From a virus (lineage: Duplodnaviria; Caudoviricetes), in the IMG/VR virus record IMGVR_UViG_3300010366_000014, positions 1-59,310 of that record: a stretch of 59,310 bases of DNA, one strand, 5' to 3'. A model generated the notes under the pieces. It did no database searches, had not been told where the DNA came from, and saw only the letters and a list, made by a program, of their open reading frames with translations. The translations under genes were made by a program, and so were the position numbers. Positions 1-59,310 of this stretch are shown here, piece after piece (positions within the stretch are counted from its first letter, which is position 1; every line of letters begins with the position of its first letter).

Positions 1-20
1 GTGCGATACCGGTGAACCGA
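1..20. repeat. Left arm of 20-bp inverted repeat at window ends
   Basis: GTGCGATACCGGTGAACCGA (1-20) is the exact reverse complement of 59291-59310. Confidence 0.95.
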
Positions 21-1284
21 CGGCCGCGCGCGTGATGATCGTCTGCTTGCGGCCCTTGTACTCATCGTGGGCCTTCACGGTCGCCTTGACGCGGTAGGTG
101 ACACCCTCCTTGTAGTCATCGGAGGTGCCGGTCCACCAGTTCACGGCGTTGCCGGTGGGGTCTTCCCACTTGTTCAGGTAGCGATCGCCCCAGTCACCCT
201 GGAACGCCCGGTAGCCCATGAATGTCAGCTCGAAGGTCTCGCGCTTGCCGACGGTGCCGACCCACTCGTTGGTGCGGGTGGCGGCGCGGCGCTCCTCGGC
301 CTGACGCGCGGCGCGCTGCTCGTGCAGCCGCTTGATGTAGCCGTAGACACTGGCGACGTAGCCCTCGTTACGCGCGCGGACGTAGTCGAGCTGGAGGAGC
401 ACACCGAGGTTGTGCTGGTAATCGTTGGGCTGTTCCACCAACGCCAGGGTCGCGCGCGCTTCGGTAATGATGGATTCGGCCTCGGCCGTGTCGGCCTCAG
501 TGATCGTCCAATCCTCGTCCCACTTGGCGCGCTGGGTCTCGCCCGCGTCCAGGCGCATCTGGTGCGACGCGCGGCCACTGGTGGACTTCCCATCGCCGTT
601 GCGGGCCTGGGAGGCGCTGAGGTAGCCGTGCTCGCGCACGGCCGCGCAGACGTAGGCGAGGTATTCGCCCAGCTCGTGGACACGCTCGCCGGAGCCGCCG
701 AAGCGCTCGCCGGCGGACGAGAGCGATTGCAGGTACTCAGCCATGGCCGCGAGCGCCTGGGGGTCGAGGCCGCCGAGGAAATCCTTGATGCACTGCCTGC
801 CCACTTGGAGCGTCCGGCCGTCCTCGTGGACGAGCACGAACGTGGCGGAGCGCCGGCGGCGCTTGCCGCAGTGCTCGCACAGGGTGGGGTCGGCCGTCTG
901 GTACTGGGCGGGCAGCTCGACGCCCGGGACGGAGCGGACGATCGTGCCGGCCTCGGTGCCCTCGAGGGTGCCACCGAGCGACCAGCCATCGTAGCGGGGC
1001 GTGGTGCCGGTGACGCGGACGCGGACGTGGAGGAAGTCACCCTTCTTCTCGAAGGGTTGGCCGTCGGCGTCGTAGGCGGTATACCAGCGGCGCTTGACGA
1101 TCTCGCCCAGGCGCTCGAGGGTGACGGGCGGGCAGCCGATCTTCGCTGCCTTGCGGTTGATGGCATCGATCTCGCGCTCGAAGCGGGCGACGTTGACCTC
1201 GGGGATCTCGTACTCGCCGATCGTGATTGCGTCATCCTGGGGCGCTGCGGTTGCGGTAATAGCGGAATCGGTGCAGACTGTCAT
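1..1284 (-). CDS. Conserved phage hypothetical protein (CxxC motif, C-terminal OB-fold-like region); 3' end runs off the window
   Basis: Own translation, missing from the ORF track because it is open-ended: AGGAG RBS then MTVCTDSAIT...CEHCGKRRRR...QVGRQCIKDFLG...WVGTVGKRETFELT...KATVKAHDEYKGRKQTIITR. No stop before base 1. Confidence 0.85.
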   Translation of the reverse strand, partial: MTVCTDSAITATAAPQDDAITIGEYEIPEVNVARFEREIDAINRKAAKIGCPPVTLERLGEIVKRRWYTAYDADGQPFEKKGDFLHVRVRVTGTTPRYDGWSLGGTLEGTEAGTIVRSVPGVELPAQYQTADPTLCEHCGKRRRRSATFVLVHEDGRTLQVGRQCIKDFLGGLDPQALAAMAEYLQSLSSAGERFGGSGERVHELGEYLAYVCAAVREHGYLSASQARNGDGKSTSGRASHQMRLDAGETQRAKWDEDWTITEADTAEAESIITEARATLALVEQPNDYQHNLGVLLQLDYVRARNEGYVASVYGYIKRLHEQRAARQAEERRAATRTNEWVGTVGKRETFELTFMGYRAFQGDWGDRYLNKWEDPTGNAVNWWTGTSDDYKEGVTYRVKATVKAHDEYKGRKQTIITRAAVGSPVSH

Positions 1285-1305
1285 CGGTGTGCTCCTTGTC
1301 AGGGA

Positions 1306-1373
1306 TTTGGTTCGCCGGTATCGCACAACAAGCCGTTTGACGGACAGCGGCAGTGCGATACCGACGAACCAAA
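1306..1373 (-). repeat. Long intergenic hairpin (21-bp arms, 26-nt spacer), related to the terminal inverted repeat
   Basis: TTTGGTTCGCCGGTATCGCAC (1306-1326) / GTGCGATACCGACGAACCAAA (1353-1373). The single mismatch is a U-G wobble on the minus strand. Confidence 0.85.
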
Positions 1374-1415
1374 CGGACGCGCGTCGGCGGCAACCGGCGC
1401 GCGTCGCTCTGTCGG

Positions 1416-1829
1416 TCAGACCGCGATCGCGGCGCGGCCGCGCGCGGTGAGGGTGATGATGCCCCGGTCATCCCAGGCGATGGCGATCAGGCGCTCGCGC
1501 TTGCACCAGTTCTGGACGTTGCCGTTGACCTTGATCTGGGGCAGGCCGGCGTTGCGGTAGTAGCTGTTCGTGCCGGTAGCGGCGATGGCCTCGAGGTAGG
1601 CGCGCTGCTTGTCGTTGAGCTTGGGCGGAGGCGTCTGGTCGATCGCGGCATCCTTGAGCGCGGTGATGCGGCGGTAGATGACATCGCGGCGCTCGCGGTA
1701 AAACGAGCAGTCATTGCCAGCGCGCTGGTAGGCGTCGATCTTGTCCTGGGCGGCCCGGGCCTCCTCTCGGAGGATGTCGAGATCGGTGAGGGTGGCGACG
1801 GAGCTGTGGTCGAACTGCGTGGTGTTCAC
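1416..1829 (-). CDS. Hypothetical early protein, C-terminal winged-helix-like
   Basis: AGGAG RBS, GTG start; KLNDKQRAYLEAI...ITLTARGRAA resembles a wHTH end. Confidence 0.7.
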   Translation of the reverse strand: MNTTQFDHSSVATLTDLDILREEARAAQDKIDAYQRAGNDCSFYRERRDVIYRRITALKDAAIDQTPPPKLNDKQRAYLEAIAATGTNSYYRNAGLPQIKVNGNVQNWCKRERLIAIAWDDRGIITLTARGRAAIAV

Positions 1830-1839
1830 GGTGGTCTCC

Positions 1840-2064
1840 TTAGCTGTTGTCTCGGACGGTCATGAGCGCCTGAAAGCGCGCGCGCAGGATGCCGCGATCG
1901 CTCAGGCAGGCCAGTAGCTCCTCATCGGAGTAGCGGGGATTGGCGATCGCCTCCTCCAGCTCATCGAGGACGGCCGCGATCAGATCGAGCGCGGCACCGG
2001 GATTCTCGGGGAGGGTGATGGTCTCATCACCCAGGACGATCGGGGCGAACGGGTCGGTATTCAT
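1840..2064 (-). CDS. Hypothetical early protein
   Basis: GAGGAG RBS then MNTDPFAPIVLG... Confidence 0.7.
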   Translation of the reverse strand: MNTDPFAPIVLGDETITLPENPGAALDLIAAVLDELEEAIANPRYSDEELLACLSDRGILRARFQALMTVRDNS

Positions 2065-2119
2065 GGGGGCGCTCCTCGAGCGGTAAGCATGCTTACGAAA
2101 GCATGCTTTTTCGTGGATA

Positions 2120-2422
2120 TCAGGCGATCGCGGCGGAGCCGGTCTCGGGCCAGCCAGCACGCCCGAGGGCGCGCTGGAGGGCAGCGAACTCGACCTGATG
2201 GTCGATGACGAGCCGGTGGGTTGCCGGCGTGTAGTGGTGGGTGCGGACACCGTGATACCACGTCTCATCGTGGTGGCCGTCGGTGGTGCCGACCCACATC
2301 GGCACGCCCGTCTGGCTATGATCCTTGGCCAGGACACGCGCGCGGGTGAGGGTGGAGCAGACGATCTCCTCCTGATGGTAGAGGGCGCGCGGGAACATGA
2401 CGCGGAAATACTTGTGTCGCAT
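2120..2422 (-). CDS. Hypothetical early protein downstream of hammerhead HH3
   Basis: GGGAGAG RBS then MRHKYFRVMF... Confidence 0.75.
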   Translation of the reverse strand: MRHKYFRVMFPRALYHQEEIVCSTLTRARVLAKDHSQTGVPMWVGTTDGHHDETWYHGVRTHHYTPATHRLVIDHQVEFAALQRALGRAGWPETGSAAIA

Positions 2423-2432
2423 GGTGGTGACT

Positions 2433-2505
2433 CTCCCGTTTCGCGCTTATTGGCCGTAGCCACGCGCGCATTCAGCGCCGGCACCGATTAGCCGGTAGAC
2501 GGGAG
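2433..2505 (-). ncRNA. Type III hammerhead ribozyme HH3 (variant core)
   Basis: Minus strand: CUCCCG-UC | UACCGGC-uaaucggu-GCCGGCG | CUGAAUGC | GCGC-g-UGGC-uacg-GCCA-auaa-GCGC | GAAA | CGGGAG. Predicted GUC cleavage between 2498 and 2497. Confidence 0.75.
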
Positions 2506-2529
2506 GGCGGCGGGTGCCGCCCGGGGAAA

Positions 2530-2766
2530 CTAGGCCTCGTTCACGCGGCCGCGCATGAGGGTGATGTAGTTCGTCTCGAAGCTCATGACGGTGACCTCGC
2601 GCTGCCGGAGAACGGCGGCGACGGCCTGACGCTGCCACGTCTCGCGGATCGGCTCGGTGGTCTCACCGCGAATATCCAGTTCCATGTTGATGGACTGGAT
2701 GCGATTCTTGAGGCGCTCGGAGCGCTGGAGCTGGGCGATGTGCGGGTGAACGGCGTGCTTTGCCAT
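2530..2766 (-). CDS. Hypothetical early protein
   Basis: GGGAG RBS then MAKHAVHPHIAQ... Confidence 0.75.
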   Translation of the reverse strand: MAKHAVHPHIAQLQRSERLKNRIQSINMELDIRGETTEPIRETWQRQAVAAVLRQREVTVMSFETNYITLMRGRVNEA

Positions 2767-2832
2767 GGTGGTGACTCCCTGATGGTGAAGGTGGCGGACC
2801 GGCCCGAGCGGCCGGCCCGATGTCATATCCCC

Positions 2833-3066
2833 TTAGCTGGCGCTCTCGGCGGCCGGCCGGACGCGGACGATGAGATCGTCCGAGTAGATCTTGAGCACCT
2901 CGAGCGGGGTCTCGCGATCGATCATGCGCATGGCCTGCCGATCGATGCCGGTGCGGATCGAGATCGCGGTCTCGCCCCTGGTGTTGAGATTGAAGCGGAT
3001 AACGCGGGCCTTGGCCTGCGCGCGCTTGATGTCGTTGACGGTCTTCTGGACGGATGTGGTGCTCAT
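2833..3066 (-). CDS. Hypothetical early protein downstream of hammerhead HH2
   Basis: GAGGAG RBS then MSTTSVQKTVNDIK... Confidence 0.75.
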   Translation of the reverse strand: MSTTSVQKTVNDIKRAQAKARVIRFNLNTRGETAISIRTGIDRQAMRMIDRETPLEVLKIYSDDLIVRVRPAAESAS

Positions 3067-3080
3067 GGTGTGGTGTGACT

Positions 3081-3139
3081 CCTCGTTTCGCGCTACTGCG
3101 CTCATTCAGCGCCCGGACCTGTAACCGGGACAGACGAGG
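3081..3139 (-). ncRNA. Type III hammerhead ribozyme HH2 (core with one extra A)
   Basis: Minus strand: CCUCG-UC | UGUCCCGG-uuacaggu-CCGGGCG | CUGAAUGA | GCGC-agua-GCGC | GAAA | CGAGG. Predicted GUC cleavage between 3133 and 3132. Confidence 0.85.
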
Positions 3140-3419
3140 GTTGGGGTCGCTGGCGCGCCGGTAATGTTGGAAAATCCCGGGGCGCGGTACGAACGGTAAT
3201 ACTGGATCGGGCGGGGGGAATTTTCCGGGGCGCGGGGGAGGCGGTATAGACGGAATGCGGCGGCGCGCGCGGGCGGGATCGGCGGGGCGGAGGCGATCGG
3301 CGGCTGGCCGGAGCGTGGGCGTACGTACACAGCGGGTCTGGCCTGATGCGCGCGGCCGGCCGGACACTGCCGGCAGCGGCCGCGATGCGCGTGGGGACGG
3401 ATCGGCCGGCCGGCCGGAC

Positions 3420-4154
3420 CTATTGGCCGGCCGCGATCGCGGCCGCTTTGGCCGCGTCCTTGCGTGCTTTGGTGGCCGCGCGCTTTGCAGCGGTCCGGGC
3501 CTTTGCGGCCGCGCGCGCGACCATATCGGTCGGCGGGGTCGGCGGGACAATCAGCGTGCCGGCAAGCGCGGCCGCAAGTGAGTTGAAATAGATCGCGTGT
3601 CCGCTGCCGGCGTAGGTCGCCTGCCAATCAGCGTACGCGCGCCATTGATTGGCGGCCGATCCGTCAAACAAGAGGAACGCATCGGTGATGTACTCATTCC
3701 ATGTCGCCCAATCACCGCGCAGCTTTTCCGCGTCCGCTTTGGAAAGTCCCATGCCTTTGCGCAAAGCCAGGATATCGATGCAGGGACAATCGTATCCCAT
3801 GCATGCGGCCGCAAAGGATGCCTTTGCAAAGGCCAGACCGGTGATATTGTCCTTGATGAACGCGGCCATATCCCAATCGGATCGGCGGAAATCGGCCGTC
3901 GTAAGCTTTGGCAAGAGCGCATCCACGTCCTGAAGGCCGTCATGCGTCATGCTGAAGAACCGCTTGTGATGGGTCTCCCCATCAACCGTCCATTCACCGA
4001 AGTGCTCCTCGTGAGGAGCTACCTTCTCATTGACGCTGTGCAGCGCAAAGCCGCACCCAAAGCGAAAGAGCGTCCGCAGTCCGGCCGTATCGTCTTCCTC
4101 AATCATCGCGATACGGACCGCAGACAGAACCTGAAGATTGTCCAACGCTTGCAT
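3420..4154 (-). CDS. HhH-GPD DNA glycosylase-like protein with Ala/Lys/Arg-rich C-terminal tail; first gene of the early operon
   Basis: ITGLAFAKASFAAACMGYDCPCID resembles the HhH...Asp motif of Ogg2/EndoIII-superfamily enzymes. Start moved to MQALDNL (AAGGA RBS) because the upstream ATG lies inside HH1. Confidence 0.6.
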   Translation of the reverse strand: MQALDNLQVLSAVRIAMIEEDDTAGLRTLFRFGCGFALHSVNEKVAPHEEHFGEWTVDGETHHKRFFSMTHDGLQDVDALLPKLTTADFRRSDWDMAAFIKDNITGLAFAKASFAAACMGYDCPCIDILALRKGMGLSKADAEKLRGDWATWNEYITDAFLLFDGSAANQWRAYADWQATYAGSGHAIYFNSLAAALAGTLIVPPTPPTDMVARAAAKARTAAKRAATKARKDAAKAAAIAAGQ

Positions 4155-4192
4155 GGTACACATCCTTGCCGGCAGCGGCCGGCCACATTCAT

Positions 4193-4252
4193 ACGCGCTG
4201 ATTTCGCCATCCATGGCTCATCAGACCGGATCACATCCGATTATCATCGCGT
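4193..4252 (-). ncRNA. Type III hammerhead ribozyme HH1 (canonical core)
   Basis: Minus strand: ACGCG-a-UGAU-A | AUCGGAU-gug-AUCCGGU | CUGAUGA | GCCA-ugga-UGGC | GAAA | UCA-g-CGCGU. Predicted AUA cleavage between 4242 and 4241. Confidence 0.9.
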
Positions 4253-4531
4253 CCGGTCCGCGTCCTACATCCGGCCGGCCGTATCTACCCTGCTTTGGCT
4301 ATCTAGGCCATGCGTCGATACGGCCGCGTGTATTCCGCGTCCGGTGATTGCTACTCGCGCACATCAACAGTACTCCGGCTTTTCACATAGCAGCGTGTCC
4401 GCCGTACTTTCAGGTATGGGTACAGAGGTTGCCTATGCGGCCGGGATCATCCCATGAATGGGGTCCGCGCGAGGGGCGGGCGTCGCGCGCGTGGGACTGC
4501 GCGTCGCGCCCTGGCTTCAACTGTCAAGGAC

Positions 4532-4561
4532 AGTATAGCAGGCGAAGCGCCTACCTGTCAA
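4532..4561 (-). promoter_or_regulatory. Strong sigma70-type early promoter with palindromic operator in the spacer
   Basis: Minus strand TTGACA-18 nt-TATACT with TGn extension; spacer contains TAGGCG-CTT-CGCCTG. Confidence 0.8.
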
Positions 4562-4732
4562 GCGCCTAGGGCATGCAATTTTCCGCGTCCGGACCCGGAA
4601 TACGGCCGGCCGATCGGACCCTACCGCTTAGTGGCAGCAGTTACCGTGTGAGACATAATCCCCATGGAATGATAGCCGCGCGCGCAGGCCTGTGGGGGAT
4701 GATAGCCGGACGTACCATCACCCGGGCGTATC

Positions 4733-4981
4733 TAGGCGTCTCGCCTATACCCATGGGGATCGATAGCCTCGGCCAATGGTGCAGGGCGGATGTTATCGCC
4801 ACGCTACGGATCGGCGTGGGGCCGGCGGGATCGATCGGACCCGACACCGGACCCGGACCCCGGGGCACGCGCGCCGATCGGCCGGGACGATCCATACCAC
4901 TATGCGAACATTCCCCATAGGCGCCTCGCCTAGGCCTGGAGGCACGGACCCCGGGAAGATCGTCCCTAGGCGTCTCGCCTA
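4733..4981. promoter_or_regulatory. Three copies of palindrome TAGGCG-N3-CGCCTA
   Basis: Copies at 4733-4747, 4918-4932 and 4967-4981. Confidence 0.75.
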
Positions 4982-5126
4982 TAGCTGGTAGCTGCCACCG
5001 TGCCGGAGGATCCCGCCGTGCCGATATATAGCGTTCCGCCAAAGATTTGGGCGGGGCTAGGCACCCCGGAGGCCGCCGGCGTCATCGTATCCATCCCGAG
5101 TCGGGGAGTTGAATGAGGAGCATTGC

Positions 5127-5786
5127 ATGAACCGTAAGGACCGACCTAAGCCTTTGCCCCCACCCCGCCCGAAGAGCAAGGGGCTGATCCCACTCGGCTG
5201 GAAGATCGACCCGCCCGCGCTCGAGCCGGCCGAGGTGCCGAAGGGCCGGGTGGTGGGCCGGGGCACGGCGAACCGCACGCTCGGGATCACGGCCCGGGAG
5301 GATCGGCTGGACCGCGCTGCGGGAGGGCCGGTGGCGCAGGGAGCACCGACGGCGAAAGCGATGGCGGCGGCCCTGCGGGCGAACCGGGGGTTATACGCAC
5401 CGGCGGCGCACGCGCTCGGGGTCTCGCTCAACCTCGTCACGCGCTACTGCGAGAAGTACCAGATGTGCCGGATCGCCCGAGACGAGGCGCGAGCGGCGAT
5501 GAAGGATGTGACGGAGGCGAAGCTCTTCGACTCGATCGAGGCCGGCCAGCCGTGGGCGATCCAGTTCTTCGCGAAGACCCAGATGCGGGAGCGGGGCTAC
5601 GGCGACGAGCGGGTGGTGGATGTGCACGTGAAGCCCGAACCGCCGGCAGCGCCGGTGGAGGAGATCGACTATGACGATTTCAACCGACGCACCGAGAACG
5701 CCCTCCGACTCGTCGCACGCATTGACCGCGCTCAGGGGGCTGAACCCGGAGCGGAAGCGGATCATCAGGAAGACGCTACTGGATAA
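5127..5786 (+). CDS. terS: Terminase small subunit
   Basis: HTH (AAHALGVSLNLV) and EAKLFDSIEAGQPWAIQFFAKT..RERGY motif; directly before TerL; GAGGAG RBS. Confidence 0.8.
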   Translation: MNRKDRPKPLPPPRPKSKGLIPLGWKIDPPALEPAEVPKGRVVGRGTANRTLGITAREDRLDRAAGGPVAQGAPTAKAMAAALRANRGLYAPAAHALGVSLNLVTRYCEKYQMCRIARDEARAAMKDVTEAKLFDSIEAGQPWAIQFFAKTQMRERGYGDERVVDVHVKPEPPAAPVEEIDYDDFNRRTENALRLVARIDRAQGAEPGAEADHQEDATG

Positions 5787-7055
5787 CCCGTACATCCCCC
5801 ACTCCCCGACCGAGCGGCAGGCGGAGTTTTTGAGCCTGATGCTGCGCGAGGCCTTCTATGGCGGCGCAGCGGGGGGGGCAAGTCGGACGCGCTGCTGATG
5901 GCGGCGGCGCAGTTCGTGGATAAACCCGGCTACGCGGCGCTCCTCCTGCGGCGGACGTACGCGGATCTCTCCCTGCCGGGTGCCATCATGGATCGATCGC
6001 ACACGTGGTGGGACACGACGGACGCCCACTGGGACCGGGTCGAGAAGGAATGGACCTTCCCCGCTGGCGGCCGCGTCTCCTTCGGCTTCTTGGCCAACGA
6101 TCAGGATCTCGAGCGCTACAAGAGTGCCGAGTTTCAGTTCATCGGCATGGATGAAGCGACCCAGTTTACGGGCTACCAGTACACCTATATCGGCTCGCGG
6201 CTCCGGCGGGCGGTTGGCTCGAAGATCCCGATCCGCATGCGTGGGGCGTCCAACCCGGGCGGCATCGGCCACGAGTTCATCAAGGGGCGCTTCCTCGGCG
6301 AGCACGCCGATCCGGCCCTGCCGTTCATTCCCGCCAAGCTCACCGACAACCCGCACCTCGATCAGGTCGAGTACCAGAAGTCGCTCGAGAACCTCGACCC
6401 CGTCACCCGCGCCCAGCTCCTCAACGGCGACTGGGATGCGCGCCACGAGGGCGGCTTATTCGATCGCACCAACTTCCGCGTCATCGACCATCTGCCCGAG
6501 CAGGCCACCCGCGTGCGTTACTGGGATCTCGCCGCCACCGTCGCCAAACCCGGCCGCGATCCCGACTGGACCGTCGGCGCGCGTGTCGCCCGGACCCCGC
6601 AGGGGCGCTTCGTGATCGAGGACATCATCCGCGTCCGCGTCTCTCCCGCCGAAGTCGAAGCGCTTCAGCGCCGCACAGCCGAGCGGGACGGCACCGGGGT
6701 GAGTGTCTATGTCGAGCAGGAGCCGGGTGCCTCGGGCAAGATCGTCGCCGACCGGCTGATTCGCGAAGTGCTTGTGGGATATGCCTGCTACGCCGTCCGC
6801 GCCACCGGCTCGAAGGAGGAGCGCGCGCGGCCGTACTCGGCACAGGTCGCCGCCGGCAATGTGGACATCCTGCGCGCCGGGTGGAACCTCCCGTTCTACG
6901 ACGAGCATGAGGCATTTCCCTTTGGCGCACATGACGATCAGGTCGATGCCAGTTCCGGCGCGTTCTCGCAGTTGGCCGTCCGCCGCGTCGTCATCGAGGC
7001 GTTCGCCGGCGGCACCCGCTACACCCCGTCCGTCACCCTGGCCAATATCCGATGA
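5671..7055 (+). CDS. terL: Terminase large subunit, frameshifted in a G8 run within Walker A
   Basis: Joining ORFs 5671-5898 and 5898-7055 with one extra G gives PTERQ...YGGAAGGGKSDALL. Also FIGMDEATQF (Walker B), ASNPGG, and nuclease motifs YWDLA and HDDQVDA. Confidence 0.92.
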
Positions 7056-7311
7056 AAAAGGCCCGGGCCGTTGCTCATAGCGGCCGGGGCCATGGTGCCG
7101 GCTGTGCGTGCAGCCGACGCCACGATTGTACTGCATTCCGCACCACACGCCCTCCCCACCGGAGTGCGCCGGCGGGGCCGCCTGCTCCGTCAGATGCGGG
7201 TTGAATGATCGAGGGTGCGCCAGATAAAAAGACGTACATGGGGCTTTTTCCAGAAGATAACCCACGCACAACGACCCGACGCCCGGATAGCGTAACACAG
7301 GAGGCAAGCCC

Positions 7312-7554
7312 ATGTGGGACGACTGGGACAAACCTGTCTGGCTGCTCAAGTTCACACCGGAGGAGCAGCAACTGATCGCCATGGCCCGCGAGCACCTCCT
7401 CCACCCCGTCGGTGAGAAAACCGGCCACTTCTCCCTCAAGGCGTACGGCGTCATCGGCAAGCTCGTACAGCTACTGGAGGAGCGCGATCGATGCCACGAG
7501 GACACTTCAGCACCCACCCCGTATTCACCGACCCTGCGAGCGGCGAGCGACTGA
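7312..7554 (+). CDS. Hypothetical protein
   Basis: AGGAGG RBS; ORF track. Confidence 0.7.
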   Translation: MWDDWDKPVWLLKFTPEEQQLIAMAREHLLHPVGEKTGHFSLKAYGVIGKLVQLLEERDRCHEDTSAPTPYSPTLRAASD

Positions 7555-7844
7555 AGCACTGCCCGGGATGCGATCGCGATCGCTCCGTCGATCGGGGCGA
7601 GTACTCGATCCGGCCGGAAGGACACCCCTCGGCGCGCTGCAAGGAGTGCATGGCCGCCGAGAAACGGGCAGAACGCGCCGCGATGAGTGACGACGAGCGT
7701 CGCTTCTTCTATCGCCATCGCTGGAAATCCGAGCTGCGCCGGCGCGCGGCCATGAGCGACCGCGAGCGGCGCGCGTTCAACCTGATGCGCAGATGGCGCG
7801 CGCGCGCGCGTACCGCCCGTGCCCGCGTCGATGAGGGAGCATGA
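7491..7844 (+). CDS. Zn-ribbon protein with basic helical tail
   Basis: KHCPGC...RCKEC; GGAGG RBS. Confidence 0.7.
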   Translation: MPRGHFSTHPVFTDPASGERLKHCPGCDRDRSVDRGEYSIRPEGHPSARCKECMAAEKRAERAAMSDDERRFFYRHRWKSELRRRAAMSDRERRAFNLMRRWRARARTARARVDEGA

Positions 7845-7848
7845 ATCG

Positions 7849-8163
7849 ATGGCACAGAACCCACCCTTCGCCGGAGCCTTCGTCATCCTCCACGATGCCG
7901 TCGGCGGCTGGCCGACCGGCTGGTGGTCCGGCCGCGTCGTGCTGCCCGACGAGTACAACGAGCCGAATGTCACCGATACGCCCTGGTGGACGCTCGATGA
8001 CACCCAGCTGCAGCGGCTCGCCGATCTCGGCGCGGCGCGCGCCGCCACCCCGGAGGAGGAGGCCGCCGCCCAGGCTGCCAAGGATGCCGCCGCCCAGGCC
8101 GGCGAGGAGTGGACCGGCTACTACCTGCCCGATGTGCCCGCAGCGGCCGGGAGGTTCGTATGA
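7849..8163 (+). CDS. Hypothetical protein
   Basis: GGGAG RBS then MAQNPPFAG... Confidence 0.7.
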   Translation: MAQNPPFAGAFVILHDAVGGWPTGWWSGRVVLPDEYNEPNVTDTPWWTLDDTQLQRLADLGAARAATPEEEAAAQAAKDAAAQAGEEWTGYYLPDVPAAAGRFV

Positions 8164-8405
8164 GCGCGTCTGAGCAGGCCGAGGGCTGGATGGAGCAGTT
8201 CAGCGAGCGCGAGCAGCAGGAAATCCGCTTTAGTCAGCTCTACGCCCGCGACTTCGCCCACGGCACCGACGGCCATACTGCCAAGCTCCTGATCGCCAAG
8301 ATGGCCGGCCTGCTCAACAACGCCACGGCCACCATGCAGACCCAGGCCTCGCTGATCGACGCGATGAAGCGCACCGGAGGAGAGCCGCCCGTTGTCAATC
8401 GATGA
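8160..8405 (+). CDS. Hypothetical protein
   Basis: GGAGG RBS, ATGA overlap with the previous gene. Confidence 0.7.
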   Translation: MSASEQAEGWMEQFSEREQQEIRFSQLYARDFAHGTDGHTAKLLIAKMAGLLNNATATMQTQASLIDAMKRTGGEPPVVNR

Positions 8406-8423
8406 CCGCGAGGGAGTGACGCC

Positions 8424-8657
8424 ATGCGCTGGGATCAAGATGCCTCATCGTGCTACCTCAGTATCCTGCGCATCCTGAGCGAGGACGGTGAGCTGACGGG
8501 CGAACACCGGGAGTGGCTCACCCACCAGATCGAGGCCTACGCCCGCGAGCGGCACCACCGGCGCGTCACCTTCGCCGATCTCGATACCTGCCTGCGTACC
8601 CTGATCCGCGACGCCAAGCTGATCCTACCCCGAGGACCGATAAGGATGCCCACATGA
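8424..8657 (+). CDS. Hypothetical protein
   Basis: GGGAG RBS. Confidence 0.65.
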   Translation: MRWDQDASSCYLSILRILSEDGELTGEHREWLTHQIEAYARERHHRRVTFADLDTCLRTLIRDAKLILPRGPIRMPT

Positions 8658-8947
8658 GACAGCGCACCTTCGATGAGATCTCCGCCTGCCCGCACGATCT
8701 GCCCCTGGTCGAGGTCTGCACGCACTGGGAGTACGGCCGGCGCGGCGACTTCGCCTACAAGATCCTCGGCTGCACCCAGTGCGGCGGCTTCGCGCAGCAA
8801 CTCTCGCTCCACATCAATCGTGGCGACACGCGGACACGCGAGCGTCAAGACCAGCTCAATGACGCGGACGCCTCCGCGACCGAGATCGCCGTCAAAGCGT
8901 GGCGGGACGCCCTGCCCGAGCCGGAGGTGGCCCATGCTGCGCCGTAA
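8654..8947 (+). CDS. Hypothetical protein (CPH...CxxC)
   Basis: ATGA overlap, MRQRTFDEISACPH... Confidence 0.65.
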   Translation: MRQRTFDEISACPHDLPLVEVCTHWEYGRRGDFAYKILGCTQCGGFAQQLSLHINRGDTRTRERQDQLNDADASATEIAVKAWRDALPEPEVAHAAP

Positions 8948-9344
8948 AGGGGTCCGGATCGTCAATGAGACCGGCATGCCGCAGGATTTCATCGTCTACG
9001 ACGGCGAGACCGGCGAGCGCATCCACCGCGTGCGCGCCATCAGCCTCCATGCCGTCGCCGGCGAGCCGCCGATCGCCTCGATCGCCATCAACCTCCCCGA
9101 GGTCGATATTGCCATCGAGGCCGACATCCACGAGAGCAATGCGGAGATCGAGCGGCTGCGCACGCTCCTGACCGACGCGCGCGCGTCGCTCGCCTTCGTG
9201 CGCACGTGGAGTGAGGAGCCGGCCCTGCTCGCTCACACCGCGCCCCCGTCGCGTCTCCTTGACCACTTCTGGGCCTGGGCCGAGGGCTGGGACTGCGACT
9301 TGGAGCTGCGGATCGCGGCCGCGTTGGACCCGCCGGAAGAGTGA
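8934..9344 (+). CDS. Hypothetical protein
   Basis: GGAGG RBS then MLRRKGVRIV... Confidence 0.65.
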   Translation: MLRRKGVRIVNETGMPQDFIVYDGETGERIHRVRAISLHAVAGEPPIASIAINLPEVDIAIEADIHESNAEIERLRTLLTDARASLAFVRTWSEEPALLAHTAPPSRLLDHFWAWAEGWDCDLELRIAAALDPPEE

Positions 9345-9623
9345 GACGGCGTCTCAATGTCGCATAATGTCTCTTAGGCGACATTGCAAGCCCTTTTTTG
9401 TCCACTTTTCTGTCCATTTTCAGAACACCGACCCGAAAACAGCTCCGTGAAACACTCTGAGACGGGGTCTCGCGCGCTGTTCTACTCGAACGGTTGAAAA
9501 AGGGGGGTCAAATGCGGGGAAAAAGGGAAATAATCCCCTCCAAACCCGCTTTTTGCCCGATTTGAACCGATTTGAACCGACATTTCCGTATTTTCTGGCC
9601 AGATCGCGTCTGGAGGCCTCCTC

Positions 9624-11246
9624 ATGCCCGATACCGTGCTCAAAGAGCCGATCGAGACCGGTGGCACGCCGTCGCTGCCCGGAATGCCCGGACAGCCCGC
9701 GAAGAAGAGCACCCTGGTCGCGCCCCTGACCGTCGAGGCCGTTTCCGGCGGCCGCTGGGGTGCCTGGGCCAATGTGCCCACGACCCTGCCGTACGCCTTT
9801 GACGACCTCACGCGCGACTTTGGGGACGATATCTATCAGAAAATGCTCTTGGATCCCCAGGTCTCCGCCGCGATCGACACCCTCAAAACGGCGATCCTGG
9901 CCGACGGCGTCGAGGTCACGCCGGCGATCATCGACATTACCCAGCCGGGTTACAAGCGCGCGCAGACCGTCGCCGATTTTGTCCGCGAGAACATGGACCA
10001 GCTCCAGCCGAGCCTGGACATCGTCCTCTGGGACATGCTCGACGCCTACGCCTTCGGCTGCAAAGTCGCCGAGCAGATCTACGCCCTCTCCGACGGCAAG
10101 CTGCGGCTCACCTCACTCAAGGTCAAGCCGCGCCACGTCACCGCGTTCGTCGTCGATGCCTTCATGAATGTGCTCGGACTCTTGGCGTCGATCCCGGGCG
10201 ACGCGGGTGCCACCACCGTCCCGGGCATGATCGTCCTCGACCCGAAAGAGGCTCCGAACCTCCTGCCGCGCGACAAGTTCGCCATCCTTAGCTCCTGGCC
10301 GAAGAACAGCGACCCGCGCGGCGTCTCCCTCCTCAGGCCCGCCTACCGGCCGTGGTGGGATAAGCAACAAATGATTCCGGAATACCTCAAGTATCTGACA
10401 CAGTTTGCGTCGGCAAGCATTATCGCCACCGCGCCGGAGATCACGCAGCCGTACGGTACGGATACCGCGCAGCCGCCCGCGCAGCCCGACCAGATGACGA
10501 CGATTGTCTCGCAGATCGCGCGCGCGCTGGAAGGCTTCCGGAATGGTTCCTACGTCGTCCTGCCCTACGGCACCGTGGCGAAGCCGGTGGAAGTGGCCGG
10601 CGAGGGCGTGCCGTTCCAGCACGCTTTTGAAAGATTCGACCGGCAGATCTCGACGGCGATCCTGCACCAGACCCTGGCGACGCAGGAGTCACAGCACGAG
10701 ACGCGCGCCGCCGCCCAGGTCCATCAGGACGTGCTCGCGCTCTTGGTCCGGATCGGCAAGCGGACGGTCGCCGCGATGCTCCGGCAGGATGTCTTCTATC
10801 CGCTCGTGAAATACAACTGGGGCGAGGCCGACGCGCGCCGCTTCACGCCGACCGCGAACCTCTCCGAGGTCGAGGCCGAGGACATCAGCCCGCGCATGCA
10901 GGCCGTGGCCAACCTCGCCGATAAAGGCCTCATCTTCCCCTCGCAGTTGCCCGATTTGTTCGCCGATCTCGATCTGCCGCCCGCCAGTGCCGAGGATCTG
11001 GCCGCCTACGCGAAATCCTTTGCCGCGCCACCCCTCCCGCCCCCGGCTCCACCGGCGGGTGCGGGCACTCCTCCCCCCTCTTCCTCCCAGCCCGGGGGTT
11101 TGATCCCCCGGGCTGGGCAAGATGGTTCCCCTGGTCGCGCGGGGGAACCATCCTCCCCTTCTTCCCCTCCCAGTTCCCCAACTTCCCCGAGGCCGCCGGG
11201 GCGTCCGGTAGCGCCTCAGGCGCAGGCAAAGGAGGCGCAGCCATGA
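9624..11246 (+). CDS. Portal protein (Mu gp29/DUF935-like) with Pro/Ser-rich C-terminus
   Basis: IYQKMLLDPQV, MLDAYAFGCKVAE, PRGVSLLRPAY, ISTAILHQTL motifs; position before head genes. Confidence 0.9.
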   Translation: MPDTVLKEPIETGGTPSLPGMPGQPAKKSTLVAPLTVEAVSGGRWGAWANVPTTLPYAFDDLTRDFGDDIYQKMLLDPQVSAAIDTLKTAILADGVEVTPAIIDITQPGYKRAQTVADFVRENMDQLQPSLDIVLWDMLDAYAFGCKVAEQIYALSDGKLRLTSLKVKPRHVTAFVVDAFMNVLGLLASIPGDAGATTVPGMIVLDPKEAPNLLPRDKFAILSSWPKNSDPRGVSLLRPAYRPWWDKQQMIPEYLKYLTQFASASIIATAPEITQPYGTDTAQPPAQPDQMTTIVSQIARALEGFRNGSYVVLPYGTVAKPVEVAGEGVPFQHAFERFDRQISTAILHQTLATQESQHETRAAAQVHQDVLALLVRIGKRTVAAMLRQDVFYPLVKYNWGEADARRFTPTANLSEVEAEDISPRMQAVANLADKGLIFPSQLPDLFADLDLPPASAEDLAAYAKSFAAPPLPPPAPPAGAGTPPPSSSQPGGLIPRAGQDGSPGRAGEPSSPSSPPSSPTSPRPPGRPVAPQAQAKEAQP

Positions 11247-11431
11247 TCCCGGTCCTGGCACTCACATTCAACCTGAAGGCGCTGCTGCTCCTGATCGCGG
11301 CAATCGTCTTCGGCATCCTGGCACTCGTCGGTTTTTTCGTGCCGCCCAAGGACGACTGGAAGCGCGCGGTGGCCTTCGCGGCGAGCTGCCTCGCGCTCAT
11401 CGCGGGCTTCATCTGGGCGGCTGGCGGCTAG
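11243..11431 (+). CDS. Small two-TM membrane protein (holin candidate)
   Basis: Two hydrophobic segments; AGGAGG RBS. Confidence 0.55.
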   Translation: MIPVLALTFNLKALLLLIAAIVFGILALVGFFVPPKDDWKRAVAFAASCLALIAGFIWAAGG

Positions 11432-11485
11432 GTCTCGACATCCACGTCTCCGCATTCTTCCGTCACTCGAGCAAGGGAGACACCG

Positions 11486-12862
11486 ATGAGCAAATGGGGG
11501 ACGGCGAGCGCGAAGGAACGCCTTAGCGCGCCCGCGAGCATTTTCTGCGGACCGGATCGCACCTTCCCGGTCGGCGATCAGGAGGATCTCAACAACGCGG
11601 TCCGCAGACTCAACAGCACCAACCACGCCACCGGCCCGATCAAGAGCTGCATCATGGGCAAAGCGAAGGCCAACGGCTGGAAGATGCCGGAGGCCTGGAT
11701 GAGCGCCGGCGAGGCGATCTCCGTCGTCACCCTGGCCGCGTTCGCTTCATCCGACGCGACCGTCACCCGACGGGGCAAAATCTTCGAGGCCGGCGATTAC
11801 CCGGACAAATCGTTCAGCGCGGACATCGAGGATCTCTACCTCGCTGCACTCGATTTCACGGCCGTACCGAACGATCTCGAGCACACGCCCACCATCTTGG
11901 ATGGCAAGCTGGGGCAGCTCACGAAGGTCGAGCTGGATCCGGACGGTTCTCTGGTGGGCGAGGTGGAGATCCCGCGCTGGCTGGACGACATCATCGGCGT
12001 CGATCCCGTCAAGACATCCCTGATGTGGGACCGTGAGACGAAGCGGATCGTCGGCAACGCCCTCGTCCTCGAGCCGCGCATCGCCGACGCCATGCTCGTC
12101 TCCGCGTTCAATGCCGTGACGCCCGGAAACCACAACCACACGCTCAATATCCCAGCGTTTTCCCCGGCCACCGAAGAGCCTCATGCCGTGTACCGCCAAC
12201 ACGGTCACATGCATGAGGCTCTTCGCGCGCCGGTTGAGGAGACTGCGGATCCGGTCGGCCTCCTGGCCACCATCAAGGCCTTACTCATGGGCAAGGATCC
12301 GAAACCGGCTGCGACTTTGCCGCCGGTCGTGACAGCGCCGGCGACGGCGGAGGAGGTCACCGTGGCGGACGCGGTGGAGTTCAAAGACACCCAGGAATAC
12401 AAGGACATGGCGGCCCAGATCGCTCAGCTCCTCGAGCAGGACAAGGCGCGCGCGGCGCGCGAGGCGACCCGGGACGCGGAGGTGATTCGTGAGCGAGCGG
12501 CAACGTGGGCGGAGGCGGAAATCGCGGCCTTCCGGGCACTTCCTTCCGAACGGGCAGCGCTCATCGCCGCCTACGCGGATGCCGCGACCGATGACCAAGC
12601 CGCACCCCGCGTGGTTTCCTTCACCGGCAAGGACGGCGCGGAGACCACGGGGAATCGCGTCGATGCCCTCAAGGCACGGCAGGCCGCGCGCCCGCAGCAC
12701 ATGCTGACCCAGGAGCAGCTCCGGATGACACCCGAGCAGCTCAGGGAGGCCGGCGTCGTCTTCGCCCAGCGGCCGAGCACGGCCGATACCGGCACGATGA
12801 ATACGGCCCGCCACGATGAGCTGATCACGCTCTCGGGCTTCTCCCTCCAGCACAACGATTAG
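11486..12862 (+). CDS. Capsid maturation protease/scaffold protein
   Basis: Between portal and decoration/capsid genes; GKIFEAGDY..VPNDLEH protease-like region and coiled-coil C-terminus. Confidence 0.75.
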   Translation: MSKWGTASAKERLSAPASIFCGPDRTFPVGDQEDLNNAVRRLNSTNHATGPIKSCIMGKAKANGWKMPEAWMSAGEAISVVTLAAFASSDATVTRRGKIFEAGDYPDKSFSADIEDLYLAALDFTAVPNDLEHTPTILDGKLGQLTKVELDPDGSLVGEVEIPRWLDDIIGVDPVKTSLMWDRETKRIVGNALVLEPRIADAMLVSAFNAVTPGNHNHTLNIPAFSPATEEPHAVYRQHGHMHEALRAPVEETADPVGLLATIKALLMGKDPKPAATLPPVVTAPATAEEVTVADAVEFKDTQEYKDMAAQIAQLLEQDKARAAREATRDAEVIRERAATWAEAEIAAFRALPSERAALIAAYADAATDDQAAPRVVSFTGKDGAETTGNRVDALKARQAARPQHMLTQEQLRMTPEQLREAGVVFAQRPSTADTGTMNTARHDELITLSGFSLQHND

Positions 12863-12930
12863 TGATGAACCGTTATCACATTTCCTCCTGATCTGAGGCC
12901 ATTGGCCGAAATGTGATAACGATTCATCAC
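12862..12930. repeat. Long intergenic hairpin (23-bp arms)
   Basis: GTGATGAACCGTTATCACATTTC / GAAATGTGATAACGATTCATCAC, one mismatch. Confidence 0.85.
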
Positions 12931-12990
12931 CCTTCCCCGATTCCTTCCCCTACTTACCAGCTACTTACCACCCGTCAGGGAGGGATAGAC

Positions 12991-13410
12991 ATGGCGAATG
13001 CACCGGTTTCGACGTGGAGCAACACGCGACTCGATCCCTACATGGACCCGGAGGACGCGCACGAGAACGCGATCCAGCTCGTCGCCAGCCAGACCTACGT
13101 CGCGGGGCAGGTGCTCGGCGAGGTGACCGCGTCACCGGGAACCTACGGCAAGTACGCCAGCGGCAACTCCGACGGCACCCAGGTGCCGAAGCTGCTGCTG
13201 CGTGAGGCGTGCGTCACCGATTCCTCGGGAAACATCACCGGCGCGGACAACCTCGGCGACACCCGCAAGGACACCCACGCCTTCTTCAGCGGCACGTTCA
13301 AATGCTCCGACCTCACCGGCCTCGACGCGGCCGGCCTCACGGCCTCCGGCTGGCGGCTGATCTCCGGCGCGACCGTCGGCGCGGCGAACGCGATCGTGCG
13401 GCTCGGCTAA
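12991..13410 (+). CDS. Head decoration protein (lambda gpD-like)
   Basis: AGQVLGEVTASPGTYGKY..GNSDGTQVPKLLL; directly before the MCP. Confidence 0.85.
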   Translation: MANAPVSTWSNTRLDPYMDPEDAHENAIQLVASQTYVAGQVLGEVTASPGTYGKYASGNSDGTQVPKLLLREACVTDSSGNITGADNLGDTRKDTHAFFSGTFKCSDLTGLDAAGLTASGWRLISGATVGAANAIVRLG

Positions 13411-13461
13411 CCAACGCTCCCCCTGCTTCCTTCCTTCTTCCTACCCTAAGGGGGCAACAAC

Positions 13462-14475
13462 ATGGCGGACCTGATCTATCCCAAAAACTGGGAGCTAACC
13501 CAGATCGCCCAGGAGCTGATGCCGCGCCTCGAGGCCGATCGGCCCATCTTCTCCCTCTTCCCCACCGTCACGACCGACGCGGGGATCCTGATGTGGGATC
13601 AGGAGGACGATTACACCGGCCTCCAGTACGCCCGTGGCCTCAACGGCATGCCGACCCGCATCAAGAAAATCGGTGCCAAGCGCTACATGATGCAGCCCGG
13701 TTTCTATGGCGAGTTCGAGAATATCGACGAAGCCGAGATGACGATGCGGCGGGCCTGGGGATCGATCAACACCCCGGTCAACCTCACCGATCTCGTCGCC
13801 AAGGCGAACAGCCGGCTGCTCGGGCGCGAGGTCGATCGCAAGGAGGTCACGCTCTGGCTCCTGCTGACGACCGGGACATTCTCGGTCCAGGGTCCAACCG
13901 GCGCGATCGTCCACACCGACATCTTCCCCTTGCAGACGATGACCCCGACGACCGCGTGGTCCAACCGGGCGACGAGCACGCCGCTCGCCGATCTCCAGGC
14001 GCTCGCGCTCCTCGGTCGTGGCCGGTCCGTCAACTTCGCGGCCGGTGGACAAGTCTGGGTCAATCAGGTGACGGCGAACAACATCGTCGGCAACACCAAT
14101 GCCAATGACCTCGGCGGCCGCCGGCTCGGCCTGGGCACGATGAACAACCTGCGGGACATCAATACCCTGCTCACGGGTGACGGCCTCGCGAACATCGTCG
14201 TCTATGACCAGGGCTACAAGGATGAGTCGGGGACATTCCAGCTCTACATTCCCAACGGCAAAGCGGTCGCCATCGGCCAGCGTCCCGCCGGCCAGCGGAT
14301 CGGCGAGTACCGGATCCTGCGCAACGCCAACAACGCCGATTTCTCGGCGGGCAGCTACTCGAAGGTGATTGACAACGTCGATGACGATGTGCCGCGCGCC
14401 GTCGCGGTCCACCGGGGTCACAATGGCGGGCCGGTGATCTACTACCCGTCCGCGATCGTGACGATGAACGTTTGA
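13462..14475 (+). CDS. Major capsid protein (lambda gpE-like)
   Basis: 337 aa; LFP, PLADL, IVVYDQGYKDESG...YIPNGK motifs. Confidence 0.9.
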   Translation: MADLIYPKNWELTQIAQELMPRLEADRPIFSLFPTVTTDAGILMWDQEDDYTGLQYARGLNGMPTRIKKIGAKRYMMQPGFYGEFENIDEAEMTMRRAWGSINTPVNLTDLVAKANSRLLGREVDRKEVTLWLLLTTGTFSVQGPTGAIVHTDIFPLQTMTPTTAWSNRATSTPLADLQALALLGRGRSVNFAAGGQVWVNQVTANNIVGNTNANDLGGRRLGLGTMNNLRDINTLLTGDGLANIVVYDQGYKDESGTFQLYIPNGKAVAIGQRPAGQRIGEYRILRNANNADFSAGSYSKVIDNVDDDVPRAVAVHRGHNGGPVIYYPSAIVTMNV

Positions 14476-14477
14476 CG

Positions 14478-14544
14478 CTGGGTTGAGCGGCGGGGATCGC
14501 TTACGTTCGCACCGAGGCGTCCACACCTCGCCGCTCACCCCCAG
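14478..14544 (+). promoter_or_regulatory. Long hairpin after the MCP gene (mRNA stabiliser or processing site)
   Basis: CTGGGTTGAGCGGCGGGG...CCTCGCCGCTCACCCCCAG; no U tract. Confidence 0.55.
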
Positions 14545-14558
14545 TCCAGGGGGTTGTC

Positions 14559-14948
14559 ATGTCTCACACCAGCAGCTCCAGCTCCAGCAAGCCGGCCGCT
14601 TCCTCGACTTCCGCGTCCAGTTCCGCAACTGCCGCGAAGAAGGGTGGCGGCGGCTACGTCGTCGCCCACGAAGCGGTTGGCACGTGGCTGAAGAACCGCG
14701 TGCTCGTCGCCGGCGAGGATTACAACGTCGAAGGCAACGAGGACGCGACCCAGAAACTCGATGAGGCCCAGATCGCTCGTCTCCAGCGTCTCGGCGGGCT
14801 GCGTGACGCCACCGGCGAGGAGCTGAAGGCGCGCGCCGAGGCGAAGGCGGCGGCCGAGGAGGCCGGCGAGGATTTCCAGGGCTACTCCGTGCCCGAGCCG
14901 CCACCGGAGGAGCCGACGATGACTGCGGGCGGCGGACAAGTGGGGTGA
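14559..14948 (+). CDS. Hypothetical head-associated protein
   Basis: Position after MCP; Ser-rich N-terminus. Confidence 0.7.
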   Translation: MSHTSSSSSSKPAASSTSASSSATAAKKGGGGYVVAHEAVGTWLKNRVLVAGEDYNVEGNEDATQKLDEAQIARLQRLGGLRDATGEELKARAEAKAAAEEAGEDFQGYSVPEPPPEEPTMTAGGGQVG

Positions 14949-14952
14949 TCCC

Positions 14953-15411
14953 ATGACCGTCACCACCCCTCCGACCGACGATGAGCTGAAGCAGCTCATC
15001 ATCACGACCGTCGGCGACGTGAACGGCATCATCGCGGCGAACATCGATCTCATCTGGTCGTTCAATGGCGTCTACGCGGCTTACCCGCCCTTGCAGTTCC
15101 TCTATTCGACCCGGATGGCGCTCGACATGCTCGCCGGTCAGGTCTGGCAGCAGGTTGACGCGGCCGTCGATGATGCCCGCGAGGCGCTCAGCGACAAATA
15201 CAAGGCGCTCCGCAGTCGGATCAACGATCTCGATGACCAGATCGCCGCGACCACGCCCGCCGCGATGGCCGCCACGGGGCTGTCCGTGGCCGCCGGCCTC
15301 CTCGCCACCACCGCGCCCAGCACCCCGCCCTACTGGTCGCGCGACGCCAATGACCCGCGCTATATCGGCTGGGTTTACAGCGTGTATACCAGTTACGGGT
15401 GGGACTCATGA
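14953..15411 (+). CDS. Head-tail adaptor
   Basis: Size, synteny and helical pattern (LSDKYKALR). Confidence 0.65.
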   Translation: MTVTTPPTDDELKQLIITTVGDVNGIIAANIDLIWSFNGVYAAYPPLQFLYSTRMALDMLAGQVWQQVDAAVDDAREALSDKYKALRSRINDLDDQIAATTPAAMAATGLSVAAGLLATTAPSTPPYWSRDANDPRYIGWVYSVYTSYGWDS

Positions 15412-15785
15412 GCGACCCATTTATCAGCGATGCCGCGCGTGACAGCCTGCGCGCGCTCGCCGAGCGGGCGATGCTCTCGCGGTGCAACATCCACCGCTTC
15501 GTGCCCGGTCCGCCCAATCTCGACAACAGCCCGGGCGACGATGTCGATCAGGTCCAGTACGACATCCCCTGCCGCTTCACCGAGGGACTGCTCCGGGGCG
15601 TGGAAACGCTGATCGATCTCCGCCTCACCGGCGAAGCGCGCTACTCGCTGCGGCTGCCGCTCGGCACCGACGTGCTCACGAGCGACGTGATCGAGCTGAA
15701 CGGCAATCGCTACGAGATCCTCGCTTCGAATAGCGGCCGGACGCAGACCACCTCGATCCTCCTGACCCTGCATCTCCTCCAGTAA
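15408..15785 (+). CDS. Head closure/stopper protein
   Basis: MLSRCNIHR...IPCRF...LRLPLGTDV..SDVIELNGNRYEI. Confidence 0.75.
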   Translation: MSDPFISDAARDSLRALAERAMLSRCNIHRFVPGPPNLDNSPGDDVDQVQYDIPCRFTEGLLRGVETLIDLRLTGEARYSLRLPLGTDVLTSDVIELNGNRYEILASNSGRTQTTSILLTLHLLQ

Positions 15786-15796
15786 CGGAGCGCACC

Positions 15797-16162
15797 ATGT
15801 CGATCTACTCGAATGAAATCGAGGTTTCCTACCATCCGCGCCACCGGCGCAGTCGCCGTGCCGAGATCGCGCACGTGCTCGACACCTTCGCGGACCTGAT
15901 CTGGAGCCGCGCGCGCGAGCTGGTCCCGGTCGAGACCGGCGATCTCAAAGAGTCGATCGACGTGCAGGTAGACGACGGCACGATCGTCCTCCGCGCCGGT
16001 GAAGGCCTGGAGGATGACCGCGCACGCTTTCAGGAGTTTGGGTTCGTCCACTATCAGACCGGGCACTTCATCATCAATCCCTACGGCCGGCCTGCGGTCG
16101 AAGAATATAAGCGGCCACTGCGGGAGGCGATCAGGAATGCCCTGGTCGGACGATCGTGGTAG
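15797..16162 (+). CDS. HK97 gp10-like tail completion/neck protein
   Basis: ARELVPVETGDLKESI, ARFQEFG, PYGRPA motifs. Confidence 0.85.
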   Translation: MSIYSNEIEVSYHPRHRRSRRAEIAHVLDTFADLIWSRARELVPVETGDLKESIDVQVDDGTIVLRAGEGLEDDRARFQEFGFVHYQTGHFIINPYGRPAVEEYKRPLREAIRNALVGRSW

Positions 16163-16665
16163 CGCAGCCCTACGCCCGCCGCCTCGACGTGGACCCGCAG
16201 CCGGTGACGGAGGCGATCGTCCAGGCCTTGCTCGCCGACCCGGCCGTCACGGCCGATCGCGCGACCAACGGCTACGCCGGCGTCGGCACCCGGATCTACC
16301 CGGACAGCAACACCGCGCCCGATCTCTCCGGCCAGGGGCAGGACTTCCCCTTCCTCGTCGTCGTCTGTGTGTCTTCCGTTGTGCTTGTGGACAACACACA
16401 CGCACGGCTCGACGCGCTCTTCGACATCACCACCATCGATCGCGGCCACACGCCCAACAACTTCGTCGGTGGCACCCAGAACGTCGTCGGTGTCGCCCAG
16501 GCCGCCTGGGCGCGGCTCACCCAGCACGCGCTCACCGTCACCGGCTACACCGAGGTCGAGGTTGTCCCCGTCGCCGCCCCGCGCGGCACCTCGCCGATCC
16601 AGGCCGGCGTCGTCTACCGGCAGCGGCGCTGTTCCGTGCGCGTGCGCGGCAACTGGGATCCCTAG
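16156..16665 (+). CDS. Tail terminator
   Basis: AIVQALLADPAV...GTRIYPD...FPFLVV; synteny. Confidence 0.7.
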   Translation: MVAQPYARRLDVDPQPVTEAIVQALLADPAVTADRATNGYAGVGTRIYPDSNTAPDLSGQGQDFPFLVVVCVSSVVLVDNTHARLDALFDITTIDRGHTPNNFVGGTQNVVGVAQAAWARLTQHALTVTGYTEVEVVPVAAPRGTSPIQAGVVYRQRRCSVRVRGNWDP

Positions 16666-16779
16666 CGGGAGGAGGACTCGGGAGACCACAACTAAATAAG
16701 CCACTGTGATTAGACTCAGTCTAAAGTGGCGCCTTCACTTCCTTCCCACCCACTCATGCATCTAGCACGGAGGGAAACA

Positions 16780-17562
16780 ATGGCATCCACACCTTCCAAT
16801 GGGGGCACCACGCCCGCCAGCGGTGGCGCGGTCGCGACACCCCAGGTGCTCGGCTCCATCGCGCCGCCCGTCGGTGCGATCACCGGCCTGAATGGCTACA
16901 TCGCGATGCTCAACGGGGCGTCGTCCAAGGTCACAGCCGATGCGTTCGAGGAGATCCTCAACCCACCGGGCGGCGCGCTCGCGCTCCCGGCCCACTCGCT
17001 CTACCGGGTGACGGATCGGACGCACAAAGTCGGCGACTCGAAAGCGCCGATCGTCGTCTACGGCGGCGCAACCGGCGTCACCGTCGTCTCGCCAACCGAG
17101 TACCAATGGCTACCGGGGGGCAATTATATTTTGTTCCGGACGCCACGCACCGCGACGGACGTGATCAAGGCCGATGTGAGCTACATCGACACGTCTGGCG
17201 CGGTCGCGACCAACATTTACGGATTGGTCCACGTCCTGAACTGGCAGCTCAACATGACTGCCAACCCGATCCCGGGCGATGAATACGGGACGCAGATGAT
17301 CCCCCAGTATCGCGGGAAAATGTCCGGTACGTGGCAGTTCGAGCGTTACAGCTCGTCCACTGCGTACGACCTCTATTTCCAGATGATGCTGAAGAATCAC
17401 TTTGTCTTCGCGCTCTACGAGAGCTTGCTCGAGAACCGGATCTGGCTCGTCTACGGCGACATCGGGGCCAACCCGATCAACACGCCGACGAACGGCATGG
17501 TCTCCGGCGTCATCACCGGCACCATGGACGCGATGCCGTCCATGATCGTCGAACCCATCTAA
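16780..17562 (+). CDS. Major tail tube protein
   Basis: Synteny before the tail chaperones and tape measure; strong RBS; beta-rich sequence. Confidence 0.7.
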   Translation: MASTPSNGGTTPASGGAVATPQVLGSIAPPVGAITGLNGYIAMLNGASSKVTADAFEEILNPPGGALALPAHSLYRVTDRTHKVGDSKAPIVVYGGATGVTVVSPTEYQWLPGGNYILFRTPRTATDVIKADVSYIDTSGAVATNIYGLVHVLNWQLNMTANPIPGDEYGTQMIPQYRGKMSGTWQFERYSSSTAYDLYFQMMLKNHFVFALYESLLENRIWLVYGDIGANPINTPTNGMVSGVITGTMDAMPSMIVEPI

Positions 17563-17662
17563 GGAGGGGTTGGCCGGTGGCGCGTCGAGTCCGAACCTGC
17601 TTACTCCCTTCCCAAGCTCGGCAACCCACCGGCCTATCCCTTTGCATGATGGAGGCCTCACC

Positions 17663-18151
17663 ATGCCCGCACGCACCGTCTCACCGAACGGCACGATCAT
17701 CTCTGCCGAACAACTGATGACCCGCATCCAGGCGCGCTACGCCGGCGTCGCCTACGACGTGCCCGACTACGACACCCCGATCCGGGTGCAGGCGATCACG
17801 ATGGGCGACGAGGAGCACTGCGCCGACTACGCCCGCCAGGATGACGGCGAGCGTGACTGGGAGGCCTACGCCCGCATCTGGGTGGCCTACGGTCTCGCGG
17901 AGCCGAAGCTCTCCGAGGAACCGAACCGGATCGTCGCCGCCGAGATCGTCGCCGACATCCTCCTCGGCTTCCCGAAGGACTGGGTGGAACTGGTCTTCTA
18001 CAAATCGCTCGAGATGACGAACGAATATCGGCGGCGGCGCGCGGATCGCGAGCGTGAGCTGGCGCGCGGCGAGGCGACGGTTTTTCCGAGTCCCGATTCC
18101 GCGCCCTCGTCATCGGAGACCGGCTCGGAATCGTCTACACCAGCATCCTAG
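17663..18151 (+). CDS. Tail assembly chaperone (G)
   Basis: GGAGG RBS; lies between tail tube and tape measure genes. Confidence 0.75.
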   Translation: MPARTVSPNGTIISAEQLMTRIQARYAGVAYDVPDYDTPIRVQAITMGDEEHCADYARQDDGERDWEAYARIWVAYGLAEPKLSEEPNRIVAAEIVADILLGFPKDWVELVFYKSLEMTNEYRRRRADRERELARGEATVFPSPDSAPSSSETGSESSTPAS

Positions 18152-18411
18152 CGTTGCCGCAGTACCAGCAAGACGAGCTGTACGACTTCTATTGCCAGTT
18201 CGGGAACCACGACGAAAAGGGCCGCGTGATCGGCCTCTTCCGCGCGCGCGCCTCCGTCACCGGACTGGAGCGGGACATCTCCTGGGCCGACTTCAAGGCC
18301 GGCAGGCTGCCGGCGGAGATGCGCGCCCAGGAGGCGAAAGAGGACGCGGCCGCGCGCTCCCACCGGACGCGACAGGCCGACGCGGTCTTCGGCATGCTCC
18401 TTGGTAGGTGA
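18079..18411 (+). CDS. Tail assembly chaperone GT extension via -1 frameshift
   Basis: GGTTTTTC at 18079-18086; the -1 frame is open from here (FSESRFRALVIGDRLGIVYTSILALPQYQQDEL...) to 18411. Confidence 0.75.
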   Translation, partial: GFSESRFRALVIGDRLGIVYTSILALPQYQQDELYDFYCQFGNHDEKGRVIGLFRARASVTGLERDISWADFKAGRLPAEMRAQEAKEDAAARSHRTRQADAVFGMLLGR

Positions 18412-21400
18412 AAGTGGACGAGGATAATCTCCACATAGGCATAACTACCGACGCTGAGAAGGCGATCCAAGATCTGGATCGGCTCGATCAGAAACTGGAG
18501 GGTCTTGGCCAAAAACGGGTCAAGACACAGGTTGAGATCGACCACGAACAGGCGAAGCGCGATCTCGCGGAACTGGAGAACCTGACGGCCCGGATGCGGG
18601 CGCAAGCGGTCGGCATCGAAGTGGATGTCGTGGGCGACGCGGATCGCGACCTCCAGGCGCTGATCGATGATACGAAGTTCCTCAACGCTTCGGTTGTCAA
18701 TGTCAAGGTAGGGCTTGACACCTCGGAGGCCCGCCGCCAGCTTGCACTGTACGAGCAGGAGACGGCACGCCTCGCGCTGGAGAAGCTCGGTGTCACGGTC
18801 ACCCTGGAAGATCAGGCGTCGAAACCGCTCCACGAGATCGAGCTGAAGATCCGCGAGTTGAACGCGATGCGGGCGCGCGTCAACCTCACCGCGACGGCGG
18901 ATTCCGCCCCCGACCCGTTCGAGGGTCTGAGGCGGGAAGTGGCGGAGATCGACAACCAGACCGCGCGCATGCGGGCGCAAAAGGTCGGCCTCCAAATCGA
19001 CAACGCCCAGGCAGAGCGCTCGCTTCAGGAGGTGCAGCTCGACACCCAGAAGGTCAACGCGCTCGTGGCCCAGAAGCGCGCGCTCGAGATCGACACCACC
19101 CAGGCCAGCGAAGGCCTCGGCCAGACGTTGCAGCGCCTCCAGGCGATCGTCGCCTATTCCGCCGGCTATCAGGCGTTCCACGCGATCGAGCAGGGCGCAC
19201 AGGCCGCGATGGGCGCGATCATCGGCTTCAACGACACCCTCGAGCGCACCCAGATCGCCTTCACCCAGATGCTCGGCTCATCGTCGGCCGCGACGGATAT
19301 GCTCGCCCAGCTCAAGCAGTTCGCCATCTCGACCCCGTTCCAGTTCGATGGGCTGACCCAGAGCGCCCAGCAACTGATGGCGATGGGCGTGGCCGCGCGC
19401 GACGTGATCCCCGACCTGACCGCGATCGGCGACGCGGTGGCCGGCGTCGCGGGCGATCAGGAGGTGCTGAACCGGGTTGTCCTGGCCTTCGGGCAGATCT
19501 CCGCCGCCGGCAAAGCCACGGCCCAGGATCTGCGCCAGCTCACCCAGGCCGGCATCCCCGCCTACGAGATGCTGGCCAAAGCCCTCGGCACCGATGTGGC
19601 CGGCGCGATGAAGCAAGTGACGGCCGGCGCGGTCGATAGTCAGACGGCGATCGACGCACTGATCTCGGGCATCGAGGAGCGCTCCGGTGGCCTGATGAAG
19701 GCCCAAATGGGCACCCTGCAAGGCCAGCTCTCGAACCTCAAAGACACGATGCAGCAGGAGCTTGCCGACCTGGGCAAGCCGATCTTCGAGAGCGTCAAGC
19801 AGCTCGTCGCCGGCCTCGGCGAAGGCCTCTCCTCCGAGAAGTTTAAAGCAGTCGCCACTGACATTATTCAGGTGGTGGAGGAGCTGCTCGGTGCCTTCAC
19901 GAAGCTGGCCGAGTTCCTGGCCAATGTGCCGACGGGCCTGATCGAGTGGGGCATCCGGGCGGCCGAGGTCGCCGTCGGCCTGCGCGCGATCAACACCGTC
20001 GTCGGCGGGGTCCAGACCGCGCTGCGCGCCACGGCCACCTTCTTCGCGCTGGAGACGGCCGCGACGAAGGCCGACACCGTCGCCACCGAAGAGAACACGA
20101 TCGCCCACGTCGCCAACGCGGCCTCGCGCCAGAGCATCACCATGGGCGGCGCGATCGGCGCGCCGATCCAGTCCGCCGTCACCGCGACCCGGGGCGGGCT
20201 GGCTGCGGGCACGGCCACGGCCGCAGAGGCGGCGGGTGCCCTGGCGATGCCCGTCACCGTGGCGGCCACGGTCCTCTTCGTCTCCGCCGCGATCGGCGAC
20301 CAGATCCAGCAGCACCTGAATAAGGAAGCGGCCAAAGCGCACGAGCAGCTCCGCGACCAGCAACTGAACTTCGAGGTGAGTGCCGCGCTCAATGTCGCGG
20401 GCGTCGATAGCGTGACGGCCGAATACGAGAAGCTCGGCCGGCAGATCCAGCAGACGACGGATATGCAGAAGGCCTTCGCGCAATCCTCGAGCGGGCTGGC
20501 GAACGCGGTCGCCCCGGGGCTGACCGGTGACATCAACGCGCTGAAGGCGGCCCAGGCACAGGTCGATCCGAACTATCTCCAGCGGCAGGCCGATGAAGGC
20601 TTGCAGAAGATGATGGATCAGGCCAAGCGCTCCGTGGAGGACATTCACGGCAAGGGGTCCACCGAGGAGATCGCGAAGAACGCGCAAGCGGCGAAAGACG
20701 CCATCCTCGGCATGGGCACGGCCTATGTGATGGCGCACGGTGATATTGAGGAGTTCACGAAAGCGGTCATCGCCTTCAATCAGGCGATTGACGATCAGAC
20801 CATTGCCAGCCAGAAGCGTCTCGTCCAGCAACAGCAACAGCATGACCAGATGGTCAAGGACGCGGCGGAGATCGCCAAGGAAGCGAGCGCCACCGGTCTG
20901 GCGCAGCCGGTCGATGTCATGGCAGGCCTCGAGGGCACCGATAAGGCGAGTGCCGACCAGATCAAGCTGATCAAGGATCACTATTCCCAGCTCGAACAGG
21001 AACAAAAGGATGCGCAGCAGCGCATCTTGGAGAGCGCGCGCAAGTTCGATCAGGATCTTTCCCAGGCCGTCCAGCAGGCGCAGCAAGCGGTCGGGCGTGT
21101 CGATCTCTCAAAGGGTCTGACCGGCCTCGCCAATGTCGCGCCCGATCTCCAGAAGGCCCAGGAGGCGCTCTCCGAGCTGGGTCGTAGCTCGGGCGCGCTC
21201 GACAACCTGACGGCGATCGCCAGCTCATTCCAGGCGATCACGGACGCGGAGCACGATGCCAGCGAGGCCTTCGATGGCTACCTGACCCTCTTCGATGAGA
21301 CCGATCGCCGCATCAAGGTGCTGGACGATCTGAAGAAGAAACTGGACGATCAGGTCAAGGCCGCGCAGGATGCGCAGAAGATCGGCACGGCCACCCCCGA

Positions 21401-24400
21401 ACAAACCGAGCTACTCGGCAAGGCCGCGACGGCCTACGCGAATATCGACGCGATCCGGGGCCGCTTGCAGAACAATCAGATCCAAGACCTTTTCGGCATG
21501 GGCCAGAACGTCGAGGATCTCCTCACGGCCGACAACACGATGCGCTCGATCGCGAGCCAGTACGGCTCGATGAAAGACATGCGCATCACGGTCGAGACGA
21601 ACGTCAAGCAAGTCGAATCCGATCTCGACGCGCTGACGAACAAGCCCCGCACCGTCTATCTCGATGTCAAGACGCGCGGCGGCACCGGTGGCCCGGGCAT
21701 CGACTACGCCGGTGGCGGCGATTACGGCGGCACCGGCTCGGGTTTCGATCCCTACGGCTATGCGCGCCAGATGCTCGGTGCCGGGGTCGGCGGCAACACG
21801 GCGACTCCGCGCGGCGACGCCACCGCGCTCAAGCAGTACTACGACATCATCCAGCAGGCCGCGAGCACCTACCACGTCGATCCGACCCTGATCGGCGCGA
21901 TCATCATGCACGAATCGGGCGGCACGGCCGGCGCGGTGCAGCAGGGCGGCCTCGGCCGTGGCCTGATGCAGGTTGATCTCGGCCAGCACCCGGGAGAGAA
22001 CGAGACCCTCCTCACCGGCACCACCCGCGAGGCCGTCACCTATCAGATCATGGAGGGCGCGAAAATCCTCGCGCAGAGCCTCGCTGCGGCCGGAGGCGAC
22101 ATCGCCAAGGGCATCCAGGGATACGCTGGCAGCGCCTACGTCTCCCAGGCGAATCAGGAGTTCGGCGTCCCCGCCGGCCTCTCCTTCTCCCAGGAGCTGA
22201 GCGGCTACTACACCGGCCCGGTCGGCAATGTCTTCGCCGGTGGTGGTGGCGGCGGCGGCGCAACGACGAACGTGTCGCCGCAGCTCCCCCAGGTCAACCG
22301 GGTCTCGCTCACCCAGCCAACATCCAACCCGCTTGCGGGCAGCAACATCAACGTCGCCGCGATGCGCAAGCGCGCGCAGGAGCTGGCCGGCCAAGCGTAT
22401 GTCTACGGCGGCGGCCACAGCGCCGGCGACACCGGCGGCTTCGACTGCTCCGGCTACGTCGCCGAAGTGATGCGCGCCGGTGGCATCAACGTCCCCTGGA
22501 CCGACGCGGGCGGACTCTACAAGTGGGCGCAGACGAGCGAGGGGCAGGCGGCGCTCGCGGCCGCCGGGATCCAGCTCGGCTTCTATAACCCGGGCGCGGG
22601 CGGCATGAACGAGCACGTCGCCATCAATGTCGGCGGCGACTGGTTCGAGTCCGGCGGCATGCGCGGCGACACCAGCGGTCCCAGCCCGAACGCGGCGCAG
22701 GGACTCAACACCTTCGTCGGCACGCCGCGCGCGCTCGGCGGCGGGGGCGGCGGGGTCGCCGGCCTCCAGACCACCGGTGGCGGCGGCGCGGCCGGTCCGT
22801 TCGGTACGACCAACATCTTTGCCGAGAGCGCCGACTCGATCGCGGCCGCGACGCGCGCCGCCGAGGCGCAGGGCAAGCTCCAGTCCGCGATCGACGGTGC
22901 GAAAAATGCCCAGCAGGCGTTCAACGATTCGCTCAAGAACGTCGATCCCCGGAATGTTGCGAACATCACCGAACAGTTCTCGAAGCTCCTGCCGGTCATG
23001 CAAAAGGCCGAGCAGACGAAGCTGCCCGATAACGCCACTGCCCTGGAAAAGCAGACGGCGATTATGACGGCCTACCAGAAGACCTACGAGGGCGCGCGCC
23101 TCTGGGGTGAAGCGATCACCGAGATCGATACCGGCACCGGTGACCTCGCCGCCACCGAGCAGAAAATTGCCGAGACGATCGGCGGCCCCGTCAGCGACGC
23201 GATGAAGGCCCAGCTCGACATCATGAAGGAGCAAAAGGCGACCGCTGACCAGATCGCCATGCTCACCCAGCGCAAATCGGATCTGGAGACCCAGTACAAA
23301 CAGATACAGCAGGGCGAACAGGACGCGGACCGGCAACGACAGCGCGACCAGCAGCTCCAGCAGCGCCAGCAGCAGGATGCCGACACCCAGCGGCAGCGAT
23401 CCCGCACGCTCGAGCAGCGGCAGATCGAGGATTCCCGCACGGCCGCCAACCGGCAGTATCAGGCGGAGACGGACGCGATCCAGAATGCCGATCGGCTCCG
23501 ACAGGTCGCGCACCAGAACGCGATGCGCGGCATCGAGGATCGTACCAACGCCGAAAATGATGGCTGGACGCAACGGTCCCGCCAGCTCCAGCAGCAGCAG
23601 GAGCAGCTCCAGCACTACGGCACGCTCCAGAAGCAGCAGCTCCAAGACGCCCAGAAGGCACGGGACGAGGCGCATACGGCCGATGAGCGCCAGCGATCGG
23701 CGCAGGGTCAGCTCTATTCCGTCTCGGCCCGGGTCTCGACCACCGAGACCTCCGCCCTCTACTGGGGCGCGGCGGCCTCGGCGCTCAAGGATCTCCAGAC
23801 CACCGCTGACGAGCTTTACCAGAATCAAACGGACGACAATAAAAAGTTACAGGATGAACAGGATCGCGCGGCCGCCGAGCAGCTCTACCAGCTCCAGCAA
23901 CAGGTGGAGGCGGAGCAGAATGCCCATGAGGATCGGCTGAAGGCGATCGAAAAAGAGAGTACAACGCTCCAGCGAAACTATGAGGACGAGACGAATCGTC
24001 TCACTGAGGAAGCAGACATCCGGCAGAAGACCCATCAGATGCAGATGGATCTCTGGCAGGATGAGGACACGGCGCGGCAACGTGCCTACGAGGACGAGCA
24101 GTTCAATATCGAGCAGACCCGCCAGCAGCAGCAGCGGGCGAACGAAGACCAGCAATACGCGCTGGAGCAATCCCGCATCGCGGAGCAGCGGCAATATGAG
24201 CAGGCGCTGCAATCGATTGACGATGAAATCACGGCCCAGAAAGCACTCGCCCAGGAAGAGCAAAACCGGCTCGACGGGGCGCAGCGCGCGCTCTCGCTCT
24301 GGCAGCAGGCGGACAATGCCGTCGGCGATGCCGCGCAGACCCTGCTCGACGCCCTCGGCTCGATCGGCGGCCTGGGCACCCCGACGCACAAGGCCACGGG

Positions 24401-24743
24401 CGGCACGGTGGGCGGCACGGCGATCGTCGGCGACTCACCGGGCGGCGACCTTTCGACGGCCGAGGTCGTGACGGGGAACTTCAACGTCATCCCGCACGAT
24501 CAGGCGGCGGCCTTGGGCTACATCCCGGGCGGCGGCATGGGCCGCTACCTCACCGGCGGCCAGGGCAACGGCGGCGACTCGTACACGCTGAACTTCAATG
24601 CCTCGGGCAACCGGGACAGCGATCAGGAGATGTTCGCCAAGCTCACCGAGTGGGTGGAGCAGCGCCAGCGTGCCAGTGACATCACCATCCGGCGCAACAG
24701 CCTGAGCGCGCGCTCCGCCGCGCAGGGCGGGCCGCGCTACTAA
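18408..24743 (+). CDS. Tape measure protein with lytic transglycosylase and NlpC/P60 domains
   Basis: 2111 aa; AFTQMLGS/FAISTPFQF tape-measure motif; SLT motifs IMHESGG and GLMQV; NlpC motifs YVYGG, GFDCSGYV, EHVAI. Confidence 0.95.
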   Translation: MKVDEDNLHIGITTDAEKAIQDLDRLDQKLEGLGQKRVKTQVEIDHEQAKRDLAELENLTARMRAQAVGIEVDVVGDADRDLQALIDDTKFLNASVVNVKVGLDTSEARRQLALYEQETARLALEKLGVTVTLEDQASKPLHEIELKIRELNAMRARVNLTATADSAPDPFEGLRREVAEIDNQTARMRAQKVGLQIDNAQAERSLQEVQLDTQKVNALVAQKRALEIDTTQASEGLGQTLQRLQAIVAYSAGYQAFHAIEQGAQAAMGAIIGFNDTLERTQIAFTQMLGSSSAATDMLAQLKQFAISTPFQFDGLTQSAQQLMAMGVAARDVIPDLTAIGDAVAGVAGDQEVLNRVVLAFGQISAAGKATAQDLRQLTQAGIPAYEMLAKALGTDVAGAMKQVTAGAVDSQTAIDALISGIEERSGGLMKAQMGTLQGQLSNLKDTMQQELADLGKPIFESVKQLVAGLGEGLSSEKFKAVATDIIQVVEELLGAFTKLAEFLANVPTGLIEWGIRAAEVAVGLRAINTVVGGVQTALRATATFFALETAATKADTVATEENTIAHVANAASRQSITMGGAIGAPIQSAVTATRGGLAAGTATAAEAAGALAMPVTVAATVLFVSAAIGDQIQQHLNKEAAKAHEQLRDQQLNFEVSAALNVAGVDSVTAEYEKLGRQIQQTTDMQKAFAQSSSGLANAVAPGLTGDINALKAAQAQVDPNYLQRQADEGLQKMMDQAKRSVEDIHGKGSTEEIAKNAQAAKDAILGMGTAYVMAHGDIEEFTKAVIAFNQAIDDQTIASQKRLVQQQQQHDQMVKDAAEIAKEASATGLAQPVDVMAGLEGTDKASADQIKLIKDHYSQLEQEQKDAQQRILESARKFDQDLSQAVQQAQQAVGRVDLSKGLTGLANVAPDLQKAQEALSELGRSSGALDNLTAIASSFQAITDAEHDASEAFDGYLTLFDETDRRIKVLDDLKKKLDDQVKAAQDAQKIGTATPEQTELLGKAATAYANIDAIRGRLQNNQIQDLFGMGQNVEDLLTADNTMRSIASQYGSMKDMRITVETNVKQVESDLDALTNKPRTVYLDVKTRGGTGGPGIDYAGGGDYGGTGSGFDPYGYARQMLGAGVGGNTATPRGDATALKQYYDIIQQAASTYHVDPTLIGAIIMHESGGTAGAVQQGGLGRGLMQVDLGQHPGENETLLTGTTREAVTYQIMEGAKILAQSLAAAGGDIAKGIQGYAGSAYVSQANQEFGVPAGLSFSQELSGYYTGPVGNVFAGGGGGGGATTNVSPQLPQVNRVSLTQPTSNPLAGSNINVAAMRKRAQELAGQAYVYGGGHSAGDTGGFDCSGYVAEVMRAGGINVPWTDAGGLYKWAQTSEGQAALAAAGIQLGFYNPGAGGMNEHVAINVGGDWFESGGMRGDTSGPSPNAAQGLNTFVGTPRALGGGGGGVAGLQTTGGGGAAGPFGTTNIFAESADSIAAATRAAEAQGKLQSAIDGAKNAQQAFNDSLKNVDPRNVANITEQFSKLLPVMQKAEQTKLPDNATALEKQTAIMTAYQKTYEGARLWGEAITEIDTGTGDLAATEQKIAETIGGPVSDAMKAQLDIMKEQKATADQIAMLTQRKSDLETQYKQIQQGEQDADRQRQRDQQLQQRQQQDADTQRQRSRTLEQRQIEDSRTAANRQYQAETDAIQNADRLRQVAHQNAMRGIEDRTNAENDGWTQRSRQLQQQQEQLQHYGTLQKQQLQDAQKARDEAHTADERQRSAQGQLYSVSARVSTTETSALYWGAAASALKDLQTTADELYQNQTDDNKKLQDEQDRAAAEQLYQLQQQVEAEQNAHEDRLKAIEKESTTLQRNYEDETNRLTEEADIRQKTHQMQMDLWQDEDTARQRAYEDEQFNIEQTRQQQQRANEDQQYALEQSRIAEQRQYEQALQSIDDEITAQKALAQEEQNRLDGAQRALSLWQQADNAVGDAAQTLLDALGSIGGLGTPTHKATGGTVGGTAIVGDSPGGDLSTAEVVTGNFNVIPHDQAAALGYIPGGGMGRYLTGGQGNGGDSYTLNFNASGNRDSDQEMFAKLTEWVEQRQRASDITIRRNSLSARSAAQGGPRY

Positions 24744-24747
24744 GGAG

Positions 24748-25731
24748 GTGGTCGTGTACCTCGACTATGCCGTTCACCCGACCACCCGGGCGATCTACAC
24801 CTTCCCGAAGCGGCAGGCGGACCTGACGGTGGCGAACAACCGCCGCAACAGCACGTTCATCGTGCCGGGTGGCGGCGGACCGATCAACCCGAAAGGCCTC
24901 AACCCCTTCGATCGCGAGCCGAACATCATCACCTACCAGTTCCAGCTCAACCCGCTCGGCGATCGCGCCCACGGCACGGTGGACGATCAGCGCGAGTCCT
25001 TCCTGCGCGCCGTCGATCACGGCGTGCCGCAGACGCTCGCATTCCGGGCCGATGACGGCACCGCGTGGTTCGCCACCTGTGCCCTCGTCGGCGACCCGCA
25101 CCACCAGACGGCATTCAGTAACGCCAACCACGTGATCGAGGCGAGCTGGGTGATGCTGGCGGACTTCCTGCGCTCGCCGGCGACCCCGGGCACCTCCGTC
25201 TATGGCCAGCACATCAAGTACGGCAAGCCGGCCAACGCTATCTACGACTCCGGCCGGCAGCAATGGTACGGCGGCACGCCGGACGGCATCCACGGCAAAT
25301 ACGGGGCGAACGCGATCAAGCTGGCGCTGAGCGGGCAATGGAACACGCTGCTCTTGGACAACACGACGCTGGGCGCGACGGCACCGACGACCGACCCGAT
25401 CATCACGATCAAGGGGAACTTCGGCTCGACGGGCGCGGCGACGGGCGACCCGACCTGTGTCACGTGCCAGGAGAGCAACACCGGCTTCACGATCCCGTTT
25501 GTGATCGGCCCGAACGACACCCTCGAGGTCAATCTGGCCGCGCGCCGCGTGCTGCTGAACAACCAGCCGGTGTTCGGCAAGATCGCGAAGACGAACCCGG
25601 CCGCCAACGCCTACCTCGCGATCCTGCCCGACATCATCAACACCGTGCAGGTTTTCTGGCGCACCGGTCCGGCCTCCGGCACCCAGAACGGGCAGGCCTC
25701 ATTCAACTGGCAACCGAAGCGGACGTTGTAG
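24748..25731 (+). CDS. Distal tail (Dit)-like protein
   Basis: Follows tape measure; PIITIKG...TLEVNL...ILPDIINTV. Confidence 0.7.
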   Translation: MVVYLDYAVHPTTRAIYTFPKRQADLTVANNRRNSTFIVPGGGGPINPKGLNPFDREPNIITYQFQLNPLGDRAHGTVDDQRESFLRAVDHGVPQTLAFRADDGTAWFATCALVGDPHHQTAFSNANHVIEASWVMLADFLRSPATPGTSVYGQHIKYGKPANAIYDSGRQQWYGGTPDGIHGKYGANAIKLALSGQWNTLLLDNTTLGATAPTTDPIITIKGNFGSTGAATGDPTCVTCQESNTGFTIPFVIGPNDTLEVNLAARRVLLNNQPVFGKIAKTNPAANAYLAILPDIINTVQVFWRTGPASGTQNGQASFNWQPKRTL

Positions 25732-25743
25732 AAGGAGATCCAC

Positions 25744-27996
25744 ATGCCGGTCCCCATTCTGCCCGTGCCCGTCGATGATCAGGACTGGGTCACCGAGGCG
25801 AGCATTTTCAACCCGATGGACGGCATCCGGCTGGCGATCAACTCCCACATGGGTGGCGCGGTCACCGGCACGAACTACTCCGACCGGCACAACCACAGCC
25901 ATATCGATGTCGGCTCATTGCCGGAGACGGCCGGGGCGGGCACGCAAGCGCCGGCGAACCAGGGGGTCTACAACGACCAGACCTACATGCTGCTCTCGAA
26001 GTGGCTCGGCTACGCCCCGAGCGGCTTCGTCGCCAAGATCGCCCAGGTGGGCACGAACACCTATAGCTGGCTGGTGGCCTTTGCGAAGAACCACACCCAT
26101 CAGGATGCGAACAACGGCGGCCAGCTCAACTGGGCCTACACGCACCTCAATGGCAGCGGCAACATGTCGCCGCCGGCGGACGCGGACACCTCGGCCGCAG
26201 CGGTCCACCACACGCTCGGGACGGGCGCGAATCAGGCGGCCGCCGGGAACCATCTCCACACCGGCGTCTACGCACCGGTGGGCGGCGCGGGCACGTCCGG
26301 CACGTGGCCGATCAGCGTCTCGGGCAACGCGGCCACCGCGAGCACGGCCGCCGCCATCAGTGCGAACGGCGTCAGCACCGCGTCACTTCAGGATGGCGCG
26401 GTGACCTCGGCGAAGATCCAAGACGGCACCATCGTTGGCACCGACATCGCGCCGAACACGATCACCTCCGGCAACATCCTCGACGGCACGATCACCGGCA
26501 CGGACATCGCGCCGAGCACGATCACCTCGGCCAATATTCTCGATGGGACGATCGTCGCGGCGGACCTCGCCGACGGATCGATTCTCTCGACCAAGCAGGC
26601 GGCCGGCCGCGTGATCGCCAAGGGCAGCCTGCTCGTGGACATCAACGGCTTCATGGACTACCCGCTCGATTTCAGCCGCTTCATCAGCTACGCGGGTCAG
26701 CTCAACTATGACCTCTCCAGCTACGTCCCGGGGGTGACCAATAACCGTCACTACATCCTGATCGCGCTGGACGTGAATGGCCTGATCGCGGTCAAGAGCG
26801 GCAACCTGACGACCGGGACGGCCGTGGAGCCGGCACCGGACGCGGACACCACACCGCTGGCGGCGATCCTCCTCCAGTTCGGGCAGACCTCCATCGACCA
26901 GACACAGGTGCTGGATCGGCGCGCCAGCCTCCGGCGCGTCGGGGCGACGGCCGGTGGTGGTGGCGGCTCGGGCGGCGCGCCGGCGGACGGCCAGTACTTC
27001 ACCTATGCGACCAACTCGAGCATGACGAAGGAAATGGTGCTCTCGACGTGGCTCGATGGCACGACGAACACCGCGCCGGACGGCACGGACCTGTCGAGCT
27101 GGCGCATCTCTCCGGCGCGCGTCGTGCGCGGCGTGACCAACTCCGCAACCCTGGCCGATTACGTCAATAACTCGATCGCCGGTCCGTATCTCGGATCGCT
27201 CAAGCCGAACGGCACCTATTGCATGGTGGACATCAGCCAGGGGCCGCTCTTCATTGACGGCGGTTCCTTAGGTGCCCGGATGCTCGGCAGCGCGCAGACC
27301 GGGGGCATTTCGCAGATTTCCACGGCCACGGGCGGCGCGGGCACGAACGGGCAGGCGTCCGCGAGCGGCAGCGGCACGAGCGTCTGGGCCGTCTGTGCCG
27401 ACTTCACGGTGCCCCTGGCGACATGGAACGCGGGCGGCGCGGTGATCACCCTCGTCAACCCGGTCTACTCGCCGGGGCCGGGGCTGGTCGTCCTCGGTCG
27501 CGCGATCTTCTCCGGGCCGAACAATGCCTTTGTCTATGTCTCGCACTCCGCGCACGGCGTCCTTCCCGGTGACCGACTCAGTCAGATGACCTTCTGCACG
27601 CCGTACGCCTTCGGCAACTTCCTGACGACCACAGCCTCGATCATCAACTCCTCGATGGGCGACTACTACTTCTACAACGCCGTGCCCGTGAAGGGTGAGA
27701 TCGTCCTCCAGGCCAACTTTGTCACCGGGGCGGCGGGCGCGACGAGCTTCGGGATGGGCCTCGGCGTGGACGGCACGCTCGTCAACCCGCAGCTCTCCTG
27801 GGCGGCGCAGCAGGCCGCGCAGACGATCCAGACCTACACCCTCCATGTCCCGTTTGAGGCGGCGACCAATAACGTCCTCCAGCCGGGGCTGCATCGGTTC
27901 ACCTTTTTCCAGCTCATCTCACAGTACAGCGTGATGCCGAGCTATCAGTATTGCTTCCTGCGCGGCTCATTCTCCGCAGCGGGCGTGCTGCCGTAA
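25744..27996 (+). CDS. Tail fibre/minor tail protein
   Basis: HHTLGTGANQAAAGNHLH motif and tandem D(G/N)TI(T/V)xx(D/N)I 10-aa repeats. Confidence 0.8.
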   Translation: MPVPILPVPVDDQDWVTEASIFNPMDGIRLAINSHMGGAVTGTNYSDRHNHSHIDVGSLPETAGAGTQAPANQGVYNDQTYMLLSKWLGYAPSGFVAKIAQVGTNTYSWLVAFAKNHTHQDANNGGQLNWAYTHLNGSGNMSPPADADTSAAAVHHTLGTGANQAAAGNHLHTGVYAPVGGAGTSGTWPISVSGNAATASTAAAISANGVSTASLQDGAVTSAKIQDGTIVGTDIAPNTITSGNILDGTITGTDIAPSTITSANILDGTIVAADLADGSILSTKQAAGRVIAKGSLLVDINGFMDYPLDFSRFISYAGQLNYDLSSYVPGVTNNRHYILIALDVNGLIAVKSGNLTTGTAVEPAPDADTTPLAAILLQFGQTSIDQTQVLDRRASLRRVGATAGGGGGSGGAPADGQYFTYATNSSMTKEMVLSTWLDGTTNTAPDGTDLSSWRISPARVVRGVTNSATLADYVNNSIAGPYLGSLKPNGTYCMVDISQGPLFIDGGSLGARMLGSAQTGGISQISTATGGAGTNGQASASGSGTSVWAVCADFTVPLATWNAGGAVITLVNPVYSPGPGLVVLGRAIFSGPNNAFVYVSHSAHGVLPGDRLSQMTFCTPYAFGNFLTTTASIINSSMGDYYFYNAVPVKGEIVLQANFVTGAAGATSFGMGLGVDGTLVNPQLSWAAQQAAQTIQTYTLHVPFEAATNNVLQPGLHRFTFFQLISQYSVMPSYQYCFLRGSFSAAGVLP

Positions 27997-28009
27997 CGGG
28001 AGGAACGCC

Positions 28010-29896
28010 ATGGCGATCATCCGCAAGGAGGGTCACGTCACGTCCGCTCCGGTCACCGTCACCTTCGCGGGTGCGGGCTGGACCGGCGCGAACGCCGCGA
28101 ACCAGACCTACTCCGATCCGGCGTGCTCGGGCAGCAACATGTCATTCACGTACGGCGCAAACGATACCGCCACCTATGCGGTCGCGGCGGGATCCGGCTT
28201 CACGGGGTGCCTGCTCGTCGGTCGCTGCACCTACGCGGGTGATCCGAACATCACCGTGATCGTGGACGGCGTCACCCACGGCACGTGGAGCCAGCAGATC
28301 GTCACCCAGACAGCCGGGGTGCCGCAGTATTTCCTCTATTGGTACTTGTACAAACCGATCGACTGGATCACGACCGACCCGACCGGAGCGAACGCCCACA
28401 CGATCGTCGTGCGTTGTAGCGGCGGCGGGCAGCTCTGCATCGACTGCCTCGACTTCTATGACGCGGCGCGCAACGCCACCCTCGAATCCGTCTATGTCTT
28501 CGGGAACTCCCTCGCCTACGGCAGCGATCCGACCAACCCGCCCACGGGCCAGTACGCAAGCCCCGCCGGGATGGAGCTGGCCCGCCTCCTCGGCCTGGGC
28601 AGCGCGCTGAACGCGGGTGTCAATGCCGCCGATCTGACGAACGGGCAGAACGGCGCGTACGGCCCCGGTGGCGTGTCGAACATGCAGTTCTTCTCCAACG
28701 GCGCGGTCGCGCTCCCCGATTACTCGCGCGCCTACGGCAACTGGAACAATGACCAGCGGCGCTACGGCGTCCTCTTCCACCAGCACAATGATGTCGGCTA
28801 CAGCCAGCTCTACAACGATCCGGTCGGCTGGGGCTACACGGACAACCACTCGAATGGCGCGGCACCGTGGAAGTCGGGTTCCGTGATCTACTGGAACCCG
28901 CCGATCACCTCATCCGGTGGCAACGCCGTCTGGACGCTCAACTACAACAGCCTGACGACCGTCATCTCCTACACGGACGCTGTCTCCGTCATCAATAACA
29001 AGATGCAATCCGCGAACATCCCGTACACCTGTTTCCGGCTCGGACAGGATCAGTCAGTCGGGCCGGGGTGCTTCTACTTCATCGCCAACAACGCGCGTGC
29101 CGAGCCCGCCGGGGCAACGAACGGCCTGATTACCCAGACCAATGTGCTGAACGTCACCACCGGAGCGTACGGGCAGATTCAGCCGAACAACAATGAAACC
29201 GTCCTGCTCCATTCCGGTTCCGTCCCACCGACGAGCGGCACCTTCACGACCACCTGGGGGAGCAAGACCGCCACCCACAACGTCGGTGACACCGCCGCGC
29301 AGATGAACACCACCTTCGGCGCGGCGGGGTTGCCGTACAGCGCCGCCTCGATCACGGGCACCGCGCTGATCACCGCGAACAGCCTGCGCCAGTTCACCAG
29401 CAGTGCCTTCGCCTACGGCTCACACGGCTACCCGCTGACCTTCAACTTCGCCAACGTCCTGCCCGTGAACCACACGCTGACGGTTTCCAGCGATCTGGTC
29501 GTCGGTCGCAACGCGGCACCCGCCGGGACGGGCTGGGCGGAGAACCGTTTCTTTCTCCGCTTGCGCGAGATGCTCTGGCGGCGGCAGATGAGCGTGCGGG
29601 ACGGCTTCGTCCTCTGCGTGCCGTCCCCGCCCAGCAACGACCTGAACGTCGGCGCGAACCAGTACTACAACCTGCTGATCCAGCGGGCCTGCGCCGACCC
29701 GTCCGTCAAGAACGCGGTCTGTGTGGACATCTGGAATGCCCTCTCCAGCGGCAGCGGGCCGGGGAACAACCAGGGCACGATGAACGCGGACGGCGTCCAC
29801 TACACCCAGGCGGGACACAGTGTCGTCGGTTCCTTACTCTACGACGCGGTGCGGATGACGCGGCTCGAGCAGCAGAAAGTGCGCGCCGCGCGCTAG
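28010..29896 (+). CDS. Virion-associated SGNH/GDSL esterase-like protein
   Basis: VFGNSLAYG (block I), HNDV, DGVHYTQAGH (block V); large insertion between blocks. Confidence 0.75.
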   Translation: MAIIRKEGHVTSAPVTVTFAGAGWTGANAANQTYSDPACSGSNMSFTYGANDTATYAVAAGSGFTGCLLVGRCTYAGDPNITVIVDGVTHGTWSQQIVTQTAGVPQYFLYWYLYKPIDWITTDPTGANAHTIVVRCSGGGQLCIDCLDFYDAARNATLESVYVFGNSLAYGSDPTNPPTGQYASPAGMELARLLGLGSALNAGVNAADLTNGQNGAYGPGGVSNMQFFSNGAVALPDYSRAYGNWNNDQRRYGVLFHQHNDVGYSQLYNDPVGWGYTDNHSNGAAPWKSGSVIYWNPPITSSGGNAVWTLNYNSLTTVISYTDAVSVINNKMQSANIPYTCFRLGQDQSVGPGCFYFIANNARAEPAGATNGLITQTNVLNVTTGAYGQIQPNNNETVLLHSGSVPPTSGTFTTTWGSKTATHNVGDTAAQMNTTFGAAGLPYSAASITGTALITANSLRQFTSSAFAYGSHGYPLTFNFANVLPVNHTLTVSSDLVVGRNAAPAGTGWAENRFFLRLREMLWRRQMSVRDGFVLCVPSPPSNDLNVGANQYYNLLIQRACADPSVKNAVCVDIWNALSSGSGPGNNQGTMNADGVHYTQAGHSVVGSLLYDAVRMTRLEQQKVRAAR

Positions 29897-29907
29897 GAGG
29901 ATGATGG

Positions 29908-32535
29908 ATGGCCCAGCTCAGCCTCGTCCTCTGTGACCTGATGCTCAACCCGATCGCGCAGGAATGGGCGATCGAGGAGATCCTCTCGGCGACGATCCAG
30001 ATGGAGGAGCTGGATCAGTTCTCGCCGCACTCGGTGACCGTCTCCGGCTCGTTCCGGCGCAACCTCAATCTCCTCAACGGCATGACGGCCGTGCAGATCA
30101 TCGACGCGGATGTCGGCACGATCGCCTACGGGCTGATCGTGGACCCGGAGAATCAGATCACGGCCGAAGACCAGCACACGATCACCCTCAATCTGCCGAA
30201 CATCACCGAGCTGCTCCGCTACTCCACCACCGGCCAGGGCTGGGTCGCGGGCTACGTCTCCAGCACGCCGCTCGCCGGCGCGGGAGGCCCGACCGACGGG
30301 CTGACGCTGGCCCAGATCGTGGAGCGGCTCGGCGCGATGCGTGCCGGCTGGTTCGCCCGCTGTGTCGATTACGGCCACGACGCGCAGTACGTCCTGCGCT
30401 TCGAGGATGCCACGCTGCTCGGTGCCCTGCTCGACGCGGCGGAGAAGACCGGCGGCCACGCCCGTCAGGTCCACCTCGAGGATCAGCGGCCGACGATGGG
30501 GATCGAGCTGGGCGTCTTCGGCGCGGCACCGGCGATGGAGATCATCACCCCGGAGGGCGGCGACGCGCAGCAGATCCTCACCGACAATCCGAACGCGCGC
30601 CTCGCGGAGACGATCACGATTCATCCGGCGGACTACTCGAAACTCGTCAACGTGATGACGCCCCTCGGGGCGGGCAGTGGCATCAATCAGGTCCGCTTCC
30701 GCCGGCTCTTCAAAATCCTCTACGACATCACCTATGACCACTGCCGCTACAAGAACGGCATGGACCCGACCAATGTGGCCGCGCTGATGGCGCAGTATTT
30801 CCCCGAGTATGACCCGGCCTACGAGATCCCGGGCGCACCGGGCGGCGATCAGCGCTGGCACCCGACGCGGCCATTCAAAGGCAACTCCTGGGCGGACGAG
30901 TTCGCGATCCGCCTCGACACCGGCGCGGATGGCTATGAGTACTGCATCCGCGACGTGCAGTCGCTGCACGACTGGAACCAGCGGCTCAGTCCGCCGCCGA
31001 ACCCCGGCCAGGGCGAGTTCCGCGCTCCCTTCACCGACGCCTCGATCAGCTACGTCGATAGCAACATCAACAATCAGGAGCTATCGGAGCGCGCGCTCTA
31101 TGTCGCGGCAAAGGCCCAGCTCCAATGGTACTCGCAGCCGCAGCGATCGGTGAGCGTGACGACCGTCGGCACCCGCCGGCCGCCGCGTGCCGGTGACAAG
31201 GTGCTCGTCAACTACGGCCGCACCGGCCTGGATGCACTCGGCAGCTTCCCCGAGATCGATGAGCGCAACGAGTACTACGTCGTCGGCGTCGTGCGCGAAT
31301 ACGGCGATGTCGTCCGCGACACGTGGACGCTGACGAGTAACGGCCGCCACCCGCCGGACGCGACCTCGAGCGCGCGCGACACGACACGCGGCATGATCGA
31401 GGCGATCCGGATCGTGCCGACGACGAGCGTGGCGATCTACCCGTTTGAATCCGGCCGCGTCAAGATCGACGCCACCCACCCGCACACGATCTACTGGGAG
31501 ATCCCGGCCTCGGCCTTCCGGATCCAGCAGGCCAAGTTCCACCTGACGACCTACCCGGTCCGGCATGACATACAGGAATCGACGACGGACGACGGCGCGC
31601 ACCGGCACGACGTGACGATCCCCGCGCTCAAGGTCAACGTCTTCCCGATGATCAACCACGTCCACGAGGCACCGATCCCGAACCACACCCACGGTGGGGT
31701 CCATCAGGCCTACAGCACGACGGGGGAGACGAACATCGGCCACGGCCAGGGCAGAAGCGTCGATGCCTACGGCGGCGGCGACGTGGCGAACAGCGGCCGC
31801 GCGAATCAGGCCCAGCTCGACAACCAGCTCCTCAACCACCAGCATACGATCGGCTTTATCTCCGGCGGCGATCCGGACTCGCTCAACCCGAAAGGCATCT
31901 TCTTCTATTCCGGCTCGGCGAATCCCTCATCCGGCGGCGCGCAGATCCAGTCGCAGGGGCGGGGCGGCACGATCAACACCAACTACTGGAACGCCTCGAT
32001 CAACAGTGACCACGGCCACGGCTCCTCGGTGAAAGCGGGCGGCGGCGGTATCGTCAACGATCTGCCCTACACGACCCGCAACCTGGGCAGCGGCGCGACA
32101 CCGGTGGCCTGGGACACGATCCCCTACTGGTCCCCCTATAACGCGACGGACTACACGGACACGAACTTCTATTTCCAGGGCGTGACGACACCGGAGACGG
32201 TCAGCACGATCATGGGCGGCCAGGGGACCGGCGAGGAGAGCGACCATCACCACGCCTTCGTTACCGGCATCTTCGAGGAGCCGTTCACCCCGAACGTCAA
32301 CATCACCCTGAATAACGGCAAGGGGCTGACGCACCTCTGGTCCTTCCCGGGCTGGGTGCTCGGCTCGACCGAGTTCACGCAGTACGTCGAGGACTCCTGT
32401 GGCGTGACGATCACCTTCGAGCTGCGCGGCGTCGGCGATGACAGCAACAACAAGGACGGGCTGTGCGAGGTCTCGCTCAGTGGCTTCGCGGTCGTGGAGC
32501 TGCTCGGCGTCGGCTCGCAAGTGCTGCAAGGATAA
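29908..32535 (+). CDS. Tail tip/baseplate hub (Tal-like) protein
   Basis: LVNVMTPLGAG, RAGDKVLV, His-repeat C-terminus; tail module. Confidence 0.7.
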   Translation: MAQLSLVLCDLMLNPIAQEWAIEEILSATIQMEELDQFSPHSVTVSGSFRRNLNLLNGMTAVQIIDADVGTIAYGLIVDPENQITAEDQHTITLNLPNITELLRYSTTGQGWVAGYVSSTPLAGAGGPTDGLTLAQIVERLGAMRAGWFARCVDYGHDAQYVLRFEDATLLGALLDAAEKTGGHARQVHLEDQRPTMGIELGVFGAAPAMEIITPEGGDAQQILTDNPNARLAETITIHPADYSKLVNVMTPLGAGSGINQVRFRRLFKILYDITYDHCRYKNGMDPTNVAALMAQYFPEYDPAYEIPGAPGGDQRWHPTRPFKGNSWADEFAIRLDTGADGYEYCIRDVQSLHDWNQRLSPPPNPGQGEFRAPFTDASISYVDSNINNQELSERALYVAAKAQLQWYSQPQRSVSVTTVGTRRPPRAGDKVLVNYGRTGLDALGSFPEIDERNEYYVVGVVREYGDVVRDTWTLTSNGRHPPDATSSARDTTRGMIEAIRIVPTTSVAIYPFESGRVKIDATHPHTIYWEIPASAFRIQQAKFHLTTYPVRHDIQESTTDDGAHRHDVTIPALKVNVFPMINHVHEAPIPNHTHGGVHQAYSTTGETNIGHGQGRSVDAYGGGDVANSGRANQAQLDNQLLNHQHTIGFISGGDPDSLNPKGIFFYSGSANPSSGGAQIQSQGRGGTINTNYWNASINSDHGHGSSVKAGGGGIVNDLPYTTRNLGSGATPVAWDTIPYWSPYNATDYTDTNFYFQGVTTPETVSTIMGGQGTGEESDHHHAFVTGIFEEPFTPNVNITLNNGKGLTHLWSFPGWVLGSTEFTQYVEDSCGVTITFELRGVGDDSNNKDGLCEVSLSGFAVVELLGVGSQVLQG

Positions 32536-32539
32536 CGGC

Positions 32540-32842
32540 ATGAAACTGAAAGACCTCCGGGCGCTCGTGCCGCTGACGCGGCTGCGGCCGCCGCATACCA
32601 ATGGGCACCATCCGGACGAGCCGGAGTCGCTGATCGTCTCCTTCGACGCCCGCGACGGCAAGCGCCGCGTGCTGATCGTCGTGGACGGCGAAGGCGCCTT
32701 CGAGCCAGTCCAGTACTACGGCGTCCGGGGCGCGAACGGCGACCAGGGTCTGCACGAGGCCGCGACGATCGCCGCCCACGGTGCCCTGATGTGCGCGCAG
32801 CGCTCCTGGGCGCACGCGGCGGCGCAGGACGGTGCGCCATGA
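32540..32842 (+). CDS. Hypothetical protein
   Basis: MKLKDLRALV..., AAGGA RBS. Confidence 0.6.
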   Translation: MKLKDLRALVPLTRLRPPHTNGHHPDEPESLIVSFDARDGKRRVLIVVDGEGAFEPVQYYGVRGANGDQGLHEAATIAAHGALMCAQRSWAHAAAQDGAP

Positions 32843-33198
32843 CCGTCTCGATCCGTTCGCTGGTCGCTCGGGTGGTTGAGCCGTTCCGGACCCCGCCCCC
32901 GCCGGCGGTACGCCACATCGACGCGGGCGCGCTGCTCCGGCCGGAGTCGCACTTCCCGCTCGTCTATGTCACCAACATCAGCGGCTGGAGCGAGGATCCC
33001 CGGACCTCCCAGGTCTCGTTCTCGCTCAAGCACGGCGCGGAGTACGTCCACGAGGCGGCCAGCTTTCAGGTGAAGGTGCCCGGACCCGACGGCGACCTCT
33101 TCGACAAGCGCGGCGCGTACGTCGTCGTGCTCGCGCCGGTCACCTCGCAGGCCCAGGTCGATCAGATCCTCCGTCTGGCGCGGCAGTTCCACACCTAG
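32839..33198 (+). CDS. Hypothetical protein
   Basis: ATGA overlap with the previous gene. Confidence 0.6.
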   Translation: MTVSIRSLVARVVEPFRTPPPPAVRHIDAGALLRPESHFPLVYVTNISGWSEDPRTSQVSFSLKHGAEYVHEAASFQVKVPGPDGDLFDKRGAYVVVLAPVTSQAQVDQILRLARQFHT

Positions 33199-33291
33199 CA
33201 CCACAGTCGTTTCCATCCCGAACGACGCTCCTGGGCGATCCTGGCGCGTTTACGGGGCATTCGCGCGCGCGCGCGAGAACACGAGACACCG

Positions 33292-34899
33292 ATGCAGCTC
33301 GGCATTCACGCACCGACGCAGGGATGGACCGGCCGCGCCCAGCAGACGGCGGCGGCGCTCGACGCGGAGGCCTTCCTCTGGCTGGCCGCCGAGCGGGTCA
33401 CGGACGCCTACCCGTACACGACGGCGCTGCACATCGTGCGGCTGGCGAACTGGGCGACGACGGACACGCCGATCGGCTACACCAACGCGGTGGCCGGCAC
33501 GGTCAATAGCTGGGCGAGCCTGCCCGGGGTCGTCTTCCAGTGCGGCAACGAGCCGGACGCGGAGGCGGGCCACAACGGCGAGATGTTCCCCCAGATCGCG
33601 GCGGCGATGCGATCGCGCTGGCCGACGATCCTCCTGGCCAATCCCCCGCTCCGCCCCGAGAACTGCGGCGCGCTCACGGACGAGACCTGTGAGGCGGCCG
33701 ACTTCATCGCCTGCCACTGCTACTGGCAAGTCAATCACCCCGAGGACGAGGCCAACCCGGGCCTGGGCGCGGCCTACCGCCAGCTCCTCGACTACGGCAT
33801 CCCCGTGATCGTGACGGAGGTCAACGCCGTGCCGGCCTCGGGCAACGGCAATGACCCGAATGTGCCGTGGGACGAGCGCAACACCCAGGTGGCGGACTGG
33901 GCCTTCCAGGCGATGGCGGACGGCGTCGCCGCGTGCTGCATCTACCTCGCGGACGCGGCCCCGGACTGGGCCGGCTTCGATGTCGGGCCGGAGGCGGCGG
34001 CGGACATCCGCGCCCAGTACGACGAATGGATGGACGATCCCGACCCCGCGCCGCCGCCGCCCGAACCACTCCCCGACCCCCGACCCCCCGATGGAGGTGG
34101 CACGATGGTCAGCGCGCAGGATGTCATCGACATGGCATCCACCCAGCTCTACTGCCCGCGATCAGGTGCGTATGATTCGCTCAACGGAGACCATCCGTGG
34201 GCCTATTGGTGTTTGGCTTTCGTTGAAAGTACCCATAGGAACTTAGGGCTAGACGTACCACCTCAATCCTCGGCGTATCAGGCTGGTCTGTCGTTCGACC
34301 TGAATGGCGGCCCCGCACCATTAGGTGCAGCCATGTTTTTTGGGCAGTCCTTTTATTACCCCGATGGCCATGTTGCCTTCAGCACCGGCGATGACTGGTG
34401 CCTGGGGACGGTGACGAACGGTGAGGGTGTCGATTACTGCTACTGGAACTCCACGACCAATGGCTACATGGGTTGGACCTATTACCCGGGGGTGACCCCG
34501 GCCGATGCGCCCGCGCCCGATCCGCCGCCGCCGACGTGGCTGGTGCAGCCGGGGAATCCCTATCAGGAGGGGAAGCCCGACGAGATCGGCATCGGCGGCG
34601 GGTTCCTCAGGTACTACAACGCGATCGCGATCGGCCAGGATCCGATGGTCGCGCTCGGCTACGCGCGCGAGCGGGAGTGTGATGCCTACGTCACCGACGC
34701 GGACGGCACGACGAACCTGCGCACGATTCAGCGCTTCGAGCGCGCGACCCTGATCTATCAAGAGGGTGAGCCGTTCCCGTGGGATGTCGTGGCCGCCCTG
34801 TTCAATCAGCAGATCGCGAACGCGGCTCCGCTGTCACAGGGCGCTCCGGAAGGCGACCCTGACGCCAGTCTGGATGTATCTGCGGATGACGCGACTTGA
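33292..34899 (+). CDS. Modular endolysin: glycoside-hydrolase-like domain, CHAP/NlpC-like peptidase, Chloroflexota-type 'FERA' repeat
   Basis: GNEPD, HCYW and VTEVN (clan-A GH-like); Pro linkers; WCLAFV...GHVAFS; GGGFLRYY...LGY...IQRFERATL. Confidence 0.8.
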   Translation: MQLGIHAPTQGWTGRAQQTAAALDAEAFLWLAAERVTDAYPYTTALHIVRLANWATTDTPIGYTNAVAGTVNSWASLPGVVFQCGNEPDAEAGHNGEMFPQIAAAMRSRWPTILLANPPLRPENCGALTDETCEAADFIACHCYWQVNHPEDEANPGLGAAYRQLLDYGIPVIVTEVNAVPASGNGNDPNVPWDERNTQVADWAFQAMADGVAACCIYLADAAPDWAGFDVGPEAAADIRAQYDEWMDDPDPAPPPPEPLPDPRPPDGGGTMVSAQDVIDMASTQLYCPRSGAYDSLNGDHPWAYWCLAFVESTHRNLGLDVPPQSSAYQAGLSFDLNGGPAPLGAAMFFGQSFYYPDGHVAFSTGDDWCLGTVTNGEGVDYCYWNSTTNGYMGWTYYPGVTPADAPAPDPPPPTWLVQPGNPYQEGKPDEIGIGGGFLRYYNAIAIGQDPMVALGYARERECDAYVTDADGTTNLRTIQRFERATLIYQEGEPFPWDVVAALFNQQIANAAPLSQGAPEGDPDASLDVSADDAT

Positions 34900-35089
34900 T
34901 CTGCGCGCACAGGTCCGGATCGTCCAGGCAGGCCGTGATGAACATGCCGATCCAGCCGGAGCGCGCGCCGCCGGCCTCGACGACGAAGCTGTCCAGGCGC
35001 GCGAGCAACTCCCGCTCGATATTGAGCGTAATCGGTTGTGTGTGGGTGGTGCGCCGGCGGCGATCGCCGGTCTCAGCCCGTGTTGCCAT
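34802..35089 (-). CDS. Ribbon-helix-helix/CopG-like DNA-binding protein
   Basis: PITLNIERELLARLDSF...RSGWI. Confidence 0.55.
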   Translation of the reverse strand: MATRAETGDRRRRTTHTQPITLNIERELLARLDSFVVEAGGARSGWIGMFITACLDDPDLCAQIKSRHPQIHPDWRQGRLPERPVTAEPRSRSAD

Positions 35090-35091
35090 GC

Positions 35092-35484
35092 TTATTCCTG
35101 TCCTTCCTCTTCCCTATCTGCCCCCTGGTCGTGCTCCCACACGATCAGGGGTTTTTTTACGCCCAGCATTTCAGCCACGTCGGCCACCATTTCCGTGTGG
35201 AGTAGCTCGGCCGTCTCCCAGGTGAGGGCGCGCTGATAGTAGGTCTGCCCGTCCGGCAGGAAGACCATCGTCTCGAAGCAGCAGCCGTGGAAGCCGAGGA
35301 ACTGCCCGAGGAAGACGGTCGAGACGCGCGCCGCGCCGACCATCGTCTTCGCGACCCGCCGCTCCGCGTGATGCCAGTGCATCCACTCGTTCCACACGTC
35401 GTAATCCTCGATGCCGAGCGGCACGACCGTGCGGCCGTCCTCGGCCAGAATGCAGATGATGTAATGGCGATCAGCGTCCATCAT
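35092..35484 (-). CDS. Conserved phage hypothetical protein
   Basis: VSTVFLG...FETMVF...TWETAELLH pattern. Confidence 0.7.
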   Translation of the reverse strand: MMDADRHYIICILAEDGRTVVPLGIEDYDVWNEWMHWHHAERRVAKTMVGAARVSTVFLGQFLGFHGCCFETMVFLPDGQTYYQRALTWETAELLHTEMVADVAEMLGVKKPLIVWEHDQGADREEEGQE

Positions 35485-35755
35485 TCCAGGCGCTCCCCCA
35501 GAGGCTGCCGCAATAAAAGTTCGCCTCGTTGCGATTGAGCCGGATCTGGATGCCCAGCTCTCCCGCCAGCACGACGACCAGTGCGTCACCCGTCTCGGGA
35601 TGGGTGCCGATGTAGACGCGCTCCGCGTCGATCGTCCCCTGGATCAGGAACTCCGGCCACTCGCCGTCGTTCACGAGGGTGATCGTCGCGCCGCATGCGA
35701 GGGTGCCGGCCACGCCGGCGAGAAAACGCAGCCGCCGCTCATCCGCTTCATTCAT
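35471..35755 (-). CDS. Hypothetical protein
   Basis: GGGGAG RBS; overlapping operon structure. Confidence 0.65.
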   Translation of the reverse strand: MNEADERRLRFLAGVAGTLACGATITLVNDGEWPEFLIQGTIDAERVYIGTHPETGDALVVVLAGELGIQIRLNRNEANFYCGSLWGSAWNDGR

Positions 35756-36000
35756 GGCGTCTCCCCGTCATCGGCCAGATACGACGCGCCCAGCTCGGCG
35801 TAGTAGGCCTCGTCCAGCTCGACCATCGCGCCGAGGATGACCCGCATGATGTACCGCCGGGTCCAGGCGCTCTGGCGGAGGGTTTCGTCGTCGTAGACGT
35901 TCATGAAGCTGCGCATCAGGCGGAAGACCTGCATTTCCGCCTCGAACACGACGCGCTGCCGGCCGCGTCGCGCGGCCTCGCTGTGGTCACGGCCGTCCAT
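35752..36000 (-). CDS. Hypothetical protein
   Basis: TGATG overlap, MDGRDHSEA... Confidence 0.6.
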   Translation of the reverse strand: MDGRDHSEAARRGRQRVVFEAEMQVFRLMRSFMNVYDDETLRQSAWTRRYIMRVILGAMVELDEAYYAELGASYLADDGETP

Positions 36001-36383
36001 CAGGCGTCGGGCGGGCGGCGCGGCGGCGCGTGCCACGCGGGCGTGTAGCCGGCCGGCCAGTCCTCCGGGTAGCGCGCCGTGTCCGCGAGGATCAGGCCAC
36101 CGGTGTCGGCGATGAAGATCCCGAAGGCGGGGTGCCAGACGACACCGACGTGGTGCTCCTCGCGGCAGTGCGGGCAGAGGCAATCGACCCAGACGAGCGT
36201 CTCGATCTCGTTCGGGTCGCCGCCGTCGGCCTCGCCGTAAAGCATCTTCTCTTTGAGATCGAGCTGGACCATGAACATCCCGCCCTGGATCGAGAAGGCG
36301 AGCAGCTCCATCGTGTCGAACGAGAGCAGCGGCATCAGCGCCCCGGGGAGCACCGCACCGGGCGGCAGTTTCTTACGGGGCAT
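36000..36383 (-). CDS. Hypothetical protein (CPHC)
   Basis: GGAGG RBS. Confidence 0.65.
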   Translation of the reverse strand: MPRKKLPPGAVLPGALMPLLSFDTMELLAFSIQGGMFMVQLDLKEKMLYGEADGGDPNEIETLVWVDCLCPHCREEHHVGVVWHPAFGIFIADTGGLILADTARYPEDWPAGYTPAWHAPPRRPPDA

Positions 36384-36645
36384 CGGGCACCTCCGGCGTG
36401 CGGACGTACGGCGTCCAGCCGATCCCGGCCAGACAGGCGTCGGCGCAGGCGCGCAGCTCCGCCTCGGTGAGCAGGATGCGCTGGGTGACCGTGCCGGCCG
36501 TGGCGATCGAGAGCATGAACAGGTCGCCGCCGTTCGGGCTGACGATGAAGGTGCGGGCGCTGCGGCCGGCGCTAATCGTCCGCTTCGATCCGCTGGGGCG
36601 GGGTTGGCCGTCTGCTGGCTGCGTCGAGGAAGGCTGCCCGGGCAT
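36373..36645 (-). CDS. Hypothetical protein
   Basis: AGGAGG RBS; overlaps the neighbouring ORF end. Confidence 0.5.
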   Translation of the reverse strand: MPGQPSSTQPADGQPRPSGSKRTISAGRSARTFIVSPNGGDLFMLSIATAGTVTQRILLTEAELRACADACLAGIGWTPYVRTPEVPDAP

Positions 36646-37225
36646 CGTCGTCCTCCTGAGTGCTGACCCGTTCGTATTCATTGAGCAGATCGGTGGCGGC
36701 CATCGCCAGCCGATTGAGCGCGCCGGTGACCGCGAACCGGACCACGTGATAGGGATACTTGAGCCGCAGCCCCTTGATCACCTGATTGACCGCGACCGCG
36801 AGGATCCGATAGGCGCGCTCGTAGGCGAGCTGCTGCTGCGGGCTGCTGTAGGCGGCCGCCTTCGCGCGCTCCTGCACCCCCCGCCGACGCTCCTCCGGTG
36901 TCACCTCCGCGCGGCGCTCGACGTAGTTCGTCGGCTTCGGTTTCTCCCTCGGGTTCTCGATCCGGTTGTCCACGTCCGTGAGGATCTCGCGGATCCGATA
37001 CGTATCGAACCCCGTGTCCTCCATCGCCTCCACGGCCTTGCGCAGCGCGCGCTGCACCTTGATGACGCCCTGCCTCTCCACCTTTGCTCGCTCCTTCTCC
37101 AGATCCGCAAGCGTCACCGCAGCGAACGCATGGCCAACGCGGGCCACATCCTCGGGTGTCATCCACGCGGGGATCGCGGGCGGCCGTGGCGGGTTCTTGT
37201 TCCGCCGATAGACGACCATCGTCAC
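36572..37225 (-). CDS. Hypothetical helical protein
   Basis: GAGGGG RBS; ORF track. Confidence 0.7.
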   Translation of the reverse strand: MTMVVYRRNKNPPRPPAIPAWMTPEDVARVGHAFAAVTLADLEKERAKVERQGVIKVQRALRKAVEAMEDTGFDTYRIREILTDVDNRIENPREKPKPTNYVERRAEVTPEERRRGVQERAKAAAYSSPQQQLAYERAYRILAVAVNQVIKGLRLKYPYHVVRFAVTGALNRLAMAATDLLNEYERVSTQEDDDARAAFLDAASRRPTPPQRIEADD

Positions 37226-37692
37226 CCCTCTCTGTCCCAGCGACTGAGACTGCGTGCGTTGATCTTGTAGTCGAACTGTGCCGCGTCCGCCGGCAGCGTG
37301 CCGGTCTGCCAGTGGTGGCGCAGCCCCTCGCGCAGCTCGGCGACCACCTGATCGTTGGCGTCGTCGCGCCAGCGGCCCGGCTTCTGCATCGTGAGCAGAT
37401 CGGCGACGTACGCCGCGAAGTCGATCTGCTCGTGGAAGGCGTAGATGTCGTACTGGACGCCCATGTCCCAGTACGGTGACTGGAAGATCGCGAGCAGGTA
37501 GCTGCCCGGGACGGTCTCGTCCGTTCGCACCAGAATCACGGCCGGTGCCAGCGCGAAGACGGGGTCGAAGAGCAGCGTGTGATAGCCGGTCCAGGGCGGC
37601 ATCTCCTCGAGCGCGACGAACATCTGGGCCGTCGTCAACCCGGAGGTGTTCCGGTAGGTTTTGATCCGCTTGCCGCTACTGAACTTGCGCAT
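37222..37692 (-). CDS. Hypothetical protein
   Basis: ORF track; operon continuity. Confidence 0.7.
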   Translation of the reverse strand: MRKFSSGKRIKTYRNTSGLTTAQMFVALEEMPPWTGYHTLLFDPVFALAPAVILVRTDETVPGSYLLAIFQSPYWDMGVQYDIYAFHEQIDFAAYVADLLTMQKPGRWRDDANDQVVAELREGLRHHWQTGTLPADAAQFDYKINARSLSRWDREG

Positions 37693-37703
37693 TGAGTCCC
37701 CCG

Positions 37704-38375
37704 CTATGCAGCGCCGCGCTTCATGTCGATCACGTTCGTATTGTCGCGCTTTTCCGCCAGTTCGCGATCGCGCGCGCGCCGCTTCTCCTTCGCGTCCACC
37801 TCTTTCTGTTTGCGTGCCAGGACGGCCGCGTTCGTGTCGGCGGCCGAGAGCACGACCCGGCCGTCCTCGGATCGGTAGCGCTGGATGTCGAGCTGCTGCG
37901 GCGATGACTGCGTGAGGTAGACCTGAAGCGAGGAGGTCGCGATGTTCAGCATCCGCGCCGCCTCGGCGTAGCTGTAGCAGAGGATACCGGCCGGCTGCTT
38001 CGGCAGCGGGTCACGCTTCTGGCGCTGCTCGGGTGGCGGCACGACGATGCCGCCCCGGATCTGCTCGCGCCGGACCATGTTGCCGAGCCGGATCGCCTGC
38101 TTCTGCCAGCGGTCCTGCTGATCGGTCGCCACGTCGTGCGCCCACTGGAGCGCATCGAGCCGGTGCACAAACCAGCGGTCGCCTCTCTTCACCCCGAAGA
38201 GCGGCCGTTTCTTGCCGTACTTCAGCGCGTAGTGGATCCGGGCGTGCTTGAGGTGGGTCACCCGGGTCAGCTCCGAGAGCATGAGATAGTCGCTGATCTC
38301 GGGCGCGCTCTCCTCGATCCCCGAGCGGATCTCCTCCAAGAGTTGCAAATCAATCTGCTGAGCTTCTTCCGCCAT
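37704..38375 (-). CDS. DNA-binding protein with two excisionase-like HTH domains
   Basis: YLMLSEL...VKRGDRWFV and YSYAEAARMLNIATSSL. Confidence 0.7.
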   Translation of the reverse strand: MAEEAQQIDLQLLEEIRSGIEESAPEISDYLMLSELTRVTHLKHARIHYALKYGKKRPLFGVKRGDRWFVHRLDALQWAHDVATDQQDRWQKQAIRLGNMVRREQIRGGIVVPPPEQRQKRDPLPKQPAGILCYSYAEAARMLNIATSSLQVYLTQSSPQQLDIQRYRSEDGRVVLSAADTNAAVLARKQKEVDAKEKRRARDRELAEKRDNTNVIDMKRGAA

Positions 38376-38556
38376 CCTGTCCTCCGTCCTCAAACCCCAG
38401 GTCGCGAATCCGTTGCAGCAAATAGCCGACGTGCCCCTCCTCGTGGCGTACCCGCCGCTCCGCGTCCTGGCGGATCGCGATGATGCGGCGTCGCGTGTTA
38501 TCGATCGCGTGGAGCAGGTAGTCGCGTTCCTGCTCCTTCGTGTAGGTCCACTTCAT
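38350..38556 (-). CDS. Hypothetical protein
   Basis: ATGA overlap. Confidence 0.6.
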   Translation of the reverse strand: MKWTYTKEQERDYLLHAIDNTRRRIIAIRQDAERRVRHEEGHVGYLLQRIRDLGFEDGGQDGGRSSAD

Positions 38557-38801
38557 CGGCGCTTGCGGGTGCGGACCGCGATCACGAACTCGGTGCCGTC
38601 CACGTTCAGCGTCCAGCGTCGGCCGTCGATCACGCGGCCGACCCGGGAGGTGAGCACGATGCGGGTGTAGGCCGCGTTGGTGCGCCAGTCCTCCGGGCTG
38701 AGCTGGGTGCCGCGCAGCTCGCGCAGGAGCCGGAACGCGGCCAGGAGGATGTAGGACACATCTTCGGGCGAGACGCGCCCCTCCGCAGCGCTCAGAGCCA
38801 T
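38553..38801 (-). CDS. Hypothetical protein
   Basis: AAGGAG RBS then MALSAAEGRV... Confidence 0.6.
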   Translation of the reverse strand: MALSAAEGRVSPEDVSYILLAAFRLLRELRGTQLSPEDWRTNAAYTRIVLTSRVGRVIDGRRWTLNVDGTEFVIAVRTRKRR

Positions 38802-39058
38802 CCCTGCCACTCCTTCGTGCGCATGCGCTGCCGCATCTCCGGGGTGATCCAGTTGCCGCTGCGGATCGCGTCTGCGGTCTCGCGCAGCGTCATCCCCTGC
38901 CAGTCCTCGCCCTCGGCCGCGCGCTTCTCGAGATCCATCCGTGCCGTCTGGGCACTCACCGTGCCGTCGATGAACGCGGCGATCGCCATGTCGAGATCGC
39001 AGAAGATCTCCAGGCGCTCCGTGCCGCCGATCGTGCGCTGTGTGACGCGGTACTCCAT
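38792..39058 (-). CDS. Hypothetical protein
   Basis: MEYRVTQRT...; RBS lies inside the adjacent hairpin. Confidence 0.65.
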   Translation of the reverse strand: MEYRVTQRTIGGTERLEIFCDLDMAIAAFIDGTVSAQTARMDLEKRAAEGEDWQGMTLRETADAIRSGNWITPEMRQRMRTKEWQGWL

Positions 39059-39118
39059 CGTGAACCCCTATCACATTGCAACAAACCCTCTACCACCCAA
39101 TGTGATAGGGGTTTACGA
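39058..39118. repeat. Long intergenic hairpin (21-bp arms)
   Basis: TCGTGAACCCCTATCACATTG / CAATGTGATAGGGGTTTACGA, one mismatch. Confidence 0.85.
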
Positions 39119-39463
39119 CTACCCTCTTCCTTTCACTTCGATCGTCCGGCCGCTGCTGCGGATCGCCGCGCTCGCCTCGAGGAACGCCTCCAGCGACGCG
39201 AGCGTGCGCTTCGCCTGGGCGATCGTGATCTGCGCCCGGGTCGTCACCGCGCCGAGCGTGAACGCGCAGCCGGCCAGGAGCGCCGCCAGGAGCCACGCGC
39301 CGTGTGGGTAGCGCACGCAGAGCCACGTCACGGCCGCTACCAGGGCGATAAAGGCGACGTGCTGCGCGATCAGCCAGCGCTGCGCCCGCGCGATCGCGAC
39401 GCGGGTCTGGGCGATCTGCGCCCGGGCGTCGGCCTCGTTGCGGGGCGCGAACATCGTGATCAC
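39119..39463 (-). CDS. Two-TM membrane protein
   Basis: Two hydrophobic helices. Confidence 0.65.
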   Translation of the reverse strand: MITMFAPRNEADARAQIAQTRVAIARAQRWLIAQHVAFIALVAAVTWLCVRYPHGAWLLAALLAGCAFTLGAVTTRAQITIAQAKRTLASLEAFLEASAAIRSSGRTIEVKGRG

Positions 39464-40491
39464 GAGGCTGTCCTCGGCGCTTTGACGCGGTAATCGTGCA
39501 TGCTGACCCCCTCCTTGGCGTTGCCGCGCACGTGGGGCGGCCGGAAGAACACGCCGGCGTATTTCCCAAACAAGCGCTTCCCGTCTTCATCGTGGTAGGT
39601 CACCAGGGTGCCCCGGACCAGATGCACCGGCATTTTCCGATCGTCGCCCGGACCGGGCAGCGTGGGCTTGCTCGTCCGGCTCGGGTCCACCACCACGGTG
39701 TGGTAGCGGACCAGGGGCTGCTCGTGTTTGCGCTCCCAGCTCCGCGCGAACTTCACCGGCGCGTGCGCGGCCGCCGGCGCGAGTGTGCCGTTGCGGAGAT
39801 TGAGGAACACCAGCGTGAGCAGGCAGGGGTGGATCCACAGCGGCGCTTCGTGGCCGAGGAGATCCACGTAGGGCTGGCCGGTGATGCTGGTCGCGTTGGA
39901 GAGCGCCGTGCAGAGGAACTTGGTGACCTTCCCGGCCGCGTCCACCGCGAGCCAGAAATGGCCGGCGACCAGGGCGAAGATCTCGGGCACGCCCATCAGC
40001 TTCGTCATCTCGTTGTCGCGGGCGTAGCCGATCGGTTGCAGCCGATAGAGCCAGCGCGCCCCCGCGACGAGATCGCGATAGGCGGCGAGCTGCTCGCGGC
40101 CCCAGAGCGCCACACCCTCCTCGGGGCTGACCGCGTCCACGAGCACGCCGGAGAACGGGAAGGTCGTGGTGGCCGGATCCGAGACCCCGTGGACCTCGGA
40201 GCGGACCGTGCTCGGCCGGCACCACTCGATCCAGAACTGCGGGAACGGCGGCACGAGTCCCGGGAAATCGTGATTGACATCCCAGTTCTCTTTGTCCGTT
40301 CCGGCATAATAGAACTCCGCAATATTATCGCCCACGATAACGGGCACGCCGCGCCGGAGCGCCTCGCCGATGCGGGTGCTGATCGCCCGGAGGACGGGCG
40401 TGGTGGATTGATCCATGGTGATCGGGTCGAAGCCGGGGACGAAGTCGAGGGCGCGGATGCGGTCGGCCAGACGGATAAGCGGGGCGGCCAT
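39460..40491 (-). CDS. Conserved phage protein, paralog B (C-terminal H-x-x-RG...H-x-RG...HDY motif)
   Basis: MAAPLIRLADRIRA...MPVHLVRGTLVTY...LFGKYAGVFFRPPHVRG...HDYRV. Confidence 0.8.
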   Translation of the reverse strand: MAAPLIRLADRIRALDFVPGFDPITMDQSTTPVLRAISTRIGEALRRGVPVIVGDNIAEFYYAGTDKENWDVNHDFPGLVPPFPQFWIEWCRPSTVRSEVHGVSDPATTTFPFSGVLVDAVSPEEGVALWGREQLAAYRDLVAGARWLYRLQPIGYARDNEMTKLMGVPEIFALVAGHFWLAVDAAGKVTKFLCTALSNATSITGQPYVDLLGHEAPLWIHPCLLTLVFLNLRNGTLAPAAAHAPVKFARSWERKHEQPLVRYHTVVVDPSRTSKPTLPGPGDDRKMPVHLVRGTLVTYHDEDGKRLFGKYAGVFFRPPHVRGNAKEGVSMHDYRVKAPRTAS

Positions 40492-41531
40492 CAGGTTTCC
40501 TTCTCTTTCGGTGGGCGGACATTGTAGTCGTGCAGGCTGACACCGGCGGACCGCTTGCCGCGCAAATGCTGGTGGATAAAGAACTTGCCGGCGTAGCGGC
40601 CGAACAGCAGGCCGCGCCCGTCGGTGCCGTACTCGGCCATGTGGCCGCGCACCATGTGGACGGGCATGACGCGGCCGGAGCCGGGACCGGGCAGGGGCGC
40701 GAGCGCCGTGCCGCCGCCCTGGACTTGGACGGTGCGATAGCGGACTAGGGGCTGGTCGTGCTTGCGCTCGTGGGCGCGCGCGAACTTCTCCGGCACCGGG
40801 AGGCCGGGGTCGGAGAGGCGGACGTTCTTGAGATTGAGGAAGGTGAGCGTCATCTGGATCGGGCCGGCGAACATGTCCGCCGATGCCGTGAGGAGCGACA
40901 TGTATTGGTCGCCCAGCGGCGAAGAGAGCTGTGCGCGCAGTTGCCGACCCTCCGCGTCCATGGCAACGAGGATGATCCCGTGCGGGATGAAGAGATCGCG
41001 CTCGATGAGCGCACAGGGGTAGATCGTCAGCACCCAGCGCGCGCCCTCGACAAACTCGTAGTAGGCGTCGGTGCCGGTTTCGATCGGCAGGAGGTCGCGC
41101 GGGTTCTCGAGGTCTTCCGCCATCACCAGCCCGCCCGTGAACGACGGCAGGTAGAAGTGCGCGCGATCGGCCGCGAGCACTTCCGGGGGCGGGCCGGCCA
41201 GCGCGCGCGCAGCGGCACCGAGCGCCCATTCGATCCAGAAGTCCGTGAACGGTGGCACGAGTGTCAGGGTTGTGGTGTCCAGCGAGCTACCGACCCCGTG
41301 GCGCTGCGCCTCGGTGAAATACCAGTCCGCGACGTTGTCCGCCACGATCACCGGCGTGCCCGTCTGAAGCATGCCCTGGATCAGCTCGAACTGATTGCGC
41401 AGCACCTCCGCGTTGCCGCCGAAGTCTTTCGTGCCGACCAGCGTCGGATCGAATGAGATCGGATCAAAGATCCTGGCCCGGGTCTCGTGCGCCCGGACGC
41501 GGTCCGCGAGTCGGATCATCGGTGCGCTCAT
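40491..41531 (-). CDS. Conserved phage protein, paralog A
   Basis: MSAPMIRLADRVRA...MPVHMVRGHMAEY...LFGRYAGKFFIHQHLRG...HDYNV. Confidence 0.8.
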   Translation of the reverse strand: MSAPMIRLADRVRAHETRARIFDPISFDPTLVGTKDFGGNAEVLRNQFELIQGMLQTGTPVIVADNVADWYFTEAQRHGVGSSLDTTTLTLVPPFTDFWIEWALGAAARALAGPPPEVLAADRAHFYLPSFTGGLVMAEDLENPRDLLPIETGTDAYYEFVEGARWVLTIYPCALIERDLFIPHGIILVAMDAEGRQLRAQLSSPLGDQYMSLLTASADMFAGPIQMTLTFLNLKNVRLSDPGLPVPEKFARAHERKHDQPLVRYRTVQVQGGGTALAPLPGPGSGRVMPVHMVRGHMAEYGTDGRGLLFGRYAGKFFIHQHLRGKRSAGVSLHDYNVRPPKEKET

Positions 41532-41761
41532 TCGTCCTCCTCCCCCCATTGGTCGTGCAGGAGCATCCAGTCGCAGATCAGGTGGATGACCTGAATGCGG
41601 CGCGCCGAGATCGCCCCGGCCGCGTCCCAGTGCTCGGCGCGCGCGGCGATGCCGAAGCCGCGCTCGAGCCGTTGCAGCTCGCGCAGATGGTTGAGCAGGA
41701 TCCGGAAAGATGCGGCGTCCAGTTCGATCGGTGGCAAGCATCTCCCTCCTCCGGTCCTCAT
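41528..41761 (-). CDS. Hypothetical protein
   Basis: ORF track; start uncertain. Confidence 0.5.
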   Translation of the reverse strand: MRTGGGRCLPPIELDAASFRILLNHLRELQRLERGFGIAARAEHWDAAGAISARRIQVIHLICDWMLLHDQWGEEDE

Positions 41762-42006
41762 ACGCCCACCGGGCGCGGCCGGAGAAGGGGTAGCGGGGGT
41801 GTGCTAGGATGTGGCATGAGCGTGACCTCCGTAACAGGTTGCTCTCTCAGCCGTGCGCACCACACGCACGGCTTCAGTTTGTGCCCCAGATACTACGCAT
41901 TGTCGCAGGAACCATGCCCCCGCGCCACGCGCTGTACCCGGGTATTGGGCGAGTATACTCTCAGGTAAGGCCGCCCGCAAACCCTTAACGACAAGGATGT
42001 GGTTCG

Positions 42007-42228
42007 ATGGTCGAAGGATCGTTCTATACGGCCGCCCAGATGGCGGCGGCGCGGGGCGTGACGATCGGGGCGATCTATCAGGCCGTGCGCTCCGGCACGT
42101 TGCCGCGCCGCTATGCGCCGATCGCGCCCCCGCCGAGGGGGAATAAGTACATGCTCGTGTTCACCAGGGAGGAATACGAGGCCTACCGTGACGGGCTACC
42201 CGTCCCCGTCTCAGAGGCGCATCAGTGA
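42007..42228 (+). CDS. Excisionase-like HTH protein
   Basis: FYTAAQMAAARGVTIGAIYQAVRSGTLP. Confidence 0.7.
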   Translation: MVEGSFYTAAQMAAARGVTIGAIYQAVRSGTLPRRYAPIAPPPRGNKYMLVFTREEYEAYRDGLPVPVSEAHQ

Positions 42229-42606
42229 GCGCAGCCAGTTCCGGCGCGGCGTGTAGTCGCCGTCCGGGGTCGGGCGCAGGAGGGCCAGCTCTTTCTCGGC
42301 CGCGCCCAGCTCACGCGAGAGTCGCGCGACTTCCCCGAGCGTTGCCGCAGCCCAGGTGCGCATGAGGAAGCCGCTACCGGGGCTTGCCGGCTCGGGCACC
42401 GGCGGCGGCTGGGGAAGTTCCTTAGAAAGTTCCACAACTTCCTCGGCCGGTTCATCGACCGGGATCGCTTCCACGCCGGGGAGATCCACCAGCCACTCGC
42501 GGCCGACCATCACCGCAGCTATCCGCTTTTCCTCGATCCGCATCCGCACGCCCCGGGGCGTGATGCCCAGGATCGCTGCCGCCTCTTTCACCGTGAACTG
42601 CCCCAT
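42211..42606 (-). CDS. HTH_17/MerR-like DNA-binding protein with coiled coil
   Basis: FTVKEAAAILGITPRGVRMRIEEKRIAAVMVGREWLV; GGAGG RBS. Confidence 0.8.
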   Translation of the reverse strand: MGQFTVKEAAAILGITPRGVRMRIEEKRIAAVMVGREWLVDLPGVEAIPVDEPAEEVVELSKELPQPPPVPEPASPGSGFLMRTWAAATLGEVARLSRELGAAEKELALLRPTPDGDYTPRRNWLRSLMRL

Positions 42607-42629
42607 CGGAACCTCCCTCCTTGACCGCA

Positions 42630-42658
42630 ATCGTACAATGTGTACGGACGTTGTGCAA
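42630..42658 (-). promoter_or_regulatory. Sigma70-type promoter with overlapping palindrome
   Basis: Minus strand TTGCAC-17 nt-TACGAT; CGTACA-ATG-TGTACG at 42632-42646. Confidence 0.65.
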
Positions 42659-42736
42659 GCGTCGGGCATAAAAGATCGCCCCCACCCGTGGCAAGCGGGT
42701 AAACGGGGGCGCAAGCGACCTGAATAGGAGGTCTGC

Positions 42737-43108
42737 ATGGCTACTGTAACAGGTGAACGTACAGAAGGCAATCCCCCTGGCGGTATGAAGGTGCGGGTGC
42801 GCGACAAGCGCCAGCAGCCCTTCTTCATCGTCTACAACGATCTGGTGGACTGCCACCTCGCCCGCATGGGCATGAGCGCATACGTCGTTTACACCGCGCT
42901 CTGCCGCTTCGGCTGGAACGACAGTGTCCTGATCTCCTACACCCAGCTCGCTCGCCGGCTCGGGATCGCGCGCTCCACGCTCTGGCTCGCACTCAGCTAT
43001 CTCGAACGCGAGCGCTACATCACCGTCGAGCGCGAGATGGACGGGCCGGTGCATACCGCGAACACCTACTTCATCGAGGAGCTGCCGGAGTTATCCACAG
43101 GGGGGTAG
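42737..43108 (+). CDS. Winged-HTH replication initiator (Rep-like)
   Basis: FFIVYND...AYVVYTALCRF...SYTQLARRLGIARSTL...L..LE...YI...NTY; AGGAGG RBS; followed by iterons. Confidence 0.75.
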   Translation: MATVTGERTEGNPPGGMKVRVRDKRQQPFFIVYNDLVDCHLARMGMSAYVVYTALCRFGWNDSVLISYTQLARRLGIARSTLWLALSYLERERYITVEREMDGPVHTANTYFIEELPELSTGG

Positions 43109-43279
43109 TTCGAAATTCGAACTAGGGGTAGTTCGAAATTCGAACTAGGGGTAGTTCGAAATTCGAACTGTATTAAAGACATAGAGAGAAGACATGGGAA
43201 GAAGACGGGACGACTACGAGCGCGCGCGTGCGCGCGTAGGGGAGATCTTTTCCACAAACTTATCCACGAGTTATCCACA
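43091..43279. promoter_or_regulatory. Replication origin 1: three 23-bp palindromic iterons and four DnaA boxes
   Basis: GGGGTAGTTCGAAATTCGAACT(A/G) x3 at 43102-43170. DnaA boxes: TTATCCACA at 43091 and 43271, TTTTCCACA at 43248, TTATCCACG at 43260. A-rich stretch between. Confidence 0.85.
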
Positions 43280-43481
43280 TGGGTCTCCGGTCACCGATGC
43301 GCGCACATGAAAGCCGGAGTGTTTTCACTCTCCGGCAGTTCTGTTGCCAGTGGCACGCTTCGATCCTAGAATAGCTCCCACGTCCGAAACGAATGGGGGT
43401 GGCGCATGGCAGGCGCGTCTGACCGGCACCCACGGAACCTTGAGGAAACCGATGACGACATCCGGCTCCAGCTCTGGGCGT

Positions 43482-44006
43482 TCACGCGGAACCGTTTACG
43501 CGCTCGCGCGGCCGTGACTGCTCTTGATCGAGACGGGACACCGTTGCCGCTGTGGGTGACGCCACGGATCGAGGCGTGGACGCGGGACGATCTCGCCGGC
43601 GCGGACGCGCCGCAATGGCTGCCTGCTGGAGCTTGAGATTGTCCGTGTGAATCTTCTTGAGCATCGGCCCGCCGAGCGTCTGGAGCCAGCTCCGGAACTC
43701 CACGAGGTCGTCGGCCGTGATCGTCGCGGCGAAGTCGTCCTCGAGCGAGAACAGCTCGCGGATCCTCAGGTCGCGCCAGTCCGCCGGCGGCGGCTCGAGA
43801 TCGAAGAACGGGTAGAACCGCCGCAGCTCCGCCTCCGGCACGCCGAAGAGGCGCGCCAGCGCGGGGATGTGGTTCGGGTGCGGGATCGTCTCCCCCTTGA
43901 GCCACTTCTTCACCGACGGCGCGGTGATCCCCAAGGCGGCCGCAAGGCGCGCCATAGTCCATTCCCGCTCGGCCAACTTCTCAGTCAGCCAACTGCTGAA
44001 ATCCAT
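43482..44006 (-). CDS. XRE-family immunity repressor (CI-like)
   Basis: FSSWLTEKLAEREWTMARLAAALGITAPSVKKWLKGETIP...LARLFGV; divergent from a Cro-like gene. Confidence 0.85.
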   Translation of the reverse strand: MDFSSWLTEKLAEREWTMARLAAALGITAPSVKKWLKGETIPHPNHIPALARLFGVPEAELRRFYPFFDLEPPPADWRDLRIRELFSLEDDFAATITADDLVEFRSWLQTLGGPMLKKIHTDNLKLQQAAIAARPRRRDRPASTPRSVASPTAATVSRLDQEQSRPRERVNGSA

Positions 44007-44188
44007 GACACCCTCCCATGTCCGGCGCGGCACCCCCCGGTACACCGCTACGACCAAAACCCCTCCAACACTCCACTGACCGTTGTATTGCCCGTTTCCG
44101 TTGCCCTCGTTCAAATCGCGACGGTGACACAGGTTACGGTGGGAAAGGCCACTGCCCGAGCAGTTGCGCCGATCCAACTATGATCGAG

Positions 44189-44336
44189 TTACCTGAGTAT
44201 CTTAGCACAAGTCGCAAGTGACGCCCCGAGCGATCCCCCGCCCCGCGCGCCCTCCCGCAAGATCCGGGCCGACCCCGCGTGTCCGTACATCTAGACGGGT
44301 GTTACATGAGGGTATAGGCTGACCATACCAGAGTAT
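44189..44336. promoter_or_regulatory. Divergent switch region with ATAC-N4-GTAT-type operators and rightward promoter
   Basis: TTACCTGAGTAT at 44189-44200, ATACCAGAGTAT at 44325-44336; TAGACG-17 nt-TAGGCT at 44292-44320. Confidence 0.6.
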
Positions 44337-44357
44337 GCATCCGGGGGAGGTCGCCCG

Positions 44358-44609
44358 ATGGAACGGGAGTCTCGCTATTTCGTCTCCGCCGCGTTCTGGC
44401 ACTGGTGCCACGAGAACGACGTGTCGCTGCGCGAGCTGGGCCGGCTGTCCGGCTACAGCGGCACGTTCCTCGGCAGTGTGCGCAGCCACGGCCACTACAC
44501 CGTCTCGCAGCGCTTCGTGGACGCGGTGCTGCGCGAGCTATTGCTGCCCGAGGGCATGCTCTTCTTCCGCCCCGCCGGCTACCGGTGGCGGCTCCGACTC
44601 GCCGCGTAA
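44358..44609 (+). CDS. Cro-like HTH protein
   Basis: VSLRELGRLSGYSGTFL...LPEGMLF; GGAGG RBS. Confidence 0.75.
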   Translation: MERESRYFVSAAFWHWCHENDVSLRELGRLSGYSGTFLGSVRSHGHYTVSQRFVDAVLRELLLPEGMLFFRPAGYRWRLRLAA

Positions 44610-44611
44610 AT

Positions 44612-44640
44612 CGACCGGGTGTGCTCGCACCCGGTCGTTT
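44612..44640 (+). terminator. Intrinsic terminator-like hairpin after cro
   Basis: CGACCGGGTG-tgctcg-CACCCGGTCG-TTT; short U tract. Confidence 0.55.
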
Positions 44641-44773
44641 CGCCTGCCATTCGCTGCAAGAAAGGAGGACAGTCTCATGATAGGCGACCCTATCCCACCT
44701 GTCAAGTAACTCGCCTGATACTAGGGATCCTTTGATCCCCTGGCTACCGCCATGTCTCCGGAAGGAGGTCTCG

Positions 44774-45067
44774 ATGGCATCGGAAGTGACACCCCGCTGG
44801 TGGGGGACATTCGAGCTGGAACGGCGCACGGAGCAGGAGGCGCGGGACGCCAAGCGCGCCGTGCAGGAGCGCGACTACCGGCAGGCGCTGCTGGCCGACG
44901 TAATCCGCGACGGCGAGAGTTTCGTGCAGCAGCTTCGCGCGCATTTCACCCACGCGAGCCAACTCTCCAGCGAGGACATCGCGGCGCTGCGGGCGGGCGC
45001 GGTGACGCTGGGCACCCAGCTCGCGGCCGTAGAGAGCGCGCTCGCGTTCGCGGAGAAACTGCAATGA
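44774..45067 (+). CDS. Hypothetical protein
   Basis: AAGGAGG RBS. Confidence 0.7.
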   Translation: MASEVTPRWWGTFELERRTEQEARDAKRAVQERDYRQALLADVIRDGESFVQQLRAHFTHASQLSSEDIAALRAGAVTLGTQLAAVESALAFAEKLQ

Positions 45068-45759
45068 CGGAGCAGCCGCAGCCGGCACCGGAGTTCGACG
45101 CCTCACGCTACCTGCGCACGATCAAGGTGCGCGGCGGCGGCGAGGCCCAGTACCTGCCGGCGGCGGCCCGGATCCTCTGGGCGCGGCACGATCACCCGAC
45201 GGCGCAGATCGTCACGGAGATCGTGCTCGCCTCCGAGAACATGGCCCGGTTCAAATGCACGATCACCCTGCCGACCGGCGCGGTCGCCACCGGCCACGGC
45301 CAGGAGACGGCGAGCAGTTTCGCGGACTTTTTCGAGAAGGCCGAGACCGTCGCCGTCTCCCGCGCCCTGGCGATCCTCGGCTACGGCACCGAGGGCGCGT
45401 ACGACCTCGAGGACCGGCAGCCCGAGCAGACCGGCCGCGCCAGCACCGGCGATCGGGTGCGGAAGACCGACCCGATGCACGGATCGGCGGCGAGCTGGTT
45501 CCGCCGCGAGCTGCCCCGTCGCGGCATGACGCTGCCGCAGCGCTTCGAGCTGTGGGGCGATGTCGTCGGCGTCCTCGACTCCGCCGGCCACGCGGTCGGC
45601 GAGGCGAGCGACGAGCGCGGCATCGACTTCGCGGCCGTCAAGGCGATCGTGGAGGCGCTCCCGCTCAGCAAATTCCCGGGCGCGGAGGTCGTCCCGGCCG
45701 CCGAGCAGAAGCCGATCCAGCGGCAACGCGCGCAGCGCTCCGGCGGAGGGGACGAGTGA
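45064..45759 (+). CDS. Rad52/Sak-like single-strand annealing protein
   Basis: YLPAAARILW...VATGHG.E...FEKAETVAVSRALAILGYG. Confidence 0.8.
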   Translation: MTEQPQPAPEFDASRYLRTIKVRGGGEAQYLPAAARILWARHDHPTAQIVTEIVLASENMARFKCTITLPTGAVATGHGQETASSFADFFEKAETVAVSRALAILGYGTEGAYDLEDRQPEQTGRASTGDRVRKTDPMHGSAASWFRRELPRRGMTLPQRFELWGDVVGVLDSAGHAVGEASDERGIDFAAVKAIVEALPLSKFPGAEVVPAAEQKPIQRQRAQRSGGGDE

Positions 45760-45764
45760 GTGCC

Positions 45765-46568
45765 ATGAGCGAGGAAGCTACGCGCTGGGCGTGGGGCATC
45801 CGTGGCCTCGACCTCGGTCCCCGCGTCATCCTCCAGGCACTGGCCTGGATCGCCGACGCCACCGGTGCCGGGGAGATCAAGCTTGAGACCCTCGGCTTCA
45901 TGGCCGATTGCAGCCGGTCCACCGTGCAGCGCCACATGCGCGTGCTTGAGGACGGCCAGCTCGTCACCCGCGAGCAGCAACACGGTCGTGGCCGCACGAG
46001 CCGGTTCCAGCTCACCATGCCGGAAAAGGTGTCAGCGCTGACACCTTATCGCCCCGAAAACGTGTCAGAAAACGTGTCAAAAAACGTCGCACCTTTGACA
46101 CGTTATCCCGAAAACGTGTCAACAAACGTGTCAGCGCTGACACCTTTTCCTGCGTCTACGCACGCGGGCGCGCCTGTGCGCGGAGAAGTTATTACCCAGG
46201 AAGAAGTCTTCAGAGAAGAGAGATACGGGGCGCGCTCTCTGAACGGCCGGGAAAGTCCCCAAGGCGCGCGCGCACGCGAGGTGGCGGCATACGAACCTGC
46301 GGGCGATTTGATCCAGCACCTCCTGGCCCGGGGCATGACGATCGATGAGGTGATCGCGGCGCTCGTCCAATGGCGGGAGGTCCGCACCCGCAACGAGGGC
46401 GTGGTCAGTGACGCCAACTTCCGCGTCTACTGCCTCCAGACCTACCTGCCCCGGATCCTCGGCCGCGATCCCCTGCCCGACATGCGCCACCCCGCGCCCT
46501 CGAAACGGATGGCGGAGAACCTCGCCACCGGCATGAACTGGCAACCGCCGGAACGGAGGCGGCAATGA
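45765..46568 (+). CDS. Phage replication initiator (HTH_36, lambda O-like architecture)
   Basis: EATRWAW...RVILQALAWIAD...CSRSTVQRHMRVLEDGQLV; internal iterons. Confidence 0.85.
   Translation: MSEEATRWAWGIRGLDLGPRVILQALAWIADATGAGEIKLETLGFMADCSRSTVQRHMRVLEDGQLVTREQQHGRGRTSRFQLTMPEKVSALTPYRPENVSENVSKNVAPLTRYPENVSTNVSALTPFPASTHAGAPVRGEVITQEEVFREERYGARSLNGRESPQGARAREVAAYEPAGDLIQHLLARGMTIDEVIAALVQWREVRTRNEGVVSDANFRVYCLQTYLPRILGRDPLPDMRHPAPSKRMAENLATGMNWQPPERRRQ
46023..46148. repeat. Replication origin 2: iterons inside the initiator gene
   Basis: Repeated AAA(C/G)GTGTCA units and two GTGTCAGCGCTGACAC palindromes. Confidence 0.8.
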
Positions 46569-46786
46569 TGAAACCGTTGCCCGAGACCCATCTGGTCGTC
46601 GTCACCCATCTCTACGATCGGCTCGGCGGCTATCTCAACGACGTGGCGACCGAGTCGTCCATCGTCGTGGTGGAGCGCTACAAGACACCGGTCGCGGCGC
46701 TGATCTCGATCGGCCAGCTCAACGAGTACGCCCGGTTGCGTCAGGCGGAGCAGCAGCGCCAGGAGGCGGAGGAGGCGCGCGAATGA
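46565..46786 (+). CDS. Phd/YefM antitoxin-like protein
   Basis: LGGYLNDV...IVVVERYKTPVAALIS. Confidence 0.7.
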   Translation: MMKPLPETHLVVVTHLYDRLGGYLNDVATESSIVVVERYKTPVAALISIGQLNEYARLRQAEQQRQEAEEARE

Positions 46787-46837
46787 CTCCTTTGCATGTG
46801 ACCGTTTATTGCCGGTACACGGCAAAGGAGTCATTCG

Positions 46838-47386
46838 GTGCAGGACGTTGAGCGCTTCCAGCACAACCTGCTCAAGGCCTGCGTCGCCTTCGATCGCAAG
46901 CTCGACGGCATGCTCTCGGATGTCTGGTGGCAGACGTGCGCGTCGCTCTCGGACGACCAGTTCGAGCGGGCGATGGACGAGCTGCTGATGGAGGCGCTGC
47001 GCTTCCCCGCACCGGCCCAGCTCCGGGCGATGGCCTACCGGATGCAGGAGGACCGCGTCAGCAAACGACAGGCCGAACCCGCGCCACCCGGTTCACCGCT
47101 CCTGGCCGCCGGCGATCTGACGAACGTCGCCGTCGTCCTGGCGAAGCGCGAGGGCGCGAAGTACGCAGCCAACCCGGTCGCGATCCCGCTCTTCGAGTGC
47201 CTCCGCTGTCGCGACCGGCATCACGTCCGCATCGACACGATGGTCGGCGCACCCCACTTCGGCGCGTCGATCCCGTGCCCCCACTGCCGGAGCGAGGCAT
47301 ACGACCGGTACGTGGAGAAGAACGGCGTGCCCCCCGGGATGCCGAAGTGGGCCGCCGGTGAACGGTTCGCGACCGGAGGTGACTGA
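46838..47386 (+). CDS. Helicase loader/inhibitor-like protein with Zn finger
   Basis: VWW...LSDDQFERAM...RFPAPAQLR; CLRC...CPHC; follows the initiator. Confidence 0.65.
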   Translation: MQDVERFQHNLLKACVAFDRKLDGMLSDVWWQTCASLSDDQFERAMDELLMEALRFPAPAQLRAMAYRMQEDRVSKRQAEPAPPGSPLLAAGDLTNVAVVLAKREGAKYAANPVAIPLFECLRCRDRHHVRIDTMVGAPHFGASIPCPHCRSEAYDRYVEKNGVPPGMPKWAAGERFATGGD

Positions 47387-47736
47387 TGTACGCCATCTGG
47401 ACCTTCGTGATGAAAGAGCGCCGGGTGCCGGTCGGGTCGGGGATCGCGACGATGTACCCGGACATCGAGCTGTGGGAACCGTGCCCGGACGGGTGGAACG
47501 GCGAGCGCGCCCGTGCCCGGGCGGAGAAACTCTCGCAGCGATCGGGCGGGGTCTTCGTCGTCCGCCGCAAGCTCTCCGGCGACAAGTGGAGCGACGTGCC
47601 GAAGGACGACTGGCAGCGCGGCATCACCGCAGCCCAGCATCTCTATCGCGAGGATCAGGCCAGAAAGGCCCAGCGAAGGCTCCAGAAGCGTCTCTCGCAG
47701 GCGGGGATGCCACCACCGAAGGCGGATGGGTCATGA
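47386..47736 (+). CDS. Hypothetical protein
   Basis: GGAGG RBS, TGATG overlap. Confidence 0.65.
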   Translation: MYAIWTFVMKERRVPVGSGIATMYPDIELWEPCPDGWNGERARARAEKLSQRSGGVFVVRRKLSGDKWSDVPKDDWQRGITAAQHLYREDQARKAQRRLQKRLSQAGMPPPKADGS

Positions 47737-48311
47737 GTGCCGAACGCCCCGTACGGACGACTACAGCGCGAAATCCGCATTATGCGTACGTACAGCGTCG
47801 TCGGCTCTGGGGCGCGCTCGCGGTGGTCTTGTATTTCCTGAGCATCTGGCTCGCCAACTGGCTGATCGTCCGCTTCGGTCTCGTCCCGGTCGGCTTCGGC
47901 CTGCGCGCGCCGGCGGGGGTGTTCGTGGCGGGCGCGGCTTTCGTCCTGCGGGACGTGGTGCAGGAGGAGCTGGGCCTGGGCTGGGTGCTGCTGGCGATCG
48001 CGGCGGGCGCGGTCCTCTCGACGGCCGTGGCACCGGTGCGGATCGCCCTCGGCTCGGGGCTGGCATTCCTCTTCTCGGAGCTATGTGACCTCGGTGTCTA
48101 CACGCCGCTGCGCCGCCGGAGCTGGGTGGCGGCGGCCGTGCTCTCGAACACGGTGGGCGACCTCGTGGACTCGGTGTTGTTCCTGACGATCGCCTTCGGG
48201 ACGCTGGCGAACGTGCTCGGGCTGATCGTCGGGAAATGGTACGTCACCCTCCCGATCGTCGTGTGGTGGGGCATCCGCCACGCGGGAAAGGAGCTGTCAT
48301 GGCAGTCCTGA
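47733..48311 (+). CDS. VUT (Vut_1/YhhQ-like) queuosine-precursor transporter family protein
   Basis: LANW...VPVGFGL.APAGV..AG..FVLRDVVQ...AFLFSELCDL.VYTPL...SN.VG..VDS..FL.IAFG...GK. Confidence 0.85.
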   Translation: MSAERPVRTTTARNPHYAYVQRRRLWGALAVVLYFLSIWLANWLIVRFGLVPVGFGLRAPAGVFVAGAAFVLRDVVQEELGLGWVLLAIAAGAVLSTAVAPVRIALGSGLAFLFSELCDLGVYTPLRRRSWVAAAVLSNTVGDLVDSVLFLTIAFGTLANVLGLIVGKWYVTLPIVVWWGIRHAGKELSWQS

Positions 48312-48709
48312 TCGCGGCCACGGTCCTGCTGACACCGGTGGGGTCGGCGCAGATGGAGGTCGGCAACGCGGCGTACTACGCGCCGAGCTTCGACACCGGC
48401 AGCCCCTCGGGCTGGGAGCGGATCATCCAGCGGCGGGTGGACTGGGGCCAGATCGACGCGGAGACGTTCCCGTACTCCGGCGATGGGTACTACTGCGTGC
48501 ACCCCGGCTCGGACCTGGGCGACCAGCTCCACGTGATGAACGCGATCACCGGCGAGTCGGTGGTCTGCACGGTGGCGGACGCGGTCGCGCCGCGCGACAT
48601 GGCGCACTGGCAGTCCAGCGTGGTGATCGAGCTGAGCTACGCGGCGTACGTGGCTGCGGGCGGCAAGGCGTTCAATCGCTTCGTGGTCTGGGAGGCCGAT
48701 GATGGCTAA
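48299..48709 (+). CDS. RlpA-like double-psi beta-barrel secreted protein
   Basis: Signal-like N-terminus, GNAAYY, G.SVVCTVAD, IELSYAA. Confidence 0.7.
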   Translation: MAVLIAATVLLTPVGSAQMEVGNAAYYAPSFDTGSPSGWERIIQRRVDWGQIDAETFPYSGDGYYCVHPGSDLGDQLHVMNAITGESVVCTVADAVAPRDMAHWQSSVVIELSYAAYVAAGGKAFNRFVVWEADDG

Positions 48710-48974
48710 CCCGGACGTGGTGTCGAGCACCGTGTTCCAGCGGGCGATCGGCACTTACCTCGACGCGGCCCGGTCCGACGATCGCACCTATCTGGTCACA
48801 GCCCACAACCGGCCGGTCGCGGTGTTCATGTCGATCCGCGAGTACAACCGGCTCAAGCAGTGCGAGGCGCTGACGCGACACGAGTTGGCACGAGGGGGAG
48901 ACGCAGATGGAAGAATGGCCAATGGAGCAACTGACACCGGACCCACGGAACCGGGAGATCTTCGACCCGGTTGA
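48699..48974 (+). CDS. Phd/YefM antitoxin-like protein
   Basis: VVSSTVFQRAIGTYLDAA...YLVTAHNRPVAVFMSIREYNRL. Confidence 0.8.
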   Translation: MMANPDVVSSTVFQRAIGTYLDAARSDDRTYLVTAHNRPVAVFMSIREYNRLKQCEALTRHELARGGDADGRMANGATDTGPTEPGDLRPG

Positions 48975-50052
48975 GGGCGACGATTTCGAGGCGCTCGTGG
49001 AGAGCATCCGCACGAACGGCATCATCAACCCGATCAGCATCACCGCGACGGGGCTGATCATCGCCGGTGAGCAGCGCTACCGGGCGGCGCGCACACTCGG
49101 GCTGGAGACGGTGCCGGTGATCGTCCACTACGATCTGGACGATGACGACCCGAAGGTAACGCTCCTGCGGGTGGACGAGAACATCCGCCGGCGCTCGCTG
49201 AAGATCTCCGAGACGGCCCGCGCGGTGAAGGCGTGGCACGACGCGACGGCGAAGCCGGTCGGGACCAACCGGTACACGAACGGTAGCTCATCGACCGTCG
49301 ATGAGCTAGAAATGCCCGAGGCGATCGCGAGCATGTCCCCCTCCACGCGCACCATTTACACCAAGCTCGCCGCGCTGATCGAGCCGCTCGCGTTCATGCT
49401 CGACACGAAACAGATTGGCACCCAGGTGGCCTATCAGCTCGCGCAACTGAGCAAGGAGAACCAGGAGGCGCTCGCTGCGGCCACGAGCGAGGAAGAACTT
49501 GCGGAGCTGACGGAGTCCGATGCGAAGGAACTGAAAGAGCGGCTGAAGGCGCGGGACGCGGAGGTCGCGGAGCTGCATCGTCGCCTCGAGCAGACGGCGG
49601 AAGGGCAGCAGTCGCTCGACATCATGGGTCTGGCGCTCGCGGGCATGCGCGAGCAGCACGCGAAGGAGCTGGCCGCGCTGGAGGCGAGCGTCGAGGATCG
49701 CGTGGCGGAGCGGACCGAGCACTTCGAGGCGGAGGCGGACGCGGCGGACGCGGCCCGGGCGCGCAGCGAGCAGTTGGTGACGACGCTGCGCGCCCGGATG
49801 AACTACGAGGCGAAGGATCCGGTCCACAACGCGATCAAGCTCTTGGTCGGGGTGATCGCCTCGGGGCCGGAGGCGCATGCACGCTTCACGATCCAGCTCG
49901 GCGAGCAGGACGGGTTTATGTGGCCGTTCATCGACATGGACGCGCAGCAGGCGCTCTCGGTCGCGAACGTGCTGACGGAGTACTCACGTCTCTTACGCGC
50001 GGCGCTCGATGAGAAGGGGTTGAGCATCAGCGGGCTAAGGAGCCTCACATGA
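48907..50052 (+). CDS. ParB N-terminal domain protein with coiled coil
   Basis: LVESIRTNGIINPI...IIAGEQRYRAA..LG...VP...DENIRRRSL. Confidence 0.85.
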   Translation: MEEWPMEQLTPDPRNREIFDPVEGDDFEALVESIRTNGIINPISITATGLIIAGEQRYRAARTLGLETVPVIVHYDLDDDDPKVTLLRVDENIRRRSLKISETARAVKAWHDATAKPVGTNRYTNGSSSTVDELEMPEAIASMSPSTRTIYTKLAALIEPLAFMLDTKQIGTQVAYQLAQLSKENQEALAAATSEEELAELTESDAKELKERLKARDAEVAELHRRLEQTAEGQQSLDIMGLALAGMREQHAKELAALEASVEDRVAERTEHFEAEADAADAARARSEQLVTTLRARMNYEAKDPVHNAIKLLVGVIASGPEAHARFTIQLGEQDGFMWPFIDMDAQQALSVANVLTEYSRLLRAALDEKGLSISGLRSLT

Positions 50053-50609
50053 CGACAGCAACGATCACCGGCGAAGTCCTGGCCGAGGCGCGTGCCGCCG
50101 TTCATCGGACCGGCCGCGTGATCGTCTCCGATGTGGCCGCGAAGGCCAATGTGCGCGCGGCCCAGAACCGCAAGAAGTCGCAGCCGAAGCGTGCGGAAAG
50201 CGATCGCAAGCGACAGGTCGGCAGCGTGCTCACGCAGTCGATGCAGGCGGACGGCACCCACGAGTTCATCGGCTACAAGGAAGTGCAGGAGTGCCTGGAG
50301 CTTCCGGGCATCGACTGCCGGCCGAAGGTGATCGATATCCGCGTGCCGCAGTCGCGCCTGGAGACGGACTACGATCTGCGGGCGTTCAAATGGAACCGGA
50401 TGTTCCACAACATGCAGAGCGAGTTTCGCAAGACGGGCTTCGGCACGGACTGCGACGCGGCGATGCAGGCGCACTTCCAGGCGTTCTATTGGACCGGGCT
50501 AAACACGGTGATGCGCCGGATGCAGCCGCCGCCACCCCCGCCGAACGTGCGGAAGCCGAAGAATCCGAAGCCGGGACACGGCGCGCCGCGCGTGCGGGCA
50601 GTCGCATGA
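50049..50609 (+). CDS. Hypothetical protein
   Basis: AAGGAG RBS, ATGA overlap. Confidence 0.7.
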   Translation: MTTATITGEVLAEARAAVHRTGRVIVSDVAAKANVRAAQNRKKSQPKRAESDRKRQVGSVLTQSMQADGTHEFIGYKEVQECLELPGIDCRPKVIDIRVPQSRLETDYDLRAFKWNRMFHNMQSEFRKTGFGTDCDAAMQAHFQAFYWTGLNTVMRRMQPPPPPPNVRKPKNPKPGHGAPRVRAVA

Positions 50610-51031
50610 TGAAGGGTTATCGCACCGACGCGGTGAAAACAACGGAGGGTGCGACAACCCTTCATCAGATCCCGCGCTTCCATCTCGAGATCCGTGCCCT
50701 GGAGGTGGGCATCCTGATTGACCGGGCCTGGACCAACGAGCGGATCGCGGACGTGTTGGATGCGGAGTTTGGTGCGCGTGGGTCGGACACGCGCACCGGC
50801 CGCCGCTCGGATGGCAGCGTGCCGGACGAGGCCTTGTATTTCGCCTTCCGTTCGATGCCGGTGATCTGGCCGGCCTCCGGCGAGGTCATCTCCCAGGCGG
50901 AGGCGCGCGACCGGGTGAATGTCGGCATCGATCGGGCGATTGCCGCCCGTGTCAGGGGGGCGACGGATGGGGGTGAAGTATCCGGCGGGGATGGTGAACC
51001 GGGCAGCGCCCCCACCGGAGGACTGGGGTGA
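50606..51031 (+). CDS. Hypothetical protein
   Basis: ATGA overlap, MMKGYRTD... Confidence 0.6.
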   Translation: MMKGYRTDAVKTTEGATTLHQIPRFHLEIRALEVGILIDRAWTNERIADVLDAEFGARGSDTRTGRRSDGSVPDEALYFAFRSMPVIWPASGEVISQAEARDRVNVGIDRAIAARVRGATDGGEVSGGDGEPGSAPTGGLG

Positions 51032-51419
51032 AAGTCCGGGTCGCCAGCATTCCGAGAACCGTGATGCCGTGGACCGCAATGAACGGTCACATGCATCACG
51101 GTTCTCGGACGGTAACAGAGCGGGCAACAAGCGCCACGCCGCGTGGCTCGCGACGATCCGCCGGCTCGCCGACGCGCGCGGCTGGGTGGTCGCCTGCTGG
51201 TGGCGCTCCGATCATTCGCCGCCCGGGTTCCCCGACATCGTCGCGGTCCATATCGCGCAGGGCCGGCTGATCTTCATCGAGGCGAAGACGGGCAAAGCCG
51301 AGCTGAGCGAACACCAAGAGCAGTGGCGCGACGTGCTGCTCGCGGTCGGGATGGAATGGTACGTGATGCGGCCCGGGGACGAGCGCGAGCTGGTCCGGGT
51401 CTTGGAGGGGGACGAATGA
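50967..51419 (+). CDS. VRR-NUC (PD-(D/E)XK) nuclease/resolvase; start uncertain
   Basis: SPPGFPDIV...IFIEAKT....LSEHQEQW...VMRP.D. Confidence 0.85.
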   Translation: MGVKYPAGMVNRAAPPPEDWGESPGRQHSENRDAVDRNERSHASRFSDGNRAGNKRHAAWLATIRRLADARGWVVACWWRSDHSPPGFPDIVAVHIAQGRLIFIEAKTGKAELSEHQEQWRDVLLAVGMEWYVMRPGDERELVRVLEGDE

Positions 51420-51679
51420 CGCGCGTGCTCACGACGGTGCCCCTGGCCCGCCAGCTCCCGCACCCTACGCTGCTGCTGATCTGGGAGCCGCGCGACTGCT
51501 GGCTCGGCCTCTTCTGGGACCGCACCGAGGATCCGGGCGACCCGCGCCGGCAGGCGTTCATCCTCTACGTCTGCATCGTCCCGTGCCTGCCCGTCTGTCT
51601 GGTCGTGCCCCGGGCGCGATCGCGCTGGCCGGAGGCCAAGCGGCAGGCGGCTGAGCCTGAGATTGTGGGGCCGTCGTGA
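51416..51679 (+). CDS. Hypothetical protein
   Basis: WEPRDCWLGLFW...YVCIVPCLP; GGAGG RBS. Confidence 0.65.
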   Translation: MTRVLTTVPLARQLPHPTLLLIWEPRDCWLGLFWDRTEDPGDPRRQAFILYVCIVPCLPVCLVVPRARSRWPEAKRQAAEPEIVGPS

Positions 51680-52122
51680 GCGAGTCGTATGGGGAGCGGG
51701 TGCTGAAGCTGATCGAGCGCAACACGGAGGCATTCATGGTCTCCGCGCGCGACGGCGACGACCACGTGATCGGCGTCTACTTCCACGCCGACTTCATCCT
51801 CGGCGTGAACGAGATCGAGCTGCGCATGGCGATCGTCACCATGCCCCGGCACCCGCGCAAATGCTGGCTCGCGACCGAGGTCGGCTACCTCGAGGACGCG
51901 GACGTGGTCGGCGGCCGGCTGATGCCGCTGGAGCGCGTGACGGAGCCGCTGTCGATCGAGGAGTGCATGGAGTGGTACGGCTACACCCGCAGCACCGTGG
52001 AGACGTACCTCTCGCAGGCGCGCCGCCATCTGGACCAGCGGTTATCAAGCGAGTCAAGTAGGCGGAGCGCCGGGGTCGCGGGCGCTGCGGCCTTGCTGCG
52101 CAAGGTAATGAACCCCGGTTGA
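51676..52122 (+). CDS. Hypothetical protein, C-terminal sigma4/HTH-like (possible late activator)
   Basis: LSIEECMEWYGYTRSTVETYLSQARRHL; last gene of the operon. Confidence 0.6.
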   Translation: MSESYGERVLKLIERNTEAFMVSARDGDDHVIGVYFHADFILGVNEIELRMAIVTMPRHPRKCWLATEVGYLEDADVVGGRLMPLERVTEPLSIEECMEWYGYTRSTVETYLSQARRHLDQRLSSESSRRSAGVAGAAALLRKVMNPG

Positions 52123-52147
52123 CAGCAACCATACCAGGGTATAGATT
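52119..52147 (+). promoter_or_regulatory. Sigma70-type promoter with perfect operator palindrome
   Basis: TTGACA-17 nt-TAGATT; ATACC-AG-GGTAT at 52131-52142. Confidence 0.75.
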
Positions 52148-52151
52148 GTTA

Positions 52152-52272
52152 CCGTGCCCAACTCCGCTTCACCGCAGTGGGTACGGGTTGACCCGACGCC
52201 TCCCGCCGCCGCAACGGTAACAGGCCTCGGGTCAACCAACGCAAAAAGGGCAGCCACTACGGCTGCCCTTTG
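52152..52272 (+). ncRNA. Candidate ~120-nt small RNA
   Basis: Own promoter; hairpins CCGTGCCCA/TGGGTACGG (G-U on + strand) and GGTTGACCCGA/TCGGGTCAACC; ends at a terminator hairpin. Confidence 0.55.
52243..52271. terminator. Bidirectional intrinsic terminator
   Basis: AAAAAGGGCAGCC-actac-GGCTGCCCTTT between convergent operons. Confidence 0.8.
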
Positions 52273-52297
52273 GGGTTCCAGCGATCCGGTAAGGGAG

Positions 52298-52684
52298 TTA
52301 TTCGGGCTTGCCCGGGATGCGCGGCGGCGGCATCGGTTTGAAGTCCGGTGGCGGCGGCATCCCCGCGAAGGGCAGGCGCTCCGGGTCGCGATCGTCGGCC
52401 GGGATATCGAGCGCGGCCTCCGCCCAATCGAGCAGGAAGGTGCGCGCGCCGGCGTGGGTCGTGAAGACCCGGTCCGCGTCGTCGGCCTCCGCGTGACAGA
52501 CCCAGTTGCCATCGGCGTCCTCGCGGACCTCGGCGCTTGCGCGGCCGGTCTCGGCCGTGGTGTCGATGTAGAGCGACATCGCACCGGTGGCGAGGTCTGT
52601 TCTCACGCTGGCGACCCGGCCGTCGTGGGTGATCTCCAGCTCGGTCCAGCCCTCGACAGGCCGGCGGTTGTATGCGGTGGTCAT
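52298..52684 (-). CDS. Hypothetical early protein
   Basis: GGAG RBS then MTTAYNRRPV... Confidence 0.7.
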   Translation of the reverse strand: MTTAYNRRPVEGWTELEITHDGRVASVRTDLATGAMSLYIDTTAETGRASAEVREDADGNWVCHAEADDADRVFTTHAGARTFLLDWAEAALDIPADDRDPERLPFAGMPPPPDFKPMPPPRIPGKPE

Positions 52685-52926
52685 GCGGGTTCTCCGATCT
52701 CCTCGGGGGCTTCGCCCAGCCGCAGCCGGTTGGCGAGACCCTCGAGGGTGAGCTGCATATAGGGCGGCATCGTGTACAGGTCTCGCTCCCAGTTGGAGAC
52801 GGTCTGGACATTCACGCCCAGCGCGCGCGCCAGCTCGGACTGCGAGACGTTGTTCTGGTAGCGCCACTGCTTCAGGTGCGCGCCGGTGAACGGCCGTGGC
52901 TTGACGGGTCGCTGGGCGCTGTTCAT
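52681..52926 (-). CDS. XRE-family HTH regulator
   Basis: LKQWRYQNNVSQSELARALGVNVQTVSNWER. Confidence 0.9.
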   Translation of the reverse strand: MNSAQRPVKPRPFTGAHLKQWRYQNNVSQSELARALGVNVQTVSNWERDLYTMPPYMQLTLEGLANRLRLGEAPEEIGEPA

Positions 52927-53657
52927 CAGGCAACCTCCTCCTTGGGGCGTTGTCGCGGGTGCGACTCGTAGTACGCGGCCAGCTCGATCTCCCAGGCCGC
53001 CTGGGCAGCGGCGATCTCCTCCTCGGTCGGGGCGACCTCGGTCGGGTGCTCGGTGAGATCGGCCTGGGCGTCCAGCGCGGCCAGCTCGGCGCACCAGTGG
53101 CCGTAGGCGCGGACCGCATCACCGTAACCGGCGAAGTCCTCGCTCTCGGTATGCGTGTCGAAGCACCACGTCACCCGCCAGCCGCGCTGCGGATAGCGGT
53201 GCTCGTGCGTGGTGATGTCGAGCCGGTAGAGCCGGACGCTCGGGTACGACCAGTGATCGCCCAGGTGCCGGTTCTTGCCCTTCATCTCGCTGACGCTGTG
53301 GGCGCTCTCGGCGCGGAACGGCCGGTCGGGCGCGTCGCGCATCGCGACATAGAGGTAGTCCGGGTTGCCGGGGCGCTTGACCTCGTAGCCCTGCGCCTCG
53401 AGCGCCGCGACCGCGCGGTTCATGAGCTGGTCGCGGCGGGCGTTCAGCTCATCGATCTTCTCCGGCGGGAGCGTGGCGCGCTGGTCGCCGGTGAACGGGC
53501 CGCTGTATTCGACGGCCATGTGGTTGCTGCCGTACCGCGACTCGCAGCGGAACCCCTCCTTGCCCGTGAAATAGCTGCGGTATTCGAGGCCGGTCGCCTT
53601 GCGAATGATCGCGGCGACGGTCTGCCAGTTGATCTTGAGATAGCCCTGTTTGGTCAC
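52926..53657 (-). CDS. Hypothetical early protein
   Basis: GGGAG RBS, GTG start. Confidence 0.7.
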   Translation of the reverse strand: MTKQGYLKINWQTVAAIIRKATGLEYRSYFTGKEGFRCESRYGSNHMAVEYSGPFTGDQRATLPPEKIDELNARRDQLMNRAVAALEAQGYEVKRPGNPDYLYVAMRDAPDRPFRAESAHSVSEMKGKNRHLGDHWSYPSVRLYRLDITTHEHRYPQRGWRVTWCFDTHTESEDFAGYGDAVRAYGHWCAELAALDAQADLTEHPTEVAPTEEEIAAAQAAWEIELAAYYESHPRQRPKEEVA

Positions 53658-54127
53658 GATCGTTCTCCCTGCGCCGGTGCGACGCCCTTTCGTTTCATCC
53701 AATCGCGGACGATGCCCTTGCACAGATCGGGCACGCCGTAGCGATCGTCGTCGATCCCCTGCTCCTTGAGAAACTCGTAGAGCGCGAGGATCTCGCCCTG
53801 CGTCAGGTAGACGCGGACGAAGGCGAGCGTGTCCGGGTGCTGCTCGGCCTCCTTGTGGAGCGCGCTCTTGCGATCCCAGTATGCCTGATGGTTATCGACC
53901 CCGGCCTCCTGGCGTTGCCGGCGGCGGGCCTTCTCCATCGTCGCCATCCGCTCCATCGTGCCCAGCCCTTGCCAGTGCGGATCGGCGCGGACCTCGTCCA
54001 TGATCCAGCGCTCGTCCTCCTCGGCGCGGTGGAGCTGTGCGGTGTGCTCGCGTTCGAGTGCCTCCCGCTCCGCCACGATCGCCGCGAGCGGCCGGCGGTT
54101 GACCAGCTTCTTACGCACGATCGCCAT
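53654..54127 (-). CDS. Hypothetical early protein
   Basis: AGGAGG RBS. Confidence 0.7.
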   Translation of the reverse strand: MAIVRKKLVNRRPLAAIVAEREALEREHTAQLHRAEEDERWIMDEVRADPHWQGLGTMERMATMEKARRRQRQEAGVDNHQAYWDRKSALHKEAEQHPDTLAFVRVYLTQGEILALYEFLKEQGIDDDRYGVPDLCKGIVRDWMKRKGVAPAQGERS

Positions 54128-54674
54128 CGGCGGCCTCCTGCGGTGTCATGTGGGCGCGCATGCCGTCGTTCCAGCCGCGATCCCACGGGGTCGTCTCCAC
54201 GGCCAGCTCGACGCGGCCGGGGAACTGCTCGTAGTAGCGGTGCGCGGCGATGTTGCCGTTGCGGTATTCCTCGTCTTCGGTCAGGGGCGTATGGTTGAGC
54301 ATCGCCAGGGCGTGATCGTTCAGCACCTTGGTGACCGCGATCGCTTTGGTGATGGCCTCATCGATCTCGGTGGCCGCCGGCATGCTCGGCAGCTCCCAGG
54401 CGATGTTGCGGGCGTTGAGCAGCCAGCTCCGGATGTTGTCGGTCTGGCGGCGGATCTTGTCGTAGCTGGGCAACGGATTGTCCTCTCGATCGAGTCGCAC
54501 CGAAAAGCGCGACGTGTCGGGGAGGCCGCCACGGGCGGCGGCCTCCGCATGGCGCATGGCCTCGTCTTCAGCGACGGCCAGGGTCAGGTTGGTGGCGATG
54601 AAGCGACCGGCGTCGCTGTCGTAGACGCCCCAGATGGGGCGCTGCTCTTCGGGTAAGGGGGCGAATGCGGTCAT
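54111..54674 (-). CDS. Hypothetical early protein
   Basis: GGAGG RBS. Confidence 0.7.
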   Translation of the reverse strand: MTAFAPLPEEQRPIWGVYDSDAGRFIATNLTLAVAEDEAMRHAEAAARGGLPDTSRFSVRLDREDNPLPSYDKIRRQTDNIRSWLLNARNIAWELPSMPAATEIDEAITKAIAVTKVLNDHALAMLNHTPLTEDEEYRNGNIAAHRYYEQFPGRVELAVETTPWDRGWNDGMRAHMTPQEAADGDRA

Positions 54675-55024
54675 GATGCCGCCTCCACCTTCGGTCCGCC
54701 TGCACGCCATTCGGCGTACCACGCGGCCGCGTCCGTGTAGGTCAGGAACCGCTCGCCGTCTTCGGTCAGCCGGTAGACGGTGCCGCCGATGATGCGTTGG
54801 CGCGCGACCAGCCCGAGCTTCTCGAGCGCCTCCAGGGCGTGCTCGATGCGGTAGGTGTAGATGTCGAGCCGATCGGCGATGCGAAACTCGTCCAGGCTCC
54901 AGTTGTGGCTGAAGTAGCGCGTCTCGCCGGCCTCGTGCAGGACGATCTCACGCTCGCGCGCGGCCGTCAGCGCCACGATCTGGCGCATGACGGAGAGTTG
55001 CAGGGTGGTGACGTTGCGGGTCAT
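54671..55024 (-). CDS. Winged-HTH protein
   Basis: IADRLDI...IEHALEALEKLGLVAR...YRLTEDGERFL. Confidence 0.75.
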   Translation of the reverse strand: MTRNVTTLQLSVMRQIVALTAAREREIVLHEAGETRYFSHNWSLDEFRIADRLDIYTYRIEHALEALEKLGLVARQRIIGGTVYRLTEDGERFLTYTDAAAWYAEWRAGGPKVEAAS

Positions 55025-55025
55025 G

Positions 55026-55439
55026 TCAGGTGCTCTCCTTCGGTGGAGCGACGTACTCGTCGCCGATCGCGGTGGTGGCCAGCTCGCGGATGCGCCCCAG
55101 GCGCAGCCACAGCTCATTGCTCGTAATCCCCCGGGTGGGGGAGGCCTCGGTGAGGATGTCGTGCATGGCCAGGACGCAGCGGGCGGCCTTCGCCTGCTCG
55201 TGGGCTTTGAATGCCGCGAGCTGTTCGCGCAGCTCGTCCTGCTGGCGCTCGTCCAGGCCGCCGTAGAAATAGGTCGGCAGCGCCGAGCCGCCGCCCTTGC
55301 GGGCCTCGATCGCGTAGGCGCTCTGGTGCTCCTTGGACAGCTCGCGCGCCCAGGCGCAGGCCTCCTCCTTCGTCTCACGCTGGCCGGCCATCATGTAGGG
55401 GTGGCCGCCGTTGACGCGGCTGCGATAGACGCGGTACAT
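55026..55439 (-). CDS. Hypothetical early protein
   Basis: TGATG overlap. Confidence 0.7.
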   Translation of the reverse strand: MYRVYRSRVNGGHPYMMAGQRETKEEACAWARELSKEHQSAYAIEARKGGGSALPTYFYGGLDERQQDELREQLAAFKAHEQAKAARCVLAMHDILTEASPTRGITSNELWLRLGRIRELATTAIGDEYVAPPKEST

Positions 55440-55621
55440 CAGGGTTGCTCCATTCCTTTGGTGAGGACGACCGGTCCGACAACCGCTCGCCCGCTCTTGT
55501 TCTCGATCGCCTTGCGCGCGTACTGCGCGAGCCGGTCATAGTCGATCTCGACGCGGACGTTGAACTCCTTGCCGTCCGCGTCGCGCGCGCTCGTCCACAT
55601 GACGTGGAACCGATTGCTCAT
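55439..55621 (-). CDS. Hypothetical early protein
   Basis: AGGAG RBS then MSNRFHVMW... Confidence 0.7.
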   Translation of the reverse strand: MSNRFHVMWTSARDADGKEFNVRVEIDYDRLAQYARKAIENKSGRAVVGPVVLTKGMEQP

Positions 55622-55632
55622 GGTGTGCGCTC

Positions 55633-56049
55633 CTATTCGTATCGGTGCCACCGCTGGTTCCAACGGCGGATCGTCACCTCGCCACGGAAACCGTCGCGTG
55701 TGAGGAAGTCGTCCCGCCAGCTCTGGGCGGCCTCGGCCGTGTCGGCATACGCGGTCTCCTCACGACCCACGCCATCCCAGGTGCCGGAGAAATGGATCTG
55801 GTATTCCCGCGTCCGGTCGTTCGCGATCCGCTCCGCCAGCCGCTGCTCGAAGACTTCGCGAGCGCGGGCCTTGGCCAGCTCAATCGTCGGACGAACACCG
55901 AGGTGCTCGTTGCCAGCGGCGCTCAGGCGGTAGACGCTGAAGCGACCGGCGGGGGTCTGCCGGATCTCGTAGTTGCCGCCGGTGCTGGGGGCGCTGCGGA
56001 TCGGGTAAGGCCGGCGATCACTCACCGGGAACCAGGGCATGTGTGCCAT
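55633..56049 (-). CDS. Hypothetical early protein
   Basis: AGGAGG RBS. Confidence 0.7.
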   Translation of the reverse strand: MAHMPWFPVSDRRPYPIRSAPSTGGNYEIRQTPAGRFSVYRLSAAGNEHLGVRPTIELAKARAREVFEQRLAERIANDRTREYQIHFSGTWDGVGREETAYADTAEAAQSWRDDFLTRDGFRGEVTIRRWNQRWHRYE

Positions 56050-56050
56050 C

Positions 56051-56287
56051 TCAGTCCTCCTTGGCCAGCTTCCAGACCGCGATGATCGCGGCCCGCAGCG
56101 TGCGCAGGTTCGCCGCTTCCATCTCGACGTGCGTCGTCCGATCGTCGTCATCGAGCCAGTCGAGCCGGTTGATGATCGCGTTCGTCGGGCTGAGCACGTC
56201 GCGCACGTCGCGCTTGAGCTTGGCCGTCTCCTGCTTGGCGGCGGCGATCTCGTTGCGAAACAGTTGGTTGGTGGTCGGGCGTGCCAT
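56051..56287 (-). CDS. Hypothetical early protein
   Basis: AAGGAG RBS. Confidence 0.7.
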   Translation of the reverse strand: MARPTTNQLFRNEIAAAKQETAKLKRDVRDVLSPTNAIINRLDWLDDDDRTTHVEMEAANLRTLRAAIIAVWKLAKED

Positions 56288-56289
56288 CG

Positions 56290-56733
56290 TTAGCGCTCCT
56301 TGTCGGGCGGATCCAGGCGGAGGATCCAGTCGAGATCGATCGGCTCCGGCTCGGGTGCCGGTGCCAGGAACAGCATCGTCGTCTTGAGGGCGTACGCGAG
56401 CCGCGCGCGCGCGAGCCGGACGTTGTACGTCTCGAGTGCGTCGGCCACGGGATGCGCGATGTGCAGGGCGATGCCGTCATCGCTCGAGATGCCCATCCCG
56501 TCGGCGACGCTCGCCCACATGCGGCCGCAGGCCTGCCACGCGAGCGCGTGGGCGCGGACCGCGTGCGGCCGGTAGTCCTGGGCGCTGTCGATCGCGGCGA
56601 TGCCGTCCTCCAAGTGGTAGGCGATCGCGCACAGCATCGGCTCGTGCGAGATCCCGCGTGGGCTGGGGACGAGGACGGTGTCGAGCACCCGGGAGGGTGA
56701 CCCCTCCCGGGTGTGGGTGATGTACGCGGTCAT
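56290..56733 (-). CDS. Hypothetical early protein
   Basis: ATGA overlap. Confidence 0.65.
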   Translation of the reverse strand: MTAYITHTREGSPSRVLDTVLVPSPRGISHEPMLCAIAYHLEDGIAAIDSAQDYRPHAVRAHALAWQACGRMWASVADGMGISSDDGIALHIAHPVADALETYNVRLARARLAYALKTTMLFLAPAPEPEPIDLDWILRLDPPDKER

Positions 56734-57038
56734 ACTCCCTGGTCCTTGTTGACGATCGACCGGTAGGCATCCACGAGCTGGCGCTCGGCCTCGTCCTGGC
56801 CGATCCGGTAGCCGTTCATCACGCCGGCCTCGAAGGCCTTGGCGATGATCGCGAGGAGCGCCGCGCGCTTCACGTTGCTGTACGTGTAGGCACGCGCCGC
56901 GTCGTCTGCGGACTCCATCAGTTGGTGGATGAGATCCGGCGCGATCGTCTCCGGCGTCTTACCCGCGAGCGCGCAGATCCGCTCATACTCCGCGTCTTGC
57001 GCGGACTCATCGTCGGCCGGGTTGTACGTCCGATCCAT
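56730..57038 (-). CDS. Hypothetical early protein
   Basis: AAGGAG RBS downstream of an internal promoter. Confidence 0.7.
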   Translation of the reverse strand: MDRTYNPADDESAQDAEYERICALAGKTPETIAPDLIHQLMESADDAARAYTYSNVKRAALLAIIAKAFEAGVMNGYRIGQDEAERQLVDAYRSIVNKDQGV

Positions 57039-57127
57039 GTGTTGCTCCTTGCGGTATCATGACCGCTGTACGGGGTGGTGGCTCCCCTCGTTCAATCGGC
57101 CAGGGGCACTCACCCCTGGCCAGTCCA

Positions 57128-57156
57128 ATTCTAGGCGGCGCGCCTAGCCGATGCAA
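57128..57156 (-). promoter_or_regulatory. Internal early promoter with TAGGCG-N3-CGCCTA operator
   Basis: Minus strand TTGCAT-17 nt-TAGAAT; palindrome CTAGGCG-GCG-CGCCTAG at 57131-57147. Confidence 0.8.
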
Positions 57157-57165
57157 GCGAATGAC

Positions 57166-57615
57166 CTATGCCTCCTTCCTGCTGTCGATCACCCAGGAGG
57201 TGACGACGTTCGGCATGCGCGCCCAGGTGCCGGCGCACTTCAGCGCCTCCTCGCGGGTGGCGTACGACGCTTCGATCGTCTGGCAGTCATCGGCGAACCA
57301 GTCGAAGCTGCGCAGCACCATCACCCGGTAGCGGCGCTTACGGTTGAGGGTGTGGATCCCGGGCAGGTAGGGGAGATCGAGCGCCACCTGGGCATCGATC
57401 TCCTTGCGCTGACGGATGGCCTCGAGCATGTCGGCCTCGCGCACGCGGCCGTGGAGCTGGCCGTCCTTGTGCAGGCGCTCGGCGGCGATCTCGTGGGCGA
57501 CGAGCTTGACCCCGTCACCCTTGTCGGCATCCCAGGCGGCCGCGATCGGATCCTTCGCGAGCGCTCCGAGCGCGCCGAAGGTGAACGGGAGCGGGCAATA
57601 ACCAAAGCGGGGCAT
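57166..57615 (-). CDS. Hypothetical early protein
   Basis: GAGGA RBS then MPRFGYCPLP... Confidence 0.7.
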   Translation of the reverse strand: MPRFGYCPLPFTFGALGALAKDPIAAAWDADKGDGVKLVAHEIAAERLHKDGQLHGRVREADMLEAIRQRKEIDAQVALDLPYLPGIHTLNRKRRYRVMVLRSFDWFADDCQTIEASYATREEALKCAGTWARMPNVVTSWVIDSRKEA

Positions 57616-57616
57616 G

Positions 57617-57841
57617 TCAGTCCTCTTTCGTAATGCGCTCGATCTCACGGCGGATCTCGAGCAACTCGGTAAGGAGACCGTCGGCCTCCTCGCGGAAGAT
57701 CTCGTCCACGTCGGGATCGAGATCGGCATAGGCGCGGGTCTCGGCGATGCCGTCCAGCTTGGCGCGGAGGCGATCGGCCTCCTCCTCGAGGACGGTGAGC
57801 CGGAGCGGGTGCTCGGGCATGGGAAACATTGGGTGCCTCAC
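57617..57841 (-). CDS. Hypothetical coiled-coil protein
   Basis: ORF track; operon continuity. Confidence 0.65.
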   Translation of the reverse strand: MRHPMFPMPEHPLRLTVLEEEADRLRAKLDGIAETRAYADLDPDVDEIFREEADGLLTELLEIRREIERITKED

Positions 57842-58083
57842 TTCCAGGCATCGATCGTGAAGGTGTAGCCCCAGTCGCGGAACACCTGATTGATGCCCAA
57901 CGGGTTGGTGGTGGTCCGGGTGTGCAGCGGCGGGCCGTCCTTGCCGATCTCCCAGACGGAGCAGACGAAGCCTCCTTCGGTCAGCTCCATCGTGAAGATC
58001 ACGCGCGGCACGGCGGCTGCGGTCAGGTTGGTGACGGTCCGGGCATTGAACCGGTACTGCTTGCGAATCTGCTCATCGTTCAC
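57838..58083 (-). CDS. Hypothetical early protein
   Basis: AAGGAGG RBS, GTG start. Confidence 0.7.
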   Translation of the reverse strand: MNDEQIRKQYRFNARTVTNLTAAAVPRVIFTMELTEGGFVCSVWEIGKDGPPLHTRTTTNPLGINQVFRDWGYTFTIDAWK

Positions 58084-58414
58084 GGGGAACCTCCTTGATG
58101 ACGTTCAGGCCGCGCACGGCGGCCGTGTCGCTCTCCCACAGGTAATGCCACGCATCGACAACGTGGCGCTCGGTCACGCCGACCTCGGTGCTGCTCTCGA
58201 GGCTTTCGAGGAGCCGGTGCGCGGCGGCGCTGCCGGCGTGGGCCTGGAGCCGGAGCCGGATGAGCGCGCGCTGGTAGGTCTCGATCGCCAGGAGCGCGGC
58301 GCAGTCGGTAAGGAGCGCCTGCTCGACGCTGTCCAGCGTGCGGCGCTCGAGGATGACGGCCACCGCGTGGTGGCCGTCGGGTCGGAACACCGGTGTCAGG
58401 GGCGCTGTGGTCAC
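58073..58414 (-). CDS. Hypothetical early protein
   Basis: GAGGAG RBS. Confidence 0.7.
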   Translation of the reverse strand: MTTAPLTPVFRPDGHHAVAVILERRTLDSVEQALLTDCAALLAIETYQRALIRLRLQAHAGSAAAHRLLESLESSTEVGVTERHVVDAWHYLWESDTAAVRGLNVIKEVPRER

Positions 58415-58428
58415 GGTAAGGACTCCTC

Positions 58429-58752
58429 TCAGCTCAGGATCCGGAGCAGGCGCTCGGTCGCTTCGAGCGTGCCGCGCGCGTACTCGCTCCGGTCCGGGTC
58501 GGGGTTGAACAGGCGCGCGAACCGCAGCGCCTCCTCCACGTCGTAGCGCATCTGGCTCACCCCGAGGGTGAGCGCGCGCTTGGCGTAGATCTCGTACGTG
58601 GCTTCCTTGGCCAGGAAGTACATCGGGTCGGGCAGGCGCTCATCGCGCGCCTGCTCGGCGATGCGGCGGTTCTGCTGCGCCTTGACGGTCTCGGTGACGA
58701 TCTCCCAGTACCGGCGGTAGTCGGCCTGGGCCAGCGGGGTGGGGGCGCTCAT
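58429..58752 (-). CDS. Hypothetical early protein
   Basis: GAGGAG RBS. Confidence 0.7.
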   Translation of the reverse strand: MSAPTPLAQADYRRYWEIVTETVKAQQNRRIAEQARDERLPDPMYFLAKEATYEIYAKRALTLGVSQMRYDVEEALRFARLFNPDPDRSEYARGTLEATERLLRILS

Positions 58753-58946
58753 TGGTTCAGCTCCTCGACGACAGCGGCGATCACGTCGCTCTGGGTGACG
58801 GTGTCATGCTTGTTGTCCCAGGCGATCACGCGGGCGTTGTCCGCGACGGCCTCGGTCTTGACGCTGGGCCAGCGCTCATCGCTGGCCGCGCGGATCAGGT
58901 GCTCGACGGCGTCGAGCGTGTAGGTGGTGGGCAGTGTGCTGATCAC
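58749..58946 (-). CDS. Hypothetical early protein
   Basis: AAGGAG RBS. Confidence 0.65.
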   Translation of the reverse strand: MISTLPTTYTLDAVEHLIRAASDERWPSVKTEAVADNARVIAWDNKHDTVTQSDVIAAVVEELNQ

Positions 58947-58958
58947 GGTGTGTGCTCC

Positions 58959-59273
58959 TTAGAAGTTGAGGTAACGGTAAACGAGGCGCTCGATCTCGCC
59001 GATCTGGCGGATCTGGTCGCGCAGGCCGGCGGCCCGACGGGAGGCGTAGTCGCGATCTCCCTCGAGCCGGTACTCGGTGGCCATGTAGTCGCGCAGGGCG
59101 AAGTCGTTGCCCTCGGGGACGGTCTCGAGCGTGGCGCGGTGCGCGTCCAGGCGCTCGTCTGCGGTCACCAGACCGGCCTCCCACTGGTGGAGGTCGGTCC
59201 GGAGGTTGGCGGCCATCTTGGCCAGCTCGGCGTCGAAGGCACGGCGGCGCTTGCGGTAATCGGCGACTCTCAC
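58959..59273 (-). CDS. Hypothetical coiled-coil early protein
   Basis: GAGGAGAGG RBS next to the terminal inverted-repeat arm. Confidence 0.7.
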   Translation of the reverse strand: MRVADYRKRRRAFDAELAKMAANLRTDLHQWEAGLVTADERLDAHRATLETVPEGNDFALRDYMATEYRLEGDRDYASRRAAGLRDQIRQIGEIERLVYRYLNF

Positions 59274-59290
59274 TTGGTCACTTCCTCTCC

Positions 59291-59310
59291 TCGGTTCACC
59301 GGTATCGCAC
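59291..59310. repeat. Right arm of 20-bp inverted repeat at window ends
   Basis: TCGGTTCACCGGTATCGCAC is the reverse complement of 1-20. Confidence 0.95.

What the first reader, a model, noticed from the sequence alone, without database searches (positions are those of the whole stretch)
2423..3139. Shine-Dalgarno sequestered in hammerhead stem III: a possible natural self-cleavage-gated translation switch
Seen: in HH2 the 3' strand of stem III is CGAGG, overlapping the GAGGAG RBS of gene 2833-3066. In HH3 it is CGGGAG, overlapping the GGGAGAG RBS of gene 2120-2422. The anti-SD strands (CCUCG, CUCCCG) are on the 5' cleavage product and are held only by the ~6-7 bp stem III. Established: engineered bacterial hammerhead switches work by RBS sequestration and release on cleavage. 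Inference: cleavage would switch on translation here, acting as a timer or Mg2+/condition sensor for early genes. I know of no natural phage example but cannot exclude one.
Basis: partly seen in the sequence, partly recalled or inferred. Interest (0 to 1): 0.88.

Follow-up and report, generated by a model that had tools for sequence, protein, structure and literature searches.

The report
Phage hammerheads pairing their ribosome sites
Two self-cleaving-RNA motifs in a soil phage genome each hold the next gene's ribosome-binding site inside one of their own helices, so cutting may be what frees the gene for translation; the layout recurs in other phages, but its effect is untested.

Summary
On the minus strand, 3139-3081 (HH2) and 2505-2433 (HH3) fold as type III hammerhead three-way junctions with a GUC cleavage site. 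The 3' strand of stem III overlaps the only usable Shine-Dalgarno (SD) of genes 2833-3066 and 2120-2422.

Both read CUGA-A-UGN, with an extra A after A6, and HH3 has C at position 9. Rfam gives no hammerhead hit.

They are still real family members. I found 10 further distinct elements with the same inserted core in metagenome and viral contigs. A model built from them scores members at 57.7-67 bits against 27.4 or less for background. 12 of 15 helix pairs covary.

The usual layout is stop codon, GC hairpin, hammerhead, SD, AUG, which points to an intercistronic processing module.

SD-in-stem-III is not a family constant. It occurs in 5 of 12 inserted-core elements (4 contig lineages). It also occurs in 10 of 47 canonical phage hammerheads with an identifiable start.

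Predicted SD unmasking on cleavage is 2-9 kcal/mol for HH3 and 0-4 for HH2.

Cleavage-gated translation is structurally plausible and recurrent, but unproven. The timer or sensor role has no support. Verdict: a new variant of a known kind.

The parts
3081..3139 (-). HH2: type III hammerhead-like three-way junction. Stem I is CCCGG/CCGGG with loop UUACAGGU. The core is CUGA-A-UGA. Stem II is GCGC-AGUA-GCGC. GAAA follows, then stem III.
   Evidence: Model R1 scores it at 61.9 bits, E 1e-15.
3132..3133 (-). Predicted HH2 cleavage site: after C17 (3133), before U1.1 (3132), in a GUC triplet.
   Evidence: Read. The position is homologous to the invariant GUC column of alignment A2. Cleavage itself was not tested.
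3079..3084 (-). SD GAGGAG of gene 2833-3066. Positions 3084-3081 pair with the anti-SD strand 3136-3139.
   Evidence: Best anti-SD duplex is -8.4 kcal/mol, and 5 nt of the matched stretch lie in stem III.
2833..3066 (-). 77-aa ORFan gene downstream of HH2. The in-frame AUG at 3105 lies inside the ribozyme core and has no SD.
   Evidence: The only database entry is the 77-aa call from the same contig. No Pfam or PHROG family.
2433..2505 (-). HH3: the same fold. Stem I is CCGGC/GCCGG with loop UAAUCGGU. The core is CUGA-A-UGC. Stem II is long, with an A-rich 3' bulge. Stem III has 7 bp.
   Evidence: R1 scores it at 62.2 bits. Loop I is identical to that of L166, L214 and L212.
2497..2498 (-). 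Predicted HH3 cleavage site, after C2498.
   Evidence: Read; aligned GUC column. Not tested.
2431..2437 (-). SD GGGAGAG of gene 2120-2422. Positions 2437-2433 pair with 2501-2505.
   Evidence: Best anti-SD duplex is -7.4 kcal/mol, spacer 9, and 6 nt of the matched stretch lie in stem III.
2120..2422 (-). 100-aa ORFan gene downstream of HH3.
   Evidence: Its one homologue (P0002, 82% identity) starts with the same MRHKYF, which supports the start at 2422.
2505..2522 (-). GC hairpin GGGCGGC-ACCC-GCCGCCC abutting the 5' strand of HH3 stem III. It starts 7 nt after the stop codon of gene 2530-2766.
   Evidence: -17.0 kcal/mol for the 37-nt flank. An equivalent hairpin is present in 8 of the 13 elements examined.
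2530..2766 (-). 78-aa gene between the two ribozymes. Its initiation region AGGGAGUCACCACCAUG (2780-2764) resembles those after HH2 and HH3, but no hammerhead precedes it.
4199..4246 (-). HH1: candidate canonical-core type III hammerhead (CUGAUGA ... GAAA, cleavage after A4242), about 45 nt upstream of the likely start at 4152. Its stem III does not touch an SD.
   Evidence: Rfam Hammerhead_3 gives 19.2 bits (gathering score 48.5), E 0.063 on 151 nt only. R1 does not find it.
4532..4561 (-). Sigma-70-like promoter (TTGACA, 18-nt spacer, TG, TATACT; 11 of 12 matches). It could drive one leftward transcript through HH1, HH2 and HH3.
   Evidence: No terminator-like site lies between it and 2120.

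Best explanation
HH2 and HH3 are two paralogous members of a phage-borne subfamily of type III hammerhead ribozymes. The subfamily's catalytic core carries one extra adenosine after A6 (CUGA-A-UGA).

They sit between cistrons of one leftward operon. They most likely cut the polycistronic RNA after C3133 and C2498. Each cut leaves an upstream fragment and a downstream mRNA. For HH3 the upstream fragment ends in a stable hairpin. The downstream mRNA begins with a 5'-OH and the folded ribozyme body.

In this phage the ribozyme is packed so tightly against the next gene that the 3' strand of stem III is that gene's only Shine-Dalgarno sequence. Its partner, a CCUC/CUCC strand that mimics the 16S rRNA tail, stays on the other fragment.

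Uncleaved RNA therefore has the SD paired. Cleavage followed by loss of a 6-7 bp helix exposes it. Translation of the 77-aa and 100-aa proteins should then depend at least partly on self-cleavage.

Shown: the fold, family membership, covariation, and the SD overlap.
Inferred: catalysis in vivo, and the size of any translational effect.
For: Fold and family
- Model R1 scores 12 inserted-core elements at 57.7-67 bits. The best score in 892,049 bases of pattern-selected background was 27.4 bits.
- On 13 rows (12 distinct, one of them the canonical L255b), 95.5% of cells are paired and 12 of 15 pairs show compensatory change. 0 of 500 shuffles reach these values, and slid controls give 33-52% paired.
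- GUC, CUGAAUG, G10.1-C11.1 and GAAAC are invariant.
- One relative (L198) is followed 220 nt downstream by a Twister-P5 ribozyme at 58.4 bits (gathering score 37.6). The pair flanks a 53-aa gene.
- L255 carries an inserted-core and a canonical hammerhead about 370 nt apart.

Published context
- Hammerheads clustered around single genes in prophages, shown to be active in vitro and in vivo, and a natural A6a insertion with low but real activity: PMC3088659, sections 6 and 8 read in full.

SD
- No alternative SD or start codon exists.
- Neither gene can be translationally coupled. The upstream stops lie 108 and 354 nt before the AUGs.

Energetics
- Opening the SD costs 4.4-11.0 kcal/mol (HH3) or 2.0-6.0 (HH2) in uncleaved RNA. 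In the 3' product it costs 2.1-3.7 and 1.6-2.5.

Recurrence
- The same layout is in L260, L255a and L265 (AUG 5-9 nt after the stem).
- It is also in 10 of 78 canonical phage hammerheads. Start-codon distances there are bimodal, with peaks at 5-9 and 20-29 nt.

Engineered proof of principle
- PMC3664830, section 10.
Against: - No cleavage data exist. The only sequencing run that holds the stretch is a DNA run.
- Both cores deviate from consensus. HH3 also has C at position 9, a change that from recall is strongly deleterious in minimal hammerheads. It does recur in L265.
- Rfam gives no hammerhead hit.
- SD overlap is not conserved. 7 of 12 inserted-core elements and 37 of 47 canonical ones have a separate SD.
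- The CGGGA 3' strand is ancestral, so its likeness to an SD may be a by-product.
- Conditional enrichment over random positions is weak (p = 0.098). The sample was forced to have CGG at positions 15.2-15.4.
- With long flanks the HH2 fold is not the MFE. There the SD opening cost is the same before and after cleavage (2.57 against 2.51).
- The HH3 stem III duplex in trans is -13.3 kcal/mol, so the 5' fragment may leave slowly.
- HH2 and HH3 are paralogues that share their initiation region, so they count as one event.
Confidence: 0.5

Rival explanations
1. Processing and insulation only. The hammerheads cut the operon RNA into separate mRNAs. This gives a protective 3' hairpin upstream and a 5'-OH plus structured 5' end downstream. 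The SD overlap is a by-product of genome compaction. Either cleavage is fast relative to ribosome loading, or ribosomes open the short helix anyway, so translation is not meaningfully gated.
For: - The family-wide constant is stop codon, hairpin, hammerhead, start, not SD pairing. An upstream ORF stop lies 8-39 nt before stem III in 12 of 13 elements. A hairpin abuts stem III in 8 of 13.
- A separate SD is present in 7 of 12 elements and in 37 of 47.
- CGGGA is ancestral.
- The HH2 ddG approaches 0 with long flanks.
- Published views speak of processing into single-gene mRNAs (PMC3088659 section 6) and of 'different stabilities or translation efficiencies' (PMC6765202 section 13, passage).
Against: - In uncleaved RNA the SD is paired in a 6-7 bp GC-rich helix that closes a three-way junction.
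- For HH3 the predicted cost is 2-9 kcal/mol. In engineered constructs such a cost abolishes expression.
- The published A6a variant was slow, not fast.
Confidence: 0.3
2. Catalytically inactive derivatives. The inserted A, and C9 in HH3, have killed catalysis. The conserved fold then acts as a static structure: a constitutive damper of translation, a protein or RNase recognition site, or a decaying relic.
For: - Core deviations at positions that are otherwise almost invariant.
- Perreault et al. list hammerhead-like RNAs with core changes that were inactive (PMC3088659 section 8 and the legend of Fig. S7).
- No Rfam hit.
Against: - The inserted core is invariant across 12 elements in at least 7 contig lineages, while all three helices covary. 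That is selection on the junction, not decay.
- GUC, G5, G8, G12 and A13-A15.1 are all kept.
- A natural A6a variant did cleave.
- The elements co-occur with twister and with a canonical hammerhead in the same operons.
Confidence: 0.15
3. Chance resemblance to a hammerhead in GC-rich intergenic DNA.
For: - No Rfam match.
- The genome-contig scan with a 20-base pattern returned 120 or more stretches. None of the matches outside the window's own loci had a credible hammerhead fold.
Against: - 0.03 sites per shuffled window against 3 observed.
- Homologues with covariation exist.
Confidence: 0.02

Closest known systems
Clustered type III/II hammerheads flanking single genes in prophages (Perreault et al. 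2011, PMC3088659; e.g. the Agrobacterium tumefaciens ardA triple arrangement)
   Same: Several hammerheads lie on one strand, in intergenic spacers of a phage operon, flanking one gene or a short block. Here HH1 and HH2 flank the gene 3420-4152, and HH2 and HH3 flank two small genes. Their function is proposed to be processing of long transcripts.
   Different: The main text of that paper never mentions translation or ribosome binding (0 occurrences). Here the 3' strand of the open stem is the SD of the next gene. The core here is the rare inserted form.
Natural 'A6a' core insertion variant (Perreault et al. 2011, section 8 and Fig. 5)
   Same: One nucleotide is inserted after A6. The variant was reported as natural and as cleaving with low activity.
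   Different: There it is presented as a rare single variation. Here it defines a coherent subfamily of 12 elements with its own conserved loops. Which organism carried their example is in Fig. S6 and Dataset S1, which I could not open.
Engineered hammerhead RBS-sequestration switches in E. coli (e.g. Klauser and Hartig 2013, PMC3664830, and the earlier designs it cites)
   Same: The RBS is paired inside a hammerhead helix. The masking strand ends up on the other cleavage product. Cleavage liberates the RBS, and a dead core mutant gives no expression.
   Different: The engineered version is a type I Schistosoma ribozyme with an artificially extended stem I, usually with an aptamer or sRNA-responsive domain. 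The natural version is type III, uses the native stem III of 6-7 bp, and has no ligand-sensing domain.
RiboJ-type ribozyme insulators
   Same: A hammerhead-class ribozyme in the 5' leader removes upstream context and leaves a defined 5'-OH end in front of the RBS.
   Different: As I recall it, RiboJ adds a hairpin to keep the RBS exposed at all times. Here the RBS is hidden until cleavage.
Hammerhead and twister ribozymes co-located around phage genes
   Same: Relative L198 has the inserted-core hammerhead upstream and a Twister-P5 (58.4 bits) downstream of a 53-aa gene.
   Different: No twister is in the window.

Membership tests
Hammerhead ribozyme, type III | Three-way junction of stems I, II and III, open at stem III, supported by covariation | tested here: met
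   95.5% of cells paired. 12 of 15 pairs show compensatory change. 0 of 500 shuffles reach this.
Hammerhead ribozyme, type III | Consensus core C3-U4-G5-A6-N7-G8-A9 ... G12-A13-A14 | tested here: not met
   An extra A follows A6 in both elements (A3105, A2471). HH3 has C2468 at position 9. G12-A13-A14 is intact. The same insertion is a published natural active variant.
Hammerhead ribozyme, type III | NUH cleavage triplet with a U16.1-A15.1 pair, and a G10.1-C11.1 pair | tested here: met
   GUC is invariant. U-A is present in 12 of 12 and G-C in 12 of 12.
Hammerhead ribozyme, type III | Tertiary contact between the stem I and stem II loops or bulges | tested here: inconclusive
   Loop I UAAUCGGU and an A-rich stem II bulge are shared by HH3 and by L166, L214 and L212. 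No contact was modelled.
Hammerhead ribozyme, type III | Site-specific self-cleavage | not testable with these tools
   Only a DNA run holds the stretch.
Hammerhead ribozyme, type III | Score at or above the Rfam gathering threshold (RF00008 or other hammerhead families) | tested here: not met
   No hammerhead hit at E<=10. The canonical sibling L255b reaches only 26 bits, and the inserted-core L255a gets nothing in the same search.
Clustered prophage hammerheads (Perreault 2011) | Two or more hammerheads on one strand flanking a gene or short gene block in phage DNA | tested here: met
   Three sites between 2433 and 4246, all on the minus strand and all intergenic. The window is a complete IMG/VR virus record.
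Ribozyme RBS-release switch (engineered class) | SD paired within a ribozyme helix, with the masking strand on the other cleavage product | tested here: met
Ribozyme RBS-release switch (engineered class) | Expression depends on catalytic activity | not testable with these tools
   Needs reporter assays.
Aptazyme or riboswitch-ribozyme (sensor) | A ligand-binding domain coupled to the ribozyme | tested here: not met
   HH2 stems are minimal hairpins. The extended stem II of HH3 is a simple helix with a UACG loop. No riboswitch family matches at the gathering threshold in the window.

The most novel reading that the evidence does not exclude
A natural, ligand-free 'ribozyme fuse' for translation. 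The inserted-core hammerhead is a deliberately slow cutter. Its stem III is an SD/anti-SD mimic. Each cistron of the operon becomes translatable only after its own ribozyme has fired and the CCUC-bearing fragment has left. This would set a built-in delay and order of expression without any protein factor.
Probability: 0.15. Interest if true: 0.8.

Novelty: new variant of a known kind. Interest (0 to 1): 0.6.

Why it matters
The biological role of the hundreds of bacterial and phage hammerheads is still open. A 2019 review says 'additional work is needed' (PMC6765202 section 13, passage read).

This locus and its relatives give a concrete hypothesis that is cheap to test. In a subset of phage hammerheads the ribozyme's own helix is the ribosome-binding site, so catalysis and translation initiation are physically coupled. 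That is the design synthetic biologists arrived at independently.

The family also supplies natural controls, because some members have the same ribozyme with a separate SD.

It also defines a coherent inserted-core subfamily that current Rfam models do not detect. Phage annotation pipelines will therefore miss it.

Tried and rejected
Rfam
- Whole window at the gathering threshold, and three narrower E-value searches: no hammerhead for HH2 or HH3.

Flanking proteins
- Pfam and PHROGs on six flanking proteins: 0 families.
- blastn of 1400-4300 against named phages: no match.
- The P100 protein in viral contigs: 8 pattern stretches, 0 confirmed.
- P100 homologues: one, on an 808-bp contig that I could not fetch.
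- P77 homologues: none besides itself.

Collection scans
None of the matches outside the window's own loci looked like a hammerhead. One weak candidate, L098 (core CUGAAUGC, 6-bp stem III, poor stems I and II), was flagged and not followed.
- Metagenome scan: 41 stretches, 3 real (L141, L146, L158) and 38 taken as chance.
- Viral scans:
  - 0 stretches.
  - 72 stretches, 7 real loci (4 distinct sequences).
  - 33 stretches, of which 8 were already known, 3 were new and real, and the rest chance.
  - 30 stretches, 1 real (L265). Most of the rest are one conserved coding region.
  - 24 stretches. None looked real by eye. Only 4 of them were scored with R1.
  - 8 stretches. 0 of the 6 new ones pass R1.

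Searches of whole genomes
- RF00008 over 151 Alphaproteobacteria-class genomes and R1 over 151 genomes of the same phylum: 0 matches each. Only about 35 candidates per genome were scored, so these are uninformative.
- R1 on the five whole viral records of the relatives: one copy each.

Other
- Group A region against named plasmids and phages: no match.
- Sequencing runs: no RNA holder listed. The only holder is a DNA run that may be the source.
- The AUG created by the inserted A (CUGA-AUG) is not a start. It is in frame in HH2 and L141, out of frame in HH3, and closed by a stop in L146.
- A degenerate hammerhead upstream of gene 2530-2766 was considered and rejected: there is only a hairpin, with no CUGA...GAAA.
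- Supplements of PMC3088659 (Fig. S6, Dataset S1) were closed. They may already list members of this subfamily.

Print search for a natural SD-in-hammerhead example: listings only. In addition I read sections 6 and 8 and passages of PMC3088659, and passages of PMC6765202 and PMC3664830. None was found.
Full report
WHAT IS THERE

The window is a complete 59,310-bp IMG/VR virus record. The only sequencing run that holds it is a soil-metagenome DNA run, probably its source.

Genes around the finding run on the minus strand:
- a roughly 244-264-aa ORF at 3420-4152/4214;
- a 77-aa ORF at 2833-3066;
- a 78-aa ORF at 2530-2766;
- a 100-aa ORF at 2120-2422.
None has a Pfam or PHROG family.

Reading the minus strand, 3139-3081 (HH2) and 2505-2433 (HH3) each have the order of a type III hammerhead:
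- the 5' strand of stem III;
- U-C, the cleavage site;
- the stem I hairpin;
- CUGA..G.;
- the stem II hairpin;
- GAAA;
- the 3' strand of stem III.
CCUCG(U) pairs with (A)CGAGG, and CUCCCG(U) pairs with (A)CGGGAG. The cleavage sites would be C3133|U3132 and C2498|U2497.

IS IT MORE THAN CHANCE?

A relaxed type III descriptor finds three sites in the window: HH2, HH3 and a canonical-core candidate, HH1, at 4246-4199. All three are on the minus strand and intergenic. In 100 dinucleotide shuffles the mean was 0.03 per window. The descriptor was written after I had seen the sites.

Rfam gives no hammerhead match for HH2 or HH3, either at the gathering threshold or at E<=10 on slices of about 100 nt. 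HH1 gets 19.2 bits against a gathering score of 48.5.

The reason is visible in the core. Both elements read CUGA-A-UGN, one nucleotide more than CUGANGA. HH3 also has C where A9 is expected.

RELATIVES

Exact-pattern scans found the same inserted core in other contigs:
- three metagenome loci, L141, L146 and L158;
- viral contigs L166 (identical in L174, L183 and L226), L214, L212, L198, L260 (identical in L237), L255 and L265.

L265 shares the C at position 9 with HH3.

A covariance model built on 12 sequences (R1) scores all of them, HH2 and HH3 included, at 57.7-67 bits. The model was built from these sequences, so that is partly by construction. It scores a canonical-core neighbour, L255b, at 42.6 bits. 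It scores nothing above 27.4 bits in 892,049 bases of viral loci that contain the core words by chance.

On the model alignment (13 rows, 12 distinct), 95.5% of cells are paired and 12 of 15 pairs show compensatory change. 0 of 500 shuffles reach these values, and sliding the partners drops pairing to 33-52%. The alignment is fitted to the model, and the patterns fixed two pairs of stem III. Stems I and II were not fixed by any pattern.

HH3 shares its loop I (UAAUCGGU) and an A-rich bulge in a long stem II with L166, L214 and L212. These are therefore real members of a hammerhead subfamily, not look-alikes.

THE CORE DEVIATION IS KNOWN AS A RARITY

Perreault et al. 2011 (PMC3088659, section 8, read in full) report a natural insertion after A6, 'A6a', with low activity. 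They also report hammerhead-like RNAs with other core changes that were inactive.

Which organism carried A6a is in supplements that I could not open.

In Rfam searches of relatives' loci, no hammerhead family matches the inserted-core elements. The canonical sibling L255b reaches 26 bits in the same search.

THE SD OVERLAP

- For gene 2833-3066 the best anti-SD match in the 22 nt before AUG 3066 is CGAGGAGU (-8.4 kcal/mol). For gene 2120-2422 it is CGGGAGA (-7.4).
- 5 and 6 nt of these stretches lie in the stem III 3' strand.
- No other SD fits, because the stems end 14 and 10 nt before the AUGs.
- The start at 2422 is supported by the one homologue, which begins identically.
- The start at 3066 is the one called on the source contig. 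The in-frame AUG at 3105 is the A6a-U7-G8 of the core and has no SD.
- The upstream stop codons lie 354 and 108 nt before the AUGs, so coupling cannot supply ribosomes.

ENERGETICS (ViennaRNA)

- Opening the 6-nt SD costs 4.4-11.0 kcal/mol for HH3 and 2.0-6.0 for HH2 in uncleaved RNA. In the 3' product it costs 2.1-3.7 and 1.6-2.5.
- The gain is 2.1-8.8 kcal/mol for HH3 and 0.0-4.4 for HH2. It shrinks as more upstream sequence is allowed to compete.
- In a 171-nt context the HH2 fold is not the MFE.
- The stem III duplexes in trans are -10.0 (HH2) and -13.3 (HH3) kcal/mol. From recalled association rates, my inference is that the HH2 fragment leaves within seconds and the HH3 fragment may take minutes.

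IS SD-IN-STEM-III A PROPERTY OF THE FAMILY?

No, but it recurs.

Of the 12 inserted-core elements:
- 5 have it: HH2, HH3, L260, L255a and L265, with the AUG 5-14 nt after the stem. They come from 4 contig lineages. HH2 and HH3 share their initiation region and count as one event.
- 7 have a separate SD, with the AUG 16-38 nt after the stem.

The 3' strand reads CGGGA in most members, whether or not it serves as the SD.

A sample of canonical-core phage type III hammerheads was also examined. The pattern was CCGUC..CUGAUGAG..CGAAACGG. 92 of these pass the fold filters, and 78 are unique.
- 47 of the 78 have a start with an SD within 80 nt.
- 10 of those 47 overlap stem III (about 6 lineages by eye) and 37 do not.
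- Distances peak at 5-9 nt and again at 20-29 nt.

At 1,560 random same-strand positions in the same loci, 346 have a start with an SD within 80 nt, and in 40 the SD overlaps the position.

Hammerheads are therefore strongly placed just upstream of genes (47/78 against 346/1560, p = 2e-12). Given a downstream start, overlap is only about twice the random rate (10/47 against 40/346, p = 0.098). The rows are related to each other, and the pattern forces CGG at the start of the 3' strand, so these p-values are rough.

CONTEXT

- A promoter-like site with 11 of 12 matches lies at 4561-4532 on the minus strand. No terminator-like site lies between it and 2120. HH1, HH2 and HH3 can therefore lie on one transcript.
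- In 12 of the 13 elements examined, an upstream ORF stops 8-39 nt before stem III. The exception is HH2.
- In 8 of 13, a strong hairpin ends within 1 nt of stem III. For HH3 this is 2522-2505.
- The module is thus stop codon, hairpin, hammerhead, SD, AUG.
- L198 has a Twister-P5 ribozyme (58.4 bits, above threshold) 220 nt downstream, on the other side of a 53-aa gene.
- L255 has an inserted-core and a canonical hammerhead about 370 nt apart.
- This matches the published picture of ribozymes flanking single genes in prophages (PMC3088659 section 6).

MECHANISM

The best-supported reading is an intercistronic self-cleaving module.
- It separates cistrons.
- It leaves the upstream RNA with a 3' hairpin and a cyclic phosphate.
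- It leaves the downstream RNA with a 5'-OH and a folded leader.

In this phage, and in several others, the module is packed so tightly that stem III is the SD helix. Uncleaved RNA should be poorly translated, and cleavage should relieve this. That consequence is inferred from structure and from engineered analogues (PMC3664830 section 10). It has not been shown.

The main rival is that the overlap is incidental. The second rival is that the variant cores are dead. A timer is conceivable if the inserted core is slow, as the one published measurement suggests. A Mg2+ or ligand sensor has no support, because there is no extra domain and no riboswitch family hit.

KNOWN OR NEW

Known:
- clustered phage hammerheads;
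- the A6a insertion as a rare variant;
- the engineered RBS-release design.

Not found in print, in six full-text searches (listings only) and in the passages read: a natural hammerhead whose stem holds the SD. The main text of PMC3088659 has no occurrence of 'translation', 'Shine-Dalgarno' or 'ribosome binding'. A 2019 review mentions 'different stabilities or translation efficiencies' only as a suggestion.

I rate this a new variant of a known kind.

LIMITS

- There are no RNA data.
- The family samples come from exact-pattern scans, not from an unbiased model scan.
- Lineage counts are by contig and by eye, not from a tree.

Noticed in passing
window 4199-4246 (-): HH1 is a canonical-core type III hammerhead candidate (CUGAUGA, GCCA-UGGA-UGGC, GAAA; cleavage after A4242). 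It lies in the long leader of gene 3420-4152. Its stem III has 4 bp, plus 3 more after a mismatch. It does not touch an SD. The AUG at 4214 sits in its stem II loop.
   Followed up: partly
window 4727-4749, 4917-4934, 4961-4983 and around 4560-4580: Repeated palindromes of the form TAGGCG-N3-CGCCTA lie in the 850-nt non-coding stretch upstream of the leftward promoter-like site. One overlaps the promoter. They look like repressor operators.
   Followed up: no
window 2764-2781, 2420-2437, 3064-3084 (-): Three consecutive genes share an initiation cassette, GGAG-UCAC(A)CCAC(AC)C-AUG. Two of them have a hammerhead in front and one (2530-2766) does not, which suggests duplication of the initiation region.
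   Followed up: partly
window 2084-2107: A perfect 10-bp hairpin made of two copies of the self-complementary AAGCATGCTT, separated by 4 nt. It lies between gene 2120-2422 and the next gene (start 2064). On the plus strand it is followed by a short T run.
   Followed up: no
window 3140-3419 (-): A 280-nt non-coding spacer between gene 3420-4152 and HH2. It holds two copies of GCGCCCCGG(A/G)A(A/T)UUUCC-like words. HH2 is the only family member that is not close to an upstream stop codon.
   Followed up: no
L319 1212-1279 (-), that is the L198 phage record G155: A Twister-P5 ribozyme (58.4 bits, gathering score 37.6) lies 220 nt downstream of the inserted-core hammerhead. The two ribozymes bracket a 53-aa gene.
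   Followed up: partly
L318 2959-3040 (+), the L265 record: A C4 antisense RNA match at 44.1 bits, just under the gathering score of 45, a few hundred nt downstream of the hammerhead.
   Followed up: no
L166 8042-8989, with L212 and L214: In one lineage the gene after the hammerhead is a DUF932 protein (Pfam E 1e-46). There the 3' strand of stem III can also pair with a downstream GUUCCG, and the 5' strand with an upstream ACGGG. Each strand therefore has a local alternative partner after cleavage.
   Followed up: partly
12 loci listed: The inserted-core (CUGA-A-UGA) phage hammerhead subfamily is not detected by any Rfam 15 hammerhead model at permissive thresholds. Routine annotation will miss it.
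   Followed up: yes
L098 (genome contigs), oriented 2428-2494: A weak hammerhead-like hit with core CUGAAUGC and a 6-bp stem III but poor stems I and II. It was not examined further.
   Followed up: no

What the first reader, a model, noticed from the sequence alone, without database searches (positions are those of the whole stretch)
2433..4252. Three hammerhead ribozymes punctuate the start of the phage early operon
Seen: three type III hammerhead folds on the minus strand (HH1 4193-4252, HH2 3081-3139, HH3 2433-2505). All are in the sense of the transcript from the strong promoter at 4532-4561, and each lies just 5' of an early gene (genes 1, 2 and 4). Their stem I sequences differ yet all pair, so structure rather than sequence is conserved. 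Established: hammerheads cleave after NUH, leaving 5'-OH and 2',3'-cyclic phosphate ends, and T7 uses host RNase III to cut its early polycistron. Inference: this phage may cut its earliest mRNA into units without host nucleases, giving 5'-OH, hairpin-protected ends that resist 5'-monophosphate-dependent decay.
Basis: partly seen in the sequence, partly recalled or inferred. Interest (0 to 1): 0.93.

Follow-up and report, generated by a model that had tools for sequence, protein, structure and literature searches.

The report
Three hammerhead ribozyme motifs in phage operon
Three hammerhead-type self-cutting RNA motifs really do sit in front of genes 1, 2 and 4 of one operon of this soil phage, but clusters like this have been known in phages since 2011, and two of the three carry an unusual extra base in the catalytic core.

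Summary
A covariance model built only from 54 canonical type III hammerheads of other phage contigs ranks exactly the three reported elements first in the whole window: HH2 33.9 bits, HH1 27.2, HH3 25.8, next hit 10.9. The same model finds 0 hits in 1.05 Mb of related phage DNA.

HH1 has a perfect core. HH2 and HH3 are paralogues with an 8-nt strand, CUGAAUGA and CUGAAUGC. This is the "A6a" insertion that Perreault et al. 2011 reported as a rare natural variant of low activity. HH3 also has C at position 9.

I found a lineage of this variant, 29 distinct sequences with strong covariation, mostly just upstream of a ribosome site and start codon.

Rfam at its gathering score misses all three, but it also missed the 7 canonical phage examples I gave it.

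Cleavage itself is untested. HH1 has a strong competing fold.

Clustered hammerheads flanking phage genes, and the idea that they process polycistronic RNA, are published (PMC3088659). This scan has noted phage hammerheads on other DNA many times. Verdict: a new member of a known kind, of moderate interest.

The parts
4532..4561 (-). Sigma-70-type promoter, TTGACA-18 nt-TATACT with TG before the second hexamer. It is the only promoter-like site on the minus strand in 1-5200.
   Evidence: 11 of 12 matches; sequence.
4242..4524 (-). Untranslated leader of about 283 nt that HH1 cleavage would remove. The start point is inferred from the position of the -10 hexamer.
   Evidence: Inference. The transcription start is not mapped.
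4252..4260 (-). CGGACCGGA, complementary over 9 bp to 4230-4222 (the 3' strand of HH1 stem I plus C3-U4-G5 of the core). A competing 'off' helix.
   Evidence: with this segment included, the best fold that contains HH1 is 7.2 to 12.7 kcal/mol above the minimum-free-energy fold.
4193..4252 (-). HH1, a canonical type III hammerhead: cleavage after A4242, stem I 4241-4225, CUGAUGA 4224-4218, stem II 4217-4206, GAAA 4205-4202, stem III 3' strand 4202-4193.
   Evidence: (27.2 bits, E 8.5e-5).
3420..4154 (-). Gene 1 (244 aa, no Pfam or PHROG family). The start at 4154 has AAGGA 8 nt upstream. An in-frame ATG at 4214 lies inside HH1 stem II.
   Evidence: Local similarity to the first gene of relative L003.
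3140..3419 (-). 280-nt untranslated spacer between gene 1 and HH2, C-rich and G-poor as RNA (C 134, G 74; in 3300-3201 C 55, G 21).
3081..3139 (-). HH2, a hammerhead with the A6a insertion: cleavage after C3133, stem I 3132-3110, CUGAAUGA 3109-3102, stem II 3101-3090, GAAA 3089-3086, stem III 3' strand ACGAGG 3086-3081 running into the GGAG ribosome site.
   Evidence: (33.9 bits, E 1.6e-6).
2833..3066 (-). Gene 2 (77 aa), unknown function, weak paralogue of gene 3.
2530..2766 (-). Gene 3 (78 aa), unknown function. No hammerhead upstream of it, but the same GGAGUCACCACCAUG ribosome site.
2506..2522 (-). GC hairpin GGGCGG(C)-ACCC-(G)CCGCCC directly after the gene 3 stop codon (2532-2530), abutting HH3 stem III. 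It would be the 3'-terminal hairpin of the upstream cleavage product.
   Evidence: Folds.
2433..2505 (-). HH3, a hammerhead with the A6a insertion and C at position 9: cleavage after C2498, stem I 2497-2476 (loop UAAUCGGU), CUGAAUGC 2475-2468, extended stem II 2467-2443, GAAA 2442-2439, stem III 3' strand ACGGGAG 2439-2433, which holds the ribosome site.
   Evidence: (25.8 bits, E 2e-4).
2120..2422 (-). Gene 4 (100 aa), unknown function.

Best explanation
The three elements are genuine members of the hammerhead ribozyme class with type III topology. They lie in the leader and in two intergenic spacers of one leftward operon driven by a sigma-70-type promoter.

HH1 has the canonical core. HH2 and HH3 are paralogous members of a conserved phage lineage whose core strand has one extra adenosine after A6 (CUGAA-N-GA).

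Most likely mechanism (inferred, not shown): as the polycistronic RNA is made, each motif folds and cuts itself after A4242, C3133 and C2498. This would give four RNAs:
- a leader of about 283 nt;
- a gene 1 RNA (4241-3133);
- a gene 2 plus gene 3 RNA (3132-2498);
- a gene 4 and onward RNA (from 2497).

Each downstream product would begin with a 5'-OH followed by the compact stem I and stem II hairpins, then the ribosome site 10-38 nt before the start codon. Each upstream product would end in a 2',3'-cyclic phosphate.

In HH2 and HH3 the 3' strand of stem III is part of the GGAG ribosome site. Cutting and release of the 6-7 bp upstream strand would therefore also free that site.

I expect unequal activity: HH2 moderate or slow, HH3 weak or dead because of A9C, and HH1 dependent on escaping a competing helix.
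For: Identity of the motifs:
- Model R2, built from 54 canonical hammerheads of other phage contigs, ranks the three elements 1-3 in the window. The fourth hit scores 10.9 bits.
- R2 finds 0 hits in 1.05 Mb of related phage loci.
- Shuffles gave 7 canonical descriptor hits in 600 shuffled windows, and 0 with stems as good.
- HH1's stem I tip GGAUGUG-AUCC and stem II GCCA/UGGC recur: 13 of 29 distinct type III hammerheads found through the stem II pattern share that stem I tip.

The inserted core is conserved rather than decay:
- In a scan that fixed loop 1 and GAAAC but not the core, 9 of 9 full-structure hits (4 distinct sequences) had the 8-nt core. The base at N7 varied between U and C.
- In 29 distinct family members, 94.5% of cells pair and 14 of 18 pairs show compensatory changes. 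0 of 500 shuffles reach this, and slid controls pair at 31-42%.
- With identical flanks, IMG/VR holds 88 stretches with the canonical core and 11 with the inserted core.

Context:
- The hammerhead fold of HH2 and HH3 lies within 2.5 and 1.5 kcal/mol of the minimum free energy in about 160-nt contexts.
- 19 of 26 inserted-core and 38 of 53 canonical elements have a ribosome site, a start codon and an ORF of at least 40 codons within 70 nt downstream. At random positions the figure is 287 of 1580.
- Two inserted-core elements elsewhere lie 220-340 nt from Rfam-certified ribozymes on the same strand: Twister-P5 in L137 and type II hammerhead in L193.
- Another phage contig has 4 type III hammerheads within 2.5 kb on one strand.

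Literature: tandem prophage hammerheads cut about 2-kb native transcripts in vitro, and an A6a natural variant had low but detectable activity (PMC3088659).
Against: - No cleavage or RNA-end data exist for this phage.
- The only tested A6a variant had low activity, and the authors expected the insertion to harm the core.
- HH3 has C at the conserved A9. In the one scan that left position 9 free, all 5 full-structure family hits had A there.
- A second copy in L274 has G8A. Some copies of this lineage may therefore be catalytically dead yet retained.
- HH1 alone prefers a fold in which CUGAU pairs with AUCAG (-21.4 against -19.3 kcal/mol; pair probabilities 0.84-0.87 against 0.11-0.13). In its native context an upstream 9-bp competitor makes the hammerhead fold 7.2-12.7 kcal/mol worse than the minimum.
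- Rfam RF00008 gives HH1 19.2 bits against a threshold of 48.5, and gives HH2 and HH3 nothing.
- The closest terminase relatives have no hammerhead in the fetched stretches. L003 has plain hairpins in the equivalent spacers.
- The covariation set was chosen partly by a filter that required stem I pairing, and it was aligned to the model, so both lean toward the structure.
Confidence: 0.6

Rival explanations
1. The motifs descend from hammerheads, but in this phage they mainly act as structured leader modules, and cutting is negligible for HH2 and HH3 at least. The three-way junction would protect the 5' side of each cistron and hold the ribosome site in stem III, setting translation levels. 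The inserted A and the A9C change would mark loss or damping of catalysis.
For: - A6a is reported as low-activity, and the insertion is expected to disturb the U4 contact.
- HH3 has A9C, and the second L274 copy has G8A.
- The ribosome site lies inside or next to the stem III 3' strand in HH2 and HH3, and start codons follow closely in 19 of 26 family members.
- HH1 is thermodynamically disfavoured in its context.
Against: - The family keeps every other catalytic-core base (C3 U4 G5 A6, G8 A9, G12 A13 A14, A15.1-U16.1 and the GUC site). A mere scaffold would not need these. Most of these positions were fixed by my search patterns; in the scan that left the core free, all 9 hits kept them.
- Certified ribozymes of other classes sit beside family members.
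- The variable base is exactly N7, as in active hammerheads.
Confidence: 0.27
2. The two same-sense ribozymes HH2 and HH3 excise the 635-nt gene 2 plus gene 3 segment (3132-2498) with 5'-OH and 2',3'-cyclic-phosphate ends. A host RtcB-type ligase then closes it into a circular RNA.
For: The geometry allows it: two same-strand sites bracket two small genes. The end chemistry suits RtcB, which is established knowledge recalled by me and not tested here. Another first-reader note raised the same idea (e1-6282332).
Against: Perreault et al. looked for spliced or circular products from clustered phage hammerheads and detected none (passage read). Nothing in the sequence specifically favours joining the ends, and I found no pairing that would bring 3132 and 2498 together.
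Confidence: 0.06
3. The matches are chance resemblances in GC-rich intergenic hairpins.
For: Rfam finds nothing at its thresholds. HH1 has no orthologue with which to test covariation.
Against: - Shuffles gave 0 of 600 hits with comparable stems.
- The R2 E-values are 1.6e-6 to 2e-4, against 1.3 for the next hit.
- R2 gives 0 hits in 1.05 Mb of control phage DNA.
- All three lie on one strand, in non-coding spacers, within 1.8 kb.
- HH2 and HH3 have close structural relatives elsewhere.
Confidence: 0.02

Closest known systems
Clustered hammerhead ribozymes flanking genes in prophage and phage transcripts (Perreault et al. 2011, PLoS Comput Biol, PMC3088659)
   Same: - Several complete cis hammerheads lie on one strand, each in a spacer before a single gene or a short block of genes of unknown and non-constant identity.
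- The proposed role is cutting a long phage RNA into gene-length mRNAs.
- That paper observed in vitro cleavage for three tandem arrangements (passages read).
   Different: - Here the first ribozyme lies in the leader directly behind a strong promoter.
- Two of the three have the inserted core.
- The ribosome site is part of stem III.
- Activity is untested here.
- I could not see the paper's supplementary figures and alignments, so some of my family members may already be listed there.
A6a core-insertion variant of the hammerhead (Perreault et al. 2011, Figure 5 and section 8)
   Same: One extra nucleotide after A6 in an otherwise consensus core, found in a natural sequence, with low measured activity (section 8 read). 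HH2 has exactly this core, CUGAAUGA.
   Different: - The paper treats it as a rare single variation.
- Here it defines a recurring lineage: 29 distinct sequences in my limited scans, with covarying stems and two loop subtypes.
- HH3 adds A9C.
- Which organism carried the published A6a example is shown only in a supplement that I could not open.
Rfam RF00008 Hammerhead_3 (type III hammerheads of viroids, satellites and plants)
   Same: Same topology (stems I and II capped, stem III open) and same core. HH1 aligns end to end with the model.
   Different: - The score is far below gathering (19.2 against 48.5), and HH2 and HH3 get no hit.
- The model also missed the 7 canonical and 7 inserted-core phage elements that I gave it. 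The phage type III group is therefore poorly covered by this model.
RNase III processing of the phage T7 early polycistronic RNA (textbook knowledge, recalled)
   Same: Same proposed outcome: a single early transcript is cut between cistrons at structured spacers, leaving hairpins at the new ends.
   Different: - T7 uses a host protein enzyme that cuts double-stranded stems and leaves 5'-phosphate and 3'-OH ends.
- Here the RNA would cut itself and leave 5'-OH and a cyclic phosphate.
- The relative L003 has repeated plain hairpins in the equivalent spacers. These could be of the RNase III kind, but I did not test that.

Membership tests
Hammerhead ribozyme, type III topology | Three helices meet at one junction. 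Stems I and II are closed by loops and stem III is open. | tested here: met
   Descriptor scan; folds; alignment to model R2 over positions 1-54 for all three elements.
Hammerhead ribozyme, type III topology | Consensus core: C3 U4 G5 A6 N7 G8 A9, G12 A13 A14, the A15.1-U16.1 pair, and H17 (not G) at the cut site. | tested here: inconclusive
   - HH1: all positions met (CUGAUGA, GAAA, U-A pair, A17).
- HH2: all met except for one extra A after A6.
- HH3: the extra A plus C at position 9.
Sequence read; alignments.
Hammerhead ribozyme, type III topology | Reaches the curated Rfam gathering score (RF00008, 48.5 bits). | tested here: not met
   0 hits at gathering score in the window. HH1 scores 19.2 bits when searched alone, and HH2 and HH3 get no hammerhead hit. 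Calibration: the same threshold reported none of the 7 canonical phage type III elements in 6 loci, so this failure says little.
Hammerhead ribozyme, type III topology | The helices are supported by compensatory changes among relatives. | tested here: met
   - For the HH2/HH3 family: 29 distinct sequences, 14 of 18 pairs with changes on both sides, 0 of 500 shuffles as high. Caveats: the rows were pre-filtered for stem I pairing and aligned to the model.
- For HH1: inconclusive. I found no orthologue, only class-mates that share the stem I tip and stem II.
Hammerhead ribozyme, type III topology | A tertiary contact between loop 1 and loop 2 or stem II, needed for fast cleavage at physiological Mg2+. 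| not testable with these tools
   Loop 1 UAAUCGGU is conserved in HH3 and in 9 viral hits. The A-rich 3' bulge in stem II is suggestive, but I modelled no contact.
Hammerhead ribozyme, type III topology | Mg2+-dependent self-cleavage 3' of position 17. | not testable with these tools
   This needs in vitro transcription or end mapping. No run on record as RNA was listed.
Clustered phage hammerheads (Perreault et al. 2011) | Two or more hammerheads on one strand that flank single genes or short gene blocks in a phage or prophage. | tested here: met
   Three elements lie in 1.8 kb on the minus strand, before genes 1, 2 and 4. The record is a phage with terminase, portal and major head protein, and CheckV rates it 100% complete.
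A6a insertion variant lineage | An 8-nt strand between stems I and II reading CUGAA-N-GA, in an otherwise complete hammerhead. | tested here: met
   HH2 has CUGAAUGA. HH3 has CUGAAUGC and meets this only in part, because of C at the last position. Family members are listed.

The most novel reading that the evidence does not exclude
The inserted-core (A6a) hammerheads are not crippled copies. They are a selected subclass of slow or conditionally active ribozymes whose stem III hides the ribosome site. Self-cutting and release of the short upstream strand would then act as a built-in timer, or a switch that turns on translation of the downstream phage gene. HH1, with its upstream competitor helix, would be a second, differently gated switch at the head of the same operon.
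Probability: 0.15. Interest if true: 0.65.

Novelty: new member of a known kind. Interest (0 to 1): 0.4.

Why it matters
The biological role of the many hammerheads in phages is still an open question (reviews PMC6155905 and PMC6765202, passages read). This locus is a clean example: one promoter, three ribozyme motifs and four predicted RNA units.

It also shows that the A6a core insertion, published as a rare low-activity oddity, marks a conserved lineage with covarying stems that usually sits directly before a ribosome site. That makes two questions testable. First, does this lineage cut slowly on purpose? Second, does cutting control translation?

A practical point: the Rfam type III model at its curated threshold missed every phage example tried here, so routine annotation under-reports these elements.

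The finding does not change what is known about the kind of system. The host is unknown because the record comes from a soil metagenome, which limits in vivo tests.

Tried and rejected
- Rfam on the window at gathering score, on 2300-4700 at E<=10 and on each element alone: only HH1 gave a weak RF00008 hit. I rejected this as evidence against, after one search showed that the same library misses canonical phage type III hammerheads.
- BLAST of 2300-4700 against GenBank phages: no match. BLAST of an L174 element and of HH3 against the same collection: nothing, apart from one 20-nt chance match in a Microviridae record.
- Relatives through gene 1: none in viral contigs.
- Relatives through the terminase: 80 loci kept. 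None has a hammerhead by descriptor, apart from one doubtful hit in L038, nor by R1 or R2.
- tblastn of genes 1-4 against all 568 fetched loci (5.06 Mb): no hit at E<=1e-3. No orthologous spacers could therefore be compared.
It gave no useful picture of hosts.
- R1 on the window found no further family copy. The third hit (28696-28765, 18 bits) lacks the core.
- Sequencing runs: no RNA holder was listed. The one DNA holder, a soil metagenome, may be the source sample.
- Split terminase idea: the 385-aa ORF matches only positions 185-610 of phrog_979, but the upstream ORFs 5109-5786 and 5671-5898 have no PHROG hit. I dropped the idea.
- Literature: searches for 'hammerhead'+'A6a' (2 papers, only Perreault 2011 relevant) and 'hammerhead'+'CUGAAUGA' (0 papers).
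Full report
WHAT THE WINDOW IS

The window is a complete-looking virus record of 59,310 bases: an IMG/VR record that CheckV rates 100% complete, with about 66% G+C. It encodes terminase, portal and major head proteins. Its only listed sequencing holder is a soil metagenome.

The minus strand carries a near-consensus sigma-70 promoter at 4561-4532: TTGACA, an 18-nt spacer, then TATACT with a TG before it, 11 of 12 matches. No other promoter-like site lies on that strand in 1-5200, and no terminator-like site lies before 1348.

Downstream of the promoter are gene 1 (4154-3420), gene 2 (3066-2833), gene 3 (2766-2530), gene 4 (2422-2120) and more small genes. None of the 14 operon proteins I tested has a Pfam or PHROG family. 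'Early operon' is therefore an inference from position and gene type, not a result.

THE OBSERVATION

Read on the minus strand, all three elements have the hammerhead layout.
- HH1 (4252-4193) matches the consensus at every core position: cut site AUA, CUGAUGA, GAAA, and the A15.1-U16.1 pair.
- HH2 (3139-3081) and HH3 (2505-2433) have GUC cut sites and GAAA, but their strand between stems I and II has eight bases: CUGAAUGA in HH2 and CUGAAUGC in HH3.

IS IT MORE THAN CHANCE?

- A plain descriptor (core, GAAA, three stems, U-H at the site) finds only HH1 with the canonical core and only HH2 with a one-base-longer core in the whole window on both strands. HH3 escapes it because the second pair of its stem I is an A-C mismatch.
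- In 600 dinucleotide-preserving shuffles of the window there were 7 canonical hits in all, and none with stems as good as HH1's. For the longer core there were 5 hits, and none as good as HH2's.
- The strongest test uses an independent model. I collected type III hammerheads from IMG/VR with a pattern that fixes only CCGUC, the core, the GC closing pairs of stem II and GAAACGG (88 stretches). I aligned 54 distinct ones and built covariance model R2.
- With filters off, the top three of R2's 23 hits in the window at E<=10 are HH2 (33.9 bits, E 1.6e-6), HH1 (27.2 bits, E 8.5e-5) and HH3 (25.8 bits, E 2e-4). The fourth has 10.9 bits, E 1.3.
- The same model gives no hit at E<=1 in 80 loci (1,048,557 bases) around related terminases.
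- E-values from these quickly calibrated models are rough, but the gap is large.

WHY RFAM IS SILENT

- There is no hit at gathering score in the window.
- There is no hammerhead among 4 weak hits in 2300-4700.
- HH1 scores 19.2 bits against a threshold of 48.5 when searched alone, and HH2 and HH3 get nothing.

I then gave Rfam 12 loci known to carry 7 canonical and 7 inserted-core type III elements. It reported none of them. It did report a Twister-P5 ribozyme in L137, a type II hammerhead in L193, five tRNAs and a gut-2 RNA. The curated type III model is therefore not sensitive to the phage group, and its silence is not evidence against.

HH2 AND HH3 BELONG TO A CONSERVED INSERTED-CORE LINEAGE

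- Perreault et al. 2011 (PMC3088659, section 8 read) report a natural insertion after A6, 'A6a', with low activity. A search of the paper library for 'hammerhead' with 'A6a' found no other relevant paper, and 'CUGAAUGA' with 'hammerhead' found none.
- A pattern scan of IMG/VR for the inserted core gave 113 stretches. Five had the full architecture: L097, L137, L171, L174 and L193.
- A second scan fixed loop 1 (UAAUCGGU, as in HH3), CUGA and CGAAAC, and left the rest of the core free. It gave 81 stretches, of which 9 were full hammerheads (4 distinct sequences). All 9 had eight-base cores, six CUGAAUGA and three CUGAACGA, and none was canonical.
- With identical flanks, IMG/VR holds 11 inserted-core and 88 canonical stretches.
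- The metagenome collection gave 56 stretches: 25 distinct sequences passed a stem filter and 24 rows failed it. The failures were mostly CUGAAGGA in coding-like sequence.
- Model R1 (built from HH2, HH3, L171 and L174) then recovered 35 matches, 29 of them distinct, in the 32 sources I gave it.
- On that alignment 94.5% of cells form standard pairs, and 14 of 18 pairs have changes on both sides. No shuffle of 500 reaches any of the five measures, and sliding the partners drops pairing to 31-42%.

These counts lean toward the structure for three reasons: the patterns fixed several positions, I pre-filtered for stem I pairing, and the alignment was fitted to the model. Even so, stem I was not in any pattern, and all seven of its pairs covary.

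Close structural twins exist.
- L528 has the same stem II as HH2 (GCGC-AGUA-GCGC) and a similar loop 1.
- L487 resembles HH3.
- L137 (inserted core) differs from canonical L275 and L289 mainly by the extra A.

The insertion therefore sits inside ordinary hammerhead lineages and persists there. The base that varies (U, C or A) is N7, the one free core position.

CONTEXT IS THE USUAL ONE FOR PHAGE HAMMERHEADS

- 38 of 53 canonical and 19 of 26 inserted-core elements have a ribosome site, a start codon and an ORF of at least 40 codons within 70 nt downstream. The median distances are 17.5 and 21 nt. At random positions in the same loci the figure is 287 of 1580.
- In the window the distances from the end of stem III to the start codon are 38, 14 and 10 nt.
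- In HH2 and HH3 the 3' strand of stem III runs into the GGAG ribosome site.
- Other contigs also carry clusters. L274 has two inserted-core copies 340 nt apart. The contig of L345 has four type III hammerheads within 2.5 kb on one strand.
- Perreault et al. describe such clusters in prophages, propose processing into single-gene mRNAs, and saw the expected fragments from about 2-kb native transcripts of three tandem arrangements in vitro.
- Two reviews state that the role of bacterial and phage hammerheads remains open.
- Earlier notes of this scan hold the words hammerhead, ribozyme and phage in 3,529 findings from at least 2,250 genomes. The scan has therefore met this kind of feature on other DNA many times.

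DOUBTS ABOUT ACTIVITY

- HH3 has C at A9. In the one scan that left position 9 free, all 5 full-structure hits had A there.
- The second L274 copy has A at G8. Some retained copies may be catalytically dead.
- HH1 alone prefers a fold in which the core CUGAU pairs with AUCAG of stem III: -21.4 against -19.3 kcal/mol, with pair probabilities 0.84-0.87 against 0.11-0.13.
- With its native upstream sequence, a 9-bp helix between 4260-4252 and 4230-4222 makes the hammerhead fold 7.2 to 12.7 kcal/mol worse than the minimum. Such energy models ignore the tertiary and junction contacts of the hammerhead.
- HH2 and HH3, by contrast, lie within 2.5 and 1.5 kcal/mol of the minimum in context.
- No RNA data could be found.

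RELATIVES

- The closest terminase relatives (L002 and L003, 69-70% identity) show no hammerhead in what could be fetched.
- L003 has a similar promoter and a first gene with a 42-residue match to gene 1 (48% identity, pairwise E 9e-9). Its spacers carry repeated plain hairpins instead.
- The hammerheads are therefore not a fixed feature of this phage group. This fits the patchy, module-like distribution reported in the literature.

VERDICT

The elements are new members of a known kind.

The modest new points are four:
- the A6a insertion marks a conserved lineage;
- HH3 and a copy elsewhere carry further core changes;
- HH1 has a strong competing helix;
- Rfam's type III threshold misses this phage group.

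Noticed in passing
window 2810-4611: The palindromic octamer GGCCGGCC occurs 19 times in the window, against 5.4 expected (0 of 100 shuffles reach 19). Nine copies lie in this 1.8-kb stretch. Pairs of copies flank HH1 (4273-4280 and 4177-4184), the gene 1 stop codon (3425-3432, 3404-3415) and the gene 2 stop codon (2851-2858, 2810-2817). In context folds the pair around HH1 forms a GC clamp that encloses the ribozyme.
   Followed up: partly
window 3140-3419, peak at 3201-3300: The 280-nt untranslated spacer between gene 1 and HH2 is C-rich and G-poor as RNA (C 134, G 74; C 55 against G 21 in 3300-3201). It resembles a Rho-utilisation type tract. I ran no test of function.
   Followed up: no
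L137 8710-8777 (-) and L193 1449-1513 (-): Rfam-certified ribozymes of other kinds lie close to inserted-core hammerheads on the same strand. Twister-P5 (58.4 bits) lies about 220 nt downstream in L137, and a type II hammerhead (42.6 bits) about 340 nt upstream in L193.
   Followed up: partly
L274 7345-7427 (-): A second inserted-core hammerhead lies 340 nt downstream of the first. Its core reads CUGAAUAA, with A at the conserved G8, yet it keeps all three stems, an upstream G/C hairpin and a downstream ribosome site.
   Followed up: partly
record of L345 (G005) 33453-35944 (+): Four type III hammerheads lie within 2.5 kb on one strand of a 57-kb phage contig (R2 E 1.8e-12 to 1.4e-8). This cluster is denser than the one in the window.
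   Followed up: no
L003 150-1030 (-): The closest relative has repeated intergenic hairpins built on CACCAGGC...GCCUGGUG just before each ribosome site of its small genes, in the places where this window has hammerheads.
   Followed up: no
window 2530-3066: Genes 2 and 3 are weak paralogues (27% identity over 66 residues, pairwise E 2e-5). Genes 2, 3 and 4 share the ribosome-site block GGAGUCAC..CACCAUG.
   Followed up: partly
window 5109-7055: The 385-aa terminase ORF (5898-7055) matches only positions 185-610 of the 642-position PHROG profile. The two upstream ORFs that could supply the N-terminal part have no PHROG hit.
   Followed up: partly
12 loci: Rfam RF00008 at its gathering score reported none of the 7 canonical and 7 inserted-core type III phage hammerheads given to it. 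Standard annotation will therefore miss this group.
   Followed up: yes

Follow-up and report, generated by a model that had tools for sequence, protein, structure and literature searches.

A three-hammerhead array in a soil-phage operon: probable processing into linear mRNAs and the question of circular mRNAs

Cleavage by hammerhead ribozymes leaves 5'-OH and 2',3'-cyclic phosphate ends. In retrozymes and viroid-like elements, which replicate or retrotranspose, the same ribozyme is present at both ends and is restored at the junction; in engineered 'Tornado'-type circular mRNAs, both ribozymes are discarded and an added stem holds the ends close to each other. The hammerhead-containing circular RNAs of retrozymes and viroid-like agents are described as non-coding (PMC5680766, PMC7761336). 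In phages, a gene layout punctuated by hammerheads has been known since 2011, when Perreault et al. (2011) reported hammerhead clusters flanking single prophage genes or short gene blocks (PMC3088659). Three such arrays, from Clostridium scindens, Azorhizobium caulinodans and Agrobacterium tumefaciens, were shown to be cut at all sites in vitro, and one of them also in vivo (PMC3088659). Circular and spliced products were raised in the same article, whose accessible text reports neither as detected. The biological role of phage and bacterial hammerheads is still called elusive in the accessible text of later publications (PMC13725137, PMC8782182).

The DNA analyzed here is a stretch of 59,310 nucleotides (the window) from the IMG/VR virus record IMGVR_UViG_3300010366_000014, whose gene content includes a terminase, a Mu-type portal, a capsid and a tape-measure protein. 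Three type III hammerhead motifs (HH1, HH2 and HH3), all in the same sense on the minus strand, lie within 1.8 kb of this record, among the first genes of a putative early operon, which they bracket; the cuts are predicted after positions 4242, 3133 and 2498. The features of the locus are as follows, in the direction of the putative transcript, with the two predicted pieces last.

4532..4561, minus strand: promoter-like site TTGACA-18-TATACT, 11/12 consensus match with TG before the -10 element; putative function
4195..4250, minus strand: HH1, type III hammerhead motif with canonical core; predicted cut after A4242, 3' product from 4241
3420..4154, minus strand: gene A, 244 aa, no assigned function, GC about 57% against 65% for the genome
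3140..3419, minus strand: non-coding tail of the 1109-nt piece, 280 nt, GC 75-80%, without codon periodicity
3081..3139, minus strand: HH2, type III hammerhead variant with core CUGAAUGA; predicted cut after C3133
2833..3066, minus strand: gene B, 77 aa, no assigned function, weak paralogue of gene C
2530..2766, minus strand: gene C, 78 aa, no assigned function, ribosome-binding stretch GGAGUCACCACCAUG
2433..2505, minus strand: HH3, type III hammerhead variant with core CUGAAUGC and extended helix II; predicted cut after C2498
2120..2422, minus strand: gene D, 100 aa, no assigned function, first gene past HH3
4241->3133, minus strand: piece 1, 1109 nt, gene A and the 280-nt non-coding tail
3132->2498, minus strand: piece 2, 635 nt, genes B and C

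The preliminary description of this DNA had proposed two segments of about 1.1 and 0.63 kb, carrying one and two genes respectively, each flanked by a pair of same-sense ribozymes. The three minus-strand motifs are indeed located where that description had placed them, gene A lies in the first segment and genes B and C in the second, and the computed lengths are 1109 and 635 nt. Like the clusters of Perreault et al. (PMC3088659), as far as their accessible text describes them, the locus combines several same-sense hammerheads in about 2 kb of a phage early region, among genes of unknown or varying identity. The role proposed for those clusters was likewise the cutting of a long transcript into gene-length mRNAs, circles being already an alternative. 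Unlike those clusters, the array here is made up of type III motifs, HH1 having the canonical core and HH2 and HH3 a core with an inserted base, and its cuts are predicted ones.

HH1 possesses the core CUGAUGA ... GAAA, an exact match to the consensus, with a helix II of 4 bp, a helix I of 7 bp capped by a GUG loop and A4242 at position H17. Its helix III (GCGAUGAU/AUCAGCGC) comprises 7 pairs and one A.G mismatch. In HH2, the core is followed by helix II (GCGC/GCGC), then by GAAA and ACGAGG; the cut site reads CCUCGU C3133, and helix I contains 7 pairs with one U bulged and is closed by loop 1, UUACAGGU. The cut site of HH3 reads CUCCCGU C2498 and its loop 1 is UAAUCGGU. Both HH2 and HH3 carry one base inserted after A6 in the core ('A6a'), and HH3 has in addition C in place of A9; read strictly, the consensus CUGANGA ... 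GAAA is matched by HH1 and not by HH2 or HH3. In the minimum free energy folds of all three motifs, the helices meet at a three-way junction; loops close helices I and II, and helix III is left open. None of the three is discarded by the rejection rules given in the accessible text of Perreault et al. (PMC3088659), which demand an NUH triplet, an A15.1-U16.1 pair and no mispair adjacent to the core: the cleavage triplets are AUA in HH1 and GUC in both HH2 and HH3, and A15.1-U16.1 and G10.1-C11.1 are present in all three; the 1.1-2.1 pair is A-U in HH1 and U.G in HH2 and HH3. Each motif is intergenic and situated 13-41 nt 5' of a start codon, while gene C is not preceded by a ribozyme.

The three motifs are beyond chance. 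Neither a canonical type III motif of the quality of HH1 nor an A6a motif was recovered from dinucleotide shuffles of the window (0/300 each), and the pattern CTGAATG...CGAAAC has 2 matches against 0.04 expected. At the gathering score, an Rfam search of the window returned no hammerhead. Searched on short stretches, HH1 reached 19.2 bits with RF00008 (cut-off 48.5), and HH2 and HH3 had no Rfam hammerhead match at E<=10; with our model R1 of the A6a family, HH2 and HH3 score 70.5 and 83.7 bits. No further type I, II or III hammerhead and no other ribozyme class was found in the window.

HH2 and HH3 have relatives in other phages. A family search pattern that left everything free except the core, helix II and two bases of helix III gave six matches in viral contigs, all with the full fold (89-99 bits), and none of the 29 matches in bacterial genomes exceeded 30 bits. 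Looser pattern scans (18 and 26 of 64 parts) yielded mostly chance hits among the matches listed; the tighter patterns were scanned in full. The resulting family comprises 5 distinct sequences across 7 records, in which both sides have changed in 8 of 18 pairs and 97.8% of cells pair, a level of covariation reached by none of 500 shuffles; the covarying helices are I and III. The A6 insertion is found in all five distinct sequences and loop 1 UAAUCGGU in four, HH2 being the exception with UUACAGGU, and the GUC site, the A15.1-U16.1 pair and the remainder of the core are retained across phages in elements of 51-66% GC. The covariation shows that the HH2/HH3 family is under structural selection. 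The six other contigs with an A6a motif have one copy each, and in all five that were searched whole the hammerhead is solitary. In all three distinct relatives of HH3, each strand of helix III can instead form a hairpin locally, so that product release would be favored. No relative of HH1 was found, hence there is no covariation support for this motif, whose weak points are its short loops and the helix III mismatch.

The A6a core has a possible precedent. In the accessible parts of Perreault et al. (PMC3088659), a core variant with an insertion after A6, assigned to Figure 5 and Figure S6, is treated as rare and of low activity, and the machine-read text of Figure S6 contains a marine-metagenome example reading UGAAUG. 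Judged from this machine-read text, the published variant would have the CUGA-A-UGA core of HH2 and HH3; text searches for the A6a core in the supplements returned no match. In contrast to the rare variant as published there, the A6a core has become fixed in the small phage family described above, whose helices I and III covary.

The genes give few clues to function. Gene A has four metagenomic homologues in the protein collection, all with the same MQ(A/S)L start, and no Pfam or PHROG match. Its AlphaFold model has a mean pLDDT of 63.4, and a comparison with the PDB gave no match at E<=0.001, the top rows being helix-hairpin-helix glycosylases with E ~0.5; Atlas scores of 0.75 were uninformative. 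Searches for relatives of the operon, with P0001 and P0005 in viral_contigs and with A2 and P0005 in metagenome_contigs, confirmed no locus, and a search with gene D gave only a single 19-residue match. At 12 loci encoding relatives (about 30% identity) of the downstream phrog_2319 protein, the best R1 match was 16.8 bits. Among GenBank phages, nothing matched the region, gene A or the hammerhead of the relatives, and the best match to the portal is 28% identical.

We consider that the three hammerheads probably punctuate one leftward early transcript and that its products are mainly linear mRNAs. From the motifs, their order and common strand, and the covariation of the HH2/HH3 family, we infer a single transcript, its cleavage and the fate of its products. 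A look-up of sequencing runs for positions 2300-4400 listed one DNA run that contains this DNA, possibly from the source sample, and no RNA run. Transcription would probably start at a putative operator-controlled promoter at 4561-4532, the one strong promoter-like site upstream of the array; it lies about 290 nt 5' of the HH1 cut and has an operator-like palindrome within its spacer. No terminator-like site was found between 5200 and 1349. Self-cleavage would then yield four RNAs: the leader (about 280 nt), the messages of gene A (1109 nt) and of genes B and C (635 nt), and a downstream message headed by gene D. In each 3' product, almost the entire ribozyme would persist as a structured leader with a 5'-OH, immediately ahead of the ribosome-binding site, and the 5' products would terminate in a 2',3'-cyclic phosphate; stability and translation of each message could thereby be uncoupled from those of its neighbors. 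Some transcripts may terminate within the GC-rich spacer after gene A. The spacer (3134-3440) was also considered as a structured RNA or terminator and rejected (z = -0.11 against shuffles).

Two alternatives concern what the motifs do in place of, or besides, such processing. HH2 and HH3 could be catalytically weak or dead derivatives whose folds serve in the 5'-UTR to control translation, bind proteins or affect RNA stability, in which case only HH1 or none would cut and no doubly cut piece would arise. The A6 insertion present in all five distinct family sequences is consistent with this proposal, as are its low activity in the single case tested in the accessible text of Perreault et al. 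(PMC3088659), the C at A9 in HH3, the lack of an Rfam match to either motif, and the location of the ribosome-binding sites of genes B and D inside helix III of HH2 and HH3. However, low activity in vitro is still activity, and what is retained across phages (the remaining core, the GUC site, the A15.1-U16.1 pair and, in four of five sequences, loop 1) forms the pattern expected of an active ribozyme. A masking role is also without clear support, exposure of the ribosome-binding sites being little changed by cleavage (predicted unpaired probability from 0.28 to 0.49 in HH2 and from 0.26 to 0.28 in HH3); with a change from 0.41 to 0.30 in HH1, unmasking by cleavage is unconvincing. We regard such a role for weak or dead derivatives as unlikely. 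Somewhat less probable still, in our judgment, is that the ribozymes mark the borders of cassettes exchanged as DNA, with gene A and HH1 a recent insert ahead of an older operon led by HH2. Gene A and its upstream region (~3580-4780) have 54-61% GC and a weak third-position bias, against 65% and a strong bias elsewhere; HH1, with 52% GC and a canonical core, is unlike HH2 and HH3, with 62-66% GC and the A6a core; and the flanked genes vary in the arrays described in the accessible text of Perreault et al. (PMC3088659). Composition by itself is nevertheless weak evidence, the searches of viral_contigs and metagenome_contigs confirmed no operon relative with which loci with or without the insert could be compared, and such exchange would be compatible with RNA processing.

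The other alternative is the one put forward in the preliminary description, that double cleavage is followed by head-to-tail joining of one piece or of both, which would then be translated as circles. The joining would be due either to a host RtcB-type ligase or, for the 635-nt piece, to the reverse reaction of a chimeric hammerhead in which the 5' strand of HH3 would be docked on the body of HH2. Its chemical premise is sound: 5'-OH and 2',3'-cyclic phosphate ends are those expected here, native RtcB has been shown to circularize engineered ribozyme-flanked coding RNAs in E. coli (PMC12628768, in its accessible text), and RtcB was found in 10 of 14 control genomes. The preliminary description was also correct in recognizing no ligase gene in the phage, as six-frame searches with RtcB, RNA_ligase, RNA_lig_T4_1, 2_5_RNA_ligase2 and LigT_PEase gave none, which itself speaks against circle formation. 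The two pieces differ in their ends. In the 635-nt piece, the predicted pairing of the 3' tail with the helix III strand of HH2 on the same RNA has -9.0 kcal/mol (cognate strand -10.4), the last 7 nt are single-stranded beside a 7-bp hairpin, and the minimum free energy fold of the junction is a three-way hammerhead junction. In contrast, the ends of the 1109-nt piece pair at only -2.0 kcal/mol, and its junction lacks a hammerhead fold because the three ribozymes differ from each other. The cross-pairing between HH2 and HH3 is explained by the CGUC/GAAACG common to the whole family together with the ribosome-binding site GGAG, and the helix III sequences of HH2 and HH3 have diverged through compensated changes. 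Elements that make circles keep identical ribozymes, unlike HH2 and HH3, whose family relatives are moreover solitary. No open reading frame benefits from either junction, and neither 1109 nor 635 is a multiple of three; the only circle-specific frames are off-frame, GC-rich and end 8-24 nt beyond the junction, and they were rejected as candidates. In addition, circular and spliced products were sought in comparable arrays by Perreault et al. (2011), and none was detected according to the accessible text (PMC3088659, data not shown). The evidence thus leans against circles as the purpose of the motifs, and we hold their formation to be improbable.

Circle-forming systems offer a comparison. 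The pieces resemble 'Tornado'-type circular mRNAs, as these are described in the accessible text of PMC12628768, in that two self-cleaving ribozymes flank a coding RNA that has its own ribosome-binding site and whose ends would be 5'-OH and cyclic phosphate. With retrozymes and viroid-like RNAs they share the predicted excision of an RNA of 0.6-1 kb that is bounded on either side by a type III hammerhead (PMC5680766, PMC7761336, accessible text). Unlike in 'Tornado' designs, the upstream ribozyme would stay on the piece, and pairing of the ends is predicted in the 635-nt piece only and is incidental to family conservation; unlike in retrozymes and viroid-like RNAs, the ribozymes differ and the pieces are protein-coding, in a dsDNA phage operon. 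The idea of circular mRNAs at this locus is neither new nor, at present, supported. For the 635-nt piece, a circle is structurally possible in these models, given the predicted pairing of its two ends and the hammerhead fold of its junction. In its most specific, and highly improbable, form, this piece would close itself without any protein: the 3' tail CUCCCGUC, bearing the cyclic phosphate, would dock at the piece's own 5' end on the HH2 body, namely on its helix III strand, which would rebuild a hammerhead active site, and the reverse reaction would seal a translatable circle. The conserved A6a insertion could alter the balance between cleavage and ligation. If true, a natural circular mRNA would be known for the first time from a dsDNA phage, made by two different hammerheads acting as one.

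Considered as a probable site of linear mRNA processing, this soil-phage locus represents a clean three-ribozyme example of the phage hammerhead array. The A6a variant is missed by Rfam models yet conserved and covarying in a few phages, which suggests that such variants are under-counted. Finally, the 635-nt piece offers a concrete case for the fifteen-year-old question of whether such arrays make circles, as the predicted folds indicate that a ribozyme-templated circle would be structurally possible.

The preliminary description had placed three hammerhead ribozymes (HH1, HH2 and HH3) on the minus strand of this phage genome, and type III motifs were found exactly there, each adopting a three-way junction in its minimum free energy fold (3/3). 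The motifs delimit the following elements:

4250-4195, minus strand: HH1, canonical CUGAUGA...GAAA core, AUA cut site
3420-4154, minus strand: gene A, start set by MQ(A/S)L of homologues
3140-3419, minus strand: GC-rich non-coding tail between gene A and HH2, 280 nt, 75-80% GC
3139-3081, minus strand: HH2, GUC site, predicted cut after C3133
2505-2433, minus strand: HH3, GUC site, predicted cut after C2498

In HH1, A4242 is predicted to be the final base of the 5' product, and helices I, II and III comprise 7 bp, 4 bp and 8 positions including one A.G mismatch, respectively. The predicted cuts lie 1109 nt (HH1 to HH2) and 635 nt (HH2 to HH3) apart. The 1109-nt piece carries gene A and the tail, in which short repeats are seen (ATTACCG twice, GGAAAATTCC and GGGATTTTCC) and whose structure does not exceed that of shuffled sequences. 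The 635-nt piece bears two weakly paralogous genes, B and C (27% identity), and gene D follows HH3. Around the translation start, genes B, C and D are nearly identical, reading (G)GAGUCAC(AC)CACCAUG (3066-3084, 2764-2778 and 2420-2434), and a hammerhead is fused to this region for genes B and D only, gene C being without one.

The three motifs are not due to chance. Among 300 dinucleotide-shuffled versions of the window, neither a canonical type III motif of HH1 quality nor a motif of the HH2 kind occurred, and the core-plus-GAAAC pattern of HH2 and HH3 is present twice, versus 0.04 expected. A covariance model of the HH2/HH3 family recovered only HH3 (83.7 bits) and HH2 (70.5 bits) from the window; the best remaining match scored 16.1 bits, and HH1, at 10 bits, was inside the noise of this model. 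With the Rfam hammerhead models, HH2 and HH3 were unmatched at E<=10, even as 80-90-nt stretches, while HH1 scored 19.2 bits (cut-off 48.5). No further ribozymes emerged from scans for type I and II hammerheads or from an Rfam search of the entire window at E<=1.

The core of HH2 and HH3, CUGAAUG(A/C), differs from the consensus CUGANGA by one added base after A6 ('A6a'), HH3 having additionally a C at position A9. All of IMG/VR was scanned with a pattern fixing only this core, a GCGC helix II and GAAACG, which retrieved 6 viral contigs with 3 distinct sequences, all six with a complete hammerhead fold (89-99 bits). The identical pattern in the genomes of 185,579 species gave 29 stretches (best 29.6 bits), none with the GUC-helix I architecture; these stretches serve as a control that the pattern by itself does not create the fold. 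When loop 1 and the core were used as the key instead, a further scan run to completion yielded 14 stretches, with the same 6 contigs among them. Among the 5 distinct family sequences, both partners differ in 8 of 18 pairs and pairing is kept in 97.8% of cells, a level of pairing and covariation approached by none of 500 shuffles and by no slid register; helix II variation was excluded beforehand, since the search pattern fixed this helix. Loop 1 is UAAUCGGU in four of the five sequences (UUACAGGU in HH2), and in four of five helix II is extended and bulged on its 3' side, being minimal in HH2. Both features are as expected for the tertiary contact of natural hammerheads. From these comparisons, we conclude that HH2 and HH3 belong to a small hammerhead subtype, phage-borne and under selection, in which the core insertion is fixed and whose cleavage may be fast, slow or conditional.

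The relatives are solitary and reside on unrelated phage contigs of ~52% GC:

L251, 2993-3110, minus strand: A6a hammerhead
L253, 2940-3090, plus strand: A6a hammerhead
L254, 640-760, minus strand: A6a hammerhead

Each is preceded by a small ORF and followed, after ~35-50 nt, by the ATG of a gene that we take to resemble a DUF932-type gene. Whole-record searches with the covariance model found a single A6a hammerhead in each of five other viral records (5/5; 11-82% complete), and the 15.8 kb surrounding three of these contained no Rfam ribozyme; these solitary copies indicate that the function of the family needs no flanking partner. Conserved hairpins flank the relatives' hammerhead on both sides and compete with helix III: in each of the three distinct relatives, an ACGGG-loop-CCCGU hairpin can form at the end of the 5' product, and a GGAAC...GUUCC hairpin in the helix III strand carried by the 3' product. 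As modeled, this would be a design favouring release over re-joining.

Upstream of HH1 lies one strong promoter-like site:

4561-4532, minus strand: sigma-70-like site TTGACA-18-TATACT, 11/12 consensus match

From there down to position 1348, no terminator-like site was found, by a scan blind to the U-less terminators of GC-rich hosts. Together with the spacer after gene A, whose structure does not exceed that of shuffles, this makes it plausible that a single leftward transcript crosses all three ribozymes. A 15-bp palindrome, TAGGCG-N3-CGCCTA, is present in 5 copies at 0-1 mismatch in the window, four clustered at 4539-4981 in the regulatory gap that precedes HH1, including one in the -35/-10 spacer of the promoter-like site, and one at 57132-57146; at <=2 mismatches, 6 matches compare with 2.8 expected. 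These palindromes are probably repressor operators.

The genome (59,310 bases, ~65% GC) is rated 100% complete by CheckV, with 'linear' topology. It encodes a terminase nuclease domain, a Mu-type portal, a capsid protein E relative, HTH regulators, ParB, a VRR-NUC nuclease and the following protein:

18408-24743, plus strand: tape measure protein, 2111 aa, SLT transglycosylase and NlpC/P60 peptidase domains

This gene content identifies a tailed dsDNA phage. Among GenBank phages, no close cultured relative was found (best portal match 28% identical), nor any nucleotide match to the hammerhead region, and the public data containing this region are a single run of soil metagenome DNA. A minus-strand ORF of the phrog_2319 family (1-1326) runs past the record start and an open minus-strand frame (58959-59309) comes in from the record end; one possibility is that the genome is circularly permuted and that the record opens within the phrog_2319-family gene.

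It had been proposed that the ribozyme-flanked pieces could be joined head to tail into circular mRNAs by a host RtcB-type ligase, no ligase gene having been recognised in the phage. This absence holds: no RtcB, Rnl-type or 2'-5' ligase domain was detected in six frames or by Pfam on 76 ORFs. The idea is not new for such arrays, and the layout belongs to a known kind: in Perreault et al. (2011, PMC3088659), clustered hammerheads flank prophage genes, implying processing into operon- or gene-length mRNAs; circular or spliced products were raised there as an alternative, and neither was detected (data not shown). Engineered ribozyme-flanked circular mRNAs are described in another study as closed by native RtcB in E. 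coli (PMC12628768); the literature searched contained no report of a phage hammerhead array giving rise to a natural circular mRNA. The three ribozymes of the window differ among themselves. For the 1109-nt piece, pairing between the 3' end and the HH1 body reaches only -2.0 kcal/mol, and the junction lacks a hammerhead fold. In the 635-nt piece, the 3' tail pairs with its own HH2 helix III strand at -9.0 kcal/mol (-10.4 for the HH2 cognate strand), and the junction has a hammerhead in its minimum free energy fold, the last 7 nt being single-stranded beside a 7-bp hairpin. This cross-fit would offer the 635-nt piece a route to a ligation-competent end geometry; it arises from the family-wide CGUC/GAAACG together with the GGAG ribosome-binding site that lies within helix III, and is thus no evidence of selection for circles. 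Neither circle would create a useful junction-spanning reading frame. Circles would be chemically possible, with structural plausibility for the 635-nt piece only, and we consider them very unlikely as a relevant product.

That HH2 and HH3 are slow or inactive ribozymes seems unlikely; in Perreault et al. (2011, PMC3088659), the A6a insertion is a rare natural variant of low activity, and the text of Figure S6 gives a marine-metagenome example with UGAAUG. It is rather improbable that ribozyme-led cassettes are also units of exchange at the DNA level, a reading compatible with the others and hinted at by a stretch of low GC that includes HH1 and gene A: positions 3580-4780 (gene A, HH1 and leader) have 54-61% GC, versus 65% for the genome, with weak third-position bias, and are possibly a recently acquired ribozyme-led cassette. 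The most likely function, which we favour with some reserve, is ribozyme punctuation, by which the early operon transcript would be cut into linear messages, each retaining a folded 5'-OH leader before its ribosome-binding site. The conserved A6a subtype is the part that merits a ribozyme specialist's bench test.
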